Positions 1 through 37,194 of a stretch of 37,194 nucleotides of DNA are shown piece after piece. Source of the DNA: an uncultured Muribaculaceae bacterium (GTDB taxonomy: Bacteria; Bacillota_I; Bacilli_A; RF39; UBA660); NCBI GenBank assembly GCA_964644815.1, contig CAZXXI010000001.1, positions 1 through 37,194 on the forward strand, in the 5' to 3' direction. The notes under the pieces were generated by a model, which saw only the letters and a program-made list of their open reading frames with translations, was not told where the DNA came from and did not search any database. The translations under genes were made by a program, and so were the position numbers. Within the stretch, counting starts at the first letter, position 1. Every line of letters starts with the position of its first letter.

Positions 1-41
1 GAGAAAAATGAAATCTGTCCGGTATAATAATAAGTAGAGGG
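1..41 (+). promoter_or_regulatory. Copy 1 of a 41-nt conserved promoter-like element (GAGAAAAATnnAATCTnTCCGGTATAATAATAAGTAGAGGG); possibly cut by the window edge
   Basis: 39/41 identical to the copies at 21103-21143 and 34834-34874. Perfect TATAAT at 23-28. AGGAGGA follows 7 nt after the core. Confidence 0.6.
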
Positions 42-60
42 GTTAGAAAGGAGGACTAAA

Positions 61-114
61 ATGCGCCTTATATTTTTGCTGAAGCTTTTAGCGGGTTTAT
101 TACTATTTTTGTAG
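61..114 (+). CDS. 17-codon hydrophobic micro-ORF (MRLIFLLKLLAGLLLFL)
   Basis: ATG preceded by AAAGGAGGA at 47-55 with about 5-nt spacing. Entirely hydrophobic apart from R2 and K8. Lies between the conserved element and the exporter gene. Too short for the ORF track. Confidence 0.3.
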   Translation: MRLIFLLKLLAGLLLFL

Positions 115-131
115 TTAGAAAGGAGTAACCC

Positions 132-2147
132 ATGCGCAAAAACGTTATATATATCCAAGAAGATGCTTCTTCCTGTGGAGCAGTATCTATCGCCAGCATT
201 CTCTCCTTTTATGGAGGATATGTTCCTTTAGAAAAGATTTTAGAGGACACTTCGACTGATAAGTCGGGTACTAATGCCTTAGAACTGGTGCGTGCGCTAT
301 CCCTATACGGATTCTCGGCAACGGGTAAAAGAGTAAGTGAAAAGGATTTAGGCTCTCTTACCTTGCCAGCGATTGCCCACGTCTCTATAGATGGCTATGA
401 ACACTTCGTCGTCATCTACGAGCTCAAAGGAAGCAATATTATCGCGATGGACCCCGCCTGTGGCAAAAAGATTTACTCTAAAGATGAATTTAGAAAAATA
501 TTTACCGGGCACGTAATAGAAGTCGTCAAAGAGGGCGATATTCCCCATTACCGAAAAAGTCAAAGTATCAGACGACTACTATTAAACGTATTAAAAACTC
601 AGCGCAGAAACATCTTTAAAATCGCCATTCTCAATATAGCTATAGCGCTTTTGGGAATATTGTCGTCATTCCATCTGAAGGCTTTGAGTATCGTCTCGGA
701 TGCTCTTATAGTGACCGCTTTATTCGTCATCATAAGAGTCATTGCCTTCGAACTCTCTAACGTGCGCATTATCGCCTTAGAACACTTAAACAAGCGTTTA
801 GAAGACGATACCGTCTACAAATTCGTCGACCACCTACTGCAGATGCCGCTTTCTGTTTTAAAAAGGAAGAGGACGGGTGAGTTGCTGCGCAAAGTAGAAG
901 AACTTTCCTTCATCAAAGAGTTAGTCGTCCGCCTATGTTTTCTAAACACTTTGGACGTCCTTACCATCATCATGACTCTCGTGATATCTTCTAGTATTTC
1001 GAAAAGGCTTACTTGCATTTACTTAGTGCTCGCTATAGGAATCGTCCTTTTGACGCCATTTTTAAAGAAAAAGATATTCAGAAGTACTAAGGAGGTCTTA
1101 AAGAGTAACGACGAATATAAAAGCACTTTAATAGAGACGCTCGACGCTATCGAAAGCGTTAAGAACTTGAATAAAGAGGATGTATTTTTAGAGACAGCGG
1201 GAGCTGATTTAAAAAAATATACCGGTATGCGGGAAAGGGCAAATCGTTTTCTCACGATGACGGATGAACTGAAGATGTATATTTACGATTCTGCTATCTT
1301 TTTAGTAAACTTCATAGGTTTTTCTCTTTTGAACGAATCTTTTACACTTTATGACCTCATGCTCATCGAATCGCTTTTTGCCTTATTGTATTCGTCTTTA
1401 GAGAGCTTGATGGATACTTTTGTCCATCTCATTAAAGCTAAAGTATCCTATCGGTCTTTATCCGAATTATTAGATGTCGAAGAAGAAAAGCGGACATCAT
1501 CGGTCAAAGAAGACTTTAAAGACATAGCTATAACCGATTTCAGTTATTCTTATGACTCCTTAAATCGCGTCGTAGATGGCATCTCTCTTCGCATCGCAAG
1601 AGGAGATAAAATACTTCTATGTGGCCCATCCGGTGTGGGTAAGAGCACCCTGGTGAAGTGCCTTGCCGGATACTACGCTTCCTATATGGGAAAAATATCT
1701 TTGAACGGAAAGGACATTAAAAGTCTAGGTACGAACATTCTTCGCAACTATATCGTATATGTCGGACAAGAAGAAACACTCTTTAGAAAATCCGTCGCCG
1801 AAAATATCGCTTTAGGTGATTTTGACGAAAAGCGGTTTAAAGAAGTGATAGCCATGACGAAAGTCGATGAAATAATAAAAAAGAGACGCGAGGGCAAAGA
1901 CACCGTCCTTTTAGAAGGGGCGTCCAATCTATCGGGAGGAGAGCGTTCGCGGATTATCCTAGCGCGTGCCTTATACAAAAGACCGGCCGTTCTCATCGTC
2001 GATGAAACGCTTTCGAGTGTCGATTTGGATATGGAAGATGAAATCATCGCCAACCTGCAAAGCATGGAAGAACTAACTCTCATATATATAACGCACCGCG
2101 ACAAAAAGAAATTATTTAATGATGTAATTACACTTAGAAAGGATTGA
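132..2147 (+). CDS. Peptide/bacteriocin ABC exporter with N-terminal C39 peptidase domain (ComA/LagD/BlpA-like)
   Basis: N-terminus QEDASSCGAVSIASILSFYGG (Gln9/Cys15) plus EHFVVIY His and MDPA Asp give the C39 catalytic set. A six-helix-like hydrophobic core follows. Walker A GPSGVGKST, signature LSGGERSR, Walker B LIVDETLS, H-loop ITHR. SD GAAAGGAG precedes the ATG. Confidence 0.92.
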   Translation: MRKNVIYIQEDASSCGAVSIASILSFYGGYVPLEKILEDTSTDKSGTNALELVRALSLYGFSATGKRVSEKDLGSLTLPAIAHVSIDGYEHFVVIYELKGSNIIAMDPACGKKIYSKDEFRKIFTGHVIEVVKEGDIPHYRKSQSIRRLLLNVLKTQRRNIFKIAILNIAIALLGILSSFHLKALSIVSDALIVTALFVIIRVIAFELSNVRIIALEHLNKRLEDDTVYKFVDHLLQMPLSVLKRKRTGELLRKVEELSFIKELVVRLCFLNTLDVLTIIMTLVISSSISKRLTCIYLVLAIGIVLLTPFLKKKIFRSTKEVLKSNDEYKSTLIETLDAIESVKNLNKEDVFLETAGADLKKYTGMRERANRFLTMTDELKMYIYDSAIFLVNFIGFSLLNESFTLYDLMLIESLFALLYSSLESLMDTFVHLIKAKVSYRSLSELLDVEEEKRTSSVKEDFKDIAITDFSYSYDSLNRVVDGISLRIARGDKILLCGPSGVGKSTLVKCLAGYYASYMGKISLNGKDIKSLGTNILRNYIVYVGQEETLFRKSVAENIALGDFDEKRFKEVIAMTKVDEIIKKRREGKDTVLLEGASNLSGGERSRIILARALYKRPAVLIVDETLSSVDLDMEDEIIANLQSMEELTLIYITHRDKKKLFNDVITLRKD

Positions 2148-2151
2148 AAAC

Positions 2152-2295
2152 ATGTTATTACAAGAAAGAGAACTATTATCTATCGAGGGTGGTGGCAGCC
2201 CTGGTTTAGCCATGATTATTGGAGGACTGATTATCCTATTATTGGGCGTCCTGGATGGTTACTATAATTCTATAAAATGTGGAAAGAGGAGATAA
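2152..2295 (+). CDS. Double-glycine-leader peptide 1 (47 aa; predicted mature 33 aa GSPGLAMIIGGLIILLLGVLDGYYNSIKCGKRR)
   Basis: My own translation: MLLQERELLSIEGG|GSPG... The leader fits L(-12) E(-8) L(-7) I(-4) G(-2) G(-1). SD AGAAAGGA lies 8 nt upstream. Sits immediately after the C39 exporter. Hydrophobic with a GxxxG motif (GVLDG). Confidence 0.7.
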   Translation: MLLQERELLSIEGGGSPGLAMIIGGLIILLLGVLDGYYNSIKCGKRR

Positions 2296-2296
2296 A

Positions 2297-2455
2297 ATGA
2301 TATTAAAAAATGAAGAATTGACAAAAATAACGGGTGGAGGAGCTATAAGTGGAACGCTTCTAAATGCCGTCGCCAAGTTGGTCGAAACTCTATACGACAC
2401 GGGCAAACAAATAGGCAGAACACTCTTTAAAATATACCATAAAAATTATTGTTAA
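2297..2455 (+). CDS. Double-glycine-leader peptide 2 (52 aa; predicted mature 38 aa GAISGTLLNAVAKLVETLYDTGKQIGRTLFKIYHKNYC)
   Basis: My own translation: MILKNEELTKITGG|GAIS... Same leader consensus positions as peptide 1. SD AAGAGGAG lies 5 nt upstream. Cationic and amphipathic, with GxxxG motifs (GAISG, GKQIG). Confidence 0.7.
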   Translation: MILKNEELTKITGGGAISGTLLNAVAKLVETLYDTGKQIGRTLFKIYHKNYC

Positions 2456-2458
2456 GTC

Positions 2459-2488
2459 TTGCTTAAAGCGTCCTTAAAATGCTATAAT
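2459..2488 (+). promoter_or_regulatory. Sigma-A-type promoter for cca (TTGCTT-18-TGcTATAAT)
   Basis: -35 at 2459-2464. Extended -10 TGCTATAAT at 2480-2488. Confidence 0.45.
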
Positions 2489-2518
2489 GGATATGCTTAT
2501 ATTAAAGGGTGATGACAT

Positions 2519-3601
2519 ATTATAGAAGACGCATTAAAGCTGTTAAAGAAAATAGAAGAAAAGGGCTATCCGGCCTATATCGTCGGAGGATTCGTAAGAG
2601 ATTATCTTCTCGGTATCGTCTCGTGCGACGTCGACATAGCTACCTCGGCTAAGCCAAAAGAGATTCGCGAAATATTCTCTATAACATCGGGTGAAGCTTT
2701 TGGTAGTCAACGTTTTAATTATCGCGATTTAAATGTCGATGTGACGACTTTTAGAATAGAAGGCGACTATGAATTTAGGCGTCCTACTAAAGTGGAATAT
2801 GTCACGGATGTTTTAACCGATTTAAAACGGAGAGACTTCACAGTCAATGCCATCTGTCTCGATAGCAAGGGTAACATCTATGACCCCTTACACGGCTTTC
2901 AGGACCTCCAAAATCGGCTTATCCGTGTGATTGGTGAGCCGGCAGTCAAATTTAACGACGACCCTTTGCGCGTCATGCGGGCACTGCGTTTCGCTATTAT
3001 GTACGATTTCGAAATAGAGCAATCGGCTCTCGAATATATATTGGAGCATAAAGAATTGATTAAAAAGATATCTTATGATAGAAAGAAGCGCGAACTGGAT
3101 AAAATACTTCTTTCTAAAAAAGCTAAACGTGGCCTTCAATATTTAAAAGAACTGGGTCTTCTCGAAGTGCTAGAGATTTCCTTTGACGATAACTTTAGAA
3201 CGAATTACGACATAATCGGTTCTTGGTCGGAATTGGAGTTTTCGCCAAATTATCCCTTCACTAAGTTAGAGAAGAAACGCATCGCTTTGCTGCGCGAAAT
3301 CGTCAAAAAGAAAACAGTAAACAGAGAAACTATTTTTGAAGCAGGGCTATATGATTCACTGGTCGCTGGCGATATCTTGCGAATAGAACGCGAAGATATA
3401 TTGAAAATATACGACGAATTACCGATACGTAACGACAGCGAACTGGCCATCGACGGTGAGCGAATAAAAAGTATTTTAAACATCCCAACTGGGCCACTTA
3501 TAAAAGAAATCAAAAAAGACTTGCTAAGAGAAGTAATAAGTGGTAATCTACCTAATAGAGACAAAGAGTTAGAAGAATATATAAAAGAGAAGTGGAAGTG
3601 A
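2519..3601 (+). CDS. cca: CCA-adding tRNA nucleotidyltransferase; 5' end non-canonical (ATT/ATA start or 1-nt indel)
   Basis: The frame is open from 2516 and encodes ..ALKLLKKIEEKGYPAYIVGGFVRDYLLG..DVDIATSA..RRDFTVNA, the poly(A) polymerase/CCA head domain. This lies upstream of the ORF-track GTG at 2741. No ATG, GTG or TTG is in frame before 2741. SD AAAGGGTGA at 2504-2512 sits 6 nt before ATT 2519. Confidence 0.8.
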   Translation: MIEDALKLLKKIEEKGYPAYIVGGFVRDYLLGIVSCDVDIATSAKPKEIREIFSITSGEAFGSQRFNYRDLNVDVTTFRIEGDYEFRRPTKVEYVTDVLTDLKRRDFTVNAICLDSKGNIYDPLHGFQDLQNRLIRVIGEPAVKFNDDPLRVMRALRFAIMYDFEIEQSALEYILEHKELIKKISYDRKKRELDKILLSKKAKRGLQYLKELGLLEVLEISFDDNFRTNYDIIGSWSELEFSPNYPFTKLEKKRIALLREIVKKKTVNRETIFEAGLYDSLVAGDILRIEREDILKIYDELPIRNDSELAIDGERIKSILNIPTGPLIKEIKKDLLREVISGNLPNRDKELEEYIKEKWK

Positions 3602-3605
3602 AAAC

Positions 3606-4004
3606 ATGGGCGATACTATCGTTAAATTGTATCAAAAACAAAATTTTGTCATAGGCGAAGACATCCTTCGAACTATCAAAAAAAACGATTTAACTTTAGA
3701 CGAAGCTCTTTTAATAATCTACTTCTGTGGCAATAATACTCATCCCATCTTAGATGTCGACGAGATAAGGGAGAAATTCGGTATGTCCGAACTGGCCATC
3801 ATGAAAGCCTTTTCCAATATTACTAATAGAAACCTCATTTCAATCAAAATGGAGAAAAACCGCGATGGCAAAGTAGAGGAAATCATCGATTTGACCCCCT
3901 TTTACGCTTCTATCGCTATCGACATAAACGAAAGCGTGAAGAAATCGAACGACGAATCCGTCTTTAATCTCTTCGAACGCGAATTCGGAAGGCCTCTATC
4001 TTAG
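3606..4004 (+). CDS. dnaD: DnaD replication-initiation protein, N-terminal fragment (ends at in-frame TAG)
   Basis: Winged-helix-like N-domain ending in FEREFGRPLS, which is the start of the conserved DnaD C-domain motif F..EFGRPLSP.E.E. Same frame as 4005-4256. dnaD-nth synteny as in B. subtilis. Confidence 0.75.
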   Translation: MGDTIVKLYQKQNFVIGEDILRTIKKNDLTLDEALLIIYFCGNNTHPILDVDEIREKFGMSELAIMKAFSNITNRNLISIKMEKNRDGKVEEIIDLTPFYASIAIDINESVKKSNDESVFNLFEREFGRPLS

Positions 4005-4256
4005 ATGGAATTTGAACCCATCAATAATTGGTTAGATAAGGGCTACAGCGAAGAACTCATCAACAGTGCACTAAAAGAGGCCATTTTCAACGGATCCTTT
4101 ACTCTTAGATACATCGACGCCATTCTTATCGAATGGAACAAAAAGGGCCTGAAAAATGGCAAAGAAGTGGAATTATATTTAAAGCGGAGAAAACAGCCGA
4201 AGGTCAGAAATGACGACGCCCTCTTCGACTACAATTGGTTAGATGATGAAGAATAG
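4005..4256 (+). CDS. dnaD: DnaD replication-initiation protein, C-terminal (DnaD/DnaB_2 domain) fragment
   Basis: MEFEPINNWLDKGYSEELINSALKEAIFNGSFTLRYIDAILIEWNKKGLK matches the DnaD C-domain (..FRYIDRIL.EW.K.G). The ATG directly follows the TAG of the upstream fragment, in the same frame. Confidence 0.75.
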   Translation: MEFEPINNWLDKGYSEELINSALKEAIFNGSFTLRYIDAILIEWNKKGLKNGKEVELYLKRRKQPKVRNDDALFDYNWLDDEE

Positions 4257-4863
4257 AGATATTATAAAAGAGTTAGATGTATTATTTCCGAATCCCAAAT
4301 GTCCATTAAACTATACTTTAGATTACGAATTGTTACTCGCCGTCATGCTGAGCGCTCAAACGACAGACGAGAGAGTAAACGAAGTGACTAAAGAACTGTT
4401 TAAGTATGACATCGAAGAGTTAGCTCTTATGGATGCAAAGAAAATAGAAGATATTATTAAACCAGTCGGTACCCAAAAGAGAAAGAGCGAATATGTAAAG
4501 AGGATTTGCGAAACCTTGGTAAGAGACTATGAATCCCGCGTTCCTCATGATAGAACGGTCGTCGAAAGTCTTCCCGGCGTCGGACATAAAACGTGTAACG
4601 TCGTCTTCGGTGAGCTTTTTGGCGACCCAACTTTCGCCGTCGATACCCATGTGACGAGAGTGAGTAAGCGTCTCGGTCTATCCGAACAGACGGACGGTGT
4701 CGAAGATATCGAAAAGAAACTATGTTCTTTTTTCGAAAGCGATACGTGGTGTAAAACTCATGTCCAAATGGTCCTGTTCGGAAGACATATTTGCAAAGCT
4801 AAAAATCCTTTATGCGAAAAGTGTCCATTTAAAAATAGCATATGTAAAAAGCCTCGAGATTAA
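4243..4863 (+). CDS. nth: Endonuclease III
   Basis: HhH-GPD motif LPGVGHKTCNVV, catalytic-region DTHV, and a C-terminal four-Cys cluster CKAKNPLCEKCPFKNSIC. Confidence 0.92.
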   Translation: MMKNRDIIKELDVLFPNPKCPLNYTLDYELLLAVMLSAQTTDERVNEVTKELFKYDIEELALMDAKKIEDIIKPVGTQKRKSEYVKRICETLVRDYESRVPHDRTVVESLPGVGHKTCNVVFGELFGDPTFAVDTHVTRVSKRLGLSEQTDGVEDIEKKLCSFFESDTWCKTHVQMVLFGRHICKAKNPLCEKCPFKNSICKKPRD

Positions 4864-4888
4864 ACTCGAAGCTTTTTAGTTTGCAATA

Positions 4889-7531
4889 TTACTCTGTTTC
4901 ATTGTCACTCGTGCTACCAGAACTGTCGTTTGGATTATCGGATTCCTCGTCCCCACCTGTAACAGGAGGAAGGATAGAAGGGCTTATGCTGACATTTATC
5001 TCGCGACCATTTGAAGCATTATCTCTAAATATAGAGTATCTGCTCTTGACGACTAAAGTGACTGAAGTAGCATTCGTAAGAGGCGTACTAAACGATGTCG
5101 AACTAGTCGTTCCTAAACTGTAAAGCGTTCCATCGGCCTGCTTGACGAATATTTCATATACTACGGTGCCAATATTGTTTTGATTGTATTCTAATCGCCT
5201 CTGATAATATTTGTCTGCCCATCTGCTATAGCCTTCGATGAAATAATCTTGTAAGAAATCGTCATCTATCGCATCTGGCGTGTCGATGGCACTCCAAGAT
5301 AAATTTATCTGATTTCCGACAGTGGAGTAGGTCAAATTAGATACATCTTCCAATTGCCTAAAACGGTATGATACTTCTGTCGGTTCTGTTCCTTTTTTAA
5401 ATATTTCAGTGCTTCTAAGATTTGCTGGCGTTGCCTCGCTTGCTAATTGTACAGGATTGGTCTCCAGTTCTATTACGACTTCTGTAACGCCACTCGGACG
5501 ATTGAAACGAGAATTCTTTTTCATAATTCTCGGTGTCAATACAGACGCGATGCTCGTTCTCGCATTCCAACCTTCATATGAAGTCATGTGATATTGCTTA
5601 GTCGGTTCGTCATACCCGTACCAGAATGCTAACGCGTAGTCTGGCGAATATACTACTTGCCAAATATCTCTTATCGCATTTTTCGATAGACCCTTATTTT
5701 TGATAGTCGTTGCATCTAAACTCGTCGTACCGGTTTTACTTGCAACATCCGTTCCCGCTACGCCTGAACCGATTTTGACATTGCCACTTGCAACTGCATA
5801 TCTCAAAATATAATTTATTATGTAAGCTGTCTCTTCGCTCATAGCTTTAGTTCTCTTCGGCGTATGGTTATAAGTCTCGCCCGTATTGTTAAATTCTACT
5901 TTATTAAACGTATACGGTTCGATATATATGCCACCTCTAGCAAAAGCTCCATACGCTGCTGATAACTGAAGTGGACTGACTCCGTCGAATGCTCCGATAG
6001 AGGCACTTTCGAAAATTTGCTTGTCGGAATTGAGCGGTATATCTATTCCTAAATTCGTAGCAAACTCGTATTTATCGGCTTGGCTAGTAGCTTGGAACAC
6101 TTGCAAAGCAGGTATATTTCTACTCTGTGCCAATGCTCTTTTAGCAGTCATAATGCCATAGTAGTCGTTCGAAACGTTCATTATCGTCTGTCCATTCGAA
6201 TAGGAGTAAACGTCGTCCATGACGAACGAACCCGTTCCCCAACCTTCGTACTCAATCGCAGGACCATAGTCCAAAATAGGCTTTATCGTCGAACCAGGAT
6301 GTCTTCGAATGCTCGTCGCCAAGTTCCATTGGCGTTCACCAGTTTTATTTTTTCCTCGTCCTAATGCCACGATAGCTCCCGTATTGACATCGGTTATAGC
6401 TACAGCACATTCGATGACGTCATTTTTCCATTTAAATCCCGTCTTCCCTTCGTAGAAGTCGTTGATGACTTTTTGTCTCTCTGGATCGAGAGTAGAGTAG
6501 ACTTTCATGGAGTAATCGTATGGATTTTTGCCGGTTTCTTTCTCGACATCCGCGGCCAAGGCATCTATAAAGCCCTGATATTGCGAATAAGAGTAGTTGT
6601 AACCGGACAGCATACTCGAAACGTCTATCGATCTTGCTACTGCAGCTTCTTCTTGAGTTATATAGCCATGTCTTACCATCAAATTTAATACTTGGTTTCT
6701 TCTCGACTGAGCAGTTTCGGGTGCTACGTAAGGATTGTAAGCTCCCGGCGCTTGGAAAAGTCCGACGAGTAGGGCAGCTTCTGCTAAGTTGAGTTCACCG
6801 ACATCCTTTTTGAAGTAAGTTTGAGCAGCTTGCTGAATGCCATATGCGCCGCTTCCGAAGTTCGCCTGATTGACATAGAACTCGATTATCTCTTGTTTAG
6901 AGTAGGTTTTTTCTATCTTAAAAACAGCCATATATATATCTGTAAATTTTCTAATGATGCCAGGAATTCCTGAGTCAGCTATCTGTCCGTTCTCATCTCT
7001 ACTGTACGAGTTTTTCGCAACCTGCATGGTCAAGGTAGAGCCGCCTCCCGCACCTCCTTGACCTAAGAGCTGTCCAACGACAGCTTTACCGAAACGCAAG
7101 ATGTCGATTCCCGCGTGCTGGAAGAATTTCGAATCCTCCGTCGCTATTAGGGCATCGACTACTATCTCCGGCAGTTCGTCATAGGTTACATTCTCGCGCT
7201 TTTCGACTCCTAGCTCGGCAATGACATTATTATTTATGTCGTATATCGTGGTCGATGCACTGCTATAAAGCTTTTCTACGTCGAAATCGGGCGATTTGAT
7301 GATTATGTAGACCGCGAATGATAAAACCGATAGCGCCCCCAATATCATGACGATCATAAACGCGATTAAAACTTTGTTCATTACGCCTCGCTTTTTCTTT
7401 GGTCGCGCTGGCTGCTCTATCTTTTCTGCGTTCTTTTTCTTTTTCATACTCTTAATATTCTGAGTAATCTTAGAAAATTGTACCTTTTTCCCTTTGTTTC
7501 CAGTCTTTTTTGATTCATTGTTTTTTGCCAT
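4889..7531 (-). CDS. ponA: Class A penicillin-binding protein PBP1 (glycosyltransferase plus transpeptidase)
   Basis: GT51 motifs EDSKFFQHAGID and GGSTLTMQ. Transpeptidase motifs STIKP and KTGT. N-terminal TM anchor. recU-ponA operon arrangement. Confidence 0.93.
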   Translation of the reverse strand: MAKNNESKKTGNKGKKVQFSKITQNIKSMKKKKNAEKIEQPARPKKKRGVMNKVLIAFMIVMILGALSVLSFAVYIIIKSPDFDVEKLYSSASTTIYDINNNVIAELGVEKRENVTYDELPEIVVDALIATEDSKFFQHAGIDILRFGKAVVGQLLGQGGAGGGSTLTMQVAKNSYSRDENGQIADSGIPGIIRKFTDIYMAVFKIEKTYSKQEIIEFYVNQANFGSGAYGIQQAAQTYFKKDVGELNLAEAALLVGLFQAPGAYNPYVAPETAQSRRNQVLNLMVRHGYITQEEAAVARSIDVSSMLSGYNYSYSQYQGFIDALAADVEKETGKNPYDYSMKVYSTLDPERQKVINDFYEGKTGFKWKNDVIECAVAITDVNTGAIVALGRGKNKTGERQWNLATSIRRHPGSTIKPILDYGPAIEYEGWGTGSFVMDDVYSYSNGQTIMNVSNDYYGIMTAKRALAQSRNIPALQVFQATSQADKYEFATNLGIDIPLNSDKQIFESASIGAFDGVSPLQLSAAYGAFARGGIYIEPYTFNKVEFNNTGETYNHTPKRTKAMSEETAYIINYILRYAVASGNVKIGSGVAGTDVASKTGTTSLDATTIKNKGLSKNAIRDIWQVVYSPDYALAFWYGYDEPTKQYHMTSYEGWNARTSIASVLTPRIMKKNSRFNRPSGVTEVVIELETNPVQLASEATPANLRSTEIFKKGTEPTEVSYRFRQLEDVSNLTYSTVGNQINLSWSAIDTPDAIDDDFLQDYFIEGYSRWADKYYQRRLEYNQNNIGTVVYEIFVKQADGTLYSLGTTSSTSFSTPLTNATSVTLVVKSRYSIFRDNASNGREINVSISPSILPPVTGGDEESDNPNDSSGSTSDNETE

Positions 7532-7534
7532 AAA

Positions 7535-8092
7535 TCATTCTCCTTTGAAATATACCTCGTCGACTACTCTTAAATAGTCAATCGCCGGTCTCAGTCTTTC
7601 TTCTATTTTATAACACTCGGTTTTAAAAAACTCGTATGGTATGCTTTTTCTCTCATTTTTATCGATGAAATCCAATAGGTCCTCTCCCTTGAGAAGATAA
7701 TACTCTCCGCGGATGCTCACTATCAAAAAGCTCACCGCTCCGTGCTTCAAAATGCGCCTCAAGTGCTTTATCTGGTGCTCGCTTATGTTCGATAGGGGAA
7801 AAGAAGTCTTAGAATGGGACTCTTTGGCCTCGAAATCGATATACCTATTTCTATAAATCCCATTGTAATCAAAAGTAGATTTATCTTTAAAATAGGCATC
7901 GGTAATCTTATTTACCGAATAATCGACATGGATTATGCCGATGGGAGTAGGTTTCTTGTAAATCACAGCCTTATCCATATCTAAATAATATTCATTAGCC
8001 TGATTGATAAGACTCTCTAAATCCATCCCGCGATTTCTATAGTCGACTACGTTTTTTTGATACTTTCCATGTTCTTTAAACGGATAATTCAC
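7535..8092 (-). CDS. recU: Holliday junction resolvase RecU
   Basis: RecU-like length, with NRGM..LE near the N-terminus and the DFEAKE catalytic motif. Immediately upstream of ponA (4-nt gap). Confidence 0.9.
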   Translation of the reverse strand: MNYPFKEHGKYQKNVVDYRNRGMDLESLINQANEYYLDMDKAVIYKKPTPIGIIHVDYSVNKITDAYFKDKSTFDYNGIYRNRYIDFEAKESHSKTSFPLSNISEHQIKHLRRILKHGAVSFLIVSIRGEYYLLKGEDLLDFIDKNERKSIPYEFFKTECYKIEERLRPAIDYLRVVDEVYFKGE

Positions 8093-8109
8093 TATCGTTC
8101 ACCGAAGTC

Positions 8110-8118
8110 ATTATACCA
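8110..8118 (-). promoter_or_regulatory. Extended -10 (TGGTATAAT on minus strand) for recU-ponA
   Basis: The reverse complement of ATTATACCA reads TGGTATAAT, 18 nt upstream of the recU ATG. No good -35. Confidence 0.4.
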
Positions 8119-8156
8119 GATTATGGGCTTTTTTTCTACTCTATTGTATTTTTTGT

Positions 8157-8185
8157 TTGCAAATTTTTACACTTTCCTATATAAT
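8157..8185 (+). promoter_or_regulatory. Sigma-A-type promoter TTGCAA-17-TATAAT
   Basis: -35 at 8157-8162 (this TTG is the ORF-track start). -10 at 8180-8185. Confidence 0.5.
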
Positions 8186-8210
8186 TTTAGTACACGGAAG
8201 GAGACAATAT

Positions 8211-9296
8211 ATGGATAAGTTAGAAGTTAATCGCACGAATAATAGTAATGTATCCTTCGACGTCTTCGCCTTAGAGAAAAAGAAAAAATACAGTCTCATA
8301 AGAGAAATAGACTATCATTTCATAAGGATAAACGACGTGCCTACCTCTTCGAGAATTAAGGGTATTAAAAAGAGCATAAACAAAACGGGCATCAAGATGA
8401 ACGAGAGTAAGATAATCAACCGCTACATGAGAACGATGGAAAATGCCGGCTTCGATCTTTCGATGCTCTATACGCAATTTAAGAATACAGCTATCGATTT
8501 TAGGACGAGTGGTCTTACCGGTACATACGATTTAGAAAACAATACACTTTTAGTAGACAGTGAAGATGTCACGAACAGTTTAATCCGCGCACTTTTCGAT
8601 ATGACGATGACGAGAAAATATCCAAATTTTGTCACAAGAGGGTTCGAATCTGTATCGGTTTGTACTTCCCCAAGTGGTAAAAATATTACTTCGCATATAG
8701 GCTTCGGTCTCTATGAAGCATATAAAGAACTCATTTTAAAAAGACTTTTCGACATTCCTGTCCGCTCGACCGAAATGTACGACCTCGTGCGTCTTATCGA
8801 AATAGCAGTGGGAGAAAAGAGAATGAAACAACTTTTCGAACAGGGTGCCATAGGAAATTTCGCAAAAAAAATGAATATAAAAACTATTTACCTCATGGAC
8901 ATTTTATATCAGAGGATTTGCAAACGTGGCAAGATTGGCATACAAAAGACGACGCGCCTATTCAGTCATGCGCTTAGAGAGTTCACCAAAGATGCAGTAG
9001 CGCAGCTAAAAAGAGATGCCGACGATGCAATAGTCTTAAAGTGGGATAGTGTAGATGGCGAATGGCAAAGGACTATATATGAAGATGACTTGGATAGAGC
9101 CAAACAAGAACTCAGAGAAGTAAGAGAAATCGTCAGCTATTACCAAAGACAGGAAGCGTTTAAAGTTAAATTAGCTAATGAAGATTCGGCTTACGTCGAA
9201 ATGTTATTGGATAATGCCCGAATTCAAGATTCGAGCTATCTAATAGGAATAGCGGGACCAGTTAAAAGGCTCCGCGGAACAAGCAGAAGAAGATGA
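8211..9296 (+). CDS. Hypothetical protein (361 aa), no family recognised
   Basis: Long ORF. ATG 8211 is preceded by GGAAGGAGA and lies downstream of the promoter. Basic C-terminal tail RLRGTSRRR. Confidence 0.6.
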   Translation: MDKLEVNRTNNSNVSFDVFALEKKKKYSLIREIDYHFIRINDVPTSSRIKGIKKSINKTGIKMNESKIINRYMRTMENAGFDLSMLYTQFKNTAIDFRTSGLTGTYDLENNTLLVDSEDVTNSLIRALFDMTMTRKYPNFVTRGFESVSVCTSPSGKNITSHIGFGLYEAYKELILKRLFDIPVRSTEMYDLVRLIEIAVGEKRMKQLFEQGAIGNFAKKMNIKTIYLMDILYQRICKRGKIGIQKTTRLFSHALREFTKDAVAQLKRDADDAIVLKWDSVDGEWQRTIYEDDLDRAKQELREVREIVSYYQRQEAFKVKLANEDSAYVEMLLDNARIQDSSYLIGIAGPVKRLRGTSRRR

Positions 9297-9336
9297 CAAA
9301 AGAGAATAGAAAGAAAGTTTATATGAGGTGGTATAG

Positions 9337-9927
9337 ATGAAAATCGAATCGGCAGAGCTTACCAATATTGCAGTTAGGACAGACCAATATCCGAAGGGTG
9401 ACGACCCGGAGTTTTTACTCGTCGGACGAAGCAATGTAGGGAAAAGCAGTTTCATAAACACTATAATAAACAAAAAGAATTATGCGCACACATCGAGCAC
9501 ACCAGGAAAAACGCAGACTCTGAATTTCTATTTTGTAAATAGCTCTTTTTACCTCGTAGACGTTCCCGGCTATGGCTATGCTAAAGTCGACAAGCCTACC
9601 CAAAAGAAATTCGGACTCATGATAGAGGACTACTTAAAGACTCGTTACACTCTAAAAAGAGTTTTCTTGCTCATCGACTTTAGAATTAGGCCTACGGAAG
9701 ACGACGTCTTGATGTATAACTACTTAAAATATTATAAGATTCCCGTTACCGTCGTCGCTACCAAGTTCGACAAAGTTAAAATGAAGGCTCGTGACAAACA
9801 GATGAAAATCGTCGAAGAGACCATCAAACTCGAAGATGGCGACGACATAGTCTATTTCTCCAGCGTCAACAAAAAGGGTAAGCAGGAAATATACAATATA
9901 ATAGAGAGCTACTTAGATGAAATCTAA
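9337..9927 (+). CDS. engB: Ribosome-biogenesis GTPase EngB/YsxC
   Basis: G1 GRSNVGKSSFIN, G3 DVPGYG, G4 TKFDK; about 195 aa. Confidence 0.9.
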   Translation: MKIESAELTNIAVRTDQYPKGDDPEFLLVGRSNVGKSSFINTIINKKNYAHTSSTPGKTQTLNFYFVNSSFYLVDVPGYGYAKVDKPTQKKFGLMIEDYLKTRYTLKRVFLLIDFRIRPTEDDVLMYNYLKYYKIPVTVVATKFDKVKMKARDKQMKIVEETIKLEDGDDIVYFSSVNKKGKQEIYNIIESYLDEI

Positions 9928-9946
9928 GTTTTTCTTTTGGTAAAAA

Positions 9947-10015
9947 TTCGCCAAACTCGGAAGTAAACCTGCGCCAAATTCGGAAGTAAAATTGCGCCAA
10001 ATTCGGAAGTAAAAT
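9947..10015. repeat. Three tandem 23-bp direct repeats (TGCGCCAAATTCGGAAGTAAAAT)
   Basis: 9970-9992 and 9993-10015 are identical. 9947-9969 matches at 19/23. The array ends 1 nt before the -35 of the next promoter. Confidence 0.85.
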
Positions 10016-10016
10016 G

Positions 10017-10045
10017 TTGCTAAACATAGAAGTATACGTTATAAT
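10017..10045 (+). promoter_or_regulatory. Sigma-A-type promoter TTGCTA-17-TATAAT
   Basis: -35 at 10017-10022, -10 at 10040-10045, 23 nt upstream of the ATPase ATG. Confidence 0.5.
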
Positions 10046-10068
10046 ATTGATAGAAAAGAGGAACTTTT

Positions 10069-11358
10069 ATGGATAAATATATGCCTAGATTGGTAGATGA
10101 TTATATATCTAAACGCATGGAACTGTTTGGAGCAATACTCATCGAAGGTTGCAAATGGTGTGGCAAATCGACGACGGGAAGACAGTTTTCTAAGAGCATT
10201 TTAGAATTTCAAAATCCCGATATGTATAAGAATAATAAACAAATTGCGAATACCCAACCGTCACTATTTTTAGAAAGGGAAAAGCCTTTACTCATAGATG
10301 AATGGCAAGTGTTTCCAATAGTTTGGGACTCGATAAGATACGATGTAGACAAAACGAGACTCAAAGGGCAGTACATTTTGACGGGTTCAGCTACTCCTAG
10401 AGAAAACTATTCTAACGAAGGCGAAGATAATATACCGAAACACACAGGAACAGGAAGAATCGCTCGCGTTTTAATGAGGCCTATGTCGCTTTATGAATCG
10501 GAGGAATCGACTGGTGAAGTGTCTTTAAAAAGTCTTTTCGACGGTAATGCAGATATAAAGGGAATTTCTAAACAAAATTTGAAAGATATCGCTTTTCTAA
10601 TCGCCCGCGGCGGCTGGCCAGAAGCAGTAGATGTCCATGCCGAAAAAGCCTTGATATATGCTAATGAATATATCGAAATGATTATAAATAAAGATATCCA
10701 CGAAATAGACGGCACTAAAAGGAGTCCGGCTAAAGTAAGGGGTGTATTGAAAAGTCTTGCTAGAAATGTTTCTTCGACGGCGAGCTTATCGACGATTAAA
10801 GCTGATGTCGATATCGCAGAAGATATCGTTTCTGAAAAGACGATTGCCAATTACATCGATGCTTTAGAAAAGATGTTTGTCTTGGAGAAGGTCGATTGCT
10901 GGCAGCCAAAACTTAGAAGCAAAACAGTTATAAGGTCTAGTGAGAAAAGAGAGTTTACTGACCCATCTCTCGCCATGGCGGCTCTCAAAGCCACTGATAA
11001 AGATTTATTACAAGACTTTAATACGTTTGGTTTGATGTTCGAAGCTATGTGTATAAGAGATTTGAGAATATACTCCCAAAATTTAGAGGGTGAAGTATTT
11101 TACTATCGTGATAAAAATGGCCTCGAATGCGACGCAGTAGTTCATTTACACAATGGAAGATGGGCTGCCATCGAAGTAAAACTAGGTGGAAATGAAGTAT
11201 TGGACGAAGCTGCCAAAAATTTATTAAAATTCAAAGAAGTAATTGATGTCAATAAGATGAACGAACCTTCTTTCTTGATGATACTGACCGCAACGGAATA
11301 CGCCTATCGAAGAGAAGATGGCGTAATAGTATGTCCTTTAGGATGCCTTAAAAATTGA
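10069..11358 (+). CDS. AAA-family ATPase with DUF4143-type C-terminal domain (AAA_14/DUF4143 ATP-binding protein)
   Basis: Walker A GCKWCGKST, Walker B LLIDEWQ, about 430 aa. The overall layout is typical of the widespread DUF4143 ATPases. Confidence 0.7.
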   Translation: MDKYMPRLVDDYISKRMELFGAILIEGCKWCGKSTTGRQFSKSILEFQNPDMYKNNKQIANTQPSLFLEREKPLLIDEWQVFPIVWDSIRYDVDKTRLKGQYILTGSATPRENYSNEGEDNIPKHTGTGRIARVLMRPMSLYESEESTGEVSLKSLFDGNADIKGISKQNLKDIAFLIARGGWPEAVDVHAEKALIYANEYIEMIINKDIHEIDGTKRSPAKVRGVLKSLARNVSSTASLSTIKADVDIAEDIVSEKTIANYIDALEKMFVLEKVDCWQPKLRSKTVIRSSEKREFTDPSLAMAALKATDKDLLQDFNTFGLMFEAMCIRDLRIYSQNLEGEVFYYRDKNGLECDAVVHLHNGRWAAIEVKLGGNEVLDEAAKNLLKFKEVIDVNKMNEPSFLMILTATEYAYRREDGVIVCPLGCLKN

Positions 11359-11379
11359 GTTTGAAAGGAGAGAATAGAT

Positions 11380-12690
11380 ATGTACACAGTTTCTTTAATA
11401 GGTCGCCCAAATACGGGTAAAAGTTCTCTATTCAATCGCCTCATCGGAGAAAAAAAATCCATAATTTTAGATAACCCCGGAATTACGCGCGACCGCGTAT
11501 ATGGCCGAGTAACATATAAGAATAAAACTTTTCACTTAATCGATACGGGTGGTATAGACCTTTCGAATGAAGCCTTCAACGACCGCATCAAAATACAGGC
11601 GGAAATGGCTATCGAAGAATCTGACGTCTGCGTCTTCGTAGTCGATGGCCTTACCGATATAACCGAAAACGACCGCACGATTGCTGCCATTTTAAAGAGA
11701 TACGACAAAAAAGTTATCGTCGCCGTCAACAAGATAGACAACGCCCAAAGAGAAGAGAACATCTACAGTTTTTACGAACTCGGTTTCGAGAAGGTTTTAC
11801 CAGTAAGTGCCGAACACAAATTGGGAATAACGGAGCTTCTCGACGAGATAACAGATGGCTGGAACGACAATCCGACTCTTCCCGACGACGGCATCTTGCG
11901 GTTCTCCTTTATAGGAAGACCGAACACTGGCAAATCTAGTCTTACCAATGCTCTTTTAAACGAAGAGAGGGTCATCGTCTCCGATGTCGCAGGTACCACT
12001 AGGGACGCCGTCGATACTAAATTTAACTACGAAGGCAAACCTTATATCGCAGTAGACACAGCAGGTCTGCGCAAGAAGGGTAAGATATTCGAAGCCGTCG
12101 AGAAATATAGTCTGATTAGAACTCTAAGAGCTATCGAAGAATCGGACGTCTGCGTCCTCGTCATCAATGCCGAAGAAGGCATAATCGAACACGACAAACA
12201 CATAGCTTCATATGCGATAGATGCCGGCAAATGCCTCGTCATCGCTGTCAACAAGTGGGACAAGATAGAAAATCAAAACTCTGCGATTAAAGATTGGACA
12301 GCTCGTATCCGAAACGAATTCCAATTCGCTACTTATGCCAAAATAGTCTTCTTGAGCGCACTAACGAAAAAGAGAATCCATACTTTAATGCCAGCGATAA
12401 TCGAATCATATGAAAATGCGACGCGCGAATTCAAGACCAGCGTCTTAAACGACGTCGTTCAAGATGCAGCACTATTGCACCCAGCACCTAGCTATAAAGG
12501 AAGACGCTTAAAGATATATTTCGTCAACCAATCCGGTTCTAAACCGCCTAAGTTCACTTTTAATGTAAACAACAAGGGCTTAGTACACTTCTCATACCAG
12601 AGATACTTAGAGAATACTCTGCGGAGCAATTTTGAACTAGAGGGAACTCCGATTATCATCCAATTTAAAAACAAAAACGGCGATGAATAA
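11380..12690 (+). CDS. der: Ribosome-biogenesis GTPase Der/EngA
   Basis: Two tandem G domains (GRPNTGKSSLFN, GRPNTGKSSLTN; NKID, NKWD) plus a KH-like C-terminus. Confidence 0.93.
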   Translation: MYTVSLIGRPNTGKSSLFNRLIGEKKSIILDNPGITRDRVYGRVTYKNKTFHLIDTGGIDLSNEAFNDRIKIQAEMAIEESDVCVFVVDGLTDITENDRTIAAILKRYDKKVIVAVNKIDNAQREENIYSFYELGFEKVLPVSAEHKLGITELLDEITDGWNDNPTLPDDGILRFSFIGRPNTGKSSLTNALLNEERVIVSDVAGTTRDAVDTKFNYEGKPYIAVDTAGLRKKGKIFEAVEKYSLIRTLRAIEESDVCVLVINAEEGIIEHDKHIASYAIDAGKCLVIAVNKWDKIENQNSAIKDWTARIRNEFQFATYAKIVFLSALTKKRIHTLMPAIIESYENATREFKTSVLNDVVQDAALLHPAPSYKGRRLKIYFVNQSGSKPPKFTFNVNNKGLVHFSYQRYLENTLRSNFELEGTPIIIQFKNKNGDE

Positions 12691-12712
12691 TCGCTGTTGC
12701 TGTAAATAAGAA

Positions 12713-12741
12713 GTCACATATCTTGTATGTGCGCTTTTTTC
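12713..12741 (+). terminator. Weak rho-independent terminator after der
   Basis: CACATA/TATGTG 6-bp stem, then CGC and T6. Confidence 0.35.
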
Positions 12742-12779
12742 TTGTTATAATTTTGTTAGAATAGAAGGGAAAGTGTCTC

Positions 12780-13463
12780 ATGTATTTAGTATTAGTTCGC
12801 CATGGCGAATCCGTATGGAACTTGGAAAACAAATTTACCGGTTGGACAGATGTCGACTTGAGTGAAAAGGGTATCGAAGAGGCTAAAAGGGCAGGTAAGC
12901 TCTTAAAAAATACCGGCATCGACTTCGATATAGCTTTTACTTCTGTCTTGATTCGTGCCCAAAACACTCTTAAATGCATCAAAAAAGAATTGAGAAAGGA
13001 CATCGCGACTGAAGAATCGTATAAGTTAAACGAACGCCACTACGGCAAGCTCCAAGGCTGGAACAAACAAGAAACGCGCGATATATATGGCGACGAACAA
13101 GTCTTAAAGTGGAGAAGGAGCTACGACATCAAACCACCTGAACTTTCTATCGATGACCCGCGTTTCCCTGGTAACGACCCCAAGTACAGCGACGTTTTAA
13201 AATATCTGCTTCCACTTTCTGAAAGTCTCAAAGATACTTACAAACGCGTAATAGAATATTATAAAGAGAACATTAGAGAACACCTTTTAAAAGGAGAAAA
13301 CGTCCTCGTCGTCGCTCACGGCAATTCCCTTCGCGCATTCATAAAATACTTAGAAAAAATAAGCGACGAAGAAATACCCAATCTAGAACTAAAAACTGGC
13401 GTTCCTATCATCTATGAACTCGACGAAAATCTAAATATTAAAAGTAAAAAAATCTTAGATTAA
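12780..13463 (+). CDS. gpmA: 2,3-bisphosphoglycerate-dependent phosphoglycerate mutase
   Basis: LVRHGESVWNLENKFTGWTDVDLSEKG catalytic His motif; second His in AHGNSLRA. Confidence 0.93.
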   Translation: MYLVLVRHGESVWNLENKFTGWTDVDLSEKGIEEAKRAGKLLKNTGIDFDIAFTSVLIRAQNTLKCIKKELRKDIATEESYKLNERHYGKLQGWNKQETRDIYGDEQVLKWRRSYDIKPPELSIDDPRFPGNDPKYSDVLKYLLPLSESLKDTYKRVIEYYKENIREHLLKGENVLVVAHGNSLRAFIKYLEKISDEEIPNLELKTGVPIIYELDENLNIKSKKILD

Positions 13464-13498
13464 AATTTGACTTCCTTCCCCGGTCAAATTTTTATTTT
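13463..13498 (+). terminator. Rho-independent terminator after gpmA
   Basis: 9-bp stem AAATTTGAC/GTCAAATTT followed by a T-rich tail. Confidence 0.7.
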
Positions 13499-13568
13499 GA
13501 ATAAGTGCAAAATGTCTTGGTAATAACACACGAGCCGTGATATACTATAAAGGTAGGTGACAAAACAT

Positions 13569-14702
13569 ATGATATATTTAGATTATTCGGCAACGACGCC
13601 TGTAAGTAAAGAAGTATTGGATAGTTATATAAAAGCGACGAAGGAATACATAGGTAACCCTAATTCTCTTCATTCATTGGGACAAAAATCTCACGAATTA
13701 TTAGAAAGTGCGACTAAACAGATAGGGGAGATTTTAGATATCTCTACCGATGATATAATATATACGAGCGGTTCGACCGAGGCTAACAACTTAGCTTTAG
13801 TCGGATACTGCCTTAAAAACTCAAAAAAGGGTAAGAATATCATCGTCTCCAAGTTAGAACATCCTTCGATATATGGCATCTGTGACTACTTAAAAAGAGT
13901 AGGTTTTACCATAACTTATGTCGAAAACACGGAAGAGGGGCTAATCGACTTCGAAGATTTGAAGAAAAAAGTAAAAGATGATACTATCCTCGTGAGCATC
14001 GTCACGGTCAATTCCGAACTGGGCATCAGGCAACCCCTAAAGACGATACGTCAAATAATCAAAAAACAAAACGAGAATACCGTCTTGCATTCCGACATGA
14101 CTCAAGCTGTCGGTAAAGTTCCCGTAAACATGCACGACGTCGACATGGCTTCCATATCCGGCCACAAGATATACGGTCCTAAGGGTATAGGCATGCTCTA
14201 CAAAAGTCCAAAGATAAACTTAGAACCTGTCATTCACGGTTCGGGCGACTCTCTTCGCGCAGGAACTCCGTCACTTCCTCTCATCGTCGCTTTCTCGAAG
14301 GCTCTTCGCCTCGCGGTAACGAACGTCACTAAAAACGAATCCGTCGTCAAGCTTCTAAACGATAAGCTGACTTCGACCATCATGAAAAACCCAAAGATAA
14401 AAATAAACAAGACGCCATATTCCATACCCCATATCTTCAACATCAGCCTGATGACGATAAAACCGGAGACTTTCATCCACGCCTTAGAGAAACGCGACAT
14501 CTACATCGGTACCAATACGGCCTGTTCGAAAGGCGGTCCATCGGAAGCCGTCATGGCTCTATATAAAGATGAAGCGCGCGCGAATACATCGCTTAGAATC
14601 TCTTTGTCGCACAAAACTAGCTTCGACGAGTTGAATAAATTTCTCTATTCTTTCGATATAGTGTATAATAAGCTCTTAGAACTGAGTGATGTACATGAAT
14701 AA
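13569..14702 (+). CDS. Cysteine desulfurase (NifS/NifZ-type, ThiI partner)
   Basis: MIYLDYSATTP N-terminus, PLP-Lys motif SGHKIYGPKGIG, active-site region TNTACS. Directly upstream of and overlapping thiI. ATG 13569 is preferred over GTG 13557 because of the SD AGGTAGGTGA. Confidence 0.88.
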   Translation: MIYLDYSATTPVSKEVLDSYIKATKEYIGNPNSLHSLGQKSHELLESATKQIGEILDISTDDIIYTSGSTEANNLALVGYCLKNSKKGKNIIVSKLEHPSIYGICDYLKRVGFTITYVENTEEGLIDFEDLKKKVKDDTILVSIVTVNSELGIRQPLKTIRQIIKKQNENTVLHSDMTQAVGKVPVNMHDVDMASISGHKIYGPKGIGMLYKSPKINLEPVIHGSGDSLRAGTPSLPLIVAFSKALRLAVTNVTKNESVVKLLNDKLTSTIMKNPKIKINKTPYSIPHIFNISLMTIKPETFIHALEKRDIYIGTNTACSKGGPSEAVMALYKDEARANTSLRISLSHKTSFDELNKFLYSFDIVYNKLLELSDVHE

Positions 14703-15876
14703 ACTTATAATAATTAAATATGGCGAACTGACGACCAAGAAGGGCAACATCAAATTTTTCATCAAAACTTTGAAGAAGAATATCGAAGTAGCTCTAGATG
14801 GGCTCGACTATAAAATCGAATACGACAACGGTCGCATGTTCATCTTTTCAAAAGACTTAGAGAGTATTCAAAAGAAACTCTCCTATGTCTTCGGCATTCA
14901 CGAGATAATCATCGGCTACGAGTATGAGAGCATCGCTATAGAAGACCTAAAAGATAACTTGCGCACATTGATAGACGATATCGATATCGATACTTTTAAA
15001 GTTCGCACCAAGAGAAGCTTTAAGGGCTATCCTCTCACGTCGATGGAAGTGAGTAGAATATTAGGAGGAGTCGTTTTACAGCATAAGAAGAACTCCAAAG
15101 TAGACGTCCACGAACCGAAACTGATGATAGACATCGAAATCCGTTTCAATAAGTCCTACATCTATTTAGATGGTACTCCTGGACTTCACGGCTATCCCGT
15201 CGGCGTCCAAGGCAAGGGCTTACTTATGCTCTCGGGTGGCATCGACTCTCCTGTCGCAGGATATCTTGCGATGAAAAGAGGAGTGCGAATAGAGGGCATT
15301 TATTTCGAAAGTCCTCCCCATACGAGCGACGCCGCTAAAGAAAAAGTAAAAGAGCTCACCAAAATTTTGTCTTCTTACTCGGGATACATCAAACTGCACG
15401 TCATAAATTTTACCGAAATACAGGAGACCATATATAAAAATATTCCTCACGAATATTTGATTACTATCATGCGCCGCATGATGTATCGCATCGCTGAACG
15501 CATAGCACACAAGAACAACGCTAAAATACTCGTAAATGGAGAATCCATCGGTCAAGTCGCGAGTCAGACTCTAGCGAGCATGAGTGTCATCAACGAAGTA
15601 GTCAGCCTGCCCGTCATAAGGCCGGTCGCCTGTCTCGATAAACTGGAGATTATAGATATCTCTAAAAAGATAGGGACTTATGAGACGAGCATCTTGCCAT
15701 ACGAAGACTGCTGTACGATTTTTGTGCCCGAACATCCAGTCATCAACCCGGAACGCGATAAGTGCGTAGATTACGAGGGCCTAATCGACTACGAGACGCT
15801 CATCAAAGAGGCCATCAAAAATGAAGAAGTGTTGACGATTAGAAAAAACGACAAAAAGTTTGAAGATATACTTTAA
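14695..15876 (+). CDS. thiI: tRNA 4-thiouridine synthase ThiI
   Basis: THUMP-type N-terminus (IIIKYGELTTKKGN). PP-loop SGGIDSPVA. The start could also be 14686 or 14689. Confidence 0.9.
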   Translation: MNKLIIIKYGELTTKKGNIKFFIKTLKKNIEVALDGLDYKIEYDNGRMFIFSKDLESIQKKLSYVFGIHEIIIGYEYESIAIEDLKDNLRTLIDDIDIDTFKVRTKRSFKGYPLTSMEVSRILGGVVLQHKKNSKVDVHEPKLMIDIEIRFNKSYIYLDGTPGLHGYPVGVQGKGLLMLSGGIDSPVAGYLAMKRGVRIEGIYFESPPHTSDAAKEKVKELTKILSSYSGYIKLHVINFTEIQETIYKNIPHEYLITIMRRMMYRIAERIAHKNNAKILVNGESIGQVASQTLASMSVINEVVSLPVIRPVACLDKLEIIDISKKIGTYETSILPYEDCCTIFVPEHPVINPERDKCVDYEGLIDYETLIKEAIKNEEVLTIRKNDKKFEDIL

Positions 15877-15898
15877 TCGACGCATTTCGACAAAATAT

Positions 15899-15925
15899 GC
15901 ATACTTTCTATGGTATGCTTTTTTT
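15899..15925 (+). terminator. Rho-independent terminator after thiI
   Basis: GCATAC/GTATGC stem, 8-nt loop, T7 tail. It lies inside the ORF-track 5' extension of the next ORF. Confidence 0.6.
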
Positions 15926-15934
15926 GGTGATGAA

Positions 15935-16339
15935 ATGAGAACCTTTTATATCTTTAAGATAACCCCCGAATTCAAAACGATTACGAAAAATCAGCCGTAC
16001 AATCTTTTTCTCGCACTCGAAAACATCCACACCATGGACAAGAAAGACATCAATCTAGCCGTCAAGATGTACGAAGAGGTGTGTGGTCCCTTCGACATCC
16101 GATCAATCAACCTGTCCCTTTTTAACATCCTACAGGATAACGACTTCTATACCAAGTTTAACAACAACCACTTGATAAATAATTACTACACCGACGAGTC
16201 TTCGAAACTGACCATCTATAAGACTTACCTCCGGCTCAAGTCTTCTCTCAACAATCCTACCTTTTTTGGAGCTCTGAAGGTGTTTCCCGACCTCTTCGTC
16301 ATCGACTTCGAAGAAAAAGATTATTTTTGGTTGTCATAG
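15935..16339 (+). CDS. SirA (YneE)-like protein, putative DnaA-inhibitor family
   Basis: MRTFYIFKITPEF.. and the C-terminal LFVIDFEEKDYFWL resemble B. subtilis SirA (..YTYLIKEEF.., ..FLAMDFNSKRYGWL, from memory). It sits directly upstream of yneF, as in Bacillus. Confidence 0.5.
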   Translation: MRTFYIFKITPEFKTITKNQPYNLFLALENIHTMDKKDINLAVKMYEEVCGPFDIRSINLSLFNILQDNDFYTKFNNNHLINNYYTDESSKLTIYKTYLRLKSSLNNPTFFGALKVFPDLFVIDFEEKDYFWLS

Positions 16340-16359
16340 AAGAGCTAGTTTAGTATAAT
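16331..16359 (+). promoter_or_regulatory. Sigma-A-type promoter TTGTCA-17-TATAAT
   Basis: -35 at 16331-16336, -10 at 16354-16359, upstream of yneF. Confidence 0.5.
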
Positions 16360-16385
16360 ATGTCTTAGAAAGAGAGTTGAAATAG

Positions 16386-16604
16386 ATGAGTTTAGCACAC
16401 GATATATTGATGATAGTAATAGGCTTGCTAGTAGGCCTCGTCGCCGGTTTTTTAATCGCTCGCACGATGATGAAAAAGTACATGGCCAAAAATCCACCTA
16501 TCAACGAAAAAATGATAGAGACGCTGATGAGCGGTATGGGACGCAAACCTAGTCAGAAACAAGTCAATCAGATGATGAGAGAACTGAACAGATTGAACAA
16601 ATAG
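16386..16604 (+). CDS. yneF: UPF0154 small membrane protein YneF
   Basis: One TM helix followed by KKYMAKNPPINEKMIETLMSGMGRKPSQKQVNQMM, which closely matches the YneF family (..NPPINE.M...MM.QMG.KPSQKK.NQMM). Confidence 0.85.
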   Translation: MSLAHDILMIVIGLLVGLVAGFLIARTMMKKYMAKNPPINEKMIETLMSGMGRKPSQKQVNQMMRELNRLNK

Positions 16605-16621
16605 AAGGGTCATAATAAAAG

Positions 16622-17200
16622 ATGAACATAGGAATAGACATCGATGGAGTCATGACCGACGTTTTAAAGTTTATAAAAGAGAAGGGTAAGATATTCTTGA
16701 ATAGAGAAATAGTCGACGAAAACGGACTGGATATCAGCGACATCTTTGCCGTCGACAAATCTCTCGAAGAAGATTTTTGGAATGAATACTTCTTAGAATA
16801 CTTGAAAACTGCTCCGGCCTTAGAAGGCGTAGGAAAAATTACCAGACGCTTAAAAGAAGAGGGCAACAACATATATGTCGTCACTGCTCGCTATTTCCAC
16901 CCCGAATATGACATGAAAGACGAAGAGGAGTTGCACGACATAACTAAAAACTTTTTAAAGAAAAATGGCATCTATTACGACGAACTGATTTTTGCTAAAC
17001 CTCCCAAGATAAAAGAGGTAGAAAACTTAAAAATAGACGCCTTTATCGAAGACACGCCTAGTAACATCCATAAATTGGCCAAAGTTACCGAAGTACTCAT
17101 CATGGATGCACCATATAACCGAGTATGTAGCGTTCCTCACACTAAAAGAGTCCACGACTGGAACGAAATATATGCTGCTATCGAAGAGATGTCCAAATAA
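16622..17200 (+). CDS. HAD-superfamily nucleotidase (NT5C-like 5'(3')-deoxyribonucleotidase)
   Basis: HAD motif I at the N-terminus, GIDIDGVMTD. About 190 aa. FIEDTP motif near the C-terminus. Confidence 0.5.
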   Translation: MNIGIDIDGVMTDVLKFIKEKGKIFLNREIVDENGLDISDIFAVDKSLEEDFWNEYFLEYLKTAPALEGVGKITRRLKEEGNNIYVVTARYFHPEYDMKDEEELHDITKNFLKKNGIYYDELIFAKPPKIKEVENLKIDAFIEDTPSNIHKLAKVTEVLIMDAPYNRVCSVPHTKRVHDWNEIYAAIEEMSK

Positions 17201-17222
17201 AAAAGAACCCGAAAGTTCTTTA
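17201..17222. terminator. Hairpin between convergent genes (better terminator for minus-strand add)
   Basis: AAAGAAC/GTTCTTT 7-bp stem. A T-run follows on the minus strand. Confidence 0.5.
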
Positions 17223-18176
17223 CATGAGCTCCATGAGGAGTTCTTTTTTTTCTTTATCGCTCAAGAAAGAATGTTCTATCGCAGCTCTATTCATCTCGGT
17301 AAATTCTTTTATCGTAAGTCCGAAGTACTTGTTTAATAAGATGTATTCGTCGGTAAGCGTTGTCTTCGTAATAGTTCTATCATCTGTACCGATGACGACG
17401 CTTACGCCTGAATCTATGAGTCTTTGTACTGGATGATTTTGAATCCTATCGACGACGCCTGTACCCAAATTAGCAGTCAAACAAATCTCCAAAGGAACGT
17501 TTAACTTTTTCAACTTTTCCATCGTCTCAAAACTGGTGATAGCCTTCAATCCGTGACCTATGCGCGCTGCACCATAACTCAAAGCCTTATCGATATCCTT
17601 GAAGTCTCCCGTAGCTCCAGCATGTATTACGAATGGTACATCCTGGGCTTTAGCGTAAGCGAACAATTCTTTAAATTGACGCGTAGGGTAGGTTACTTCA
17701 TCGCCAGCCAAATCGACGGCACAGACGCCTTTCTTGCTGAATCTTTTAGCTAAATCTATGATAGATTTATTAACTTCGAAATCGTACTCGCGTTTCATCA
17801 TGAGAATCAGCTTCACTTTCATGGTCGCAAATTCAAAACCTTCCAAAACAGCTTCGACGACCTCTTTGATGCTCATACCTTTCTCTGTATGACTCACTGG
17901 GTCTAATCTCACCTCGGCATAGATGACCGCATCGGCTTGTAAATCTTTAACTAATTCTATAGCAGCTTCCTTCAATCTCGTTTTCGATTGCAATAGAGAA
18001 TTGGCATATTTATAAGCACTTTTATAATCGGCCATATCTCCCGCTTTTTTAAGTATCATACTTTTTTCTACATCGACTTGGTTCTTTCTCGTCCACTTTG
18101 TAACTTTCATAATGTTCAAAGAACTCTCCAAATGACAATGTAGGTCAACCTTTTTTAAACTTTCATATTTTTTCAT
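17220..18176 (-). CDS. add: Adenosine deaminase
   Basis: Metal-binding VDLHCHLE, IGHG, and the C-terminal GTDD motif. Confidence 0.88.
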   Translation of the reverse strand: MKKYESLKKVDLHCHLESSLNIMKVTKWTRKNQVDVEKSMILKKAGDMADYKSAYKYANSLLQSKTRLKEAAIELVKDLQADAVIYAEVRLDPVSHTEKGMSIKEVVEAVLEGFEFATMKVKLILMMKREYDFEVNKSIIDLAKRFSKKGVCAVDLAGDEVTYPTRQFKELFAYAKAQDVPFVIHAGATGDFKDIDKALSYGAARIGHGLKAITSFETMEKLKKLNVPLEICLTANLGTGVVDRIQNHPVQRLIDSGVSVVIGTDDRTITKTTLTDEYILLNKYFGLTIKEFTEMNRAAIEHSFLSDKEKKELLMELM

Positions 18177-18889
18177 TTTATTATAGCCTCCAAAGCAAGT
18201 CTAATCATATCGTTTAAAGAACTCTCGCGTTCTTCACTCGTCAAAACGATATCAGGGGTATATTTACTATCGACGACGGTTACTATACTAGCTGTGTCGA
18301 TACCTGTCAACTCTCCGATGTGGTATAGTCCAAACGTCTCCATTTCGACAGCCGCCGGATTAGTGAAATCGAGAAGTTTGAGCGTTCTTGAGATGTCGCT
18401 GTAGACGTCGAAGATATCGCTCGTCAAAATCTTGCCGAAGTGTACTTCGTGTTTTGACATATCTTTAGATTCGCGAATCTTTTCGATTAAATTTGCACTC
18501 GCCATCATTTCTTTTTTCTCTTCGCCGCTGAAGGATAGGGCAAAGGTCGATAAACTCTTCGCACTCGTCGCAACGACTAAGTCTTTTACTTTGATATTTT
18601 CATCCAACGTACCGGCGCTGCCGATTCTGATAATTTTTTTTACCCCATAAAACTTTACGAGCTCGTATGCATATATTCCCATCGAAGGAATACCCATACC
18701 CGAGCCGATTACCGTCAAGCGTACACCCTTATACGTTCCGGTGTAGCCTAACATATTTCTCACGTCGTTTATAAGAACTGCATTTTCTAAAAAGTTCTCT
18801 GCGATATACTTCGCACGAAGTGGGTCACCTGGCATCAATACTAACGGACTGACATTTTCTTTGTCGGTCACGATATGTACAGGCTCCAT
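18173..18889 (-). CDS. deoD: Purine nucleoside phosphorylase, DeoD type
   Basis: LMPGDPLRAKYIAENFLE..., GYTGTYKG, SGMGIPS, VEMET motifs. ATGA overlap with add. Confidence 0.92.
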   Translation of the reverse strand: MEPVHIVTDKENVSPLVLMPGDPLRAKYIAENFLENAVLINDVRNMLGYTGTYKGVRLTVIGSGMGIPSMGIYAYELVKFYGVKKIIRIGSAGTLDENIKVKDLVVATSAKSLSTFALSFSGEEKKEMMASANLIEKIRESKDMSKHEVHFGKILTSDIFDVYSDISRTLKLLDFTNPAAVEMETFGLYHIGELTGIDTASIVTVVDSKYTPDIVLTSEERESSLNDMIRLALEAIIK

Positions 18890-18914
18890 ATAATCACATC
18901 CTATTCTCTAATCA

Positions 18915-18923
18915 ATTATAACA
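18915..18923 (-). promoter_or_regulatory. Extended -10 (TGTTATAAT on minus strand) for deoD-add
   Basis: The reverse complement of ATTATAACA, 26 nt upstream of the deoD ATG. Confidence 0.4.
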
Positions 18924-18947
18924 AAAAAGACTAGATTGTTCTAGTCT
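18922..18947 (-). terminator. Rho-independent terminator after gatD (minus strand)
   Basis: AGACTAG/CTAGTCT stem overlapping the gatD stop codon, followed on the minus strand by T6. Confidence 0.6.
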
Positions 18948-19654
18948 AAGTTGCCGTTTTTAATAAAATTTTTCACATATCTGTGATAGCTATCGAATTC
19001 GATAGTATCGTCGATTTCTTTATATTCCAATCCCAAATCTTCAAAGAGATTTTTCAATATATAGTTAGTGAAGTAGGGGTTTCTGATGAGTATAGGGCCG
19101 ACAAATGACATGCCGTAAAATCTTTTGTAGCGGATGTTATCTTGGAAGTCGAACATGCGGTCGCCTTCGTTATTTACGATATTGAAATTGCAATTCTTAA
19201 ATCCGACGATATCTCTTCCTTTATCCTCGTCCAAGTCCTTAAACTTATAGAATATTTCGCTTACCAACCTGTTTGTCAATACGGCATTATAATCGAATAT
19301 ACCCAAATAATATACGTCTTTCCCTTTCGGGATTACCAACTTAGTTCCGAATAGAGACATGGCATTGCCAGTTACCAAAAATGTCTTACCAGCTTCTATG
19401 GCTGCTTGGATATCATCTTTATATTTATATAAATCTCCCAAAACCAATAACAAGTTTTCTTCATCACCGCAGCCTATGTAGTAGAGGTCGAATTTTTTAA
19501 AATCTTTCACATCGTCCAGACTCAGTCTCGCGACTTCGACATCGACGCCCTGCCTTTTGATGAACTTTTCTAAAGCTGAAATATTGCCAGATTCTCCATA
19601 GAGATTCATCATATCGTAGTATAGATGTGCTATTTTAATCTTCTTTTTTTTCAT
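18941..19654 (-). CDS. gatD: GatD-like (CobQ-type glutamine amidotransferase-like) partner of MurT; canonical Cys/His apparently missing
   Basis: Overlaps the murT 3' end. Aligns by eye with S. aureus GatD along its length (YYIGCGDEEN ~ FFIGGGSDRE; TNRLVSEI ~ TNRLTGDI; VGFKN ~ VGFEN; GPILIRN ~ GPILPKN). Confidence 0.75.
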   Translation of the reverse strand: MKKKKIKIAHLYYDMMNLYGESGNISALEKFIKRQGVDVEVARLSLDDVKDFKKFDLYYIGCGDEENLLLVLGDLYKYKDDIQAAIEAGKTFLVTGNAMSLFGTKLVIPKGKDVYYLGIFDYNAVLTNRLVSEIFYKFKDLDEDKGRDIVGFKNCNFNIVNNEGDRMFDFQDNIRYKRFYGMSFVGPILIRNPYFTNYILKNLFEDLGLEYKEIDDTIEFDSYHRYVKNFIKNGNLD

Positions 19655-20993
19655 TTCTTGCCTCCAATAGACCTTTTATTATGGCCGTCATGTCGAAACA
19701 TACCATGGTGAATATATTTCCGACCGATTTATCGACAACTTCGTCCAAGAGCGATTCGATATTTTCGACGAGGACGACTTTTTCTTTTTCGATACCCGCA
19801 TACTCTAGCCTCGTCGCCACGTCGTATTGAAATCTTCCAATCAAGAAAATCTTATCTATTCCGTCGTCCGCGAGCTTTTCAAAAGGCACGTCGTAAAGCC
19901 ACGACAAATCGTTATATCTATAGCGCCTGCTGACGTTTTCAAAGCCCATGATGACCGTCTTTTTGCCTTCTTGCATTCTTATATAATTGATAGACTGTAA
20001 ATAGGATAGGGCATTTTCATTTTTACTCTCGAGCATTTCGATAGTTCTATCTTCGAGCATGTACTTCTTGCCGCGTTTAGAATCCATCGCATCTTCATTT
20101 ATCTCTCTTAAAATGTCTTCTTCACTAAGTCCTAGTTCTCTTGAGACGACATAAGCTAAGGTCGTATAGTATACTGCGAAGAAAACTCCCTTGTTCAACT
20201 TTAACTTTTTACCTTGGATTGAGAAAGTCTTTTTCTTGAAGTCGACTTCCGTCGCTTCATAATCCGGTTCTCCTCTTCCAAAAGAGCACACCGGACACTT
20301 ATAGATTCCCAAGTGGCCATAGTGATATGTCTCGTATTCTAACTTCGAGTGACAGCTCGGACAGTAAGCGAAGTCGACCGGATATTCTATCATTTCTTCG
20401 TCGTATTTCGTCTTTGCTACGCCGAAAGTCGTCACCTCACCGCTGTGCGAATAGCGAGCCCTATTTAAAAGTGGGTCGTCGACATTCAGGATTAGACGCA
20501 TCTTTTCGTCGGTACTCTCCATGATTTTATCATATATGAAGAGGGGATGCACATTGCGGGCCGGTTGATCTCTCGTGACATTGGTTATAGCAAAATGCGT
20601 TATCGTGCCCGGTTTGAACAGATCTTTGATGTGGCGCTCGTCCATCTCCAACAATAACACATCGGCTTTCAATTTGTGAGTAAACGGATTTGCATTGTTG
20701 ATGACGAGCGAAGCGACGGCATTTTTGATGTTGCTTCCGTTTTTATTCCAGACGACCTTTTTGCCATTTTTCTCCAAGATGTGCGCAATCATCGCAACGG
20801 TCGAGCCCTTACCACTTGATCCGGTGACGACGACGACCTGCGAAGGATATTTGATGTTGTGAAGTACTTTCTTATCGATATCCAACGCCACTTTGCCCGG
20901 GAACACCGAACCGTCCTTTTTCAAAACGGGCTTTAATACCTTACTGGCCCACGTCACCAGTCTTCCCAAAATGATTGAAATAGTAGTTTTCAT
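19635..20993 (-). CDS. murT: MurT, Mur-ligase-family lipid II isoglutaminyl synthase subunit
   Basis: P-loop TGSSGKGST, four-Cys ribbon CPSC..x18..CPVC, DUF1727-like C-terminus, and a gatD partner downstream. Confidence 0.88.
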   Translation of the reverse strand: MKTTISIILGRLVTWASKVLKPVLKKDGSVFPGKVALDIDKKVLHNIKYPSQVVVVTGSSGKGSTVAMIAHILEKNGKKVVWNKNGSNIKNAVASLVINNANPFTHKLKADVLLLEMDERHIKDLFKPGTITHFAITNVTRDQPARNVHPLFIYDKIMESTDEKMRLILNVDDPLLNRARYSHSGEVTTFGVAKTKYDEEMIEYPVDFAYCPSCHSKLEYETYHYGHLGIYKCPVCSFGRGEPDYEATEVDFKKKTFSIQGKKLKLNKGVFFAVYYTTLAYVVSRELGLSEEDILREINEDAMDSKRGKKYMLEDRTIEMLESKNENALSYLQSINYIRMQEGKKTVIMGFENVSRRYRYNDLSWLYDVPFEKLADDGIDKIFLIGRFQYDVATRLEYAGIEKEKVVLVENIESLLDEVVDKSVGNIFTMVCFDMTAIIKGLLEARNEKKED

Positions 20994-21010
20994 AATTATT
21001 CACCACCTCG

Positions 21011-21019
21011 ATTATATCA
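21011..21019 (-). promoter_or_regulatory. Extended -10 (TGATATAAT on minus strand) for murT-gatD
   Basis: The reverse complement of ATTATATCA, 18 nt upstream of the murT ATG, with SD GGTGGTGA. Confidence 0.4.
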
Positions 21020-21102
21020 TTTTGAGTTACAAAATGCCATATAAAATGAGAAAATGAAAAGTAACTTCTGTCTACTTTTTTCCTCTTTTGTTCATTTTTG
21101 AT

Positions 21103-21143
21103 GAGAAAAATCCAATCTGTCCGGTATAATAATAAGTAGAGGG
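21103..21143 (+). promoter_or_regulatory. Copy 2 of the 41-nt conserved promoter-like element
   Basis: GAGAAAAATCCAATCTGTCCGGTATAATAATAAGTAGAGGG. TATAAT at 21125-21130. AGGAGGA follows 7 nt after the core. Confidence 0.6.
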
Positions 21144-21163
21144 ATCTATTAGGAGGAAAAAAT

Positions 21164-21192
21164 TTGACAAACCAAAATTCGTAGTTTACAAT
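21164..21192 (+). promoter_or_regulatory. Canonical sigma-A promoter of recA (TTGACA-17-TACAAT)
   Basis: -35 at 21164-21169, -10 at 21187-21192, 24 nt upstream of the recA ATG. Confidence 0.6.
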
Positions 21193-21215
21193 TAATCGTA
21201 TAGGAGGTAAAACGT

Positions 21216-22268
21216 ATGAAAAAAGAAACGACTACAGCTAATAAAAATAAAGATAAAGCTTTAGAAGAAGTCATGGCCCAAATCGAAAAACAGTTCGGTA
21301 AAGGGGCCATTATGAAACTTGGAAGTGAAGAGCACATCCAAGTAGAAGCGACGCCTACTGGGTCTTTAGGACTCGACATAGCTTTAGGTGTCGGAGGTTA
21401 TCCAAAAGGACGCATCATCGAAATATTTGGACCGGAATCGAGTGGTAAGACGACCTTTGCCCTAGAGGCGATAGCCGAATGCCAAAAAAGAGGTGGCCGC
21501 TGTGCATTCATCGATGCCGAACACGCATTGGACCCCATCTATAGTAAAAATTTGGGAGTAAATATCGACGAATTGCTATTGAGCCAGCCGGATACAGGAG
21601 AGCAAGCCTTAGAAATCGTCGACGCTCTTGTCAAGAGCGAAGCTGTCAACTTGATAGTCATCGATTCCGTCGCCGCTTTGGTACCTAAAGCTGAAATAGA
21701 GGGCGAGATGGGCGATTCCCACGTCGGATTGCAAGCTCGCCTCATGAGCCAAGCGCTGCGCAAACTCTCTGGCACTATCAACAAAACTTCGACGACTGCC
21801 ATATTTATCAACCAGCTGCGCGAAAAAGTCGGCGTCATGTTCGGAAATCCGGAGACTACTCCCGGTGGACGCGCACTCAAATTCTATGCTTCTGTCCGCC
21901 TCGACATTAGAAAGGGCGAAGCTATTAAAAATGGCGACCAAATAATCGGTAATAAGACCAAAGTTAAAGTAGTCAAAAACAAAGTAGCACCACCTTTTAG
22001 AAGCATCGAAGTCGACATAATGTACGGCGAAGGCGTCTCCAAAGAGGGCGAACTTTTGGACATCGGAACCGACATCGACATCATCGAAAAATCGGGTGCT
22101 TGGTATGCCTATAATGGTGAGAAAATCGGGCAAGGTAAAGAAAACGCTAAAATATACTTGAAAGAAAATCCGGTGACTGCTCGCGAAATCGAAGATAAGA
22201 TTCGCGCTCACTACGAAATAGCTGAAAAAGAAGCTAAAAAAGCGAAATCTAATGAAAAAGACGAATAA
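21216..22268 (+). CDS. recA: Recombinase RecA
   Basis: Unmistakable RecA sequence: GPESSGKTT Walker [10 protein letters not shown] Walker B, L2 loop region. SD AGGAGG. Confidence 0.98.
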
Positions 22269-22270
22269 TG

Positions 22271-22299
22271 GAGAAAAAACTCGCTTTTTTCTCTTTTTT
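22271..22299 (+). terminator. Rho-independent terminator after recA
   Basis: 9-bp stem GAGAAAAAA/TTTTTTCTC, 5-nt loop, T6 tail. Confidence 0.65.
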
Positions 22300-22340
22300 G
22301 TGGTAGTATATCTGCGACAAAAAAAGGGGATGATTTAATC

Positions 22341-23318
22341 GTGCTTAAAACATATCTCAAAGAATGCGGACTGACCGACGATAAAATAGATTACGTACTA
22401 AAGTGTTTAAGACTGAACTATCATAAACACGAGACTGTACTTAGCCATCTCGAAGAAAACGTCACCTATTTAAAAGATTTCGGTTTCCAAAAAAGACAAA
22501 TATGTACGATTCTAACGACTTGCATAGCTATCTATCAGATAACAAAAGATTTATTAGAAAAGCGTTTGCAATATTTTTTAGATAACGGCTTGACGACCAA
22601 AGAAGTAATAAAAATCTACTCTACTAGGAGTCGACTCATCACTTTCAGTATAGCTAATATAGAAGGAAAAATAAAAACATATGTTGCCTATGGCTTCAAA
22701 AGAGAAGAAATATTTGCCCTCTGTAGGAAATACCCCCAAATTTTCACTTTGGCACCCGAGACAATTCTAGCTAGAATGAAGTTCATTATAAGCCTTGGGC
22801 TCGCTAAAAAAGAGGCCATGACTTTGGTCATAAAAAATCCCAGCACTCTAGGTTTAACCGAAGAAAATCTATCTGCTAAAATAGCCGTTCTCTCAGCGCT
22901 AGGATTGAAAAATAAAGAAGTGGCTCTCGTCGTAAAGTCTTTCCCAGGAGTTATGAATCTGACACCAAAGAACGTCCAAAGAAAAATAGCACTTTTGCAA
23001 GAGTTCAATTATAATAGTGAAGAGATTAAAAGATTAGTCGTCGGATTTCCTGCTCTTTTGGGCTTGTCCATCGATAATCTGCGCGCAAAACTCGCTTTAG
23101 TTAAAGACTGTGACATCAAGGATTTAATCGTCAAAAAGCCCAAAAACTTAATGCAGAGTAGAGAATTGACTGAAAGAAGATATCTTTTCCTATCTACCCT
23201 TGAGATTAGCAATTTGAGTTTAGCTAACTATCTATTCGCGACGCCAAGTCGCTTTGCTCAAAAGTTTAACGTAGACGATGAAGAATTGAAGAAAAAATAT
23301 GAAAAGGAGATGCAATAA
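22341..23318 (+). CDS. Helical-repeat protein with about eight 35-aa mTERF-like repeats
   Basis: Repeats such as LGLAKKEAMTLVIKNPSTLGLTEENLSAKIAVL / LGLKNKEVALVVKSFPGVMNLTPKNVQRKIALL / FNYNSEEIKRLVVGFPALLGLSIDNLRAKLALV fit the mTERF pattern (G-f-s..e....v...P.il..s.e.l..k). GTG start with SD AAGGGGA. Confidence 0.65.
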   Translation: MLKTYLKECGLTDDKIDYVLKCLRLNYHKHETVLSHLEENVTYLKDFGFQKRQICTILTTCIAIYQITKDLLEKRLQYFLDNGLTTKEVIKIYSTRSRLITFSIANIEGKIKTYVAYGFKREEIFALCRKYPQIFTLAPETILARMKFIISLGLAKKEAMTLVIKNPSTLGLTEENLSAKIAVLSALGLKNKEVALVVKSFPGVMNLTPKNVQRKIALLQEFNYNSEEIKRLVVGFPALLGLSIDNLRAKLALVKDCDIKDLIVKKPKNLMQSRELTERRYLFLSTLEISNLSLANYLFATPSRFAQKFNVDDEELKKKYEKEMQ

Positions 23319-24304
23319 TGGAAGAAAGTATAACTATGTATAGAGATTACGGCATAACGGAATGGAGAGAGAAGTGTCTAGTTTTGACATCCATCGAAAA
23401 AGCTGCTGTCGAAAGAGATTTGCAAGACGAGATAAACTCGCCCTTAGCCGCCATCGTCAAATTGCCTTTTCCACACTTTGCCGCAATTTATTTACAGAGA
23501 TTCCCAAGTGCTATAAATCTCATAAAAGACCCTGCTATCGGCTATAAACTCTACATGTTATCAGACCCCGCTTTGCGACTTGTCATCGAAGAACACCGCA
23601 ATCCGACTAAAATCCGTTCAACTTTGCAAAAAGAGATGCAAATATCTCCTAACACGACAGATGAAATCGACCAAATATTACACATTCCTCTCGAAGATTC
23701 ATTGAAGATTATCAGTTCCAAAGAAAACAACGTAGTGCGCGAGAAGAAATTTTATTATTTGACCCAGTATATCGATTTAAAGGAGGCCAAACGAATAGGG
23801 CTATCCCAAGCTCTGGTTTTCGAATTAGATGGAGTAGACGGTTTTGAGCTTGAGAAAAAATTATCGCTATTGAATCCTATCGCTAGGACGATAGTAGCTC
23901 TTTCTATAGGGCTCTATGGTGAACATAGACATACTTTAAAAGATATATCCGATTGTATTAAAATACCGCCTCAAAAGATTAAGAAAATACATGACTTTTT
24001 GTTGCCGTTACTATTGAAAACTCGTGGCGAAATGGCGCATATTATCGGTTTAAAGAGTGGAATCTTCGGTATGGACGATACGCGCGAGTATACCAATTTA
24101 ACGTACAGAGAACTCGACATAAGTATGGAACTGGCTTACATCAAAGCCCACTTAAACGAAAGAGACCGATTAGTATTGAGTTCTTATTCAAAAAAAGAAA
24201 TCGATATCTACTTGGCGAGTAAGTATTTATTTAAAACGCCGGCTTCCTTAGCAACTAATATGAGTTTATCGCTTGAAGAAGCCAGAAACAGACTTGGGCT
24301 TTAG
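23318..24304 (+). CDS. Hypothetical protein with two sigma-70 region-4-like HTH segments
   Basis: LNPIARTIVALSIGLYGEHRHTLKDISDCIKIPPQKIKKIHDFLL and LNERDRLVLSSY...ASLATNMSLSLEEARNRL resemble the region-4 pattern L..rer.vl.l.yGl....tl.eIa..l.vs...v.... The start overlaps the upstream stop codon (TAATG). Confidence 0.5.
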   Translation: MEESITMYRDYGITEWREKCLVLTSIEKAAVERDLQDEINSPLAAIVKLPFPHFAAIYLQRFPSAINLIKDPAIGYKLYMLSDPALRLVIEEHRNPTKIRSTLQKEMQISPNTTDEIDQILHIPLEDSLKIISSKENNVVREKKFYYLTQYIDLKEAKRIGLSQALVFELDGVDGFELEKKLSLLNPIARTIVALSIGLYGEHRHTLKDISDCIKIPPQKIKKIHDFLLPLLLKTRGEMAHIIGLKSGIFGMDDTREYTNLTYRELDISMELAYIKAHLNERDRLVLSSYSKKEIDIYLASKYLFKTPASLATNMSLSLEEARNRLGL

Positions 24305-24333
24305 AAATACTAGTAATAGAAAGCAGGTTATTC

Positions 24334-24978
24334 ATGGAAAACGCACAATACCGAAGTACGGTAAAAAAGACTATCGGTTTTTTAGAAAAAGAACGCACAA
24401 ACAATGCAGAAGATTTAAAAAAGAGTCCAAACGGCTTGCCTTCACTTTTTGATGGCATCAAATATTTTGGACCTTGGTCAATAGGTTCTTTCTTATTCGT
24501 CAAAGTTACTTGTCTATTGACTAGCATGGACTTAAATCCCGTACGAGTCTATTCTATACCTATACAGGGTAGCACTCTTTTGTCCCTCATAGCGAGTACT
24601 TATATGTCTACCGTCCTTTTAGGATTATCTATCATATCCAAAAACTATTACGACGATGAAATGCGCAAGAAAGAAGCACTAAAAATATATGACCTATTGA
24701 CCGAAGAAGAACTCGCTCTTAAAAAAGAGGAATATAGAAAACCGAATAACGCCAAAGAAGATGAAAAACTTATCACCCTCGAAGAATATAAGAAGAGAAT
24801 GCTCACACGCAAAAAGATGATACTGACGCTCGGGCAATTTAAAAAACAAGTCTTAAAGCACAGTCGTCAAGGGAATCTCGAAGCGTACTTAATGAGCATT
24901 GGCATTTCTATGGATGAGTTTAGAGATAATCGAGAATTTATAGAGAAAAACTTTCATCTCGAAATAAGTCGCCACTGA
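24334..24978 (+). CDS. Hypothetical 2-TM membrane protein with charged helical C-terminal half
   Basis: Hydrophobic segments FGPWSIGSFLFVKVTCLLTS and STLLSLIASTYMSTVLLGLSII, then a K/E-rich tail. Confidence 0.55.
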   Translation: MENAQYRSTVKKTIGFLEKERTNNAEDLKKSPNGLPSLFDGIKYFGPWSIGSFLFVKVTCLLTSMDLNPVRVYSIPIQGSTLLSLIASTYMSTVLLGLSIISKNYYDDEMRKKEALKIYDLLTEEELALKKEEYRKPNNAKEDEKLITLEEYKKRMLTRKKMILTLGQFKKQVLKHSRQGNLEAYLMSIGISMDEFRDNREFIEKNFHLEISRH

Positions 24979-25006
24979 CAACTTTCTTCACCATCAAGAG
25001 GAGGGG

Positions 25007-25035
25007 TTGTAAATTACCTCATTTGATTATATAAT
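25007..25035 (+). promoter_or_regulatory. Sigma-A-type promoter TTGTAA-17-TATAAT
   Basis: -35 at 25007-25012, -10 at 25030-25035, upstream of yebC. Confidence 0.5.
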
Positions 25036-25064
25036 TATTAAAATAAGAAAAGGAAGTGATTCCC

Positions 25065-25781
25065 ATGGGAAGAGCATTTGAAGTTAGAAAGGCGAGCATT
25101 CAGAAAAATGGAGCAGCTCGCGGAAAGATATATACGACATTCGCTAAAGAGATTTATTTGGCGTGTAAAAGAGGTGTGCCCGAAATAGAGAGCAATGTCG
25201 AGCTCAAAAGAGTGGTAGCCAAAGCCAAAAAGCAACAGGTTCCTAATGACCTCATCGATAGAGCCATCGCTAAAGCTAAAGGTGCCGGTCAGGAAGATTA
25301 TAAAGAAGTAATTTATGAGGGCTTCGGACCAGGTGCTAGCACGCTCATAATAAAGACGCTTACCGACAACGTCAACAGAACGGTAGGTGAAGTGCGCGCC
25401 GCCTTCAACAAAGTCCATAAAAGTTTAGGAGTCTCCAACAGCGTATCCTATAACTACGACCACTTAGCTATAATCGGCATCAAAAGCGATAAAGAGACCG
25501 AGCTATTCGAAGCTCTTTTAGATGCCGGTATCGAAATAAGAGATTTAGAAAACGAAGACGGCATCCTCGTCGTCAGTGCTGAAGCTAAAGATTCTTCGCG
25601 CGTCAAGGATGTCATCGAAGAACTCTTTCCAGGCGTAGAGCTCGAAATAGATGAAATAGGGATGTACCCTAAAGAGAAGATTACTCTAGAGGGCGAAGAT
25701 TTAGAAGTGTTCAACAAATTGTATAAGATGCTAGACGATATCGAAGACGTATCTGAAATATATACGAACGTCGAGATGTAG
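25065..25781 (+). CDS. yebC: YebC/PmpR-family transcriptional regulator (YeeN-like)
   Basis: MGRAFEVRKASIQKNGAARGKIYTTFAKEI... is the family's hallmark N-terminus. About 238 aa. ATG 25065 follows SD AAGGAAGTGA. Confidence 0.92.
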   Translation: MGRAFEVRKASIQKNGAARGKIYTTFAKEIYLACKRGVPEIESNVELKRVVAKAKKQQVPNDLIDRAIAKAKGAGQEDYKEVIYEGFGPGASTLIIKTLTDNVNRTVGEVRAAFNKVHKSLGVSNSVSYNYDHLAIIGIKSDKETELFEALLDAGIEIRDLENEDGILVVSAEAKDSSRVKDVIEELFPGVELEIDEIGMYPKEKITLEGEDLEVFNKLYKMLDDIEDVSEIYTNVEM

Positions 25782-25783
25782 AC

Positions 25784-26659
25784 ATGGTTTTAGATAAGCT
25801 AAGAGATAGAGAGATTTCATTAGTCGCCTCTTTCTTATGCGATAGTCTCGAACTCGACTCATCCTATACAGCGGTTTTTGACCGTTTTCTCACTTCTAAA
25901 AATACATCCACACTAAACGATAAAGAAAAATCCGTTTTGATAACTAAGTTTTCTAGCCTCTATAGGCAAGAGATAATATCATTAATAAAACTTTTGGTCG
26001 ACACAGAAATCGAGTACCTCGACCTTTCCGGAATAATCGAAAATATAAAGAATGTCCTATCCATCCCGGTCGATTATTCTATCGAACAGCTCGAGATAGA
26101 AGAGTTTTTTTCCAAAACGAAGCTTTGCCCTCGTCATGATGACATCGCCATGTCTCTATTTGGGCCGCATTTCGAAGTGCACGCCCTAGCAAAGGATACG
26201 CGCGTAAATCACCACGCCTTAATTCTCATCGAGATTCTAAAAAGATTATACGGTTTCGATATGGACCTCCATGCAGTTAAACTTTCGAAGCCACTCGACG
26301 ACCTCGCCGAAGAAGAGAGGAAAAGATTTATAGAGGTTCGATACGTGATGGACCCACCCGAAAAAAGTGCATTCATTTTCATACCGCAAATGATTACTCT
26401 TTATCAGTACGAAGCATTACAAAATCTCGATGATAAGCTAAAAAGTCTAAACGTCGAGACTAACGTATACGTATCTGCCTATAATCCAAAAACAGACATT
26501 GGACAGTATTATGATACGGTTTATTACTCGAAGCACTTAATAGAAGCGCTTACCTTTTTAAAGACGAGTGATAGCATAACCGACTACGAACTGCCTAAAC
26601 AAATATTTGCTTTTTCTTTCGATGGAGAAAGAAAAGAAGCCACGCCCAAGAAAGGATAA
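25784..26659 (+). CDS. Uncharacterised protein, paralogue family member 1 (291 aa)
   Basis: Shares a C-terminal roughly 180-aa domain with 26671-27591 and 29340-29921 (motifs N.H....EILKRL, IEVRYV, I.P..IT..Q.E.L.NL). Starts 2 nt after the yebC stop codon. Confidence 0.6.
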   Translation: MVLDKLRDREISLVASFLCDSLELDSSYTAVFDRFLTSKNTSTLNDKEKSVLITKFSSLYRQEIISLIKLLVDTEIEYLDLSGIIENIKNVLSIPVDYSIEQLEIEEFFSKTKLCPRHDDIAMSLFGPHFEVHALAKDTRVNHHALILIEILKRLYGFDMDLHAVKLSKPLDDLAEEERKRFIEVRYVMDPPEKSAFIFIPQMITLYQYEALQNLDDKLKSLNVETNVYVSAYNPKTDIGQYYDTVYYSKHLIEALTFLKTSDSITDYELPKQIFAFSFDGERKEATPKKG

Positions 26660-26670
26660 AAATAACGATT

Positions 26671-27591
26671 ATGAACAAAATTACGACAGAAAAAGAATTG
26701 GACTACATATTGAGCGAAAGCCTCACCGATGTCCTCGCATTAGAATACGGATCGGATAAAATAGCAGAGATTTTAAGCGAAATCGACCCTCACTTCGAAG
26801 GAGTACGTTCTCACAATCTCTTTGCCATCGACCGCGCCATTGGTTTAGCAAAGCCAAATTTTCGAGAAGCTCTTAAGAAAAACGTCCAATCTTTTACTTA
26901 TAAAAATGTACTCGAAATATTGGACGAAATAGAAACGAATATGGGCGTTTTACCAGAAGAAGCTAGAGAACAGATAGCTAAAAAACTTTCTATTTTTGTG
27001 CGAACAGTCAAAAATATCCTGCAAATACCCGTTTCTAAAGAACTTAAAACTATCGACTATACCGAGTTTTTTGATCCTTTTCGGGCGCGCACGCTAGGCT
27101 CATCTGATGACATCGGCATATCGATTATCACCTCTCGCCAAAGGATAGATGCAACTCCCACCGACAGCCGCCTAAACTACCACCCCGACATAATTTTTGA
27201 AATTTTAAAGAGACTTTTAAACGACATTCCAGCCGAAGAATTGAAAGAAAAATTGGAGTATTTTGCTGCTCGCTATATCGAAGTTCGCTATGTCGTAAAT
27301 GCCTATGGAGTAGAGGCTATCATCGGCATACCGGCCACCATCACACCCTCTCAATTCGAGGAATTGAAAAATCTAAAAGCTCTTTTCGACGAGTACGACG
27401 TAGTAACTACCACCGGCATAAGAGAGTATGACCCATCGACCAATCGGGGAGATATCGGCTATATGTTATTCGAATCAGACGACCTCGCAGAGGTGATAGA
27501 CCATATCGTTACTAATCAAATGGTAAAGGACTGCGAATTGGACGAAGAGCCGACTATCGTTTTCGAAACATCCCAAAATATTAGCATGTAA
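26671..27591 (+). CDS. Uncharacterised protein, paralogue family member 2 (306 aa)
   Basis: Collinear similarity to 25784-26659 (NILQIPV/NVLSIPV; NYHPDIIFEILKRLLN/NHHALILIEILKRLYG; YIEVRYVV/FIEVRYVM; IPATITPSQFEELKNL/IPQMITLYQYEALQNL). Confidence 0.6.
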   Translation: MNKITTEKELDYILSESLTDVLALEYGSDKIAEILSEIDPHFEGVRSHNLFAIDRAIGLAKPNFREALKKNVQSFTYKNVLEILDEIETNMGVLPEEAREQIAKKLSIFVRTVKNILQIPVSKELKTIDYTEFFDPFRARTLGSSDDIGISIITSRQRIDATPTDSRLNYHPDIIFEILKRLLNDIPAEELKEKLEYFAARYIEVRYVVNAYGVEAIIGIPATITPSQFEELKNLKALFDEYDVVTTTGIREYDPSTNRGDIGYMLFESDDLAEVIDHIVTNQMVKDCELDEEPTIVFETSQNISM

Positions 27592-27618
27592 AGTGGTTTA
27601 CAATCGAACCACTTTTTT
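27590..27618 (+). terminator. Rho-independent terminator
   Basis: 8-bp stem AAGTGGTT/AACCACTT, 8-nt loop, T6. Confidence 0.7.
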
Positions 27619-27625
27619 CTAAGTC

Positions 27626-27654
27626 TTGATTTATGCTCTAAAATAAATTATAAT
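27626..27654 (+). promoter_or_regulatory. Sigma-A-type promoter TTGATT-17-TATAAT for rny
   Basis: -35 at 27626-27631, -10 at 27649-27654. Confidence 0.5.
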
Positions 27655-27707
27655 TGAATTGTAGATACGGATAGTTATCTATAAATACATAGAAAGTAGA
27701 GGAATAT

Positions 27708-29261
27708 ATGGACATCAATGTAACAACCATATTGTTTCTCGTTGTTGGATTAATAGTCGGCATCATCGTCACTTTCGTAATCGTAACTATAACGGGTTAT
27801 GGAGCAGGCAAAAAAGCTGAAAAGATTTTAGTGGACGCTAAAAAAGAAGCCGACAAGCACAAAAGAGATACTCTTCTCGAATTGAAAGAAGAATCTCATA
27901 AATTAAAGTTAGAAACGGATAGAGAAATCAAAGAGAGAAAAAGTGAACTCTTATCTAACGAATCGCGACTTTTAGAGAGAGAAAAATCGTTAGATAAAAG
28001 AGAAGAACTTCTTCAAAATAGAGACAACGTTTTAGAAGAGCGCAATAACAATTTAACTTTAATGCAGAGCAAAATCCAAGAAAAAGAAGCAAAAATGGAT
28101 GAGCTATTAAAAAGTGAAATGGAAAAATTAGAGAGCATTTCCAAATTTTCTAAGGAAAAGGCGCGAGACCTCATCTTAGAGAGAGTCGAAGCTGCTATGA
28201 CCAAAGAAATCTCTTCTATTATCAAAGAAAGAGAACAAGAAGCCAAATTAGAAGCTGATAAAAAAGCTAAGAGTATATTGGTAGAATCGATGCAAAAGTA
28301 CTCAAACGACGTCGCAACAGAACAGACCGTATCGACTATCACCCTTCCATCTGACGATATGAAAGGGCGCCTGATTGGTCGCGAGGGCCGCAATATAAGG
28401 ACTATCGAAGCGGTGACGGGAGTCGATTTGATAATCGACGATACACCGGAGATAATCGTCATTTCGTCATTCGACCCTTATCGAAGAGAAATCGCTAGAA
28501 TTACTATCGAAACGCTCATCAAAGATGGTCGCATCCATCCAGCTCGCATCGAAGAAGTTTACGACAAAGTATGTAAAGATATGCGCGCTAAAGTGATGGA
28601 GTATGGTAACGAAACTATTCAAGAGTTGGGTCTTACGAAGTTCGACCCCGAACTCGTCACTCTCATCGGAAAACTGCACTTCAGAACCAGTTATGGTCAA
28701 AATGCTTTGCAACACTCTATCGAGGTTGCCCGTTTGACAGGGCTCATGGCGAGTGAACTAGGCGAAAACGTCCTTCTTGCCAAAAGAGCTGGACTATTGC
28801 ACGATATCGGTAAATCCATCGACTTCGAAATAGAGGGTAGTCACGTCGAAATCGGAGCCAACATAGCTAAGAAATTTCACGAAAACGAAACTGTCTTAAA
28901 CGCTATCATGTCTCACCACGGCGATGCCGAACCGACGAGTACTATATCTTGGCTAGTTCAAATAGCGGACACTTTAAGTGCAGCAAGACCGGGAGCTCGC
29001 AACGACTCATTCGAAAACTACATTCAAAGACTCGAAACGCTAGAATCTTTTGGCAAAGAAATCGAAGGAGTAGATAAAGCTTTCGCTCTACAGGCCGGCC
29101 GCGAACTGCGCGTCATGGTTAAACCGGACGAAGTCGACGACTTGAAGAGTTATAAGATTGCTCGCGACTTAAAAGAAAAAATCGAAAGCGAGATGCAATA
29201 TCCGGGTACCATCAAGATTACAGTCATCAGAGAAACCCGTGCCCAAGAAGAGGCTAAATAA
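27708..29261 (+). CDS. rny: Ribonuclease Y
   Basis: N-terminal TM helix, long coiled coil, KH domain (GRLIGREGRNIR), HD domain (LLHDIGK). Confidence 0.96.
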   Translation: MDINVTTILFLVVGLIVGIIVTFVIVTITGYGAGKKAEKILVDAKKEADKHKRDTLLELKEESHKLKLETDREIKERKSELLSNESRLLEREKSLDKREELLQNRDNVLEERNNNLTLMQSKIQEKEAKMDELLKSEMEKLESISKFSKEKARDLILERVEAAMTKEISSIIKEREQEAKLEADKKAKSILVESMQKYSNDVATEQTVSTITLPSDDMKGRLIGREGRNIRTIEAVTGVDLIIDDTPEIIVISSFDPYRREIARITIETLIKDGRIHPARIEEVYDKVCKDMRAKVMEYGNETIQELGLTKFDPELVTLIGKLHFRTSYGQNALQHSIEVARLTGLMASELGENVLLAKRAGLLHDIGKSIDFEIEGSHVEIGANIAKKFHENETVLNAIMSHHGDAEPTSTISWLVQIADTLSAARPGARNDSFENYIQRLETLESFGKEIEGVDKAFALQAGRELRVMVKPDEVDDLKSYKIARDLKEKIESEMQYPGTIKITVIRETRAQEEAK

Positions 29262-29283
29262 AACGACGATTAGTCGTTTTTCT
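29261..29283 (+). terminator. Rho-independent terminator after rny
   Basis: AAACGAC/GTCGTTT stem, 5-nt loop, short T run. Confidence 0.55.
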
Positions 29284-29339
29284 ATTGCTATAGAAAGACA
29301 ATTGTTATAAAATAAACTTCGAGAAGAGGGCCAACAAAC

Positions 29340-29921
29340 ATGAAAAGAGAAATACGATACATCGACTTCAGCGACATCTTAAATCGCAACATACCGGATA
29401 AATATGGCCACGATGGTCGCCTTATCGCCGCTACAGTTATAACTCCTAAACAGGTATTAAACATAATTCCCGATAAACTCAAAACTAAATATCATTGCGA
29501 GATGTTAAAACGAGTTTTTAACGAAGTATACCCACACAGCCCTTATGAATTCAAAGATTTTTATATCCTTGCGATAGATTATGTCATATCTTCTATCGAC
29601 GAATTCGAAGAGGACACCGCTTACATCTGTTCGCCAGCTTACATCACGTTTGAACAAGCGACTTACTTAAAAGACGTCGTCGATGCCATTAAACAAGCCG
29701 GCTTCGCTGTCGGATTGATTATATGTGATACTTATCCCGGTTTAGACTCGAAACCGAAAAAATTAAAAGCTATCTTCTACGACCCCAGCGAACTCTCCAT
29801 AGTCGATAACTTGGGTGAACACATAATAGAAATCTTTGCAAATAACAACCGCATCGTCGACTCTATAGACATCTTTAAAGAGGAGTCCATCATCTCTACT
29901 GACAAGATACAAAAAATGTGA
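29340..29921 (+). CDS. Uncharacterised protein, paralogue family member 3 (193 aa, domain-only version)
   Basis: KYHCEMLKRVFNEV and YICSPAYITFEQATYLKDVVDAI align with the N.H..ILKRL and I.P..IT..Q...L motifs of 25784-27591. Confidence 0.55.
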   Translation: MKREIRYIDFSDILNRNIPDKYGHDGRLIAATVITPKQVLNIIPDKLKTKYHCEMLKRVFNEVYPHSPYEFKDFYILAIDYVISSIDEFEEDTAYICSPAYITFEQATYLKDVVDAIKQAGFAVGLIICDTYPGLDSKPKKLKAIFYDPSELSIVDNLGEHIIEIFANNNRIVDSIDIFKEESIISTDKIQKM

Positions 29922-29930
29922 CCATTTTTG

Positions 29931-29950
29931 CTCTCTCCGGAGAGTTTTAT
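29931..29950 (+). terminator. Possible weak terminator
   Basis: CTCTCCGGAGAG palindrome followed by TTTTATT. Short stem. Confidence 0.3.
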
Positions 29951-30002
29951 TATTGTCTTTTTTAGTCTAATAATATAAAATGGATATAGGTGGTGAAGAA
30001 AT

Positions 30003-31292
30003 ATGGAACCAAAAACGATTTTACCTGCAGACACTTATACCGTCATCAATAGATCCATTCTCACCGAATACGAAAGGAAGACCATTATCAGCCTTTACGA
30101 ACCGATAATAGGAGTAGAGGCAGTTAGTCTATATTTTACTCTCTGGCAAGATTTAGAGACAGCGTCACAAGACACAAAATATAACCATCACCATCTGATG
30201 GCCACGTTAAAGCTAGGTCTTGCGCCCGTTACTAACGCGAGACGCTCTTTAGAATCCGTAGGCCTATTGAGAACTTACTATAAAGAGGGCGAGGTAAACG
30301 ATTACTATTACGAAATATATAGTCCCCTTACTCCCTACGAATTTTTTAATCATCCCATCTTCAGCGTCATCCTCTACAATAACATTGGCAGTATCGAATA
30401 CGAAAGCCTGATGAAATACTATAAAAAACCGGCCTCCATTCCTAAAGATTACGAGGAGCTCACGACGACTATCGATACCAATTTCAAAGCGATAAGTGCT
30501 ATCAGTCTTCCGAATGCTGAAGATACCGTCGACCAAGAGAGCATAGGTGCAAATATGAGCGACGAAATCATCGACTTTGCTCTTCTCATCAGCTCTTTAC
30601 CTAAAGATTTGATAAGTGAAAAAGCCTTCAACAAACGAACTCGTAAATTGATAAATTCGCTCGCTTTCATCTATAACTTGGACACTCTCAAGATGTGTGA
30701 ACTCCTACGCATGGTCATCAACGAAAACGGCGTCATCGACAAGGAGACACTCCAATTGAACGCTCGCAAATATTATCAGTATAACAACTCCGGTTCTCTT
30801 CCGACACTCATTTATCGTACTCAGCCCGAACATCTCAAGGCACCTACTGGCGACATGTCCAACCGTGGCAAGATGCTCTATATCTTCGAAAATACGACTC
30901 CTTACGATTTTCTGCGCAGTAAATCTCACGGTACGGAACCGACGGCTCGCGACCTAAAACTTCTAGAACATCTCGCCGTCGACTTGGATTTTAAACCGAG
31001 CGTCATCAACGTCTTAATCGATTACGTTTTGAAGAGCAACAACAATAAACTCACCCAAGCTTATGTCGATACCATCGCCGGTCAGTGGAAGAGACTCGAC
31101 ATCCAGACGGCCGACGAAGCTATGCGCACAGCAGAGAAAGAACATAAAAAGAATAAAAAGGTCTTCACCAAAGAAAAGAAAAAAGTCGTCGAAGTCGAGA
31201 CTCCTATTTGGTTTAACGAAAAACAAGAGGTAAAACCGATTAGTGATGCCGACAAACAGGAACTCGAAAACATGTTAAAGGAGTTTAAATAG
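30003..31292 (+). CDS. dnaB: Replication initiation and membrane attachment protein DnaB (Bacillus-type, not the helicase)
   Basis: About 430 aa with an N-terminus typical of the family (YTVINRSILTEYERKTIISLYEPIIG..A.SLYFTLW) and a DnaD-like domain (INVLIDYVL...). Immediately upstream of dnaI, as in B. subtilis. Confidence 0.8.
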   Translation: MEPKTILPADTYTVINRSILTEYERKTIISLYEPIIGVEAVSLYFTLWQDLETASQDTKYNHHHLMATLKLGLAPVTNARRSLESVGLLRTYYKEGEVNDYYYEIYSPLTPYEFFNHPIFSVILYNNIGSIEYESLMKYYKKPASIPKDYEELTTTIDTNFKAISAISLPNAEDTVDQESIGANMSDEIIDFALLISSLPKDLISEKAFNKRTRKLINSLAFIYNLDTLKMCELLRMVINENGVIDKETLQLNARKYYQYNNSGSLPTLIYRTQPEHLKAPTGDMSNRGKMLYIFENTTPYDFLRSKSHGTEPTARDLKLLEHLAVDLDFKPSVINVLIDYVLKSNNNKLTQAYVDTIAGQWKRLDIQTADEAMRTAEKEHKKNKKVFTKEKKKVVEVETPIWFNEKQEVKPISDADKQELENMLKEFK

Positions 31293-31294
31293 TT

Positions 31295-32188
31295 ATGGAT
31301 AGTAAATATTTTAAAGCGTGCGATTATGATTCATTAAAAGAAAACTATGAAAGAGCTCTTCAAAATCCTAATTTCCGCTACGTAGCAGAATCGACTGGAC
31401 TAAGTGGCGACAAATTGATGAAACATACGAGCAAGCTCGAGACTTCTCAAGAGGAGCTTACGAATTGCAAAAACTGTCCTGGACTCAAATTTTGTAAAAA
31501 TAGAGTAAAGGGCTTCGTCTATTATCCGAGCGTACAAGAGGGGAAACTCTCATTCAACTATGTCGCCTGTAAATATAAAAAAGAACTTATCGCGCTCGAA
31601 AACGGAACCTGCGACTTTTTTGAAATGCCAGAAAAGCTCAAAAGGGCAAGCATGAAAGATATCTTCATGGACGACGAGCTGCGCGTTCCCATCATCAGAT
31701 GGCTCAAAAACTTTTACGACACATATACCGATAATCCTCACCAAAAGGGCTTATATCTCCACGGTTCTTTCGGCTCTGGTAAGACATACCTGATATGTGC
31801 CATGCTAAATGAGCTTTCTAAAAAGCACGTCGACGTCTTAGTCGCTTATTACCCCCAGTTGCTCTTAAGTCTAAAGTCGTCCTTCGACACCGACTTCGCT
31901 ACGCGCATCGAAAAGATTAAGAAGGCCAGCATTCTCTTTTTGGATGACATCGGTGCAGAGTCGGTCACTGCCTGGTCGCGCGATGAAATCCTCGGCACTA
32001 TTTTACAATATCGCATGGATGCAGCTCTCCCGACATTCTTCACTTCGAATTTGACCATAGACGACCTAGAAGCCAATCTGAGTGTAACTAAAAACTCAGT
32101 CGACAAAGTAAAAGCGCGCAGAATTATCGAGCGCATCAAATTCTTGACGACGAGCATGGAATTAGTCGCCAAAGATAGGCGTAACTAG
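31295..32188 (+). CDS. dnaI: Primosomal helicase loader DnaI
   Basis: N-terminal Cys-rich Zn module (CKNCPGLKFCKN), Walker A GSFGSGKTYL, Walker B LFLDDIGAE. Confidence 0.9.
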   Translation: MDSKYFKACDYDSLKENYERALQNPNFRYVAESTGLSGDKLMKHTSKLETSQEELTNCKNCPGLKFCKNRVKGFVYYPSVQEGKLSFNYVACKYKKELIALENGTCDFFEMPEKLKRASMKDIFMDDELRVPIIRWLKNFYDTYTDNPHQKGLYLHGSFGSGKTYLICAMLNELSKKHVDVLVAYYPQLLLSLKSSFDTDFATRIEKIKKASILFLDDIGAESVTAWSRDEILGTILQYRMDAALPTFFTSNLTIDDLEANLSVTKNSVDKVKARRIIERIKFLTTSMELVAKDRRN

Positions 32189-32201
32189 AGGTTTAATCTA
32201 A

Positions 32202-32230
32202 TTTACATTTCGTCGAATATTTGCTATAAT
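32202..32230 (+). promoter_or_regulatory. Sigma-A-type promoter TTTACA-17-(TG)cTATAAT for miaB
   Basis: -35 at 32202-32207. Extended -10 with TG at 32222-32223 and TATAAT at 32225-32230. Confidence 0.5.
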
Positions 32231-32255
32231 CTCATTAGTTAGGGGTGTTATACTC

Positions 32256-33659
32256 ATGAATTTACCAAATTTAAAGGATGCTCAAAAGAGGAGCACCCAA
32301 AGAGTAGAGTACATCGATGCCGACATCATAAGAGACACTTCTCTATTCAAAGGGAAGACGTATTTTTTAAAGACATATGGTTGCCAGATGAACGTCCACG
32401 ATTCCGAACTCATCAAAAATTTAGTCGAAGGAATCGGATTCAATGAAGTAGATAAAATGGAAATCGCCGACTTGGTCATCTTAAATACGTGTGCTATTCG
32501 CGAAAATGCCCACGACAAAGTATTTGGCTTTTTGGGTCGGTGTAAACACGCGAAAGAGTTGAATCCTGCTAAGATAATTTGTATATGCGGCTGCATGGCC
32601 CAAGAACCCAGCGTCTGCGAAGAGATTCTCACTCACCATAAATATGTCGACTTGGTCTTCGGTACGCACAATATGCACGAACTTCCCAATCTTCTTTTGA
32701 ATAAAATGGCGAGGACGAACATCGAAGTCGAGTCAATCGAGGGCAACGTCTATGAAAACTTGCACTATACGCGCGACTCTAAAATAGAAGCTTGGGTCAA
32801 TATAATGTATGGCTGCGACAAGTTTTGTACATATTGTATCGTACCTTATACGCGCGGTAAACAGAGAAGCCGAAAGTCGGATAAAATCTTGAAAGAAATC
32901 GGAGAACTCATCGAGGAGGGCTATAAAGAGGTTACGCTTCTCGGTCAAAACGTCAATGCTTATGGCAAAGACTTGGAAGGTGAAATTAGCTTTGCCGAAC
33001 TCTTGAGAAAAGTGAGCGACACTGGTATCCCGCGCATCAGATTCGTGACGAGCCACCCTTGGGACTTCACTGATGAACTGATAGATGTGCTAGCCGAACG
33101 CGACAACGTCATGCCTTATGTACACCTACCTTTACAGAGTGGCTCTTCGCGCATACTCAAACTCATGGGTAGGCGCTATACCAAAGAAGAGTATTTGGAC
33201 TTATACTCCAAAATAAAAGCAAGAGTACCAAACGTAGCTATCACGACCGATATCATCGTCGGCTTTCCAGGTGAGACAGAAGAAGATTTCCAAGAGACTC
33301 TCGCTGTTGTAAATGAATGTCAATATGACAACGCATTTACATTTATCTTCTCGAAGAGAGTGGGTACCCCAGCGGAGAGATTAGAGGATACTACTGAAAT
33401 AAAAGAAAAAGAAGAACGCTTGCGAAGACTTAACGAACTCGTCAACGACTATAGCAACCGTGCCAATCAAAAATATGTCGGCAAGACGGTCAAAGTACTT
33501 GTAACGGGCACAAGCGAAAAAGGAGAAAACAAAGTATGCGGTTATACGGAGACGATGAAACTCGTCAATATAGATGGTGATACTTCCCTGATAGGCAATA
33601 TCGTCGACGTCGAAATAACCGAAGCAAAAAGTTTTAGTTTGAATGGGGTGGCAAGATGA
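32256..33659 (+). CDS. miaB: tRNA-2-methylthio-N6-dimethylallyladenosine synthase MiaB
   Basis: TYGCQMNVHDSE N-domain, radical-SAM CDKFCTYCIVPYTRG, C-terminal TRAM domain. Confidence 0.92.
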   Translation: MNLPNLKDAQKRSTQRVEYIDADIIRDTSLFKGKTYFLKTYGCQMNVHDSELIKNLVEGIGFNEVDKMEIADLVILNTCAIRENAHDKVFGFLGRCKHAKELNPAKIICICGCMAQEPSVCEEILTHHKYVDLVFGTHNMHELPNLLLNKMARTNIEVESIEGNVYENLHYTRDSKIEAWVNIMYGCDKFCTYCIVPYTRGKQRSRKSDKILKEIGELIEEGYKEVTLLGQNVNAYGKDLEGEISFAELLRKVSDTGIPRIRFVTSHPWDFTDELIDVLAERDNVMPYVHLPLQSGSSRILKLMGRRYTKEEYLDLYSKIKARVPNVAITTDIIVGFPGETEEDFQETLAVVNECQYDNAFTFIFSKRVGTPAERLEDTTEIKEKEERLRRLNELVNDYSNRANQKYVGKTVKVLVTGTSEKGENKVCGYTETMKLVNIDGDTSLIGNIVDVEITEAKSFSLNGVAR

Positions 33660-34138
33660 ATTATGATAAACTGATTAAACTAGCGACGTTTATACCGTGG
33701 ATAATCTATTTCGTGGAGATAATGCTCTATAGAATAGGTGTCATCGAAAAACACGATTTAAACAAAGAAAAGTATTTCAAAAATATGAACAAAAATTTCT
33801 TTTCATCGATAAACATGAAAGAGGTTTTCCTGTTCATAGTATTCATACTATTTTTACAACACGAAAACGAAACCGTGCTGAAGATTCTATTCCCAGCCAT
33901 ATATTTATATTTGACGATAGATTTCTTCCAATCGCTCGCTGCGGACTGTAAAAAGATTAAAAACAAACTTCTGATGATCGAAAGCGTTCTCGTCTTAGTA
34001 GGAATCATCCTTTTCTTCATCATAACGAATCATCTATTTACGACTTATATCGTCATGTTCTCTATATCCATCATGAGTTCGTTCATCATATATATTTTCA
34101 GTTGGACGTGTAATATCTTTAAAACGAAGAAAAAGTGA
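33656..34138 (+). CDS. Hypothetical polytopic membrane protein (160 aa)
   Basis: ATGA overlap with the miaB stop codon. Four or five hydrophobic segments. AT-rich. Confidence 0.5.
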   Translation: MNYDKLIKLATFIPWIIYFVEIMLYRIGVIEKHDLNKEKYFKNMNKNFFSSINMKEVFLFIVFILFLQHENETVLKILFPAIYLYLTIDFFQSLAADCKKIKNKLLMIESVLVLVGIILFFIITNHLFTTYIVMFSISIMSSFIIYIFSWTCNIFKTKKK

Positions 34139-34151
34139 TTAAAAACTTATC

Positions 34152-34196
34152 AAATCTTCCATAATATTGATGGTGATAATTATGGAAGATTTTTTT
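34152..34196 (+). terminator. Strong rho-independent terminator
   Basis: Perfect 14-bp stem AAATCTTCCATAAT (34152-34165) / ATTATGGAAGATTT (34179-34192), 13-nt loop, T-run to 34196. It overlaps the ORF-track 5' extension of the next gene. Confidence 0.75.
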
Positions 34197-34832
34197 ATGG
34201 TATTATTTAGAACTACGTTTTTTTACTTCTTCGTCATGGCGATGTATCGCATCATGGGTAAACGCGAAATCGCTCAGCTTGGTGTCGTCGACCTCATCGT
34301 ATCGATTCTGATTGCCGAACTCGTCGCTATTAGCATCGAAAACCTAGAGGATTCTATTTTCATGACAATCATTCCCATCGCTCTTTTGGTAGCCTTAGAG
34401 ATTGTTCTAGCGAGACTAGCTTTAAAATCCAAAAAAATCAGGACGATTTTTGGTGGTAAACCGTCAGTCATCATCGAAAAGGGCAAAGTGAACTTCAAAG
34501 AAATGGTCCGCCAGCGCTATACGATGGACGATTTACTATTCGAACTGCGCCAAAAGAGCATCAAAAGCTTAGAATCCATCGAATATGCTTTACTGGAACC
34601 TAACGGCAAACTTTCGATTTTCGAAAAAAAACTCTTCGACAAAAACGTACCACTTCCACTCATCGTCGATGGTCAAATTCAATATAGCACTCTCAAACTA
34701 TTAGGAAAATCGAAACTTTGGCTCAAAACTCAACTATATAATAAAAACCTCTTGCCGAGCGACGTCTTCTACTGTTTTTATAAGGGCTGCAATCTCTACA
34801 TCGTAAAAAATCAAGATTTAATCTCTAAATGA
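34197..34832 (+). CDS. DUF421 (YetF-like) membrane protein
   Basis: MYRIMGKREIAQLGVVDLIVSILIAELVA is the DUF421 signature. ATG 34197 was chosen because it follows the terminator hairpin. Confidence 0.8.
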   Translation: MVLFRTTFFYFFVMAMYRIMGKREIAQLGVVDLIVSILIAELVAISIENLEDSIFMTIIPIALLVALEIVLARLALKSKKIRTIFGGKPSVIIEKGKVNFKEMVRQRYTMDDLLFELRQKSIKSLESIEYALLEPNGKLSIFEKKLFDKNVPLPLIVDGQIQYSTLKLLGKSKLWLKTQLYNKNLLPSDVFYCFYKGCNLYIVKNQDLISK

Positions 34833-34833
34833 T

Positions 34834-34874
34834 GAGAAAAATCAAATCTATCCGGTATAATAATAAGTAGAGGG
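34834..34874 (+). promoter_or_regulatory. Copy 3 of the 41-nt conserved promoter-like element
   Basis: GAGAAAAATCAAATCTATCCGGTATAATAATAAGTAGAGGG. TATAAT at 34856-34861. Starts 2 nt after the DUF421 gene's stop codon. Confidence 0.6.
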
Positions 34875-34932
34875 GTCTTTATTTCGACAAAAAGTTTGCT
34901 CGCCTTATAGTATCATTACACTAGGTGATGAT

Positions 34933-35358
34933 ATGAAAAAATTAAGACCAGTAATTTTTGCAGTATTGACGGGCTGTCTCTGTGCGTTTTTCCTCTTTAA
35001 AGAAGTCGAAAGCCGAACGCTCGACGACATTTCCTACAATGCCGTTGCAATACAGATAGGCGTCTTTAAAGACAAGAATACTGCTGAAGAGTTAAAAGAT
35101 AAACTAGGTGGAGTAGTCGTTTTAGATGACGATATATATCGCATCTATTATTCAGTTCTAAATAGGGACGAAAATATAGAGTTTATGACCGATTACCTTT
35201 CTAAAAAGGGCATCAGCTATTACTTAAAGGATATTCGTCTCAAAGACGAATTAGCTTCTGAACTGAAGGAATATGAACGCCTGATGATCAAGACGAATGA
35301 GGAGAGCAAACTTTCTATCAACGAAGAAATACTGAATAGATATAAGGAAGTGATTTAG
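34933..35358 (+). CDS. Membrane-anchored SPOR-domain-like protein
   Basis: N-terminal TM helix. AIQIGVFKDKNTAEELKDKL....IYRIYYSVL fits the SPOR pattern (vQ.Gaf....A..l...l ... yrv.vg). Confidence 0.55.
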   Translation: MKKLRPVIFAVLTGCLCAFFLFKEVESRTLDDISYNAVAIQIGVFKDKNTAEELKDKLGGVVVLDDDIYRIYYSVLNRDENIEFMTDYLSKKGISYYLKDIRLKDELASELKEYERLMIKTNEESKLSINEEILNRYKEVI

Positions 35359-36057
35359 ATGTCCACATTAAAAGATGAAATAACTAAAGAAGACATGCCC
35401 CGCGAAAGATTGTTACACTACGGCGCGGAGAGTCTATCCAACGACGAACTGCTCGCCGTTTTATTGCGTACGGGAACAAAAGGAAAATCGGTCAAAGAAC
35501 TCGCACGCAATGTCCTTACGACTTATGGAACCGTCCAAAATTTGAGGCTGATTACAACCCAAAAACTCCAAGATATAAAGGGACTCGGAGCAGTCAAAGC
35601 AGTAACATTGCTCGCCGCACTCGAACTAGGGCGCCGAGTTTTTGAAGAAAATCCTATTCAAAAGAAGCTCCAACTGAAAAATTCATATGACGTATATAAA
35701 TACTTCGGCAAATACATCGCTCATGAAAAACAGGAAAATTTTCTCGTCATCTACTTAGACACTCAAAAACAGTACATCACACATAAAATTATTTTTAAAG
35801 GTACTCTCGATTCGTCAGTCGTCCATCCGCGCGAAATATTCAAACTGGCACTTCTAGAAAGTGCATCTAGTATCGTCTTGATGCATAATCACCCGAGCGA
35901 AGTCCTAGACCCTAGCAAGGCCGATGACGACGCTACCGCGACTATAATCGAAGCCGGAGAAATCATCGGCATTCACGTCTTAGACCACTTAATCGTGAAT
36001 CCTCATGATTATTACAGTTATATCGAGAAAGGAAGAATCCATTATGAAGAAAACTAA
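35359..36057 (+). CDS. radC: RadC-family JAB-domain protein
   Basis: N-terminal PRERLL..G...LS..ELLA.LLRTG, HhH (GLGAVKAV), JAMM motif HNHPSEVLDPSKAD. Confidence 0.92.
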   Translation: MSTLKDEITKEDMPRERLLHYGAESLSNDELLAVLLRTGTKGKSVKELARNVLTTYGTVQNLRLITTQKLQDIKGLGAVKAVTLLAALELGRRVFEENPIQKKLQLKNSYDVYKYFGKYIAHEKQENFLVIYLDTQKQYITHKIIFKGTLDSSVVHPREIFKLALLESASSIVLMHNHPSEVLDPSKADDDATATIIEAGEIIGIHVLDHLIVNPHDYYSYIEKGRIHYEEN

Positions 36058-36715
36058 ACCCTTTATCGGCGTCATATTGACTCTCTTCGCATTTCTGATT
36101 TTGCACAATGCCATCGTGATAGCTCTAGGCAACTTTGCCACTATATTTCGCAAAGATAATAGAGAAGATTTATTCAAAGAGACATATGAAAAAAAGATTC
36201 AAGCTCTCGAAATTGCCGTATCCGAATATGAAAAATCTCTTCAGAACCTGGACATATTTTCTAACTCTGCCAATGTGTTAGCGAAAATTTCTCTTCGCAA
36301 CATCTACGATTTCTACGACTATCTCATCATCTCCACGGACAAAAAAGTCTCCGTCGGCGACGCTGTCATCAACGAAGGAGGCCTTGTCGGTACGATTAAA
36401 GAGGCAAACAAATACACCGCGAAAGTTGCTCTTTTAACGGGTTCCAATAAGATAAGCGTCAGAGTAGGGGATAACTTCGGAATGTTGAGCGAATACGACA
36501 AGAAAAACGGCGAACTCGTCATCCATAACATCGATAACTATAAAACGGTCGAAGAGGGCACAAAAGTCTACACGAGTGGACTCCAAGAAATCGACAAAAA
36601 CATATTGGTAGGAACTGTTAAAAGGATAGACAACAACGGTATCGAAAAGACAGTATACGTGACTCCCTCCGTCGACTTCGATAACTTAAACTATCTCATA
36701 GTAGAGGCCAAATGA
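36044..36715 (+). CDS. mreC: Rod-shape-determining protein MreC
   Basis: ATG 36044 with SD GAAAGGAAG. N-terminal TM helix, coiled coil, beta-rich C-domain (GLVGTIKE.., VYTSGL). radC-mreC-mreD synteny. Confidence 0.8.
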   Translation: MKKTKPFIGVILTLFAFLILHNAIVIALGNFATIFRKDNREDLFKETYEKKIQALEIAVSEYEKSLQNLDIFSNSANVLAKISLRNIYDFYDYLIISTDKKVSVGDAVINEGGLVGTIKEANKYTAKVALLTGSNKISVRVGDNFGMLSEYDKKNGELVIHNIDNYKTVEEGTKVYTSGLQEIDKNILVGTVKRIDNNGIEKTVYVTPSVDFDNLNYLIVEAK

Positions 36716-37014
36716 TATATCTTCTGATAATTCTCGATTTCCTAGCTTATACCTTCAGTTCTTATCGAACGCACTTGATAATATTAGGAATTCCTTATCT
36801 TACAGATTTTAAACCCATTTTAATATATTTTCTCATCTTATCTTTTTTCGACGCAAGATACCTCTTTAATCTGGCGGTATTATATGGTCTATTTAAGCTG
36901 AATAAATATATCGACAAAAAAATACAGCCCACGACTTTCATATACATTGTAAAAGTCGCTATATATTTTATTTTATATCTCTTGTTGACGAATATATATA
37001 CGCTATTTTGTTAA
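36712..37014 (+). CDS. mreD: Probable MreD (short, 100 aa) polytopic membrane protein
   Basis: ATGA overlap with mreC, and hydrophobic throughout. Called by position only, and shorter than typical MreD. Confidence 0.45.
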   Translation: MIYLLIILDFLAYTFSSYRTHLIILGIPYLTDFKPILIYFLILSFFDARYLFNLAVLYGLFKLNKYIDKKIQPTTFIYIVKVAIYFILYLLLTNIYTLFC

Positions 37015-37093
37015 ATTATGCTTTTGAAAAAAATAAAATATACACATTCTAGATATATTATGGTATACTGAGTTATAGTAGGGATATGATATA

Positions 37094-37194
37094 ATGGAAC
37101 AAGAAAAAACGACGAATAAATCTAAACAATCTTTAAAAGTAACATTATCCGTAGGAGTAGTCTTATTGATATTGACTTTGTCATATGGCTTTTT
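37094..37194 (+). CDS. 5'-partial CDS, N-terminally membrane-anchored protein (runs off the window)
   Basis: ATG 37094, MEQEKTTNKSKQSLKVTLSVGVVLLILTLSYGF.. An extended -10 TGGTATACT lies upstream. Confidence 0.35.
   Translation, partial: MEQEKTTNKSKQSLKVTLSVGVVLLILTLSYGF

Follow-up and report, generated by a model that had tools for sequence, protein, structure and literature searches.

The window analysed here is a whole contig of 37194 nt with a GC content of 40%, in which three operons are each preceded by a copy of one short element (Table 1); elsewhere the genes of the contig are ordinary housekeeping ones. Since TGA is used as a stop codon the standard genetic code applies, and genetic code 4 was ruled out as a cause of split genes. 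The operon behind copy 1 opens with a mini-ORF whose strong ribosome-binding site (AAAGGAGG) lies 7 nt 3' of the element, and hydrophobic, cationic ORFs of equal length were found in the related contigs L009, L010, L018 (two copies) and L021. Two genes for double-glycine-leader peptides, which the preliminary description had named as partners of ComA-like C39 exporters, do belong to this operon and were recovered from the translations (...LSIEGGG and ...LTKITGGG). They are predicted to encode bacteriocin or pheromone precursors, and genes of 50-60 aa occupy the matching place in the exporter loci of relatives.

Copy 2 lies inside a 222-nt divergent gap, with murT on one side and recA on the other, and recA is followed by the genes of an mTERF-domain protein and of a clade-restricted protein of 328 aa. 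Copy 3 begins 2 nt after, and overlapping, the TGA stop codon of a DUF421/YetF gene and precedes the gene of a 141-aa membrane protein, radC, mreC and mreD. The SPOR match of the membrane protein is weak (E 0.029, below threshold), as is its match to FtsN, and we therefore refer to it as SPOR-like. The order of the SPOR-like, radC, mreC and mreD genes is unchanged in L001 and L011-L017.

Table 1. Coordinates of the three copies of the element and of the associated promoters and genes in the window.
Feature	Position	Strand	Remarks
Copy 1	1..41	+	First 2 nt (AT) removed by the contig end; TATAAT at 23-28
Mini-ORF, 17 aa (MRLIFLLKLLAGLLLFL)	61..114	+	First gene of the copy-1 operon
C39-peptidase ABC exporter	132..2147	+	Pfam Peptidase_C39, ABC_membrane, ABC_tran
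Two double-glycine-leader peptide genes	2152..2455	+	2152-2295 and about 2297-2455; from translations
Copy 2 (recA P1)	21101..21143	+	ATGAGAAAAAT, 9-nt variable spacer, CCGG, TATAAT 21125-21130, AATAAGTAGAGGG
recA promoter P2, TTGACA-17-TACAAT	21164..21192	+	Canonical; 20 nt 3' of copy 2
recA	21216..22268	+	Pfam RecA, E 1.4e-142
mTERF-domain protein	22341..23318	+	Pfam PF02536, E 6.7e-35
328-aa protein, clade-restricted	23318..24304	+	Sigma-70 region-4-like HTH, residues ~181-237
Copy 3	34832..34874	+	TATAAT at 34856-34861
Second promoter-like site, TCGACA-16-TATAGT	34884..34911	+	9 nt 3' of copy 3
141-aa membrane protein, radC, mreC, mreD	34933..37014	+	Operon 3' of copy 3

The element had been described as three near-identical copies of 41 nt, all on the + strand (1-41, 21103-21143 and 34834-34874), and a pattern search together with shuffled controls bore this out. 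Any two copies differ at 2/41 positions, the differences being confined to element positions 10, 11 and 17. The degenerate 41-mer (up to 3 mismatches) had exactly three matches in the window and none in 100 dinucleotide-preserving shuffles, and a repeat search ranked the family as the top direct repeat of the window. There were no intermediate or degenerate copies in the window, the next-best match to the 45-mer having 20 mismatches, and no inverted-repeat partner of the element was found there. The length of 41 nt held for these matches but not for the conserved unit, which begins 2 nt earlier at an ATG (21101 and 34832) and comprises 43 nt. Copy 1 is indeed cut, but by the true end of the contig and not by a windowing artefact, the RecA of the window being encoded on a single NCBI contig, of 37194 nt. 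The motifs reported at the borders were likewise seen in the sequence, TGAT directly 5' of copies 2 and 3 and AGGAGGA exactly 7 nt 3' of copies 1 and 2. After copy 1 the latter motif reads as the ribosome-binding site of the conserved 17-aa mini-ORF, whereas after copy 2 it is not conserved in the orthologues and probably due to chance.

Relatives were reached through homologues of RecA, the exporter and RadC, and their contigs were fetched and compared with the window. In about 12 related genomes the element was found at orthologous positions of the three loci, always co-oriented with the downstream genes and with the surrounding gene order kept. It is present in the murT-recA gap of L004/5, L006-8 and L024/25, upstream of the mini-ORF and exporter in L009, L010, L018-20 and L021 (L009 and L010 start inside it), and between the DUF421 and SPOR-like genes in L001, L011 and L012/13/15/17 (with L014 and L016 starting inside it). 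In all species all copies lie upstream of a transcription unit, past the end of the previous unit. The mean pairwise identity of the 43-nt unit was 79%, and 95% between the window and L001, while the 30-nt flanks on the two sides had 30% and 34% identity, which is random for their composition. The neighbouring proteins are only 49-73% identical, and identities to the proteins of the window were 55-66% for MurT, 56-60% for RadC, 49-57% for the SPOR-like protein and 41-52% for the exporter.

Copies outside these loci were sought in several collections. An nhmmer profile built from seven copies was run on the window and about 290 kb of partly redundant fetched loci and retrieved no further copies. 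An exact 23-mer was searched across 185,579 species genomes (GTDB) and met in only one more place, the copy of L001 (labelled 'uncultured Tenericutes'). A 19-mer had two matches in JGI metagenomes, both due to chance, as the similarity did not extend beyond the 19-mer. The scan of viral contigs had 0 matches, blastn against plasmids returned nothing and blastn against phages yielded no more than two partial matches, both weak (E 0.1 and 4).

Copies this similar in a single genome could also be expected of a short repeat of mobile or selfish nature (MITE, REP or BOX-like) or of a recently propagated mobile promoter, and in each of five assemblies one contig (the window, L009, L010, L014 and L016) begins inside the element. 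Where k=31 Logan contigs break in the element, a stretch of about 30 nt must be common to two or more copies of that genome, which is the case for copies 1 and 2 of the window. Eight other Logan contigs read through the element, and the breaks therefore reflect the identity of the copies rather than a high copy number; the length of the element and the identity of its copies suffice to interrupt k=31 assemblies in this group. Against a mobile origin, the element is fixed at three orthologous positions in about 12 genomes, with no polymorphism of presence and absence apart from its decay in L023, has a single orientation and lacks terminal inverted repeats and a hairpin. The searches of plasmids, phages and viral contigs and the fetched DNA without extra copies point the same way. 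We regard a mobile repeat as extremely unlikely, and the REP/MITE-like distribution that had been named as the outcome speaking against a promoter was not found in the fetched loci.

The recA locus also holds the cases of loss. In L023, whose RecA is 88% identical, block 1 (the 5' part of the element, see below) is kept and the rest has decayed, and in the outgroup L022 (RecA 80% identical) the element is absent from the locus. Some spacer and leader variants are common to the three copies of the window and missing from the recA orthologues. Concerted evolution within the genome was rejected as their source, as the version in L001, whose RadC is only 56% identical, hardly differs from that of the window; the shared variants would therefore be explained by purifying selection on a consensus. 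Taken as a whole, the comparisons indicate that the element is old, fixed, vertically inherited and under strong purifying selection.

For a closer view of its anatomy 13 versions of the element were aligned (alignment A3). From 5' to 3' the unit consists of block 1 (ATGAGAAAAAT), a semi-variable spacer of 9 nt, CCGG, a hexamer and AATAAGTAGAGGG, and conservation drops abruptly at either end of the 43 nt. Block 1 is nearly invariant, its sole variant being GTGAGAAAATT in L018. The hexamer is TATAAT, AATAAT or TAAAAT, with positions 2, 4, 5 and 6 invariant in 13/13 versions, and AATAAGTAGAGGG tolerates few changes (GTGAAGGG, GTGAGGGA and a 1-nt deletion in L012). The consensus fold reached only -1.25 kcal/mol without covariation, no conserved RNA structure being found, and the window had no match to Rfam families; a structured RNA or a known RNA family was rejected on these grounds.

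The unit can be read as a mini-ORF of 12 codons, ATG AGA AAA ... AAG TAG (MRK-x4-R-Y/N-N-N-K), that would encode a leader or regulatory peptide. The frame is intact over 12 codons in 8 full variants, starts with GTG in L018 and keeps its stop as TGA (L004, L006) or TAG (L024) despite nearby changes, and the ATG of L001 overlaps the upstream stop codon as ATGA. However, no copy is preceded by a ribosome-binding site, a premature TAA shortens the frame to 8 codons in L021, the 1-nt deletion lengthens it to 18 codons in L012-17, and in both groups the DNA past the frame break is still conserved. Synonymous variation is moreover missing from block 1, amino acids are exchanged freely in the middle codons, and the kept stop is weak evidence, as a T followed by a purine-rich stretch gives a stop in 3/4 cases. 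We consider the frame a coincidence, and a peptide-coding function of the element appears very improbable.

The pattern of substitutions in the hexamer agrees with that of a promoter. A-11 and T-7 are the essential bases of the sigma-A -10, and as both are invariant here the variation of the hexamer fits a working sigma-A -10. At the exporter locus of L018 and L021 a terminator closes the upstream gene and the element lies 3' of it; up to the ribosome-binding site of the first gene, no other sigma-70-like site occurs on the + strand. With this terminator upstream, and only 7 nt between element and ribosome-binding site in the window, a promoter is needed at the element itself. The earlier characterisation as promoter-like and upstream of three non-homologous operons thus finds agreement in position, orientation and orthologous conservation.

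The -35 region required a correction. The perfect TATAAT was confirmed, but the statement that only TGAGAA/GAGAAA occupies the place of the -35 did not stand: TGAGAA at a spacing of 17 nt agrees with the consensus at 2/6 positions, while ATGAGA at 18 nt agrees at 4/6. In a simple scan the sites of the window were sigma-70-like at 10/12 positions. The other intergenic promoters of the contig are of the type TTGnnn-17-TATAAT, and beside these block 1 does not look like a housekeeping -35. The need for an activator or an alternative sigma factor is hence still a reasonable deduction from a -35 region that is atypical against the TTGnnn-17 promoters. Compared by eye, the element shows no convincing resemblance to the known consensuses of SigH, SigB, SigD, ECF/SigW, the sporulation sigmas or sigma-54, nor to widespread regulator boxes of Bacillota such as those of CodY, ComK, WalR and CtsR or the LytTR repeats.

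An ordinary strong sigma-A promoter core, reused long ago at three loci and served by no dedicated factor, would account for part of these data. Each part of the element would then add to output (the ATGAGA -35 at 18 nt, CCGG, the -10, an AT-rich discriminator and a purine-rich leader stabilising the mRNA), and control would come from the neighbours, i.e., a LexA box at the exporter, TTCGACA at SPOR-radC and the P2 region at recA. Consistent with this, ATGAGA-18-hexamer scores 9-10/12 in every species, the -10 substitutions fit and the neighbouring motifs differ from locus to locus; moreover, highly similar promoters preceding non-homologous genes of one genome are documented in prokaryotes as promoter reuse (PMC3575422). 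On the other hand, the eleven near-invariant bases around the -35 never converge on the usual TTG of the contig, and an identity of 79% over 43 nt, between genera with proteins 50-70% identical, is more than ordinary promoters are known to show. The conservation of CCGG and of the 13 nt 3' of the -10 likewise exceeds what polymerase alone usually requires, and this excess points to an additional reader or a common 5' leader. A plain promoter core is accordingly an explanation that we consider unlikely.

Two of the three copies stand in tandem with a second promoter. The canonical promoter that had been noted about 20 nt downstream at recA was found (P2, Table 1) and is kept in all recA orthologues, including L022 without the element, and copy 3 is followed by the second promoter-like site. 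At recA and SPOR-radC these sites count against a promoter function of the element, which could be an upstream operator there. It might thus be a long operator or roadblock that modulates or insulates the downstream promoters, bound for example by an mTERF-like or two-HTH protein encoded after recA. Canonical promoters 9-20 nt 3' at 2/3 loci, the abutment of copy 3 on the upstream stop codon with no terminator between them, and a long unbroken conservation that suits a repeat-type DNA binder, with such genes in the recA operon, all favour this. The exporter locus, however, has no second promoter and only 7 nt between the element and the ribosome-binding site, the terminator of L018 and L021 calls for a promoter at the element, the invariant A-11/T-7 pattern is specific to a -10 hexamer, and in the relatives no mTERF gene was seen next to recA. 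An operator that is not itself a promoter is in our judgement quite unlikely.

On balance we favour, as the probable reading, a vertically inherited promoter of the regulon type with a dedicated factor acting on block 1. RNA polymerase would recognise a sigma-A-type -10 ([T/A]A[T/A]AAT) and start transcription about 6-8 nt 3' of it, at the G or A of AAGTAGAGGG, which for copy 2 is predicted near 21136-21138. Block 1, at about -36 to -26, would replace the TTGnnn -35 and serve as docking site for an activator or for a domain resembling sigma region 4. CCGG (-16 to -13) and AATAAGTAGAGGG, comprising the discriminator and the first transcribed bases, would provide further contacts; alternatively, they may form a common purine-rich 5' leader resembling a ribosome-binding site, and the predicted first transcribed bases (GUAGAGGGG) do look like one. 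The promoter would tie together the 17-aa peptide, the C39 exporter and the GG-leader peptides as a first unit, recA with the genes downstream as a second, and the SPOR-like gene, radC and mreCD as a third. At recA and SPOR-radC the element, in tandem upstream of an ordinary promoter, would supply an extra and probably conditional input. Most likely the three operons form a small co-regulated gene set.

The nature of the signal was approached through known boxes. The cin-box of streptococcal ComX is the 8-mer TACGAATA (PMC6224593). It had 0 matches on both strands of the window, and the element shows CCGGTATAAT where a ComX promoter would have its cin-box. None of comG, comE, comF, dprA, ssbB and coiA is among the genes of the window or of the fetched loci, and the lone pilin-like (N_methyl) genes of L011-L014 and L022 are without the element. 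With no cin-box in the window and a -10 of the sigma-A type a competence (ComX) regulon is not supported. The shared regulon proposed in the preliminary description is therefore retained in its general form, with hints of damage or stress, but without the label of competence.

Regarding DNA damage, no Cheo box (GAAC-N4-GTTC) was found in the element, in the rest of the window or at recA in five species, so that the reported lack of a Cheo/LexA box at recA extends to the whole window and to four other species. In L018-20 and L021 perfect Cheo palindromes (CGAACATTTGTTCG and AGAACATACGTTCT) precede the element of the exporter locus by 27-28 nt. No other intergenic Cheo boxes occur in the fetched DNA, and the outgroup L022 has a palindrome (CAAACAAATGTTTG) at the corresponding place of recA. 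The boxes beside the exporter-locus element imply that LexA boxes are used in the clade. They lie near -70, too far upstream for the usual occlusion of a promoter. Given the perfect boxes, a DNA-damage flavour seems at least as likely as competence, and we infer that the signal leans to DNA damage or stress. A stationary-phase signal is possible as well, since the clade carries sporulation genes (SpoIIP, SpoIIIAH, GerM, SirA-like) and the TTCGACA just after copy 3, which equals the reverse complement of the Spo0A box, is invariant in four species.

Candidates for a factor reading block 1 were looked for beside recA. Among 1.84 billion proteins, just 70 represent the family to which the 328-aa protein belongs. 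Its profile matched sigma-70 region 4 of SigA, RpoS and RpoD in the PDB (E 8e-4 to 0.05), and an AF2 model (pLDDT 96) matched isolated region-4 structures locally by Foldseek (probability 0.91-0.97, TM 0.7-0.77, about 2 Å), while its global matches to sigma factors had E 0.3 or worse; a single-sequence AF2 model was discarded because of its pLDDT of 48. These results support a region-4-like domain only, and identity as a full sigma factor was not established. The protein was also considered as RecX, to which there was no match by Pfam, PDB profile or Foldseek.

Members of the family follow recA in L006-8 and L024/25, and in further relatives a link to recA is suggested by contigs of identical length only. 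In three species a family member next to recA goes together with an intact element, and in two species (L023 with its decayed element, L022 with none) there is no such gene next to recA. This co-occurrence is suggestive only, and the 328-aa protein is named as a candidate reader of the element speculatively. More specifically, this family might be an undescribed, clade-restricted factor, sigma-like or with two HTH domains, that has the element as its cognate promoter, reads ATGAGAAAAAT instead of a -35 and drives its own expression, being encoded in the recA operon behind the element; we think this version of events unlikely. Were it true, these uncultured, spore-forming Bacillota would possess a LexA-independent regulon of recA, radC and bacteriocin-type genes that parallels ComX or PafBC in function. 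The mTERF-domain protein may be a second candidate. Prokaryotic mTERF-like proteins have recently been shown to be sequence-specific DNA binders (PMC11417379), and this one could bind DNA in the same manner; its tie to the element is speculative, and no mTERF gene was seen beside recA in the fetched relatives.

If the element is a regulon promoter, it opens a way into the gene regulation of a lineage represented so far by metagenomes alone, in which recA, radC with cell-shape genes and a bacteriocin-type exporter would be switched together. recA would be controlled without a LexA box, though LexA boxes exist elsewhere in these genomes. For a promoter, 43 nt that hardly vary from genus to genus are unusual, and the element should therefore be a strong bait for finding its reader.

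Several known systems resemble the element in part. As at the cin-box promoters of ComX/SigX, a short conserved box joins recA, radC and bacteriocin-type genes, and a dedicated reader in place of a normal -35, a feature of the ComX system, is what we propose here. In contrast to these promoters, the element has a TATAAT of the sigma-A type and 43 nt of conservation rather than an 8-mer, and it is not known from DNA-uptake genes, none of which lies in the accessible DNA. The RecA-NDp/PafBC promoters of Actinobacteria are LexA-independent DNA-damage promoters whose motif has an atypical upstream half. They share with the element a conserved promoter motif before recA and repair genes, without or beside LexA control, but belong to another phylum and have another sequence; no WYL-domain regulator was identified here, and damage induction is hypothetical. 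The target set of recA and a bacteriocin-type operon is typical of the LexA/Cheo-box SOS regulons of Bacillota, whereas the element, unlike SOS operators, contains no GAAC-N4-GTTC itself.

Three near-identical copies before the exporter, recA and SPOR-radC also recall reused or 'putative mobile' promoters, from which the element differs in that its copies are ancient, fixed at orthologous loci across genera and held by selection. Class II activator sites, finally, overlap the -35, as in the marboxes of MarA/SoxS, and appropriated sigma region-4 contacts may be placed beside them. No sequence similarity was found, and the comparison is purely an analogy; what the element would have in common with them is an asymmetric conserved block at the -35 of a promoter with a good -10, and block 1 could be read in a comparable way by a two-HTH monomer. 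Among these systems the element would be a new example of a regulon-specific promoter, remarkable mainly for the length and degree of its conservation.

In the relatives' loci L018 and L021, the copy of the promoter-like element at the exporter operon was preceded by perfect LexA/Cheo boxes (see table), which suggest that a Gram-positive GG-peptide exporter operon is under SOS control. No LexA/Cheo box belonging to recA itself was found in the five species checked. The exporter loci also shared a conserved 17-aa mini-ORF (duplicated in L018) with a strong ribosome-binding site, encoding a hydrophobic and cationic peptide without a GG leader (for example MRLIFLLKLLAGLLLFL and MFYKIIKIVKYIFMIFF). 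This product may act as a small toxin or in immunity, or may be a leaderless peptide.

Coordinates of features in the window and in loci of its relatives
Feature	Position	Remarks
17-aa mini-ORF	window 61-114; L009 47-100; L018 ~9843-9990; L021 ~3253-3306	before C39 exporter
Perfect LexA/Cheo box	L018 9735-9748	27-28 nt upstream of element copy
Perfect LexA/Cheo box	L021 3149-3162	27-28 nt upstream of element copy
Split dnaD	window 3606-4256	in-frame TAG at 4002-4004
Tandem 23-nt repeats	window 9940-10031	~4 repeats, GTAAAAATTCGCCAAACTCGGAA-like, upstream of ATPase gene
AAA_14/DUF4143 ATPase gene	window 10069-11358	
56-nt insertion	window 21045-21100	upstream of copy 2
recA P2	window 21164-21192	
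Palindrome	L022 ~9920-9935	CAAACAAATGTTTG
mTERF-domain protein gene	window 22341-23318	directly 3' of recA; Pfam PF02536, E 6.7e-35
~330-aa family gene	window 23318-24304; L006 9491-11589; L024 11136-12191	clade-restricted
TTCGACA	window 34881-34887; equivalents in L001, L011, L012	5-9 nt downstream of copy 3

Position 1 of five contigs, each from a different assembly (the window, L009, L010, L014 and L016), falls inside the element, showing that the element breaks short-k assemblies of these organisms. In the window dnaD is split by the stop codon into a DnaD_N and a DnaB_2 ORF, whereas the relatives L009, L010 and L021 carry a single 216-aa gene. The split gene may be a pseudogene, or its stop codon may be an error in the sequence or be read through. 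Further downstream, the AAA_14/DUF4143 gene is probably an inserted gene with iteron-like repeats, since it is missing from the corresponding position in L009 and L010.

Upstream of recA, the insertion preceding copy 2 was specific to the window when compared with the relatives' recA loci L004-L008, and it holds a degenerate second copy (AATGAGAAAATG) of block 1, the nearly invariant first part of the element. The spacer of the canonical recA promoter P2 was conserved clade-wide in the window and its orthologues (TTGACAAAC..AAA....GTAGTTTACAAT), and in the outgroup locus L022 a palindrome lies immediately before the corresponding promoter. Spacer and palindrome are each a possible unrecognised operator. 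At the radC locus, the TTCGACA following copy 3 was invariant in four species, reads as the Spo0A box TGTCGAA on the opposite strand and also serves as the -35 of a second, predicted promoter.

The ~330-aa family, represented by 70 sequences among 1.84 billion proteins, adjoined recA in every case noted. Its members have a sigma-70 region-4-like HTH mid-protein, and the C-terminal segment forms a second HTH-like part. Global structure comparison of the AF2 model (pLDDT 96) returned no significant match. As a separate observation, recA in the window is adjoined by a bacterial gene for a clear mTERF-domain protein; mTERF-like DNA binders in prokaryotes were first described in 2024, as distant homologues only (PMC11417379).

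Follow-up and report, generated by a model that had tools for sequence, protein, structure and literature searches.

A divergent bacterial mTERF-family gene, adjoining a predicted sigma region-4-like gene, between recA and yebC in an uncultured bacterium

The window analysed here, a 37,194-nucleotide stretch of DNA, carries a short cluster of genes between recA and yebC, all read on the forward strand. The features of this slot are as follows.

21216-22268, forward strand: recA, upstream neighbour and left border of the slot (Pfam RecA, E = 1.4e-142; RecA_C, E = 2.2e-26)
22270-22299, forward strand: terminator-like A/U-rich hairpin (22270-22294) and U run in the spacer between recA and the mTERF gene
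22324-22330, forward strand: Shine-Dalgarno-like AAGGGGA, read from the sequence, 10 nt upstream of the GTG start
22341-23318, forward strand: mTERF/pTERF-type gene, 325 aa, pI 9.4
22356-23204, forward strand: eight-unit mTERF array, aa 6-288, of 35-aa units (the first one 38 aa)
23148-23189, forward strand: C-terminal module motif LMQSRELTERRYLF, aa 270-283
23318-24304, forward strand: partner gene, encoding a 328-aa all-alpha protein with a predicted sigma-70 region-4-like helix-turn-helix
24334-24978, forward strand: third gene of the cluster, a 214-aa open reading frame with hydrophobic segments
25056-25781, forward strand: yebC/TACO1-family gene, right border of the slot (Pfam Transcrip_reg, E = 3e-40)

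An initial annotation of this DNA had placed a 325-aa open reading frame directly after recA, and we recovered it at exactly the same coordinates on the forward strand, 72 nt from the end of recA. The frame opens with GTG, the first possible in-frame start, and closes with TAA, and the resulting N-terminus aligns residue for residue with those of homologues (MLxxYLxxxG[YF]). The protein is basic (52 K+R versus 36 D+E; pI 9.42, with a family median of 9.0), and the GC content of its gene is 36.2%, versus 45.2% for recA and 40% for the window. Within the spacer, the hairpin has a 10-bp stem (GGAGAAAAAA/UUUUUUCUCU), a 5-nt loop and a trailing UUUUU, and the 84-nt stretch that spans the spacer (22262-22345) folds at -23.1 kcal/mol (z = -4.0 versus shuffles). 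A consensus terminator scan missed this hairpin because its stem has fewer than three G-C pairs. Promoter-like sequences lie upstream of recA (TTGACA-17-TACAAT, 21164-21192) and near yebC (TTGTAA-17-TATAAT, 25007-25035), in a window where consensus scanning for promoters and terminators gave the same counts as shuffled sequence. An Rfam scan of the window found no RNA gene.

The mTERF gene is chromosomal and sits in a housekeeping region of the Bacilli type, with murT/gatD, a class A PBP gene, recU, dnaD, dnaB/dnaI, rny and sirA in the window and der and engB upstream; relatives carry polC. This company (recA, murT/gatD, rny, dnaB/dnaI, recU) upholds the bacterial origin that the initial annotation had assumed. 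A RecA search retrieved relatives with 90% identity. In relatives, YebC is 87-90% identical. The 214-aa open reading frame had no match in Pfam, NCBIfam, PADLOC or PHROGs; the annotations of related loci L096-L099 and L104-L107 hold no gene of such size between the partner and yebC, and tblastn against L105-L107 was blank.

The 35-residue periodicity with about eight units that had been noted from the sequence is real and far above chance. In BLOSUM62 autocorrelation of the protein against 500 shuffles, lags 35, 70 and 105 stand out with z-scores of 10.7, 8.5 and 6.6, every other lag staying at z <= 3.2, and the AlphaFold2 model contains eight helix triplets, each with helices of about 10, 5 and 13 residues. 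The two peptides first quoted as examples of the repeat were found at aa 152-184 and aa 187-219. Eight units (aa 6-43, 44-78, 79-113, 114-148, 149-183, 184-218, 219-253 and 254-288) were assigned because of this helix pattern and of anchor glycines at positions 10, 48, 83, 118, 153 and 188, with N223 at the equivalent place; a tail of 37 residues follows unit 8. The conserved proline and the regularly spaced, leucine zipper-like hydrophobic residues of mTERF proteins are both present. The proline occurs in units 4-7 (YP, NP, FP and FP) and unit 8 (KP) and is missing from units 1-3, and in the family profile hydrophobic residues are conserved at unit positions 1, 8, 9, 11, 18, 19, 26, 30 and 33. 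Across 367 aligned family units, positions 5, 10, 13, 27 and 29 are conserved as basic and positions 14, 15, 17, 21, 31, 34 and 35 are hypervariable.

Near its C-terminus the protein carries LMQSRELTERRYLF, the window's variant of a bacterial-clade signature, L[MI]QSxxL[ST]YARYxF. A looser form of this motif was found in 80 of 162 protein sequences, and a still looser form in none of the clearly eukaryote-like matches. Q272 and R280 are invariant in the family alignment, and the window protein retains these together with the other family-invariant residues P202 and F305. In the model, an mTERF solenoid is built from the eight three-helix 35-aa units together with the C-terminal module specific to the clade.

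Profile, sequence and structure comparisons all identified the protein as a true member of the mTERF family. Pfam PF02536 (InterPro IPR003690) matched at E = 6.7e-35 and scored 120.9 bits, the gathering cut-off being 23.1, in two stretches within profile positions 143-307 of 314, and phmmer aligned the protein with human MTERF1 chains (E = 1.4e-8) and with MTERF3 (3m66; E = 3e-5). In the AlphaFold2 model (pLDDT 92.2, pTM 0.80), each unit pairs two helices with a short, 3-10-like third one, and the units stack as a superhelical solenoid, as in known mTERFs. The best 17 Foldseek matches in the PDB were all mTERF proteins, namely MTERF1-DNA complexes, MTERF3, mitoribosomal mS93 and MTERF4, with DNA-bound MTERF1 at E = 4e-9 (TM 0.67, full-length) and MTERF3 at TMt 0.78 (rmsd 3.1). 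The initial annotation had proposed the mTERF identity, had named the PF02536 search and the AlphaFold-Foldseek comparison with MTERF1 as checks, and had said that the lack of an mTERF profile match together with another fold class would speak against it; both checks came out in its favour, and that contrary outcome did not occur. The protein is not an mTERF in the classical sense of a nuclear gene product with an organelle targeting peptide, as its gene sits on a bacterial contig between recA and yebC/rny, with a ribosome binding site and an overlap with the following gene, and its N-terminus begins at unit 1.

Other repeat classes were also considered. No TPR, PPR or HEAT family matched at Pfam E <= 1 and none was among the Foldseek matches; TALE and BurrH proteins reached Foldseek E-values of 2.5e-3 or worse with TM scores of only 0.2-0.4, and no Pfam TAL-effector match was obtained. 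Eukaryotic contamination, a chimeric assembly or the mislabelling of a TPR, PPR, HEAT or TALE protein might be suspected, as mTERFs are classically eukaryotic and BurrH and TALE do appear low in the Foldseek list, but such an artefact is vanishingly improbable. On one strand, recA, this gene and further bacterial genes follow each other without a break, the gene overlaps the next one, the same arrangement recurs in an independent assembly (L099), and an N-terminal targeting extension is absent; with the Pfam and Foldseek results, this embedding led us to rule an artefact out.

The mTERF gene and its partner meet in a one-base TAATG stop/start overlap with an AAGGAG ribosome binding site, an arrangement that predicts translational coupling. 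The partner gave sub-threshold HMM matches to Pfam Sigma70_r4 (E = 0.0037) and TIGR02997 (E = 0.0013), and its AlphaFold2 model (pLDDT 86.7) matched sigma region 4 locally in Foldseek (TMt 0.70-0.78, rmsd 1.6-2.0 over 57 aa), with no global match in the PDB and all E-values above 1. Taken together, the sub-threshold profiles and the local structural match make a sigma region-4-like identity likely. We also considered whether the partner is itself a hidden mTERF and rejected this, since its mTERF HMM scores were nil and no global PDB fold matched.

Comparison with relatives revealed that the recA-yebC slot is hypervariable, with the partner family constant there and mTERF sporadic. The partner family is present without mTERF in most relatives: the mTERF gene is missing from the slot in L096-L098, L104, L106 and L107, and L105 contains an internally deleted mTERF remnant. 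L099 has a syntenic mTERF and partner pair as in the window, so that the pairing is seen in the window, in L099 and as a remnant in L105. At the mTERF position, relatives have a second partner-family unit, as a separate gene (L096-L098 and L107) or fused (L104), a pattern that may point to a functional unit of two subunits. The pairing with a sigma region-4-like protein and this presence/absence pattern are new leads from the present analysis. A further new finding is that the mTERF gene diverges very fast, as judged from pairwise identities: its product is 28.7% identical between the window and L099, versus 91% for RNase Y, 90% for YebC and 80% for RecA. Elsewhere, tblastn with the partner against 95 loci returned no match, most bacterial mTERF genes have no partner-family neighbour, and a metagenome scan with the partner alignment was also without a match.

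According to the organelle literature, prokaryotes lack mTERFs (PMC12977773; bioRxiv 10.1101/2022.01.18.476766), and the initial annotation had likewise implied that a bacterial member would be a rarity. That expectation agrees with what has been written, but it did not survive our census, in which the family is common, yet unannotated, in uncultured gut Bacillota. An exhaustive HMMER search returned 1701 cluster representatives at E <= 1e-3, in a match list that is biased toward the query and in which repeat proteins align ambiguously; about 100 of the best 150 look bacterial, being short, K/N/I/Y-rich and without a transit peptide. A word-indexed search with the same protein had found no match, an exact look-up in the collection was likewise blank, and a single-protein search for related loci in genome contigs found no relative of the gene. 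With a degenerate DNA pattern written by hand to capture the C-terminal motif, we retrieved loci from metagenome-assembled genomes (MAGs) and counted 184 mTERF ORFs in 72 species-representative MAGs labelled Bacilli, Clostridia, Tenericutes or Erysipelotrichaceae. Often the genes stand side by side, with as many as 7 divergent paralogues in tandem; a family HMM detected no further paralogue among the 37 window proteins. No other family member shares more than 34% identity with the window protein. Genes that mark confirmed bacterial surroundings of the family include polC, dinB, tex, rpsU, pheST, era, recO and spo0A. An origin in mobile elements or defence systems was considered and rejected: the C-terminal motif had no match in viral contigs, tblastn was blank in phage and plasmid collections, and no PADLOC or PHROGs family matched. 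One weak Megaviridae structural match was seen during this check.

Prokaryotic mTERF-like proteins from Bacillota MAGs, named pTERFs, were described in NAR in 2024 as having 3-11 units per protein annotated as mTERF motifs, and two of them bind double-stranded DNA in vitro with nanomolar affinity and sequence specificity (PMC11417379). pTERF1 (MBQ3414883.1), from a ruminant Bacillota MAG, probably has a 35-aa period and recognizes ACTNNNAGTC with a Kd of 1.87 nM, pTERF2 has a different motif, and "no obvious sequence similarity" is reported for pTERF1 (PMC11417379). Table S7 of that paper has a period column, and by this analogy the pTERF1 cluster label, TR_35_C32_2, presumably stands for a period of 35 aa. 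With its eight strictly tandem 35-aa units and the prokaryotic, Bacillota-type gene content around it, the window gene fits this description. Over its full length, the window protein also matches (E = 2e-33) a 459-aa protein of about ten near-identical 35-aa units (L070:5497-6873) from a ruminant "Clostridia bacterium" RGIG MAG that belongs to the same data set as the pTERF source. Period, source type and Pfam annotation provide an indirect link to the tested pTERFs and would place the window protein in the pTERF clade. The gene is one more divergent member of this recently described family. The window shows no enrichment of the pTERF1 motif ACTNNNAGTC, with 1 match versus 4.3 expected. The initial annotation had known of no described function for such a protein and had allowed that the family might prove common and already characterised in Firmicutes. 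The former needs correcting, as two pTERFs bind double-stranded DNA specifically in vitro (PMC11417379); the latter is right as to how common the family is and, as to characterisation, right at the biochemical level only.

By analogy with MTERF1 and the two tested pTERFs, we propose, as an even bet, that the window gene encodes a cytoplasmic bacterial mTERF of the pTERF clade and that this protein is an accessory regulator or roadblock which binds DNA sequence-specifically. The concave basic face of the solenoid would bind a short, specific double-stranded DNA site, and the bound protein would act as a terminator or pausing factor for bacterial RNA polymerase, possibly together with the sigma region-4-like partner. 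Changes at the variable unit positions may let its specificity evolve fast. A tie to transcription is offered by the TAATG coupling to the sigma region-4-like partner, a pair that L099 shares, and the rapid divergence and patchy presence in the slot speak for accessory status. The pI of 9.4 and the five conserved basic positions per unit are an indirect pointer to nucleic-acid contact. Among eukaryotic mTERFs, MTERF4 and mS93 bind RNA or ribosomes instead of DNA, and rny, yebC and der nearby, like pheST and era elsewhere, are compatible with a role in RNA or translation too.

A rival reading, which we consider unlikely, assigns the protein such a role: like MTERF3, MTERF4-NSUN4, plant mTERF9 and mS93, it would bind RNA and work in ribosome assembly, the maturation of rRNA or the processing of RNA, and would not be a DNA-binding regulator. 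Foldseek similarity to MTERF3 (TMt 0.78) and to mS93 and MTERF4 on assembly intermediates nearly equals that to MTERF1, and the neighbourhood points the same way, with rny and yebC close by, der and engB upstream and, in other MAGs, pheS/pheT as the commonest mTERF neighbour and era, alaS and rpsU also present; RNA-metabolism GO terms were reported for the predicted target genes of pTERFs (PMC11417379). However, the sole tested family members bind double-stranded DNA with nanomolar affinity and defined motifs (PMC11417379). A core ribosome-biogenesis factor would hardly be sporadic among relatives with 80-90% identical RecA, nor would divergence to 29% identity be expected of it, and where as many as 7 divergent paralogues stand in tandem, diversified specificities are a better explanation than a single conserved RNA target.

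It is quite improbable that the protein is instead an adaptor for the sigma region-4-like partner, as MTERF4 is for NSUN4, with the partner giving the nucleic-acid specificity. Most bacterial mTERF genes lack a partner neighbour (tblastn, 95 loci), and the conserved basic stripe and the pI favour direct nucleic-acid contact, although the TAATG overlap, the recurrence of the pair in L099, the replacement of mTERF by a second partner unit (separate in L096-L098 and L107, fused in L104) and the presence of MTERF4-NSUN4 complexes among the Foldseek matches would all suit an adaptor. The gene could also be a dispensable, decaying or newly acquired passenger of a recombination hot spot without current function. 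Its sporadic occurrence in close relatives, the internally deleted remnant in L105, its low GC content (36.2% versus 45.2% for recA and 40% for the window) and the lack of a relative above 34% identity are consistent with this, but an intact 325-codon frame with a ribosome binding site and translational coupling, eight units and a C-terminal module that fold at pLDDT 92, and the retention of P202, Q272, R280 and F305 make it very improbable.

Beyond the proposed DNA-binding role, a bolder reading, which we hold to be distinctly unlikely as a whole, is that bacterial mTERFs are a major group of fast-diversifying, programmable DNA-binding regulators or terminators of uncultured, AT-rich gut Bacillota, spread over dozens of species with as many as 12 or more genes in one genome, that may share an origin with organellar mTERFs, with transfer in either direction, and that mTERF and the sigma region-4-like protein make up an interchangeable two-subunit DNA-recognition cassette in the hypervariable slot beside recA, in which mTERF can replace one of two sigma region-4-like units. 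Reviews and genome surveys of mTERFs up to 2026 have claimed their absence from prokaryotes, and the window and related loci correct this. This large bacterial clade is plainly homologous in sequence to human MTERF1, has a C-terminal signature of its own and has expanded in tandem in particular lineages, and it bears on the origin of the organellar family. It also offers a route to how an mTERF solenoid stops or regulates multisubunit RNA polymerase, a question that plastid mTERFs pose as well, and programmable DNA binders might be drawn from the family, given its variable unit positions and the demonstrated difference in specificity between pTERF1 and pTERF2.

Among known systems, pTERFs share with the window protein an origin in Bacillota MAGs, tandem 35-aa three-helix units (eight here) and a GenBank annotation as just "hypothetical protein", and an RGIG ruminant-MAG protein of the described type is a clear homologue of the window protein (E = 2e-33). 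Unlike pTERFs, its units are degenerate rather than near-identical, it is significantly similar to human MTERF1 and PF02536, its C-terminal signature reads TERRY and not SYARY, and it is paired with a sigma region-4-like protein. Human MTERF1 (PDB 3MVA, 3N6S) has the same full-length fold (TM 0.67 over about 330 aligned columns), detectable sequence homology (E = 1e-8), a similar size and a basic character. It wraps double-stranded DNA and blocks polymerase directionally, and we take this mechanism as our model by analogy. Identity is 19-20%, however, and the window protein has a bacterial C-terminal module and no organellar targeting; it would face multisubunit bacterial RNA polymerase, whereas the polymerase of MTERF1 is the phage-type POLRMT. 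MTERF3 (TMt 0.78, rmsd 3.1), MTERF4-NSUN4, mS93 and the plant proteins mTERF5/MDA1 and mTERF9 share the fold, but are nucleus-encoded and organelle-targeted, with none in an operon, and several bind RNA or ribosomes or serve as adaptors. TALE, BurrH (Bat) and STAR proteins resemble the window protein in having bacterial 33-35 aa repeats, a DNA-wrapping alpha-solenoid and variable specificity positions, but they are built from two-helix units of another fold family (Foldseek E of 2.5e-3 or worse). Plant plastid mTERFs are described as acting on or with the bacterial-type RNA polymerase PEP and on rRNA (PMC7772139), which shows the mTERF fold to be compatible with bacterial-type machinery.

The mTERF gene lies immediately downstream of recA, as the initial annotation had stated, and we found its ORF at the proposed coordinates, with both of the proposed example peptides present in its product. 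The genes at this end of the recA-yebC interval are:

21216-22268: recA (Pfam RecA, E = 1.4e-142), ending 72 nt 5' of the mTERF gene
22341-23318, + strand: mTERF gene, GTG start, TAA stop, 325 codons
23318-24304, + strand: partner gene, start overlapping the mTERF stop (TAATG), AAGGAG 8 nt upstream

No in-frame start precedes the GTG, which follows an AAGGGGA motif at a distance of 10 nt, and the N-termini of homologues align with that of the product position by position. BLOSUM62 autocorrelation against 500 shuffles gave z = 10.7, 8.5 and 6.6 at lags of 35, 70 and 105 and z ≤ 3.2 at other lags, so the 35-residue periodicity far exceeds chance; the estimate of about eight repeats likewise held, as anchor residues and predicted helices define eight units spanning aa 6-288, followed by a 37-residue tail. 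The recA-mTERF spacer contains an A/U-rich 10-bp hairpin and then a U run (folding energy of 22262-22345, -23.1 kcal/mol, z = -4.0), and transcription of the mTERF gene may therefore depend on read-through or on a weak promoter of its own. At 36.2%, the GC content of the mTERF gene is the lowest in its neighbourhood (recA 45.2%, window 40%).

The product is an mTERF-family member by both sequence and fold, as first proposed. Pfam PF02536 matched it at 120.9 bits (cut-off 23.1, E = 6.7e-35), and phmmer against PDB sequences recovered human MTERF1 (5CRK, 3MVA, 3N6S; E ~1e-8), MTERF3 (deposited as MTERFD1; 3M66, E = 3e-5), Tetrahymena mitoribosomal mS93 and MTERF4. An AlphaFold2 model built from 24 homologues (mean pLDDT 92.2, pTM 0.80) has eight helix triplets, and its best 17 Foldseek matches in the PDB were all mTERF proteins, including DNA-bound MTERF1 (E = 4e-9, TM 0.67, ~330 columns) and MTERF3 (TMt 0.78, rmsd 3.1). 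No TPR, PPR or HEAT protein was among these PDB matches, and BurrH/TALE appeared only at E ≥ 2.5e-3 with TM 0.2-0.4. Membership of a different repeat class is refuted, and so is an artefact. The window protein has a basic pI of 9.42 (52 K+R versus 36 D+E). No NCBIfam model matches it, and its relatives are labelled "hypothetical protein" in GenBank.

Searching 1.84 billion cluster representatives exhaustively with HMMER returned 1701 matches at E ≤ 1e-3, of which 517 reached E ≤ 1e-10; no match exceeded 34% identity. The initial annotation had taken the family to be overwhelmingly eukaryotic. About 100 of the best 150 matches look bacterial (short, ~210-610 aa, K/N/I/Y-rich, without an N-terminal extension) and about 40 are long and eukaryote-like; the top match is from the plant Turnera. 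Common to the bacterial-looking mTERFs, and missing from the clearly eukaryote-like matches, is the C-terminal signature L[MI]QSxxL[ST]YARYxF (LMQSRELTERRYLF in the window protein). Scanning one genome per GTDB species with a degenerate DNA pattern of this signature matched 91 stretches, and we confirmed by HMM 184 mTERF ORFs in 95 loci; such ORFs are present in 72 of the assemblies scanned. These are nearly all gut MAGs labelled Bacilli, Clostridia, Tenericutes, Mycoplasmatota, Erysipelotrichaceae or "Clostridium sp. CAG:433", and the median GC of mTERF-bearing MAGs is 26%. mTERF ORFs also occur on contigs binned as Muribaculaceae (L012, L059, L077, L093), Nanosyncoccus (L051) and Paratractidigestivibacter (L028, L043); for such non-Bacillota bins, mis-binning seems more likely than transfer.

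Contigs that encode the bacterial-looking mTERFs are plainly bacterial. One with polC, rpsU and ftsW has seven tandem mTERF-like ORFs by the family HMM (PF02536 annotated in five), and a second contig carries genes for pseudopilins together with dinB, tex and polC. Arrays reach seven genes, and a deer-caecum MAG has at least 12. The window, which spans a whole NCBI contig of 37,194 bp, carries a Bacilli-type gene set: a bacteriocin-type C39 ABC exporter, CCA-adding enzyme, dnaD, nth, class A PBP, recU, engB, der, iscS/thiI, sirA, add, deoD and gatD/murT before recA, and recA, yebC, rny, dnaB/dnaI, miaB, radC and mreC from there onward. Viral contigs, phage/plasmid collections, PADLOC and PHROGs revealed no phage, plasmid or defence links of the family. 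Two further loci near the start of the window were recorded:

2152-2295 and 2279-2455, + strand: ORFs of 47 and 58 aa, directly 3' of the C39-peptidase ABC exporter (132-2147)
2741-3601, + strand: CCA-adding/poly(A) polymerase-family ORF, matching head-domain profile positions 63-126 only

The small ORFs have double-glycine-type leader motifs (LSIEGGG, LTKITGGG) and are probably class II bacteriocin precursors with the exporter as processing transporter. The polymerase-family ORF lacks ~60 N-terminal residues, with no long ORF in the 590 nt upstream; a frameshift, truncation or assembly error is possible.

Elsewhere, the commonest neighbour is pheS/pheT, directly downstream of the mTERF block on the same strand (pheS in 10 loci, pheT too in 4), and others are era, recO, spo0A, yigZ and rubrerythrin. 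A conserved ~130-aa mTERF ORF often adjoins the long gene on its 3' side (MBQ6546680.1, "hypothetical protein", PF02536 E = 1.6e-8; L069:1132-1527, L066:284-679 and ~40 other loci). The window encodes a homologue of SirA, the sporulation inhibitor of replication (15860-16339), and in four other MAGs spo0A immediately precedes the mTERF block (L054:3986-4816). Some of the lineages with mTERF genes, at least, therefore appear to be spore formers and not wall-less, Mollicutes-like bacteria.

The 328-aa partner has no above-threshold family and gives only weak signals for sigma-70 region 4 (Pfam E = 0.0037, TIGR02997 E = 0.0013). Its confident model (pLDDT 86.7) has no global match in the PDB but locally matches isolated sigma region 4 domains (TMt 0.70-0.78, rmsd 1.6-2.0, 57 residues); the structural match list is made up mainly of sigma factors. 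We compared the interval between recA and yebC across relatives:

Contents of the recA-yebC interval (RecA identity to the window in brackets)
Window: mTERF, partner, 214-aa ORF
L099 (80%): mTERF, partner (50% identical)
L105: mTERF remnant (N- and C-terminal pieces only), partner
L106 (87%): partner alone
L096-98 (89%): two partner paralogues
L107 (78%): two partner paralogues
L104 (90%): 161-aa ORF, 687-aa fusion of two partner units

The sigma-4-like family is thus the resident of this slot, and mTERF an occasional occupant of its first position. The L105 remnant (99-375, 5' of a partner-family gene) covers no more of the L099 mTERF than residues 1-52 and 278-318, and the entire repeat array appears to have been lost by internal deletion. 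The syntenic mTERFs of the window and L099 are only 28.7% identical, versus 91% for RNase Y, 90% for YebC, 80% for RecA, 73% for DnaB and 67% for DnaI; the mTERF has thus either diverged very rapidly or been replaced by a paralogue.

The partner family (~330 aa, with a sigma-70 region-4-like HTH) is unannotated, fast-evolving and multi-copy: single, double, fused (687 aa) or, at the unrelated locus L100, four tandem genes (window 23318-24304; L096:9491-11589; L100:7976-12001; L104:9856-11919). Its conserved motifs include YGISEWREKCLVLS, VKLPFPHF, SQYID and LLNPIARTIxxLxLGLYG. A second hypervariable family, of unassigned type and with a shared motif around EVRYV, has three paralogues in the window, of 291, 306 and 193 aa (25784-26659, 26671-27591, 29340-29921), that flank yebC and rny; they are only 27-37% identical in syntenic L099, and in L096 their place is taken by proteins of 514 and 660 aa, one of which matches HipA_C weakly (E = 3e-5).

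The mTERF protein combines a basic mTERF solenoid with a bacterial operon context, coupling to a sigma-4-like gene and an accessory, fast-evolving status. Across 367 units of bacterial mTERFs the consensus is LGY[TS]KE[ED][VI]IKMTKx[LF]Px[IL][YF]SxSIENIKQKIxDLxx, with basic residues conserved at positions 5, 10, 13, 27 and 29 and variability highest at positions 14, 15, 17, 21, 31, 34 and 35, a pattern as would be expected of a backbone-binding stripe with specificity positions. By analogy with MTERF1 and pTERF1/2, we infer that the solenoid would bind a short specific dsDNA site and, once bound, would act as an accessory transcription regulator or roadblock, possibly with the partner, a reading we put at about even chances. 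A function on RNA or the ribosome, like that of MTERF3/4 and mS93, is rather unlikely. It is more doubtful still that the protein serves as an adaptor for the partner, and quite improbable that the gene is a decaying passenger.

Plant and animal papers still state that mTERFs are absent from prokaryotes (PMC12977773, 2026; bioRxiv 10.1101/2022.01.18.476766). A 2024 screen for DNA-binding tandem-repeat proteins nevertheless found a "prokaryotic mTERF-like" family, pTERF, with ~46 homologues of 3-11 units each (NAR 52:10464, PMC11417379). pTERF1 (MBQ3414883.1, from a ruminant-gut Bacillota MAG; cluster label TR_35, presumably denoting a 35-aa period) binds ACTNNNAGTC with a Kd of 1.87 nM, by EMSA, BLI and GFP reporter, and pTERF2 targets another motif (PMC11417379). 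At the biochemical level, this sequence-specific DNA binding goes against the initial view that no function had been described for a bacterial member. The window has one match to the pTERF1 motif, at 22623-22632 inside the mTERF gene, which is consistent with chance.

A goat-ileum "Clostridia bacterium" MAG, from the same RGIG ruminant data set as in the pTERF paper, encodes a 459-aa mTERF (L070:5497-6876; PF02536 E = 4.6e-50) that matches the window protein over its full length, C-terminal module included (E = 2e-33). Its roughly ten 35-aa units (LGYSREDVIKMTKSLPxIYxLSIxNMQEKIEDMQK) are near-identical, in contrast to the degenerate units of the window protein, and appear recently amplified or homogenised. 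Based on this match, we file the window protein as a putative divergent member of the pTERF family, via the L070 mTERF rather than pTERF1 itself. The window gene represents a new and divergent addition to a kind that was described in 2024, not a new kind. Our analysis adds the true size, taxonomic spread and C-terminal signature of the bacterial clade, its tandem arrays, small-ORF companion and pheST association, and, for the window itself, the hypervariable slot between recA and yebC with its sigma-4-like partner gene. What bacterial mTERFs do in the cell can now be tested directly. The pTERF authors called the likeness to eukaryotic mTERFs structural only and left the cellular role open (PMC11417379); our analysis further adds clear sequence-level homology of the window protein to canonical mTERFs.

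Follow-up and report, generated by a model that had tools for sequence, protein, structure and literature searches.

Variable gene content between recA, yebC and rny in uncultured Bacilli, including a gene of the mTERF family

Comparison of 17 related loci from uncultured Bacilli or Tenericutes MAGs showed that the genes between recA and yebC, and those between yebC and rny, differ from locus to locus within a housekeeping gene order that stays the same. The reading we prefer, to which we assign a probability of about 60%, is that these intervals are, in this gut-associated lineage, two hypervariable slots holding independently evolving nucleic-acid-binding proteins, with a promoter of their own. 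The locus was identified in a 37,194-nt stretch of DNA (the window), in which a first-pass annotation had proposed that the three genes following recA form a module encoding a membrane-tethered complex of an mTERF-like repeat protein, a protein with two HTH segments and a 2-TM protein. The module does not hold because the trio does not co-occur elsewhere. When the neighbourhood check that had been suggested was run over the 17 loci, the trio was found nowhere else: gene 3 was present in none of them, and gene 1 was found with gene 2 in just one other locus (L003), with a remnant in L004. As this case illustrates, tight spacing of genes in one genome says little about whether they form a functional module.

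A stable frame with changing content

The features of the window that are discussed here are the following.

21216-22268, forward strand: recA
22270-22299, forward strand: intrinsic terminator of recA, a 10-bp A/U-rich hairpin (22270-22294) and then a U-run
22301-22309, forward strand: putative TG-extended -10 element (TGgTAGTAT), read from the sequence
22341-23318, forward strand: gene 1, an ORF of 325 aa with a GTG start
23318-24304, forward strand: gene 2, an ORF of 328 aa
23849-24037, forward strand: sigma-70 region-4-like HTH of gene 2 (residues ~178-240), from Pfam, profile and Foldseek matches
24334-24978, forward strand: gene 3, an ORF of 214 aa
25007-25035, forward strand: promoter-like site upstream of yebC (TTGTAA-17-TATAAT), from a consensus scan (10/12 positions)
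25065-25781, forward strand: yebC, the anchor between both variable slots (NCBIfam NF009044, E = 6.8e-78)
25784-26659, forward strand: g4, paralogue of g5, in the second variable slot
26671-27591, forward strand: g5, paralogue of g4, in the second variable slot
29340-29921, forward strand: g6, which has the C-terminal domain of g4/g5 on its own and lies downstream of rny (family HMM E = 7e-55)

The gene order NT5C-ada-PNP-gatD-murT-recA-[slot]-yebC-[slot]-rny-dnaB-dnaI-miaB was kept across the related loci. Ordinary genes of this frame were 55-91% identical across relatives, and yebC was 87-91% identical in all. The slot genes were the most diverged, with identities of 33-50% for gene 2, 30% for gene 1 and 24-31% for g4/g5, in agreement with the earlier suggestion of lineage-specific content in a conserved neighbourhood. 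The first slot held one to four gene-2 paralogues in tandem: one in the window, L003, L004, L005, L013 and L014; two in L006, L016 and L015 (fused in L015); three in L011; and four in L012 and L001. These counts come from a small sample of about 14 independent loci, and several of the contigs are incomplete on the upstream side. L015 also carries an orphan ORF of 198 aa. Besides the window, only its closest relative, L003, had an mTERF gene alongside gene 2. In L004 the mTERF gene was an internally deleted, frame-shifted remnant adjoining an intact gene 2, and no mTERF gene was found in six complete recA-yebC intervals (L005, L006, L011, L012, L015 and L016).

Within the window, the three ORFs, the single base shared by genes 1 and 2 (TAATG), the 29-nt gap between genes 2 and 3 and the position of the block after the recA terminator were all as first described. 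Genes 1 to 3 had codon-usage scores of 0.19-0.21 in frame, compared with -0.09 to -0.64 for the other five frames. The probable start of yebC is the ATG at 25065, and its proteins in related loci begin MGRAFE. The GC content of the block dips mildly (0.375 vs 0.40-0.43), DNA repeats around it were at chance level, and Rfam and tRNA scans of the whole window returned no matches.

RNA folding gave the recA terminator a centroid energy of -8 kcal/mol (z = -1.85), and a hairpin with a T-run was also found 3' of recA in seven relatives (L003, L005, L006, L011, L012, L015 and L016). An element of the TGnTAnAAT type followed the recA terminator in L003, L005, L006, L011, L015 and L016 as well as in the window, and several loci pair it with a good -35, for example TTGACA-17-TAGAAT in L016. 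The -35 is weak in the window, and for this reason the TG-extended -10 was missed there by a simple promoter scan. The recurrence of this putative element across loci suggests that the slot genes have their own promoter just 3' of the recA terminator, which would drive their transcription. Genes 1 and 2 are probably translationally coupled. No convincing terminator was found by RNA folding after gene 3 (z = -0.46), and the promoter-like site at 25007 was confirmed, as the first-pass annotation had stated.

The mTERF-family gene and its neighbour

By its sequence, gene 1 is a true mTERF-family protein. It matched the Pfam mTERF profile (PF02536) with E = 6.7e-35 and 120.9 bits (cut-off 23.1) in two stretches that together cover most of the profile. 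The protein has a predicted pI of 9.4 and consists of about 7-8 tandem 35-residue repeats; its autocorrelation at lag 35 was 0.49, and the maximum among shuffled sequences was -0.25. Prolines 132, 167, 202 and 237 are in register with the repeat, and in the family alignment P202 is invariant and P237 nearly so. A phmmer search of the PDB matched human MTERF1 (5crk and 3mva, 1.4e-8 to 5.5e-8), MTERF3 (3m66, 3.1e-5), mS93 (4.7e-4) and also MTERF4. The Pfam score, the matches to human MTERF1, MTERF3 and MTERF4 and the strict repeat all bear out the initial description of the protein as mTERF-like.

The exact sequence of gene 1 was absent from the protein collection and a word-index search gave no match, but exhaustive and profile searches did, and the exhaustive protein search yielded 517 cluster representatives at E ≤ 1e-10. 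Ranked by single-domain score, the nearest relatives were all short (~260-400 aa) and of bacterial type, and they end in a common C-terminal cap (LMQS...R...RF). Relatives sit on bona fide bacterial contigs, with neighbours such as rimM/trmD, greA/tig/lon and ltaS. Among the 150 best-ranked mTERF clusters at 50% identity, at least ~80 look like AT-rich bacterial proteins, often in tandem arrays. No relatives of gene 1 were found in phages or IMG/VR. Gene 1 is not a nuclear-encoded, organelle-targeted mTERF: it lies on a bacterial contig between recA and yebC, and the protein begins at the first repeat, like its bacterial relatives, with no targeting presequence. Its family resemblance and basic pI suggest DNA binding. 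The protein would bind double-stranded DNA sequence-specifically along a basic superhelical surface, and would act as a regulator or roadblock, as has been shown for eukaryotic MTERF1 and the prokaryotic pTERF proteins.

The stop/start coupling of genes 1 and 2 is kept in L003, where the spacing is 1 nt, which allows for a functional pair in the sub-lineage of the window and L003, the wider gene-2 family acting alone. In such a pair the mTERF protein could, for example, direct the HTH protein to specific DNA sites or modulate it there. The close spacing has persisted despite protein identities between the window and L003 of 30% for gene 1 and 50% for gene 2. In L004, however, gene 2 is intact (82% identical to that of L003) beside the decayed mTERF gene. 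Gene 2 was also found near no other mTERF locus; the bacterial mTERFs of L007-L009 had no gene-2 relatives nearby, and their neighbourhoods were unrelated. We therefore regard a functional pair as unlikely. In the preferred reading of independent slot genes, the sub-lineage of the window has gained an mTERF-type gene in the first slot.

The second slot, the gene-2 family and gene 3

The genes after yebC had been described as paralogues, and g4 and g5 are indeed 32% identical (E = 1e-24). Relatives had from zero to three copies of this family in the yebC-rny slot. In L012 and L016 a HipA-like kinase domain was fused to the g4/g5 domain (HipA_C E = 5e-9, 36.5 bits, cut-off 30.5), and the second slot of L015 and L017 held surface-repeat proteins instead. 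A structural model of g5, built from three paralogues in the window, had a pLDDT of 56.6, and its Foldseek matches (gelsolin, ExoIII and others, E > 0.03) were meaningless.

Both slots might be hot spots of conflict or defence against phage or mobile elements, for example by abortive infection or toxin-antitoxin systems. Divergence and turnover that are extreme relative to the flanking genes, the HipA-like fusions and the presence of orphan genes (gene 3 and the 198-aa ORF of L015) fit this reading. Against it, PADLOC searches of six proteins returned nothing significant, the nearest being a sub-threshold match of g5 to CARF_HEPN (E = 0.0052, 14 bits). There was no match in PHROG, and genes 1 to 3 had no PADLOC or PHROG match at E ≤ 0.01. 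No relatives were found in phage, plasmid or IMG/VR searches, the region had no integrase, transposase or flanking repeats, the dip in GC is only mild, and surface-repeat proteins occupy the second slot in two loci. A defence role is improbable on this evidence, and no family match linked genes 1 to 3 with any known system of defence or termination, two of the roles that had been put forward for them.

The constant tenant of the first slot is the gene-2 family, which appears lineage-restricted, fast-evolving and tandemly duplicating. This unannotated family of ~330-aa proteins had only seven clusters among 5.8 billion proteins, and 24 of its domains were collected from 14 loci; no relatives were found in phages, IMG/VR or JGI metagenomes. 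The AlphaFold model of gene 2 was confident (pLDDT 86.7, pTM 0.82) and contained 24 helices, and no whole-fold match was found in the PDB (whole-chain Foldseek E > 1, TM 0.1-0.2) or BFVD. Its sequence and model indicate that gene 2 founds a new all-helical family with one region-4-like domain. An origin as a diverged mTERF paralogue was considered on the basis of equal length, the shared slot and a BLAST E of 0.05. It was rejected: hhalign gave a probability below 1% with both mTERF alignments, the protein has no 35-residue periodicity, and no mTERF structure was among the Foldseek matches.

Two region-4-like HTH segments had been claimed for gene 2. The one at residues ~178-240 is probable, and the second (residues 252-328) matched no sigma or HTH family profile, its sequence resembling an HTH only in a generic way. 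In the window the Pfam Sigma70_r4 match to gene 2 is below the gathering threshold (E = 0.0037, 17.2 bits, threshold 24.1), and the profile matched four of 11 family members, with a best E of 1.1e-5. The family profile matched SigA region 4 in the PDB, and Foldseek aligned ~57 residues of the HTH locally with solved structures (TM 0.70-0.78, rmsd 1.6-2.0 A), among them 6onu_H, 1rio_H and 4g8x_A (TM 0.72-0.78). Conservation was 0.76 in the scaffold helix and 0.39 in the variable, putative recognition helix (residues 218-233), so the domain could serve protein contacts instead. Domain resemblance suggests that gene 2 binds DNA, and members of the family would be DNA-binding (or RNA-polymerase-contacting) regulators, with paralogues differing in specificity.

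It is much less likely that these proteins are highly diverged sigma-like factors or binders of the RNA polymerase beta-flap, with paralogues serving different promoters. The sequence pattern of region 4 (L..L....R.V....GL.G) and the match in fold fit this idea, the top whole-chain Foldseek alignments, although non-significant, were nearly all to sigma factors, and an NCBIfam RpoD-family model aligned with residues 102-225 (E = 0.0013). Against it, neither Sigma70_r2 nor Sigma70_r3 was found in any of the 11 members at E ≤ 1, the whole-chain comparison was as poor as given above, and the extra C-terminal domain is unknown in sigma factors.

Gene 3 looks from its sequence like a strain-specific orphan with coding character. 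It could plausibly encode a small membrane protein with a charged tail, as initially annotated: two segments, residues ~45-67 and ~80-103, are hydrophobic, and the tail has 111 residues (24 K+R, 22 D+E). No homologs were found in the 17 related loci, phages, plasmids, IMG/VR or JGI metagenomes, and it formed a singleton cluster. The junction between gene 2 and yebC was visible in 11 other loci and was shorter than 170 nt in all, with no space for gene 3. An origin of gene 3 by decay from a member of a local family was rejected because the bit scores were negative. That the 2-TM protein anchors both the mTERF solenoid and the protein with the HTH in a single complex for transcription, termination or nucleic-acid handling is thus extremely improbable: the genes share a strand, overlap or lie close together and have no internal terminator between them, but gene 3 is in no other genome searched, gene 1 is absent from six complete intervals and decaying in L004, and arrays of gene 2 are found independently of bacterial mTERFs. 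Under the preferred reading the slot genes would be independent tenants, probably with regulatory roles, and not subunits of one three-part machine.

Comparison with known systems

In the recA-pbpX-rny neighbourhood of Bacillus subtilis, recA and rny also lie close together on the same strand. The window differs in having yebC and two variable gene arrays between them. The gene-2 family has the 4.1/4.2 sequence pattern of sigma-70 region 4 (PF04545), and its model superimposes on solved domains. Unlike sigma-70 factors, it lacks regions 2 and 3, and its region 4 is mid-protein, between a conserved N-terminal and an extra C-terminal domain. The family is new and confidently foldable, and the architecture in which it carries its sigma region-4-like domain is novel.

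Textbooks treat mTERF proteins as organelle factors, and to our knowledge plant and animal reviews have repeatedly reported them absent from bacteria. Gene 1 shares with the eukaryotic proteins (PF02536; human MTERF1-4 and plant mTERFs) the ~35-residue repeat, the conserved pattern of prolines and leucines and the basic character. It differs from them in being chromosomal in a bacterium and presequence-free, with repeats from the start and a bacterial-type C-terminal cap. The plant mTERF literature holds that prokaryotes lack the family (PMC12977773), and the sole precedent for bacterial mTERFs is the report of pTERF proteins (Nucleic Acids Res 2024, PMC11417379). In that study pTERF1 and pTERF2, from Bacillota MAGs of gut or rumen, recognised particular DNA motifs with Kd values in the nM range. 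The pTERF proteins have tandem 35-residue three-helix repeats annotated with mTERF motifs, and pTERF1 falls in cluster 'TR_35'. According to the paper, the proline/leucine motif of canonical mTERFs is missing from pTERF1, whose identity to the eukaryotic proteins is 9-18%. Compared by published description, gene 1 resembles pTERF in its Bacillota MAG origin and 35-residue period, and differs from pTERF1 in retaining the proline motif and in its Pfam score.

The canonical Pfam match of gene 1 and the hundreds of related clusters indicate that AT-rich Bacillota have a well-established mTERF family, and bacterial mTERFs are candidate programmable DNA-binding scaffolds. A broader reading, which we put forward tentatively and on the unlikely side, is that proteins of the canonical mTERF fold are a large, essentially unrecognised bacterial family, which in one lineage of gut Bacilli shares a diversifying locus with the sigma-region-4 family. 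If true, this would matter for the question of whether the mTERF fold arose in bacteria or came to them from eukaryotes. Together the two families would be the bacterial equivalent of the repeat proteins that bind nucleic acids in plant organelles, whose families are expanding and evolving fast, and would retarget transcription as programmable DNA or RNA binders.

Three reading frames between recA and yebC

The window is a complete NCBI contig (37,194 bp) of ordinary Bacillota chromosomal core, encoding a C39-ABC exporter, the CCA-adding enzyme, nth, PBP1, recU, der, iscS, thiI and a SirA-like gene, together with NT5C, ada, PNP, gatD, murT, recA, yebC, rny, dnaB, dnaI, a miaB-like gene, radC and mreC. 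Rfam and tRNA scans of the window were empty. Genes 1 to 3 were found exactly where the first-pass annotation had placed them, with one base common to genes 1 and 2 (TAATG) and 29 nt separating gene 2 from gene 3. Codon usage in frame was coding-like for all three (0.19-0.21) and negative in the other five frames. The SirA-like ORF (sporulation inhibitor of replication; 15860-16339, Pfam E=8.9e-8) was the only sporulation gene seen in the window, and is carried by a lineage whose related MAGs bear Bacilli or Tenericutes labels.

Features of the window
22301-22309, putative TG-extended -10 element (TGgTAGTAT)
22341-23318, + strand, gene 1, 325 aa, GTG start
23318-24304, + strand, gene 2, 328 aa
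24334-24978, + strand, gene 3, 214 aa
25007-25035, promoter-like site before yebC
25784-27591, g4 and g5, and 29340-29921, g6, acidic paralogues (pI 4.6-5.1)

Variable intervals in a stable gene order

About 16-17 loci for comparison came from contigs encoding gene 2 relatives and from scanning the GTDB species representatives. The related loci were all from uncultured MAGs, the titled ones labelled Bacilli or Tenericutes and some Muribaculaceae. Profile and BLAST mapping revealed a stable frame, NT5C-ada-PNP-gatD-murT-recA-[slot 1]-yebC-[slot 2]-rny-(g6)-dnaB-dnaI-miaB, in which the ordinary genes were 55-91% identical to those of the window. The earlier description of lineage-specific content in a conserved neighbourhood is borne out by this stable frame with variable slots.

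Occupants of the slots, and gene 2 arrays elsewhere
Slot 1, one gene 2 copy: window, L003, L004, L005, L013, L014
Slot 1, two copies: L006, L016, and L015 as a fusion in one 687-aa ORF (L015:8132-10195)
Slot 1, three copies: L011
Slot 1, four copies: L012
Gene 2 array, lower-GC sister lineage: L001:8976-13001 (four copies); L010:42-1070
Slot 2, HipA-like fusions: L012:6838-8376; L016:11815-13410
Slot 2, surface proteins: L015:11517-16593; L017:1992-7155

Identity among the one to four tandem gene 2 paralogues of slot 1 was only ~30-45%. A 198-aa ORF with no Pfam match lies between recA and the gene 2 fusion of L015. In a second lineage (27-31% GC; L001, L002, L010), the gene 2 array is not between recA and yebC and lies upstream of a 156-aa gene, GGDEF and BrkB, with four copies each in L001 and L002 in this setting. 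The same block, with a 167-aa gene, was seen in L008 downstream of an mTERF array.

Apart from the window, only L003 has an mTERF gene beside gene 2, and six complete recA-yebC intervals contain none. The gene 2 homolog of L004, 82% identical to its L003 counterpart, is intact, and upstream of it stands only an internally deleted and frame-shifted mTERF remnant (L004:99-375), in which residues 1-69 and 278-318 of the L003 protein are kept in separate reading frames. The stop-start coupling of genes 1 and 2 is kept in L003; that the two are a functional pair in the sub-lineage of the window and L003 is nevertheless a less well supported reading.

Gene 3, whose product has two segments of moderate hydrophobicity and a tail of 111 residues with mixed charge, is a strain-specific orphan. 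It formed a singleton cluster, with no relatives in the 17 related loci, three local family profiles, phages, plasmids, IMG/VR or JGI metagenomes, and no matches in Pfam, NCBIfam, PHROGs or PADLOC. Gene 2 lies within about 170 nt of yebC in all 11 other loci with a visible junction, leaving no room for gene 3 in them. Because gene 3 was found in no other locus and the mTERF gene was mostly absent, the trio does not co-occur. The first-pass annotation had read the three genes as a candidate module, proposed this neighbourhood comparison as its check and named a lack of co-occurrence in other genomes as grounds for refuting it; that module is not upheld.

recA ends at 22268; behind it lies the terminator recognized earlier, an A/U-rich hairpin of 10 bp (22270-22294) with a U-run, and a hairpin and T-run also follow recA in the seven other loci with a visible junction (L003, L005, L006, L011, L012, L015, L016). 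A TG-extended -10 stands immediately after the terminator in six of these seven (it was not evident in L012), with a good -35 in several, such as TTGACA-17-TAGAAT in L016. There was no convincing terminator after gene 3. The start of yebC is probably ATG 25065 (MGRAFE..., as in all homologs), not the upstream GTG 25056 chosen by the ORF finder. The terminator and -10 signals after recA suggest that slot 1 is transcribed as a separate unit, insulated from that gene.

In slot 2, g4 and g5 were confirmed to be paralogous, as proposed for the genes after yebC. They share with g6 a ~190-residue C-terminal domain with an invariant His and an I-P-x-x-I-T-x-x-Q motif; none of the three matched Pfam. 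In L012 and L016 a HipA-like Ser/Thr kinase domain (HipA_C E=5e-9) is fused in front of the g4/g5 family sequence, an arrangement that hints at a possible toxin-antitoxin or signalling role. Large Listeria-Bacteroides-repeat/Big_2 surface proteins replace this family in L015 and L017, and slot 2 therefore accepts unrelated cargo.

The best-supported reading is that the conserved frame contains two hypervariable slots, whose tenants evolve independently and are mostly predicted to bind nucleic acids, with gene 3 as a strain-specific orphan of slot 1. A conflict or defence hot spot would also have changing contents, but has less support, as there was no significant PADLOC or PHROG match, and neither mobile-element genes nor flanking repeats were present.

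A family with a region-4-like domain

Gene 2 founds a new family carrying a known domain. The family formed only seven clusters among 5.8 billion proteins, and its model, a confident one (pLDDT 86.7, pTM 0.82; 24 short helices), had no whole-fold match in PDB or BFVD. A sigma-70 region 4.1/4.2 pattern lies at residues ~178-240. Pfam Sigma70_r4 matched four of 11 family members (best E=1.1e-5), the family profile matched SigA region 4, and the domain superimposed on solved region-4 domains (TM 0.70-0.78, rmsd 1.6-2.0 A). Of the two region-4-like HTHs previously assigned to gene 2, this one is retained as probable, and the C-terminal one is unsupported. Profile comparison showed the gene 2 family to be unrelated to mTERF proteins.

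Across 24 family domains, conservation was 0.68-0.76 in the scaffold helices, 0.39 in the putative recognition helix (218-233) and ~0.29 in the 91-140 linker. The gene 2 family may comprise diversifying HTH proteins of the region-4 type, which would bind DNA and have a regulatory role. The region-4 matches would also fit sigma-like factors, a reading with less support: there was no sigma region 2 or region 3 signal in the family, so gene 2 is not, by membership, a sigma factor. A membrane-tethered complex of the three proteins is effectively refuted. What stands of the first-pass annotation is the lineage-specific block and largely correct domain calls, not the module.

A bacterial mTERF protein and its relatives

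Gene 1 is, by its sequence, a genuine mTERF-family protein, as first proposed. It matched Pfam mTERF with E=6.7e-35 (120.9 bits, cut-off 23.1) and, from sequence alone, human MTERF1 (1.4e-8), MTERF3 (3e-5), a ciliate mitoribosomal mTERF protein and MTERF4 in PDB. Its period is a strict 35 residues (autocorrelation 0.49 at lag 35 and 0.27 at lag 70; shuffle maximum -0.25), with the canonical proline in register at residues 132, 167, 202 and 237, and the protein is basic (pI 9.4).

When 1.84 billion cluster representatives were searched exhaustively, 1701 proved related to gene 1 at E<=1e-3, and 517 at E<=1e-10. The highest full-sequence scores include long plant proteins (e.g. Turnera subulata). 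The best 30 by single-domain score were all short (262-607 aa), of low or middle GC-type composition, and collinear with gene 1 starting at residue 1; about 82-91 of the best 150 had an AT-rich bacterial protein composition. Three related mTERF genes were placed on clearly bacterial contigs, one each beside SpoU-rimM-trmD-trpS and ltaS, greA-tig-lon, and ABC transporters with a radical-SAM gene. A word-index search with gene 1 had no matches because the exact protein is absent from that 15-billion-protein collection, where its neighbours are present, and this is no evidence of novelty.

Gene 1 may be a recently acquired, already dispensable, sequence-specific DNA binder of the mTERF/pTERF type. 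Interest in this locus comes mainly from a canonical mTERF protein in bacteria and from the unusual turnover of both slots.

One of these three bacterial contigs, L008, has four mTERF paralogues in tandem (L008:1-3662; 361, 376, 130 and 348 aa), immediately upstream of a SpoU/MRM3-like rRNA methyltransferase, rimM and trmD, to which they are coupled. The arrangement is reminiscent of the ties that mitochondrial MTERF4-NSUN4 and MTERF3 have with ribosome biogenesis, but may be coincidental. mTERFs have been stated to be absent from prokaryotes (PMC12977773), the exception being the pTERF proteins of Bacillota MAGs, which are built of 35-residue tandem repeats and bind to specific DNA motifs at nM affinity (PMC11417379); our literature search for bacterial mTERFs found no other paper. 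Gene 1 is therefore a new bacterial mTERF/pTERF-type protein of a very recently recognised kind. Set against the published description of pTERF1, in which the proline motif is reported missing (PMC11417379), gene 1 appears the more canonical.
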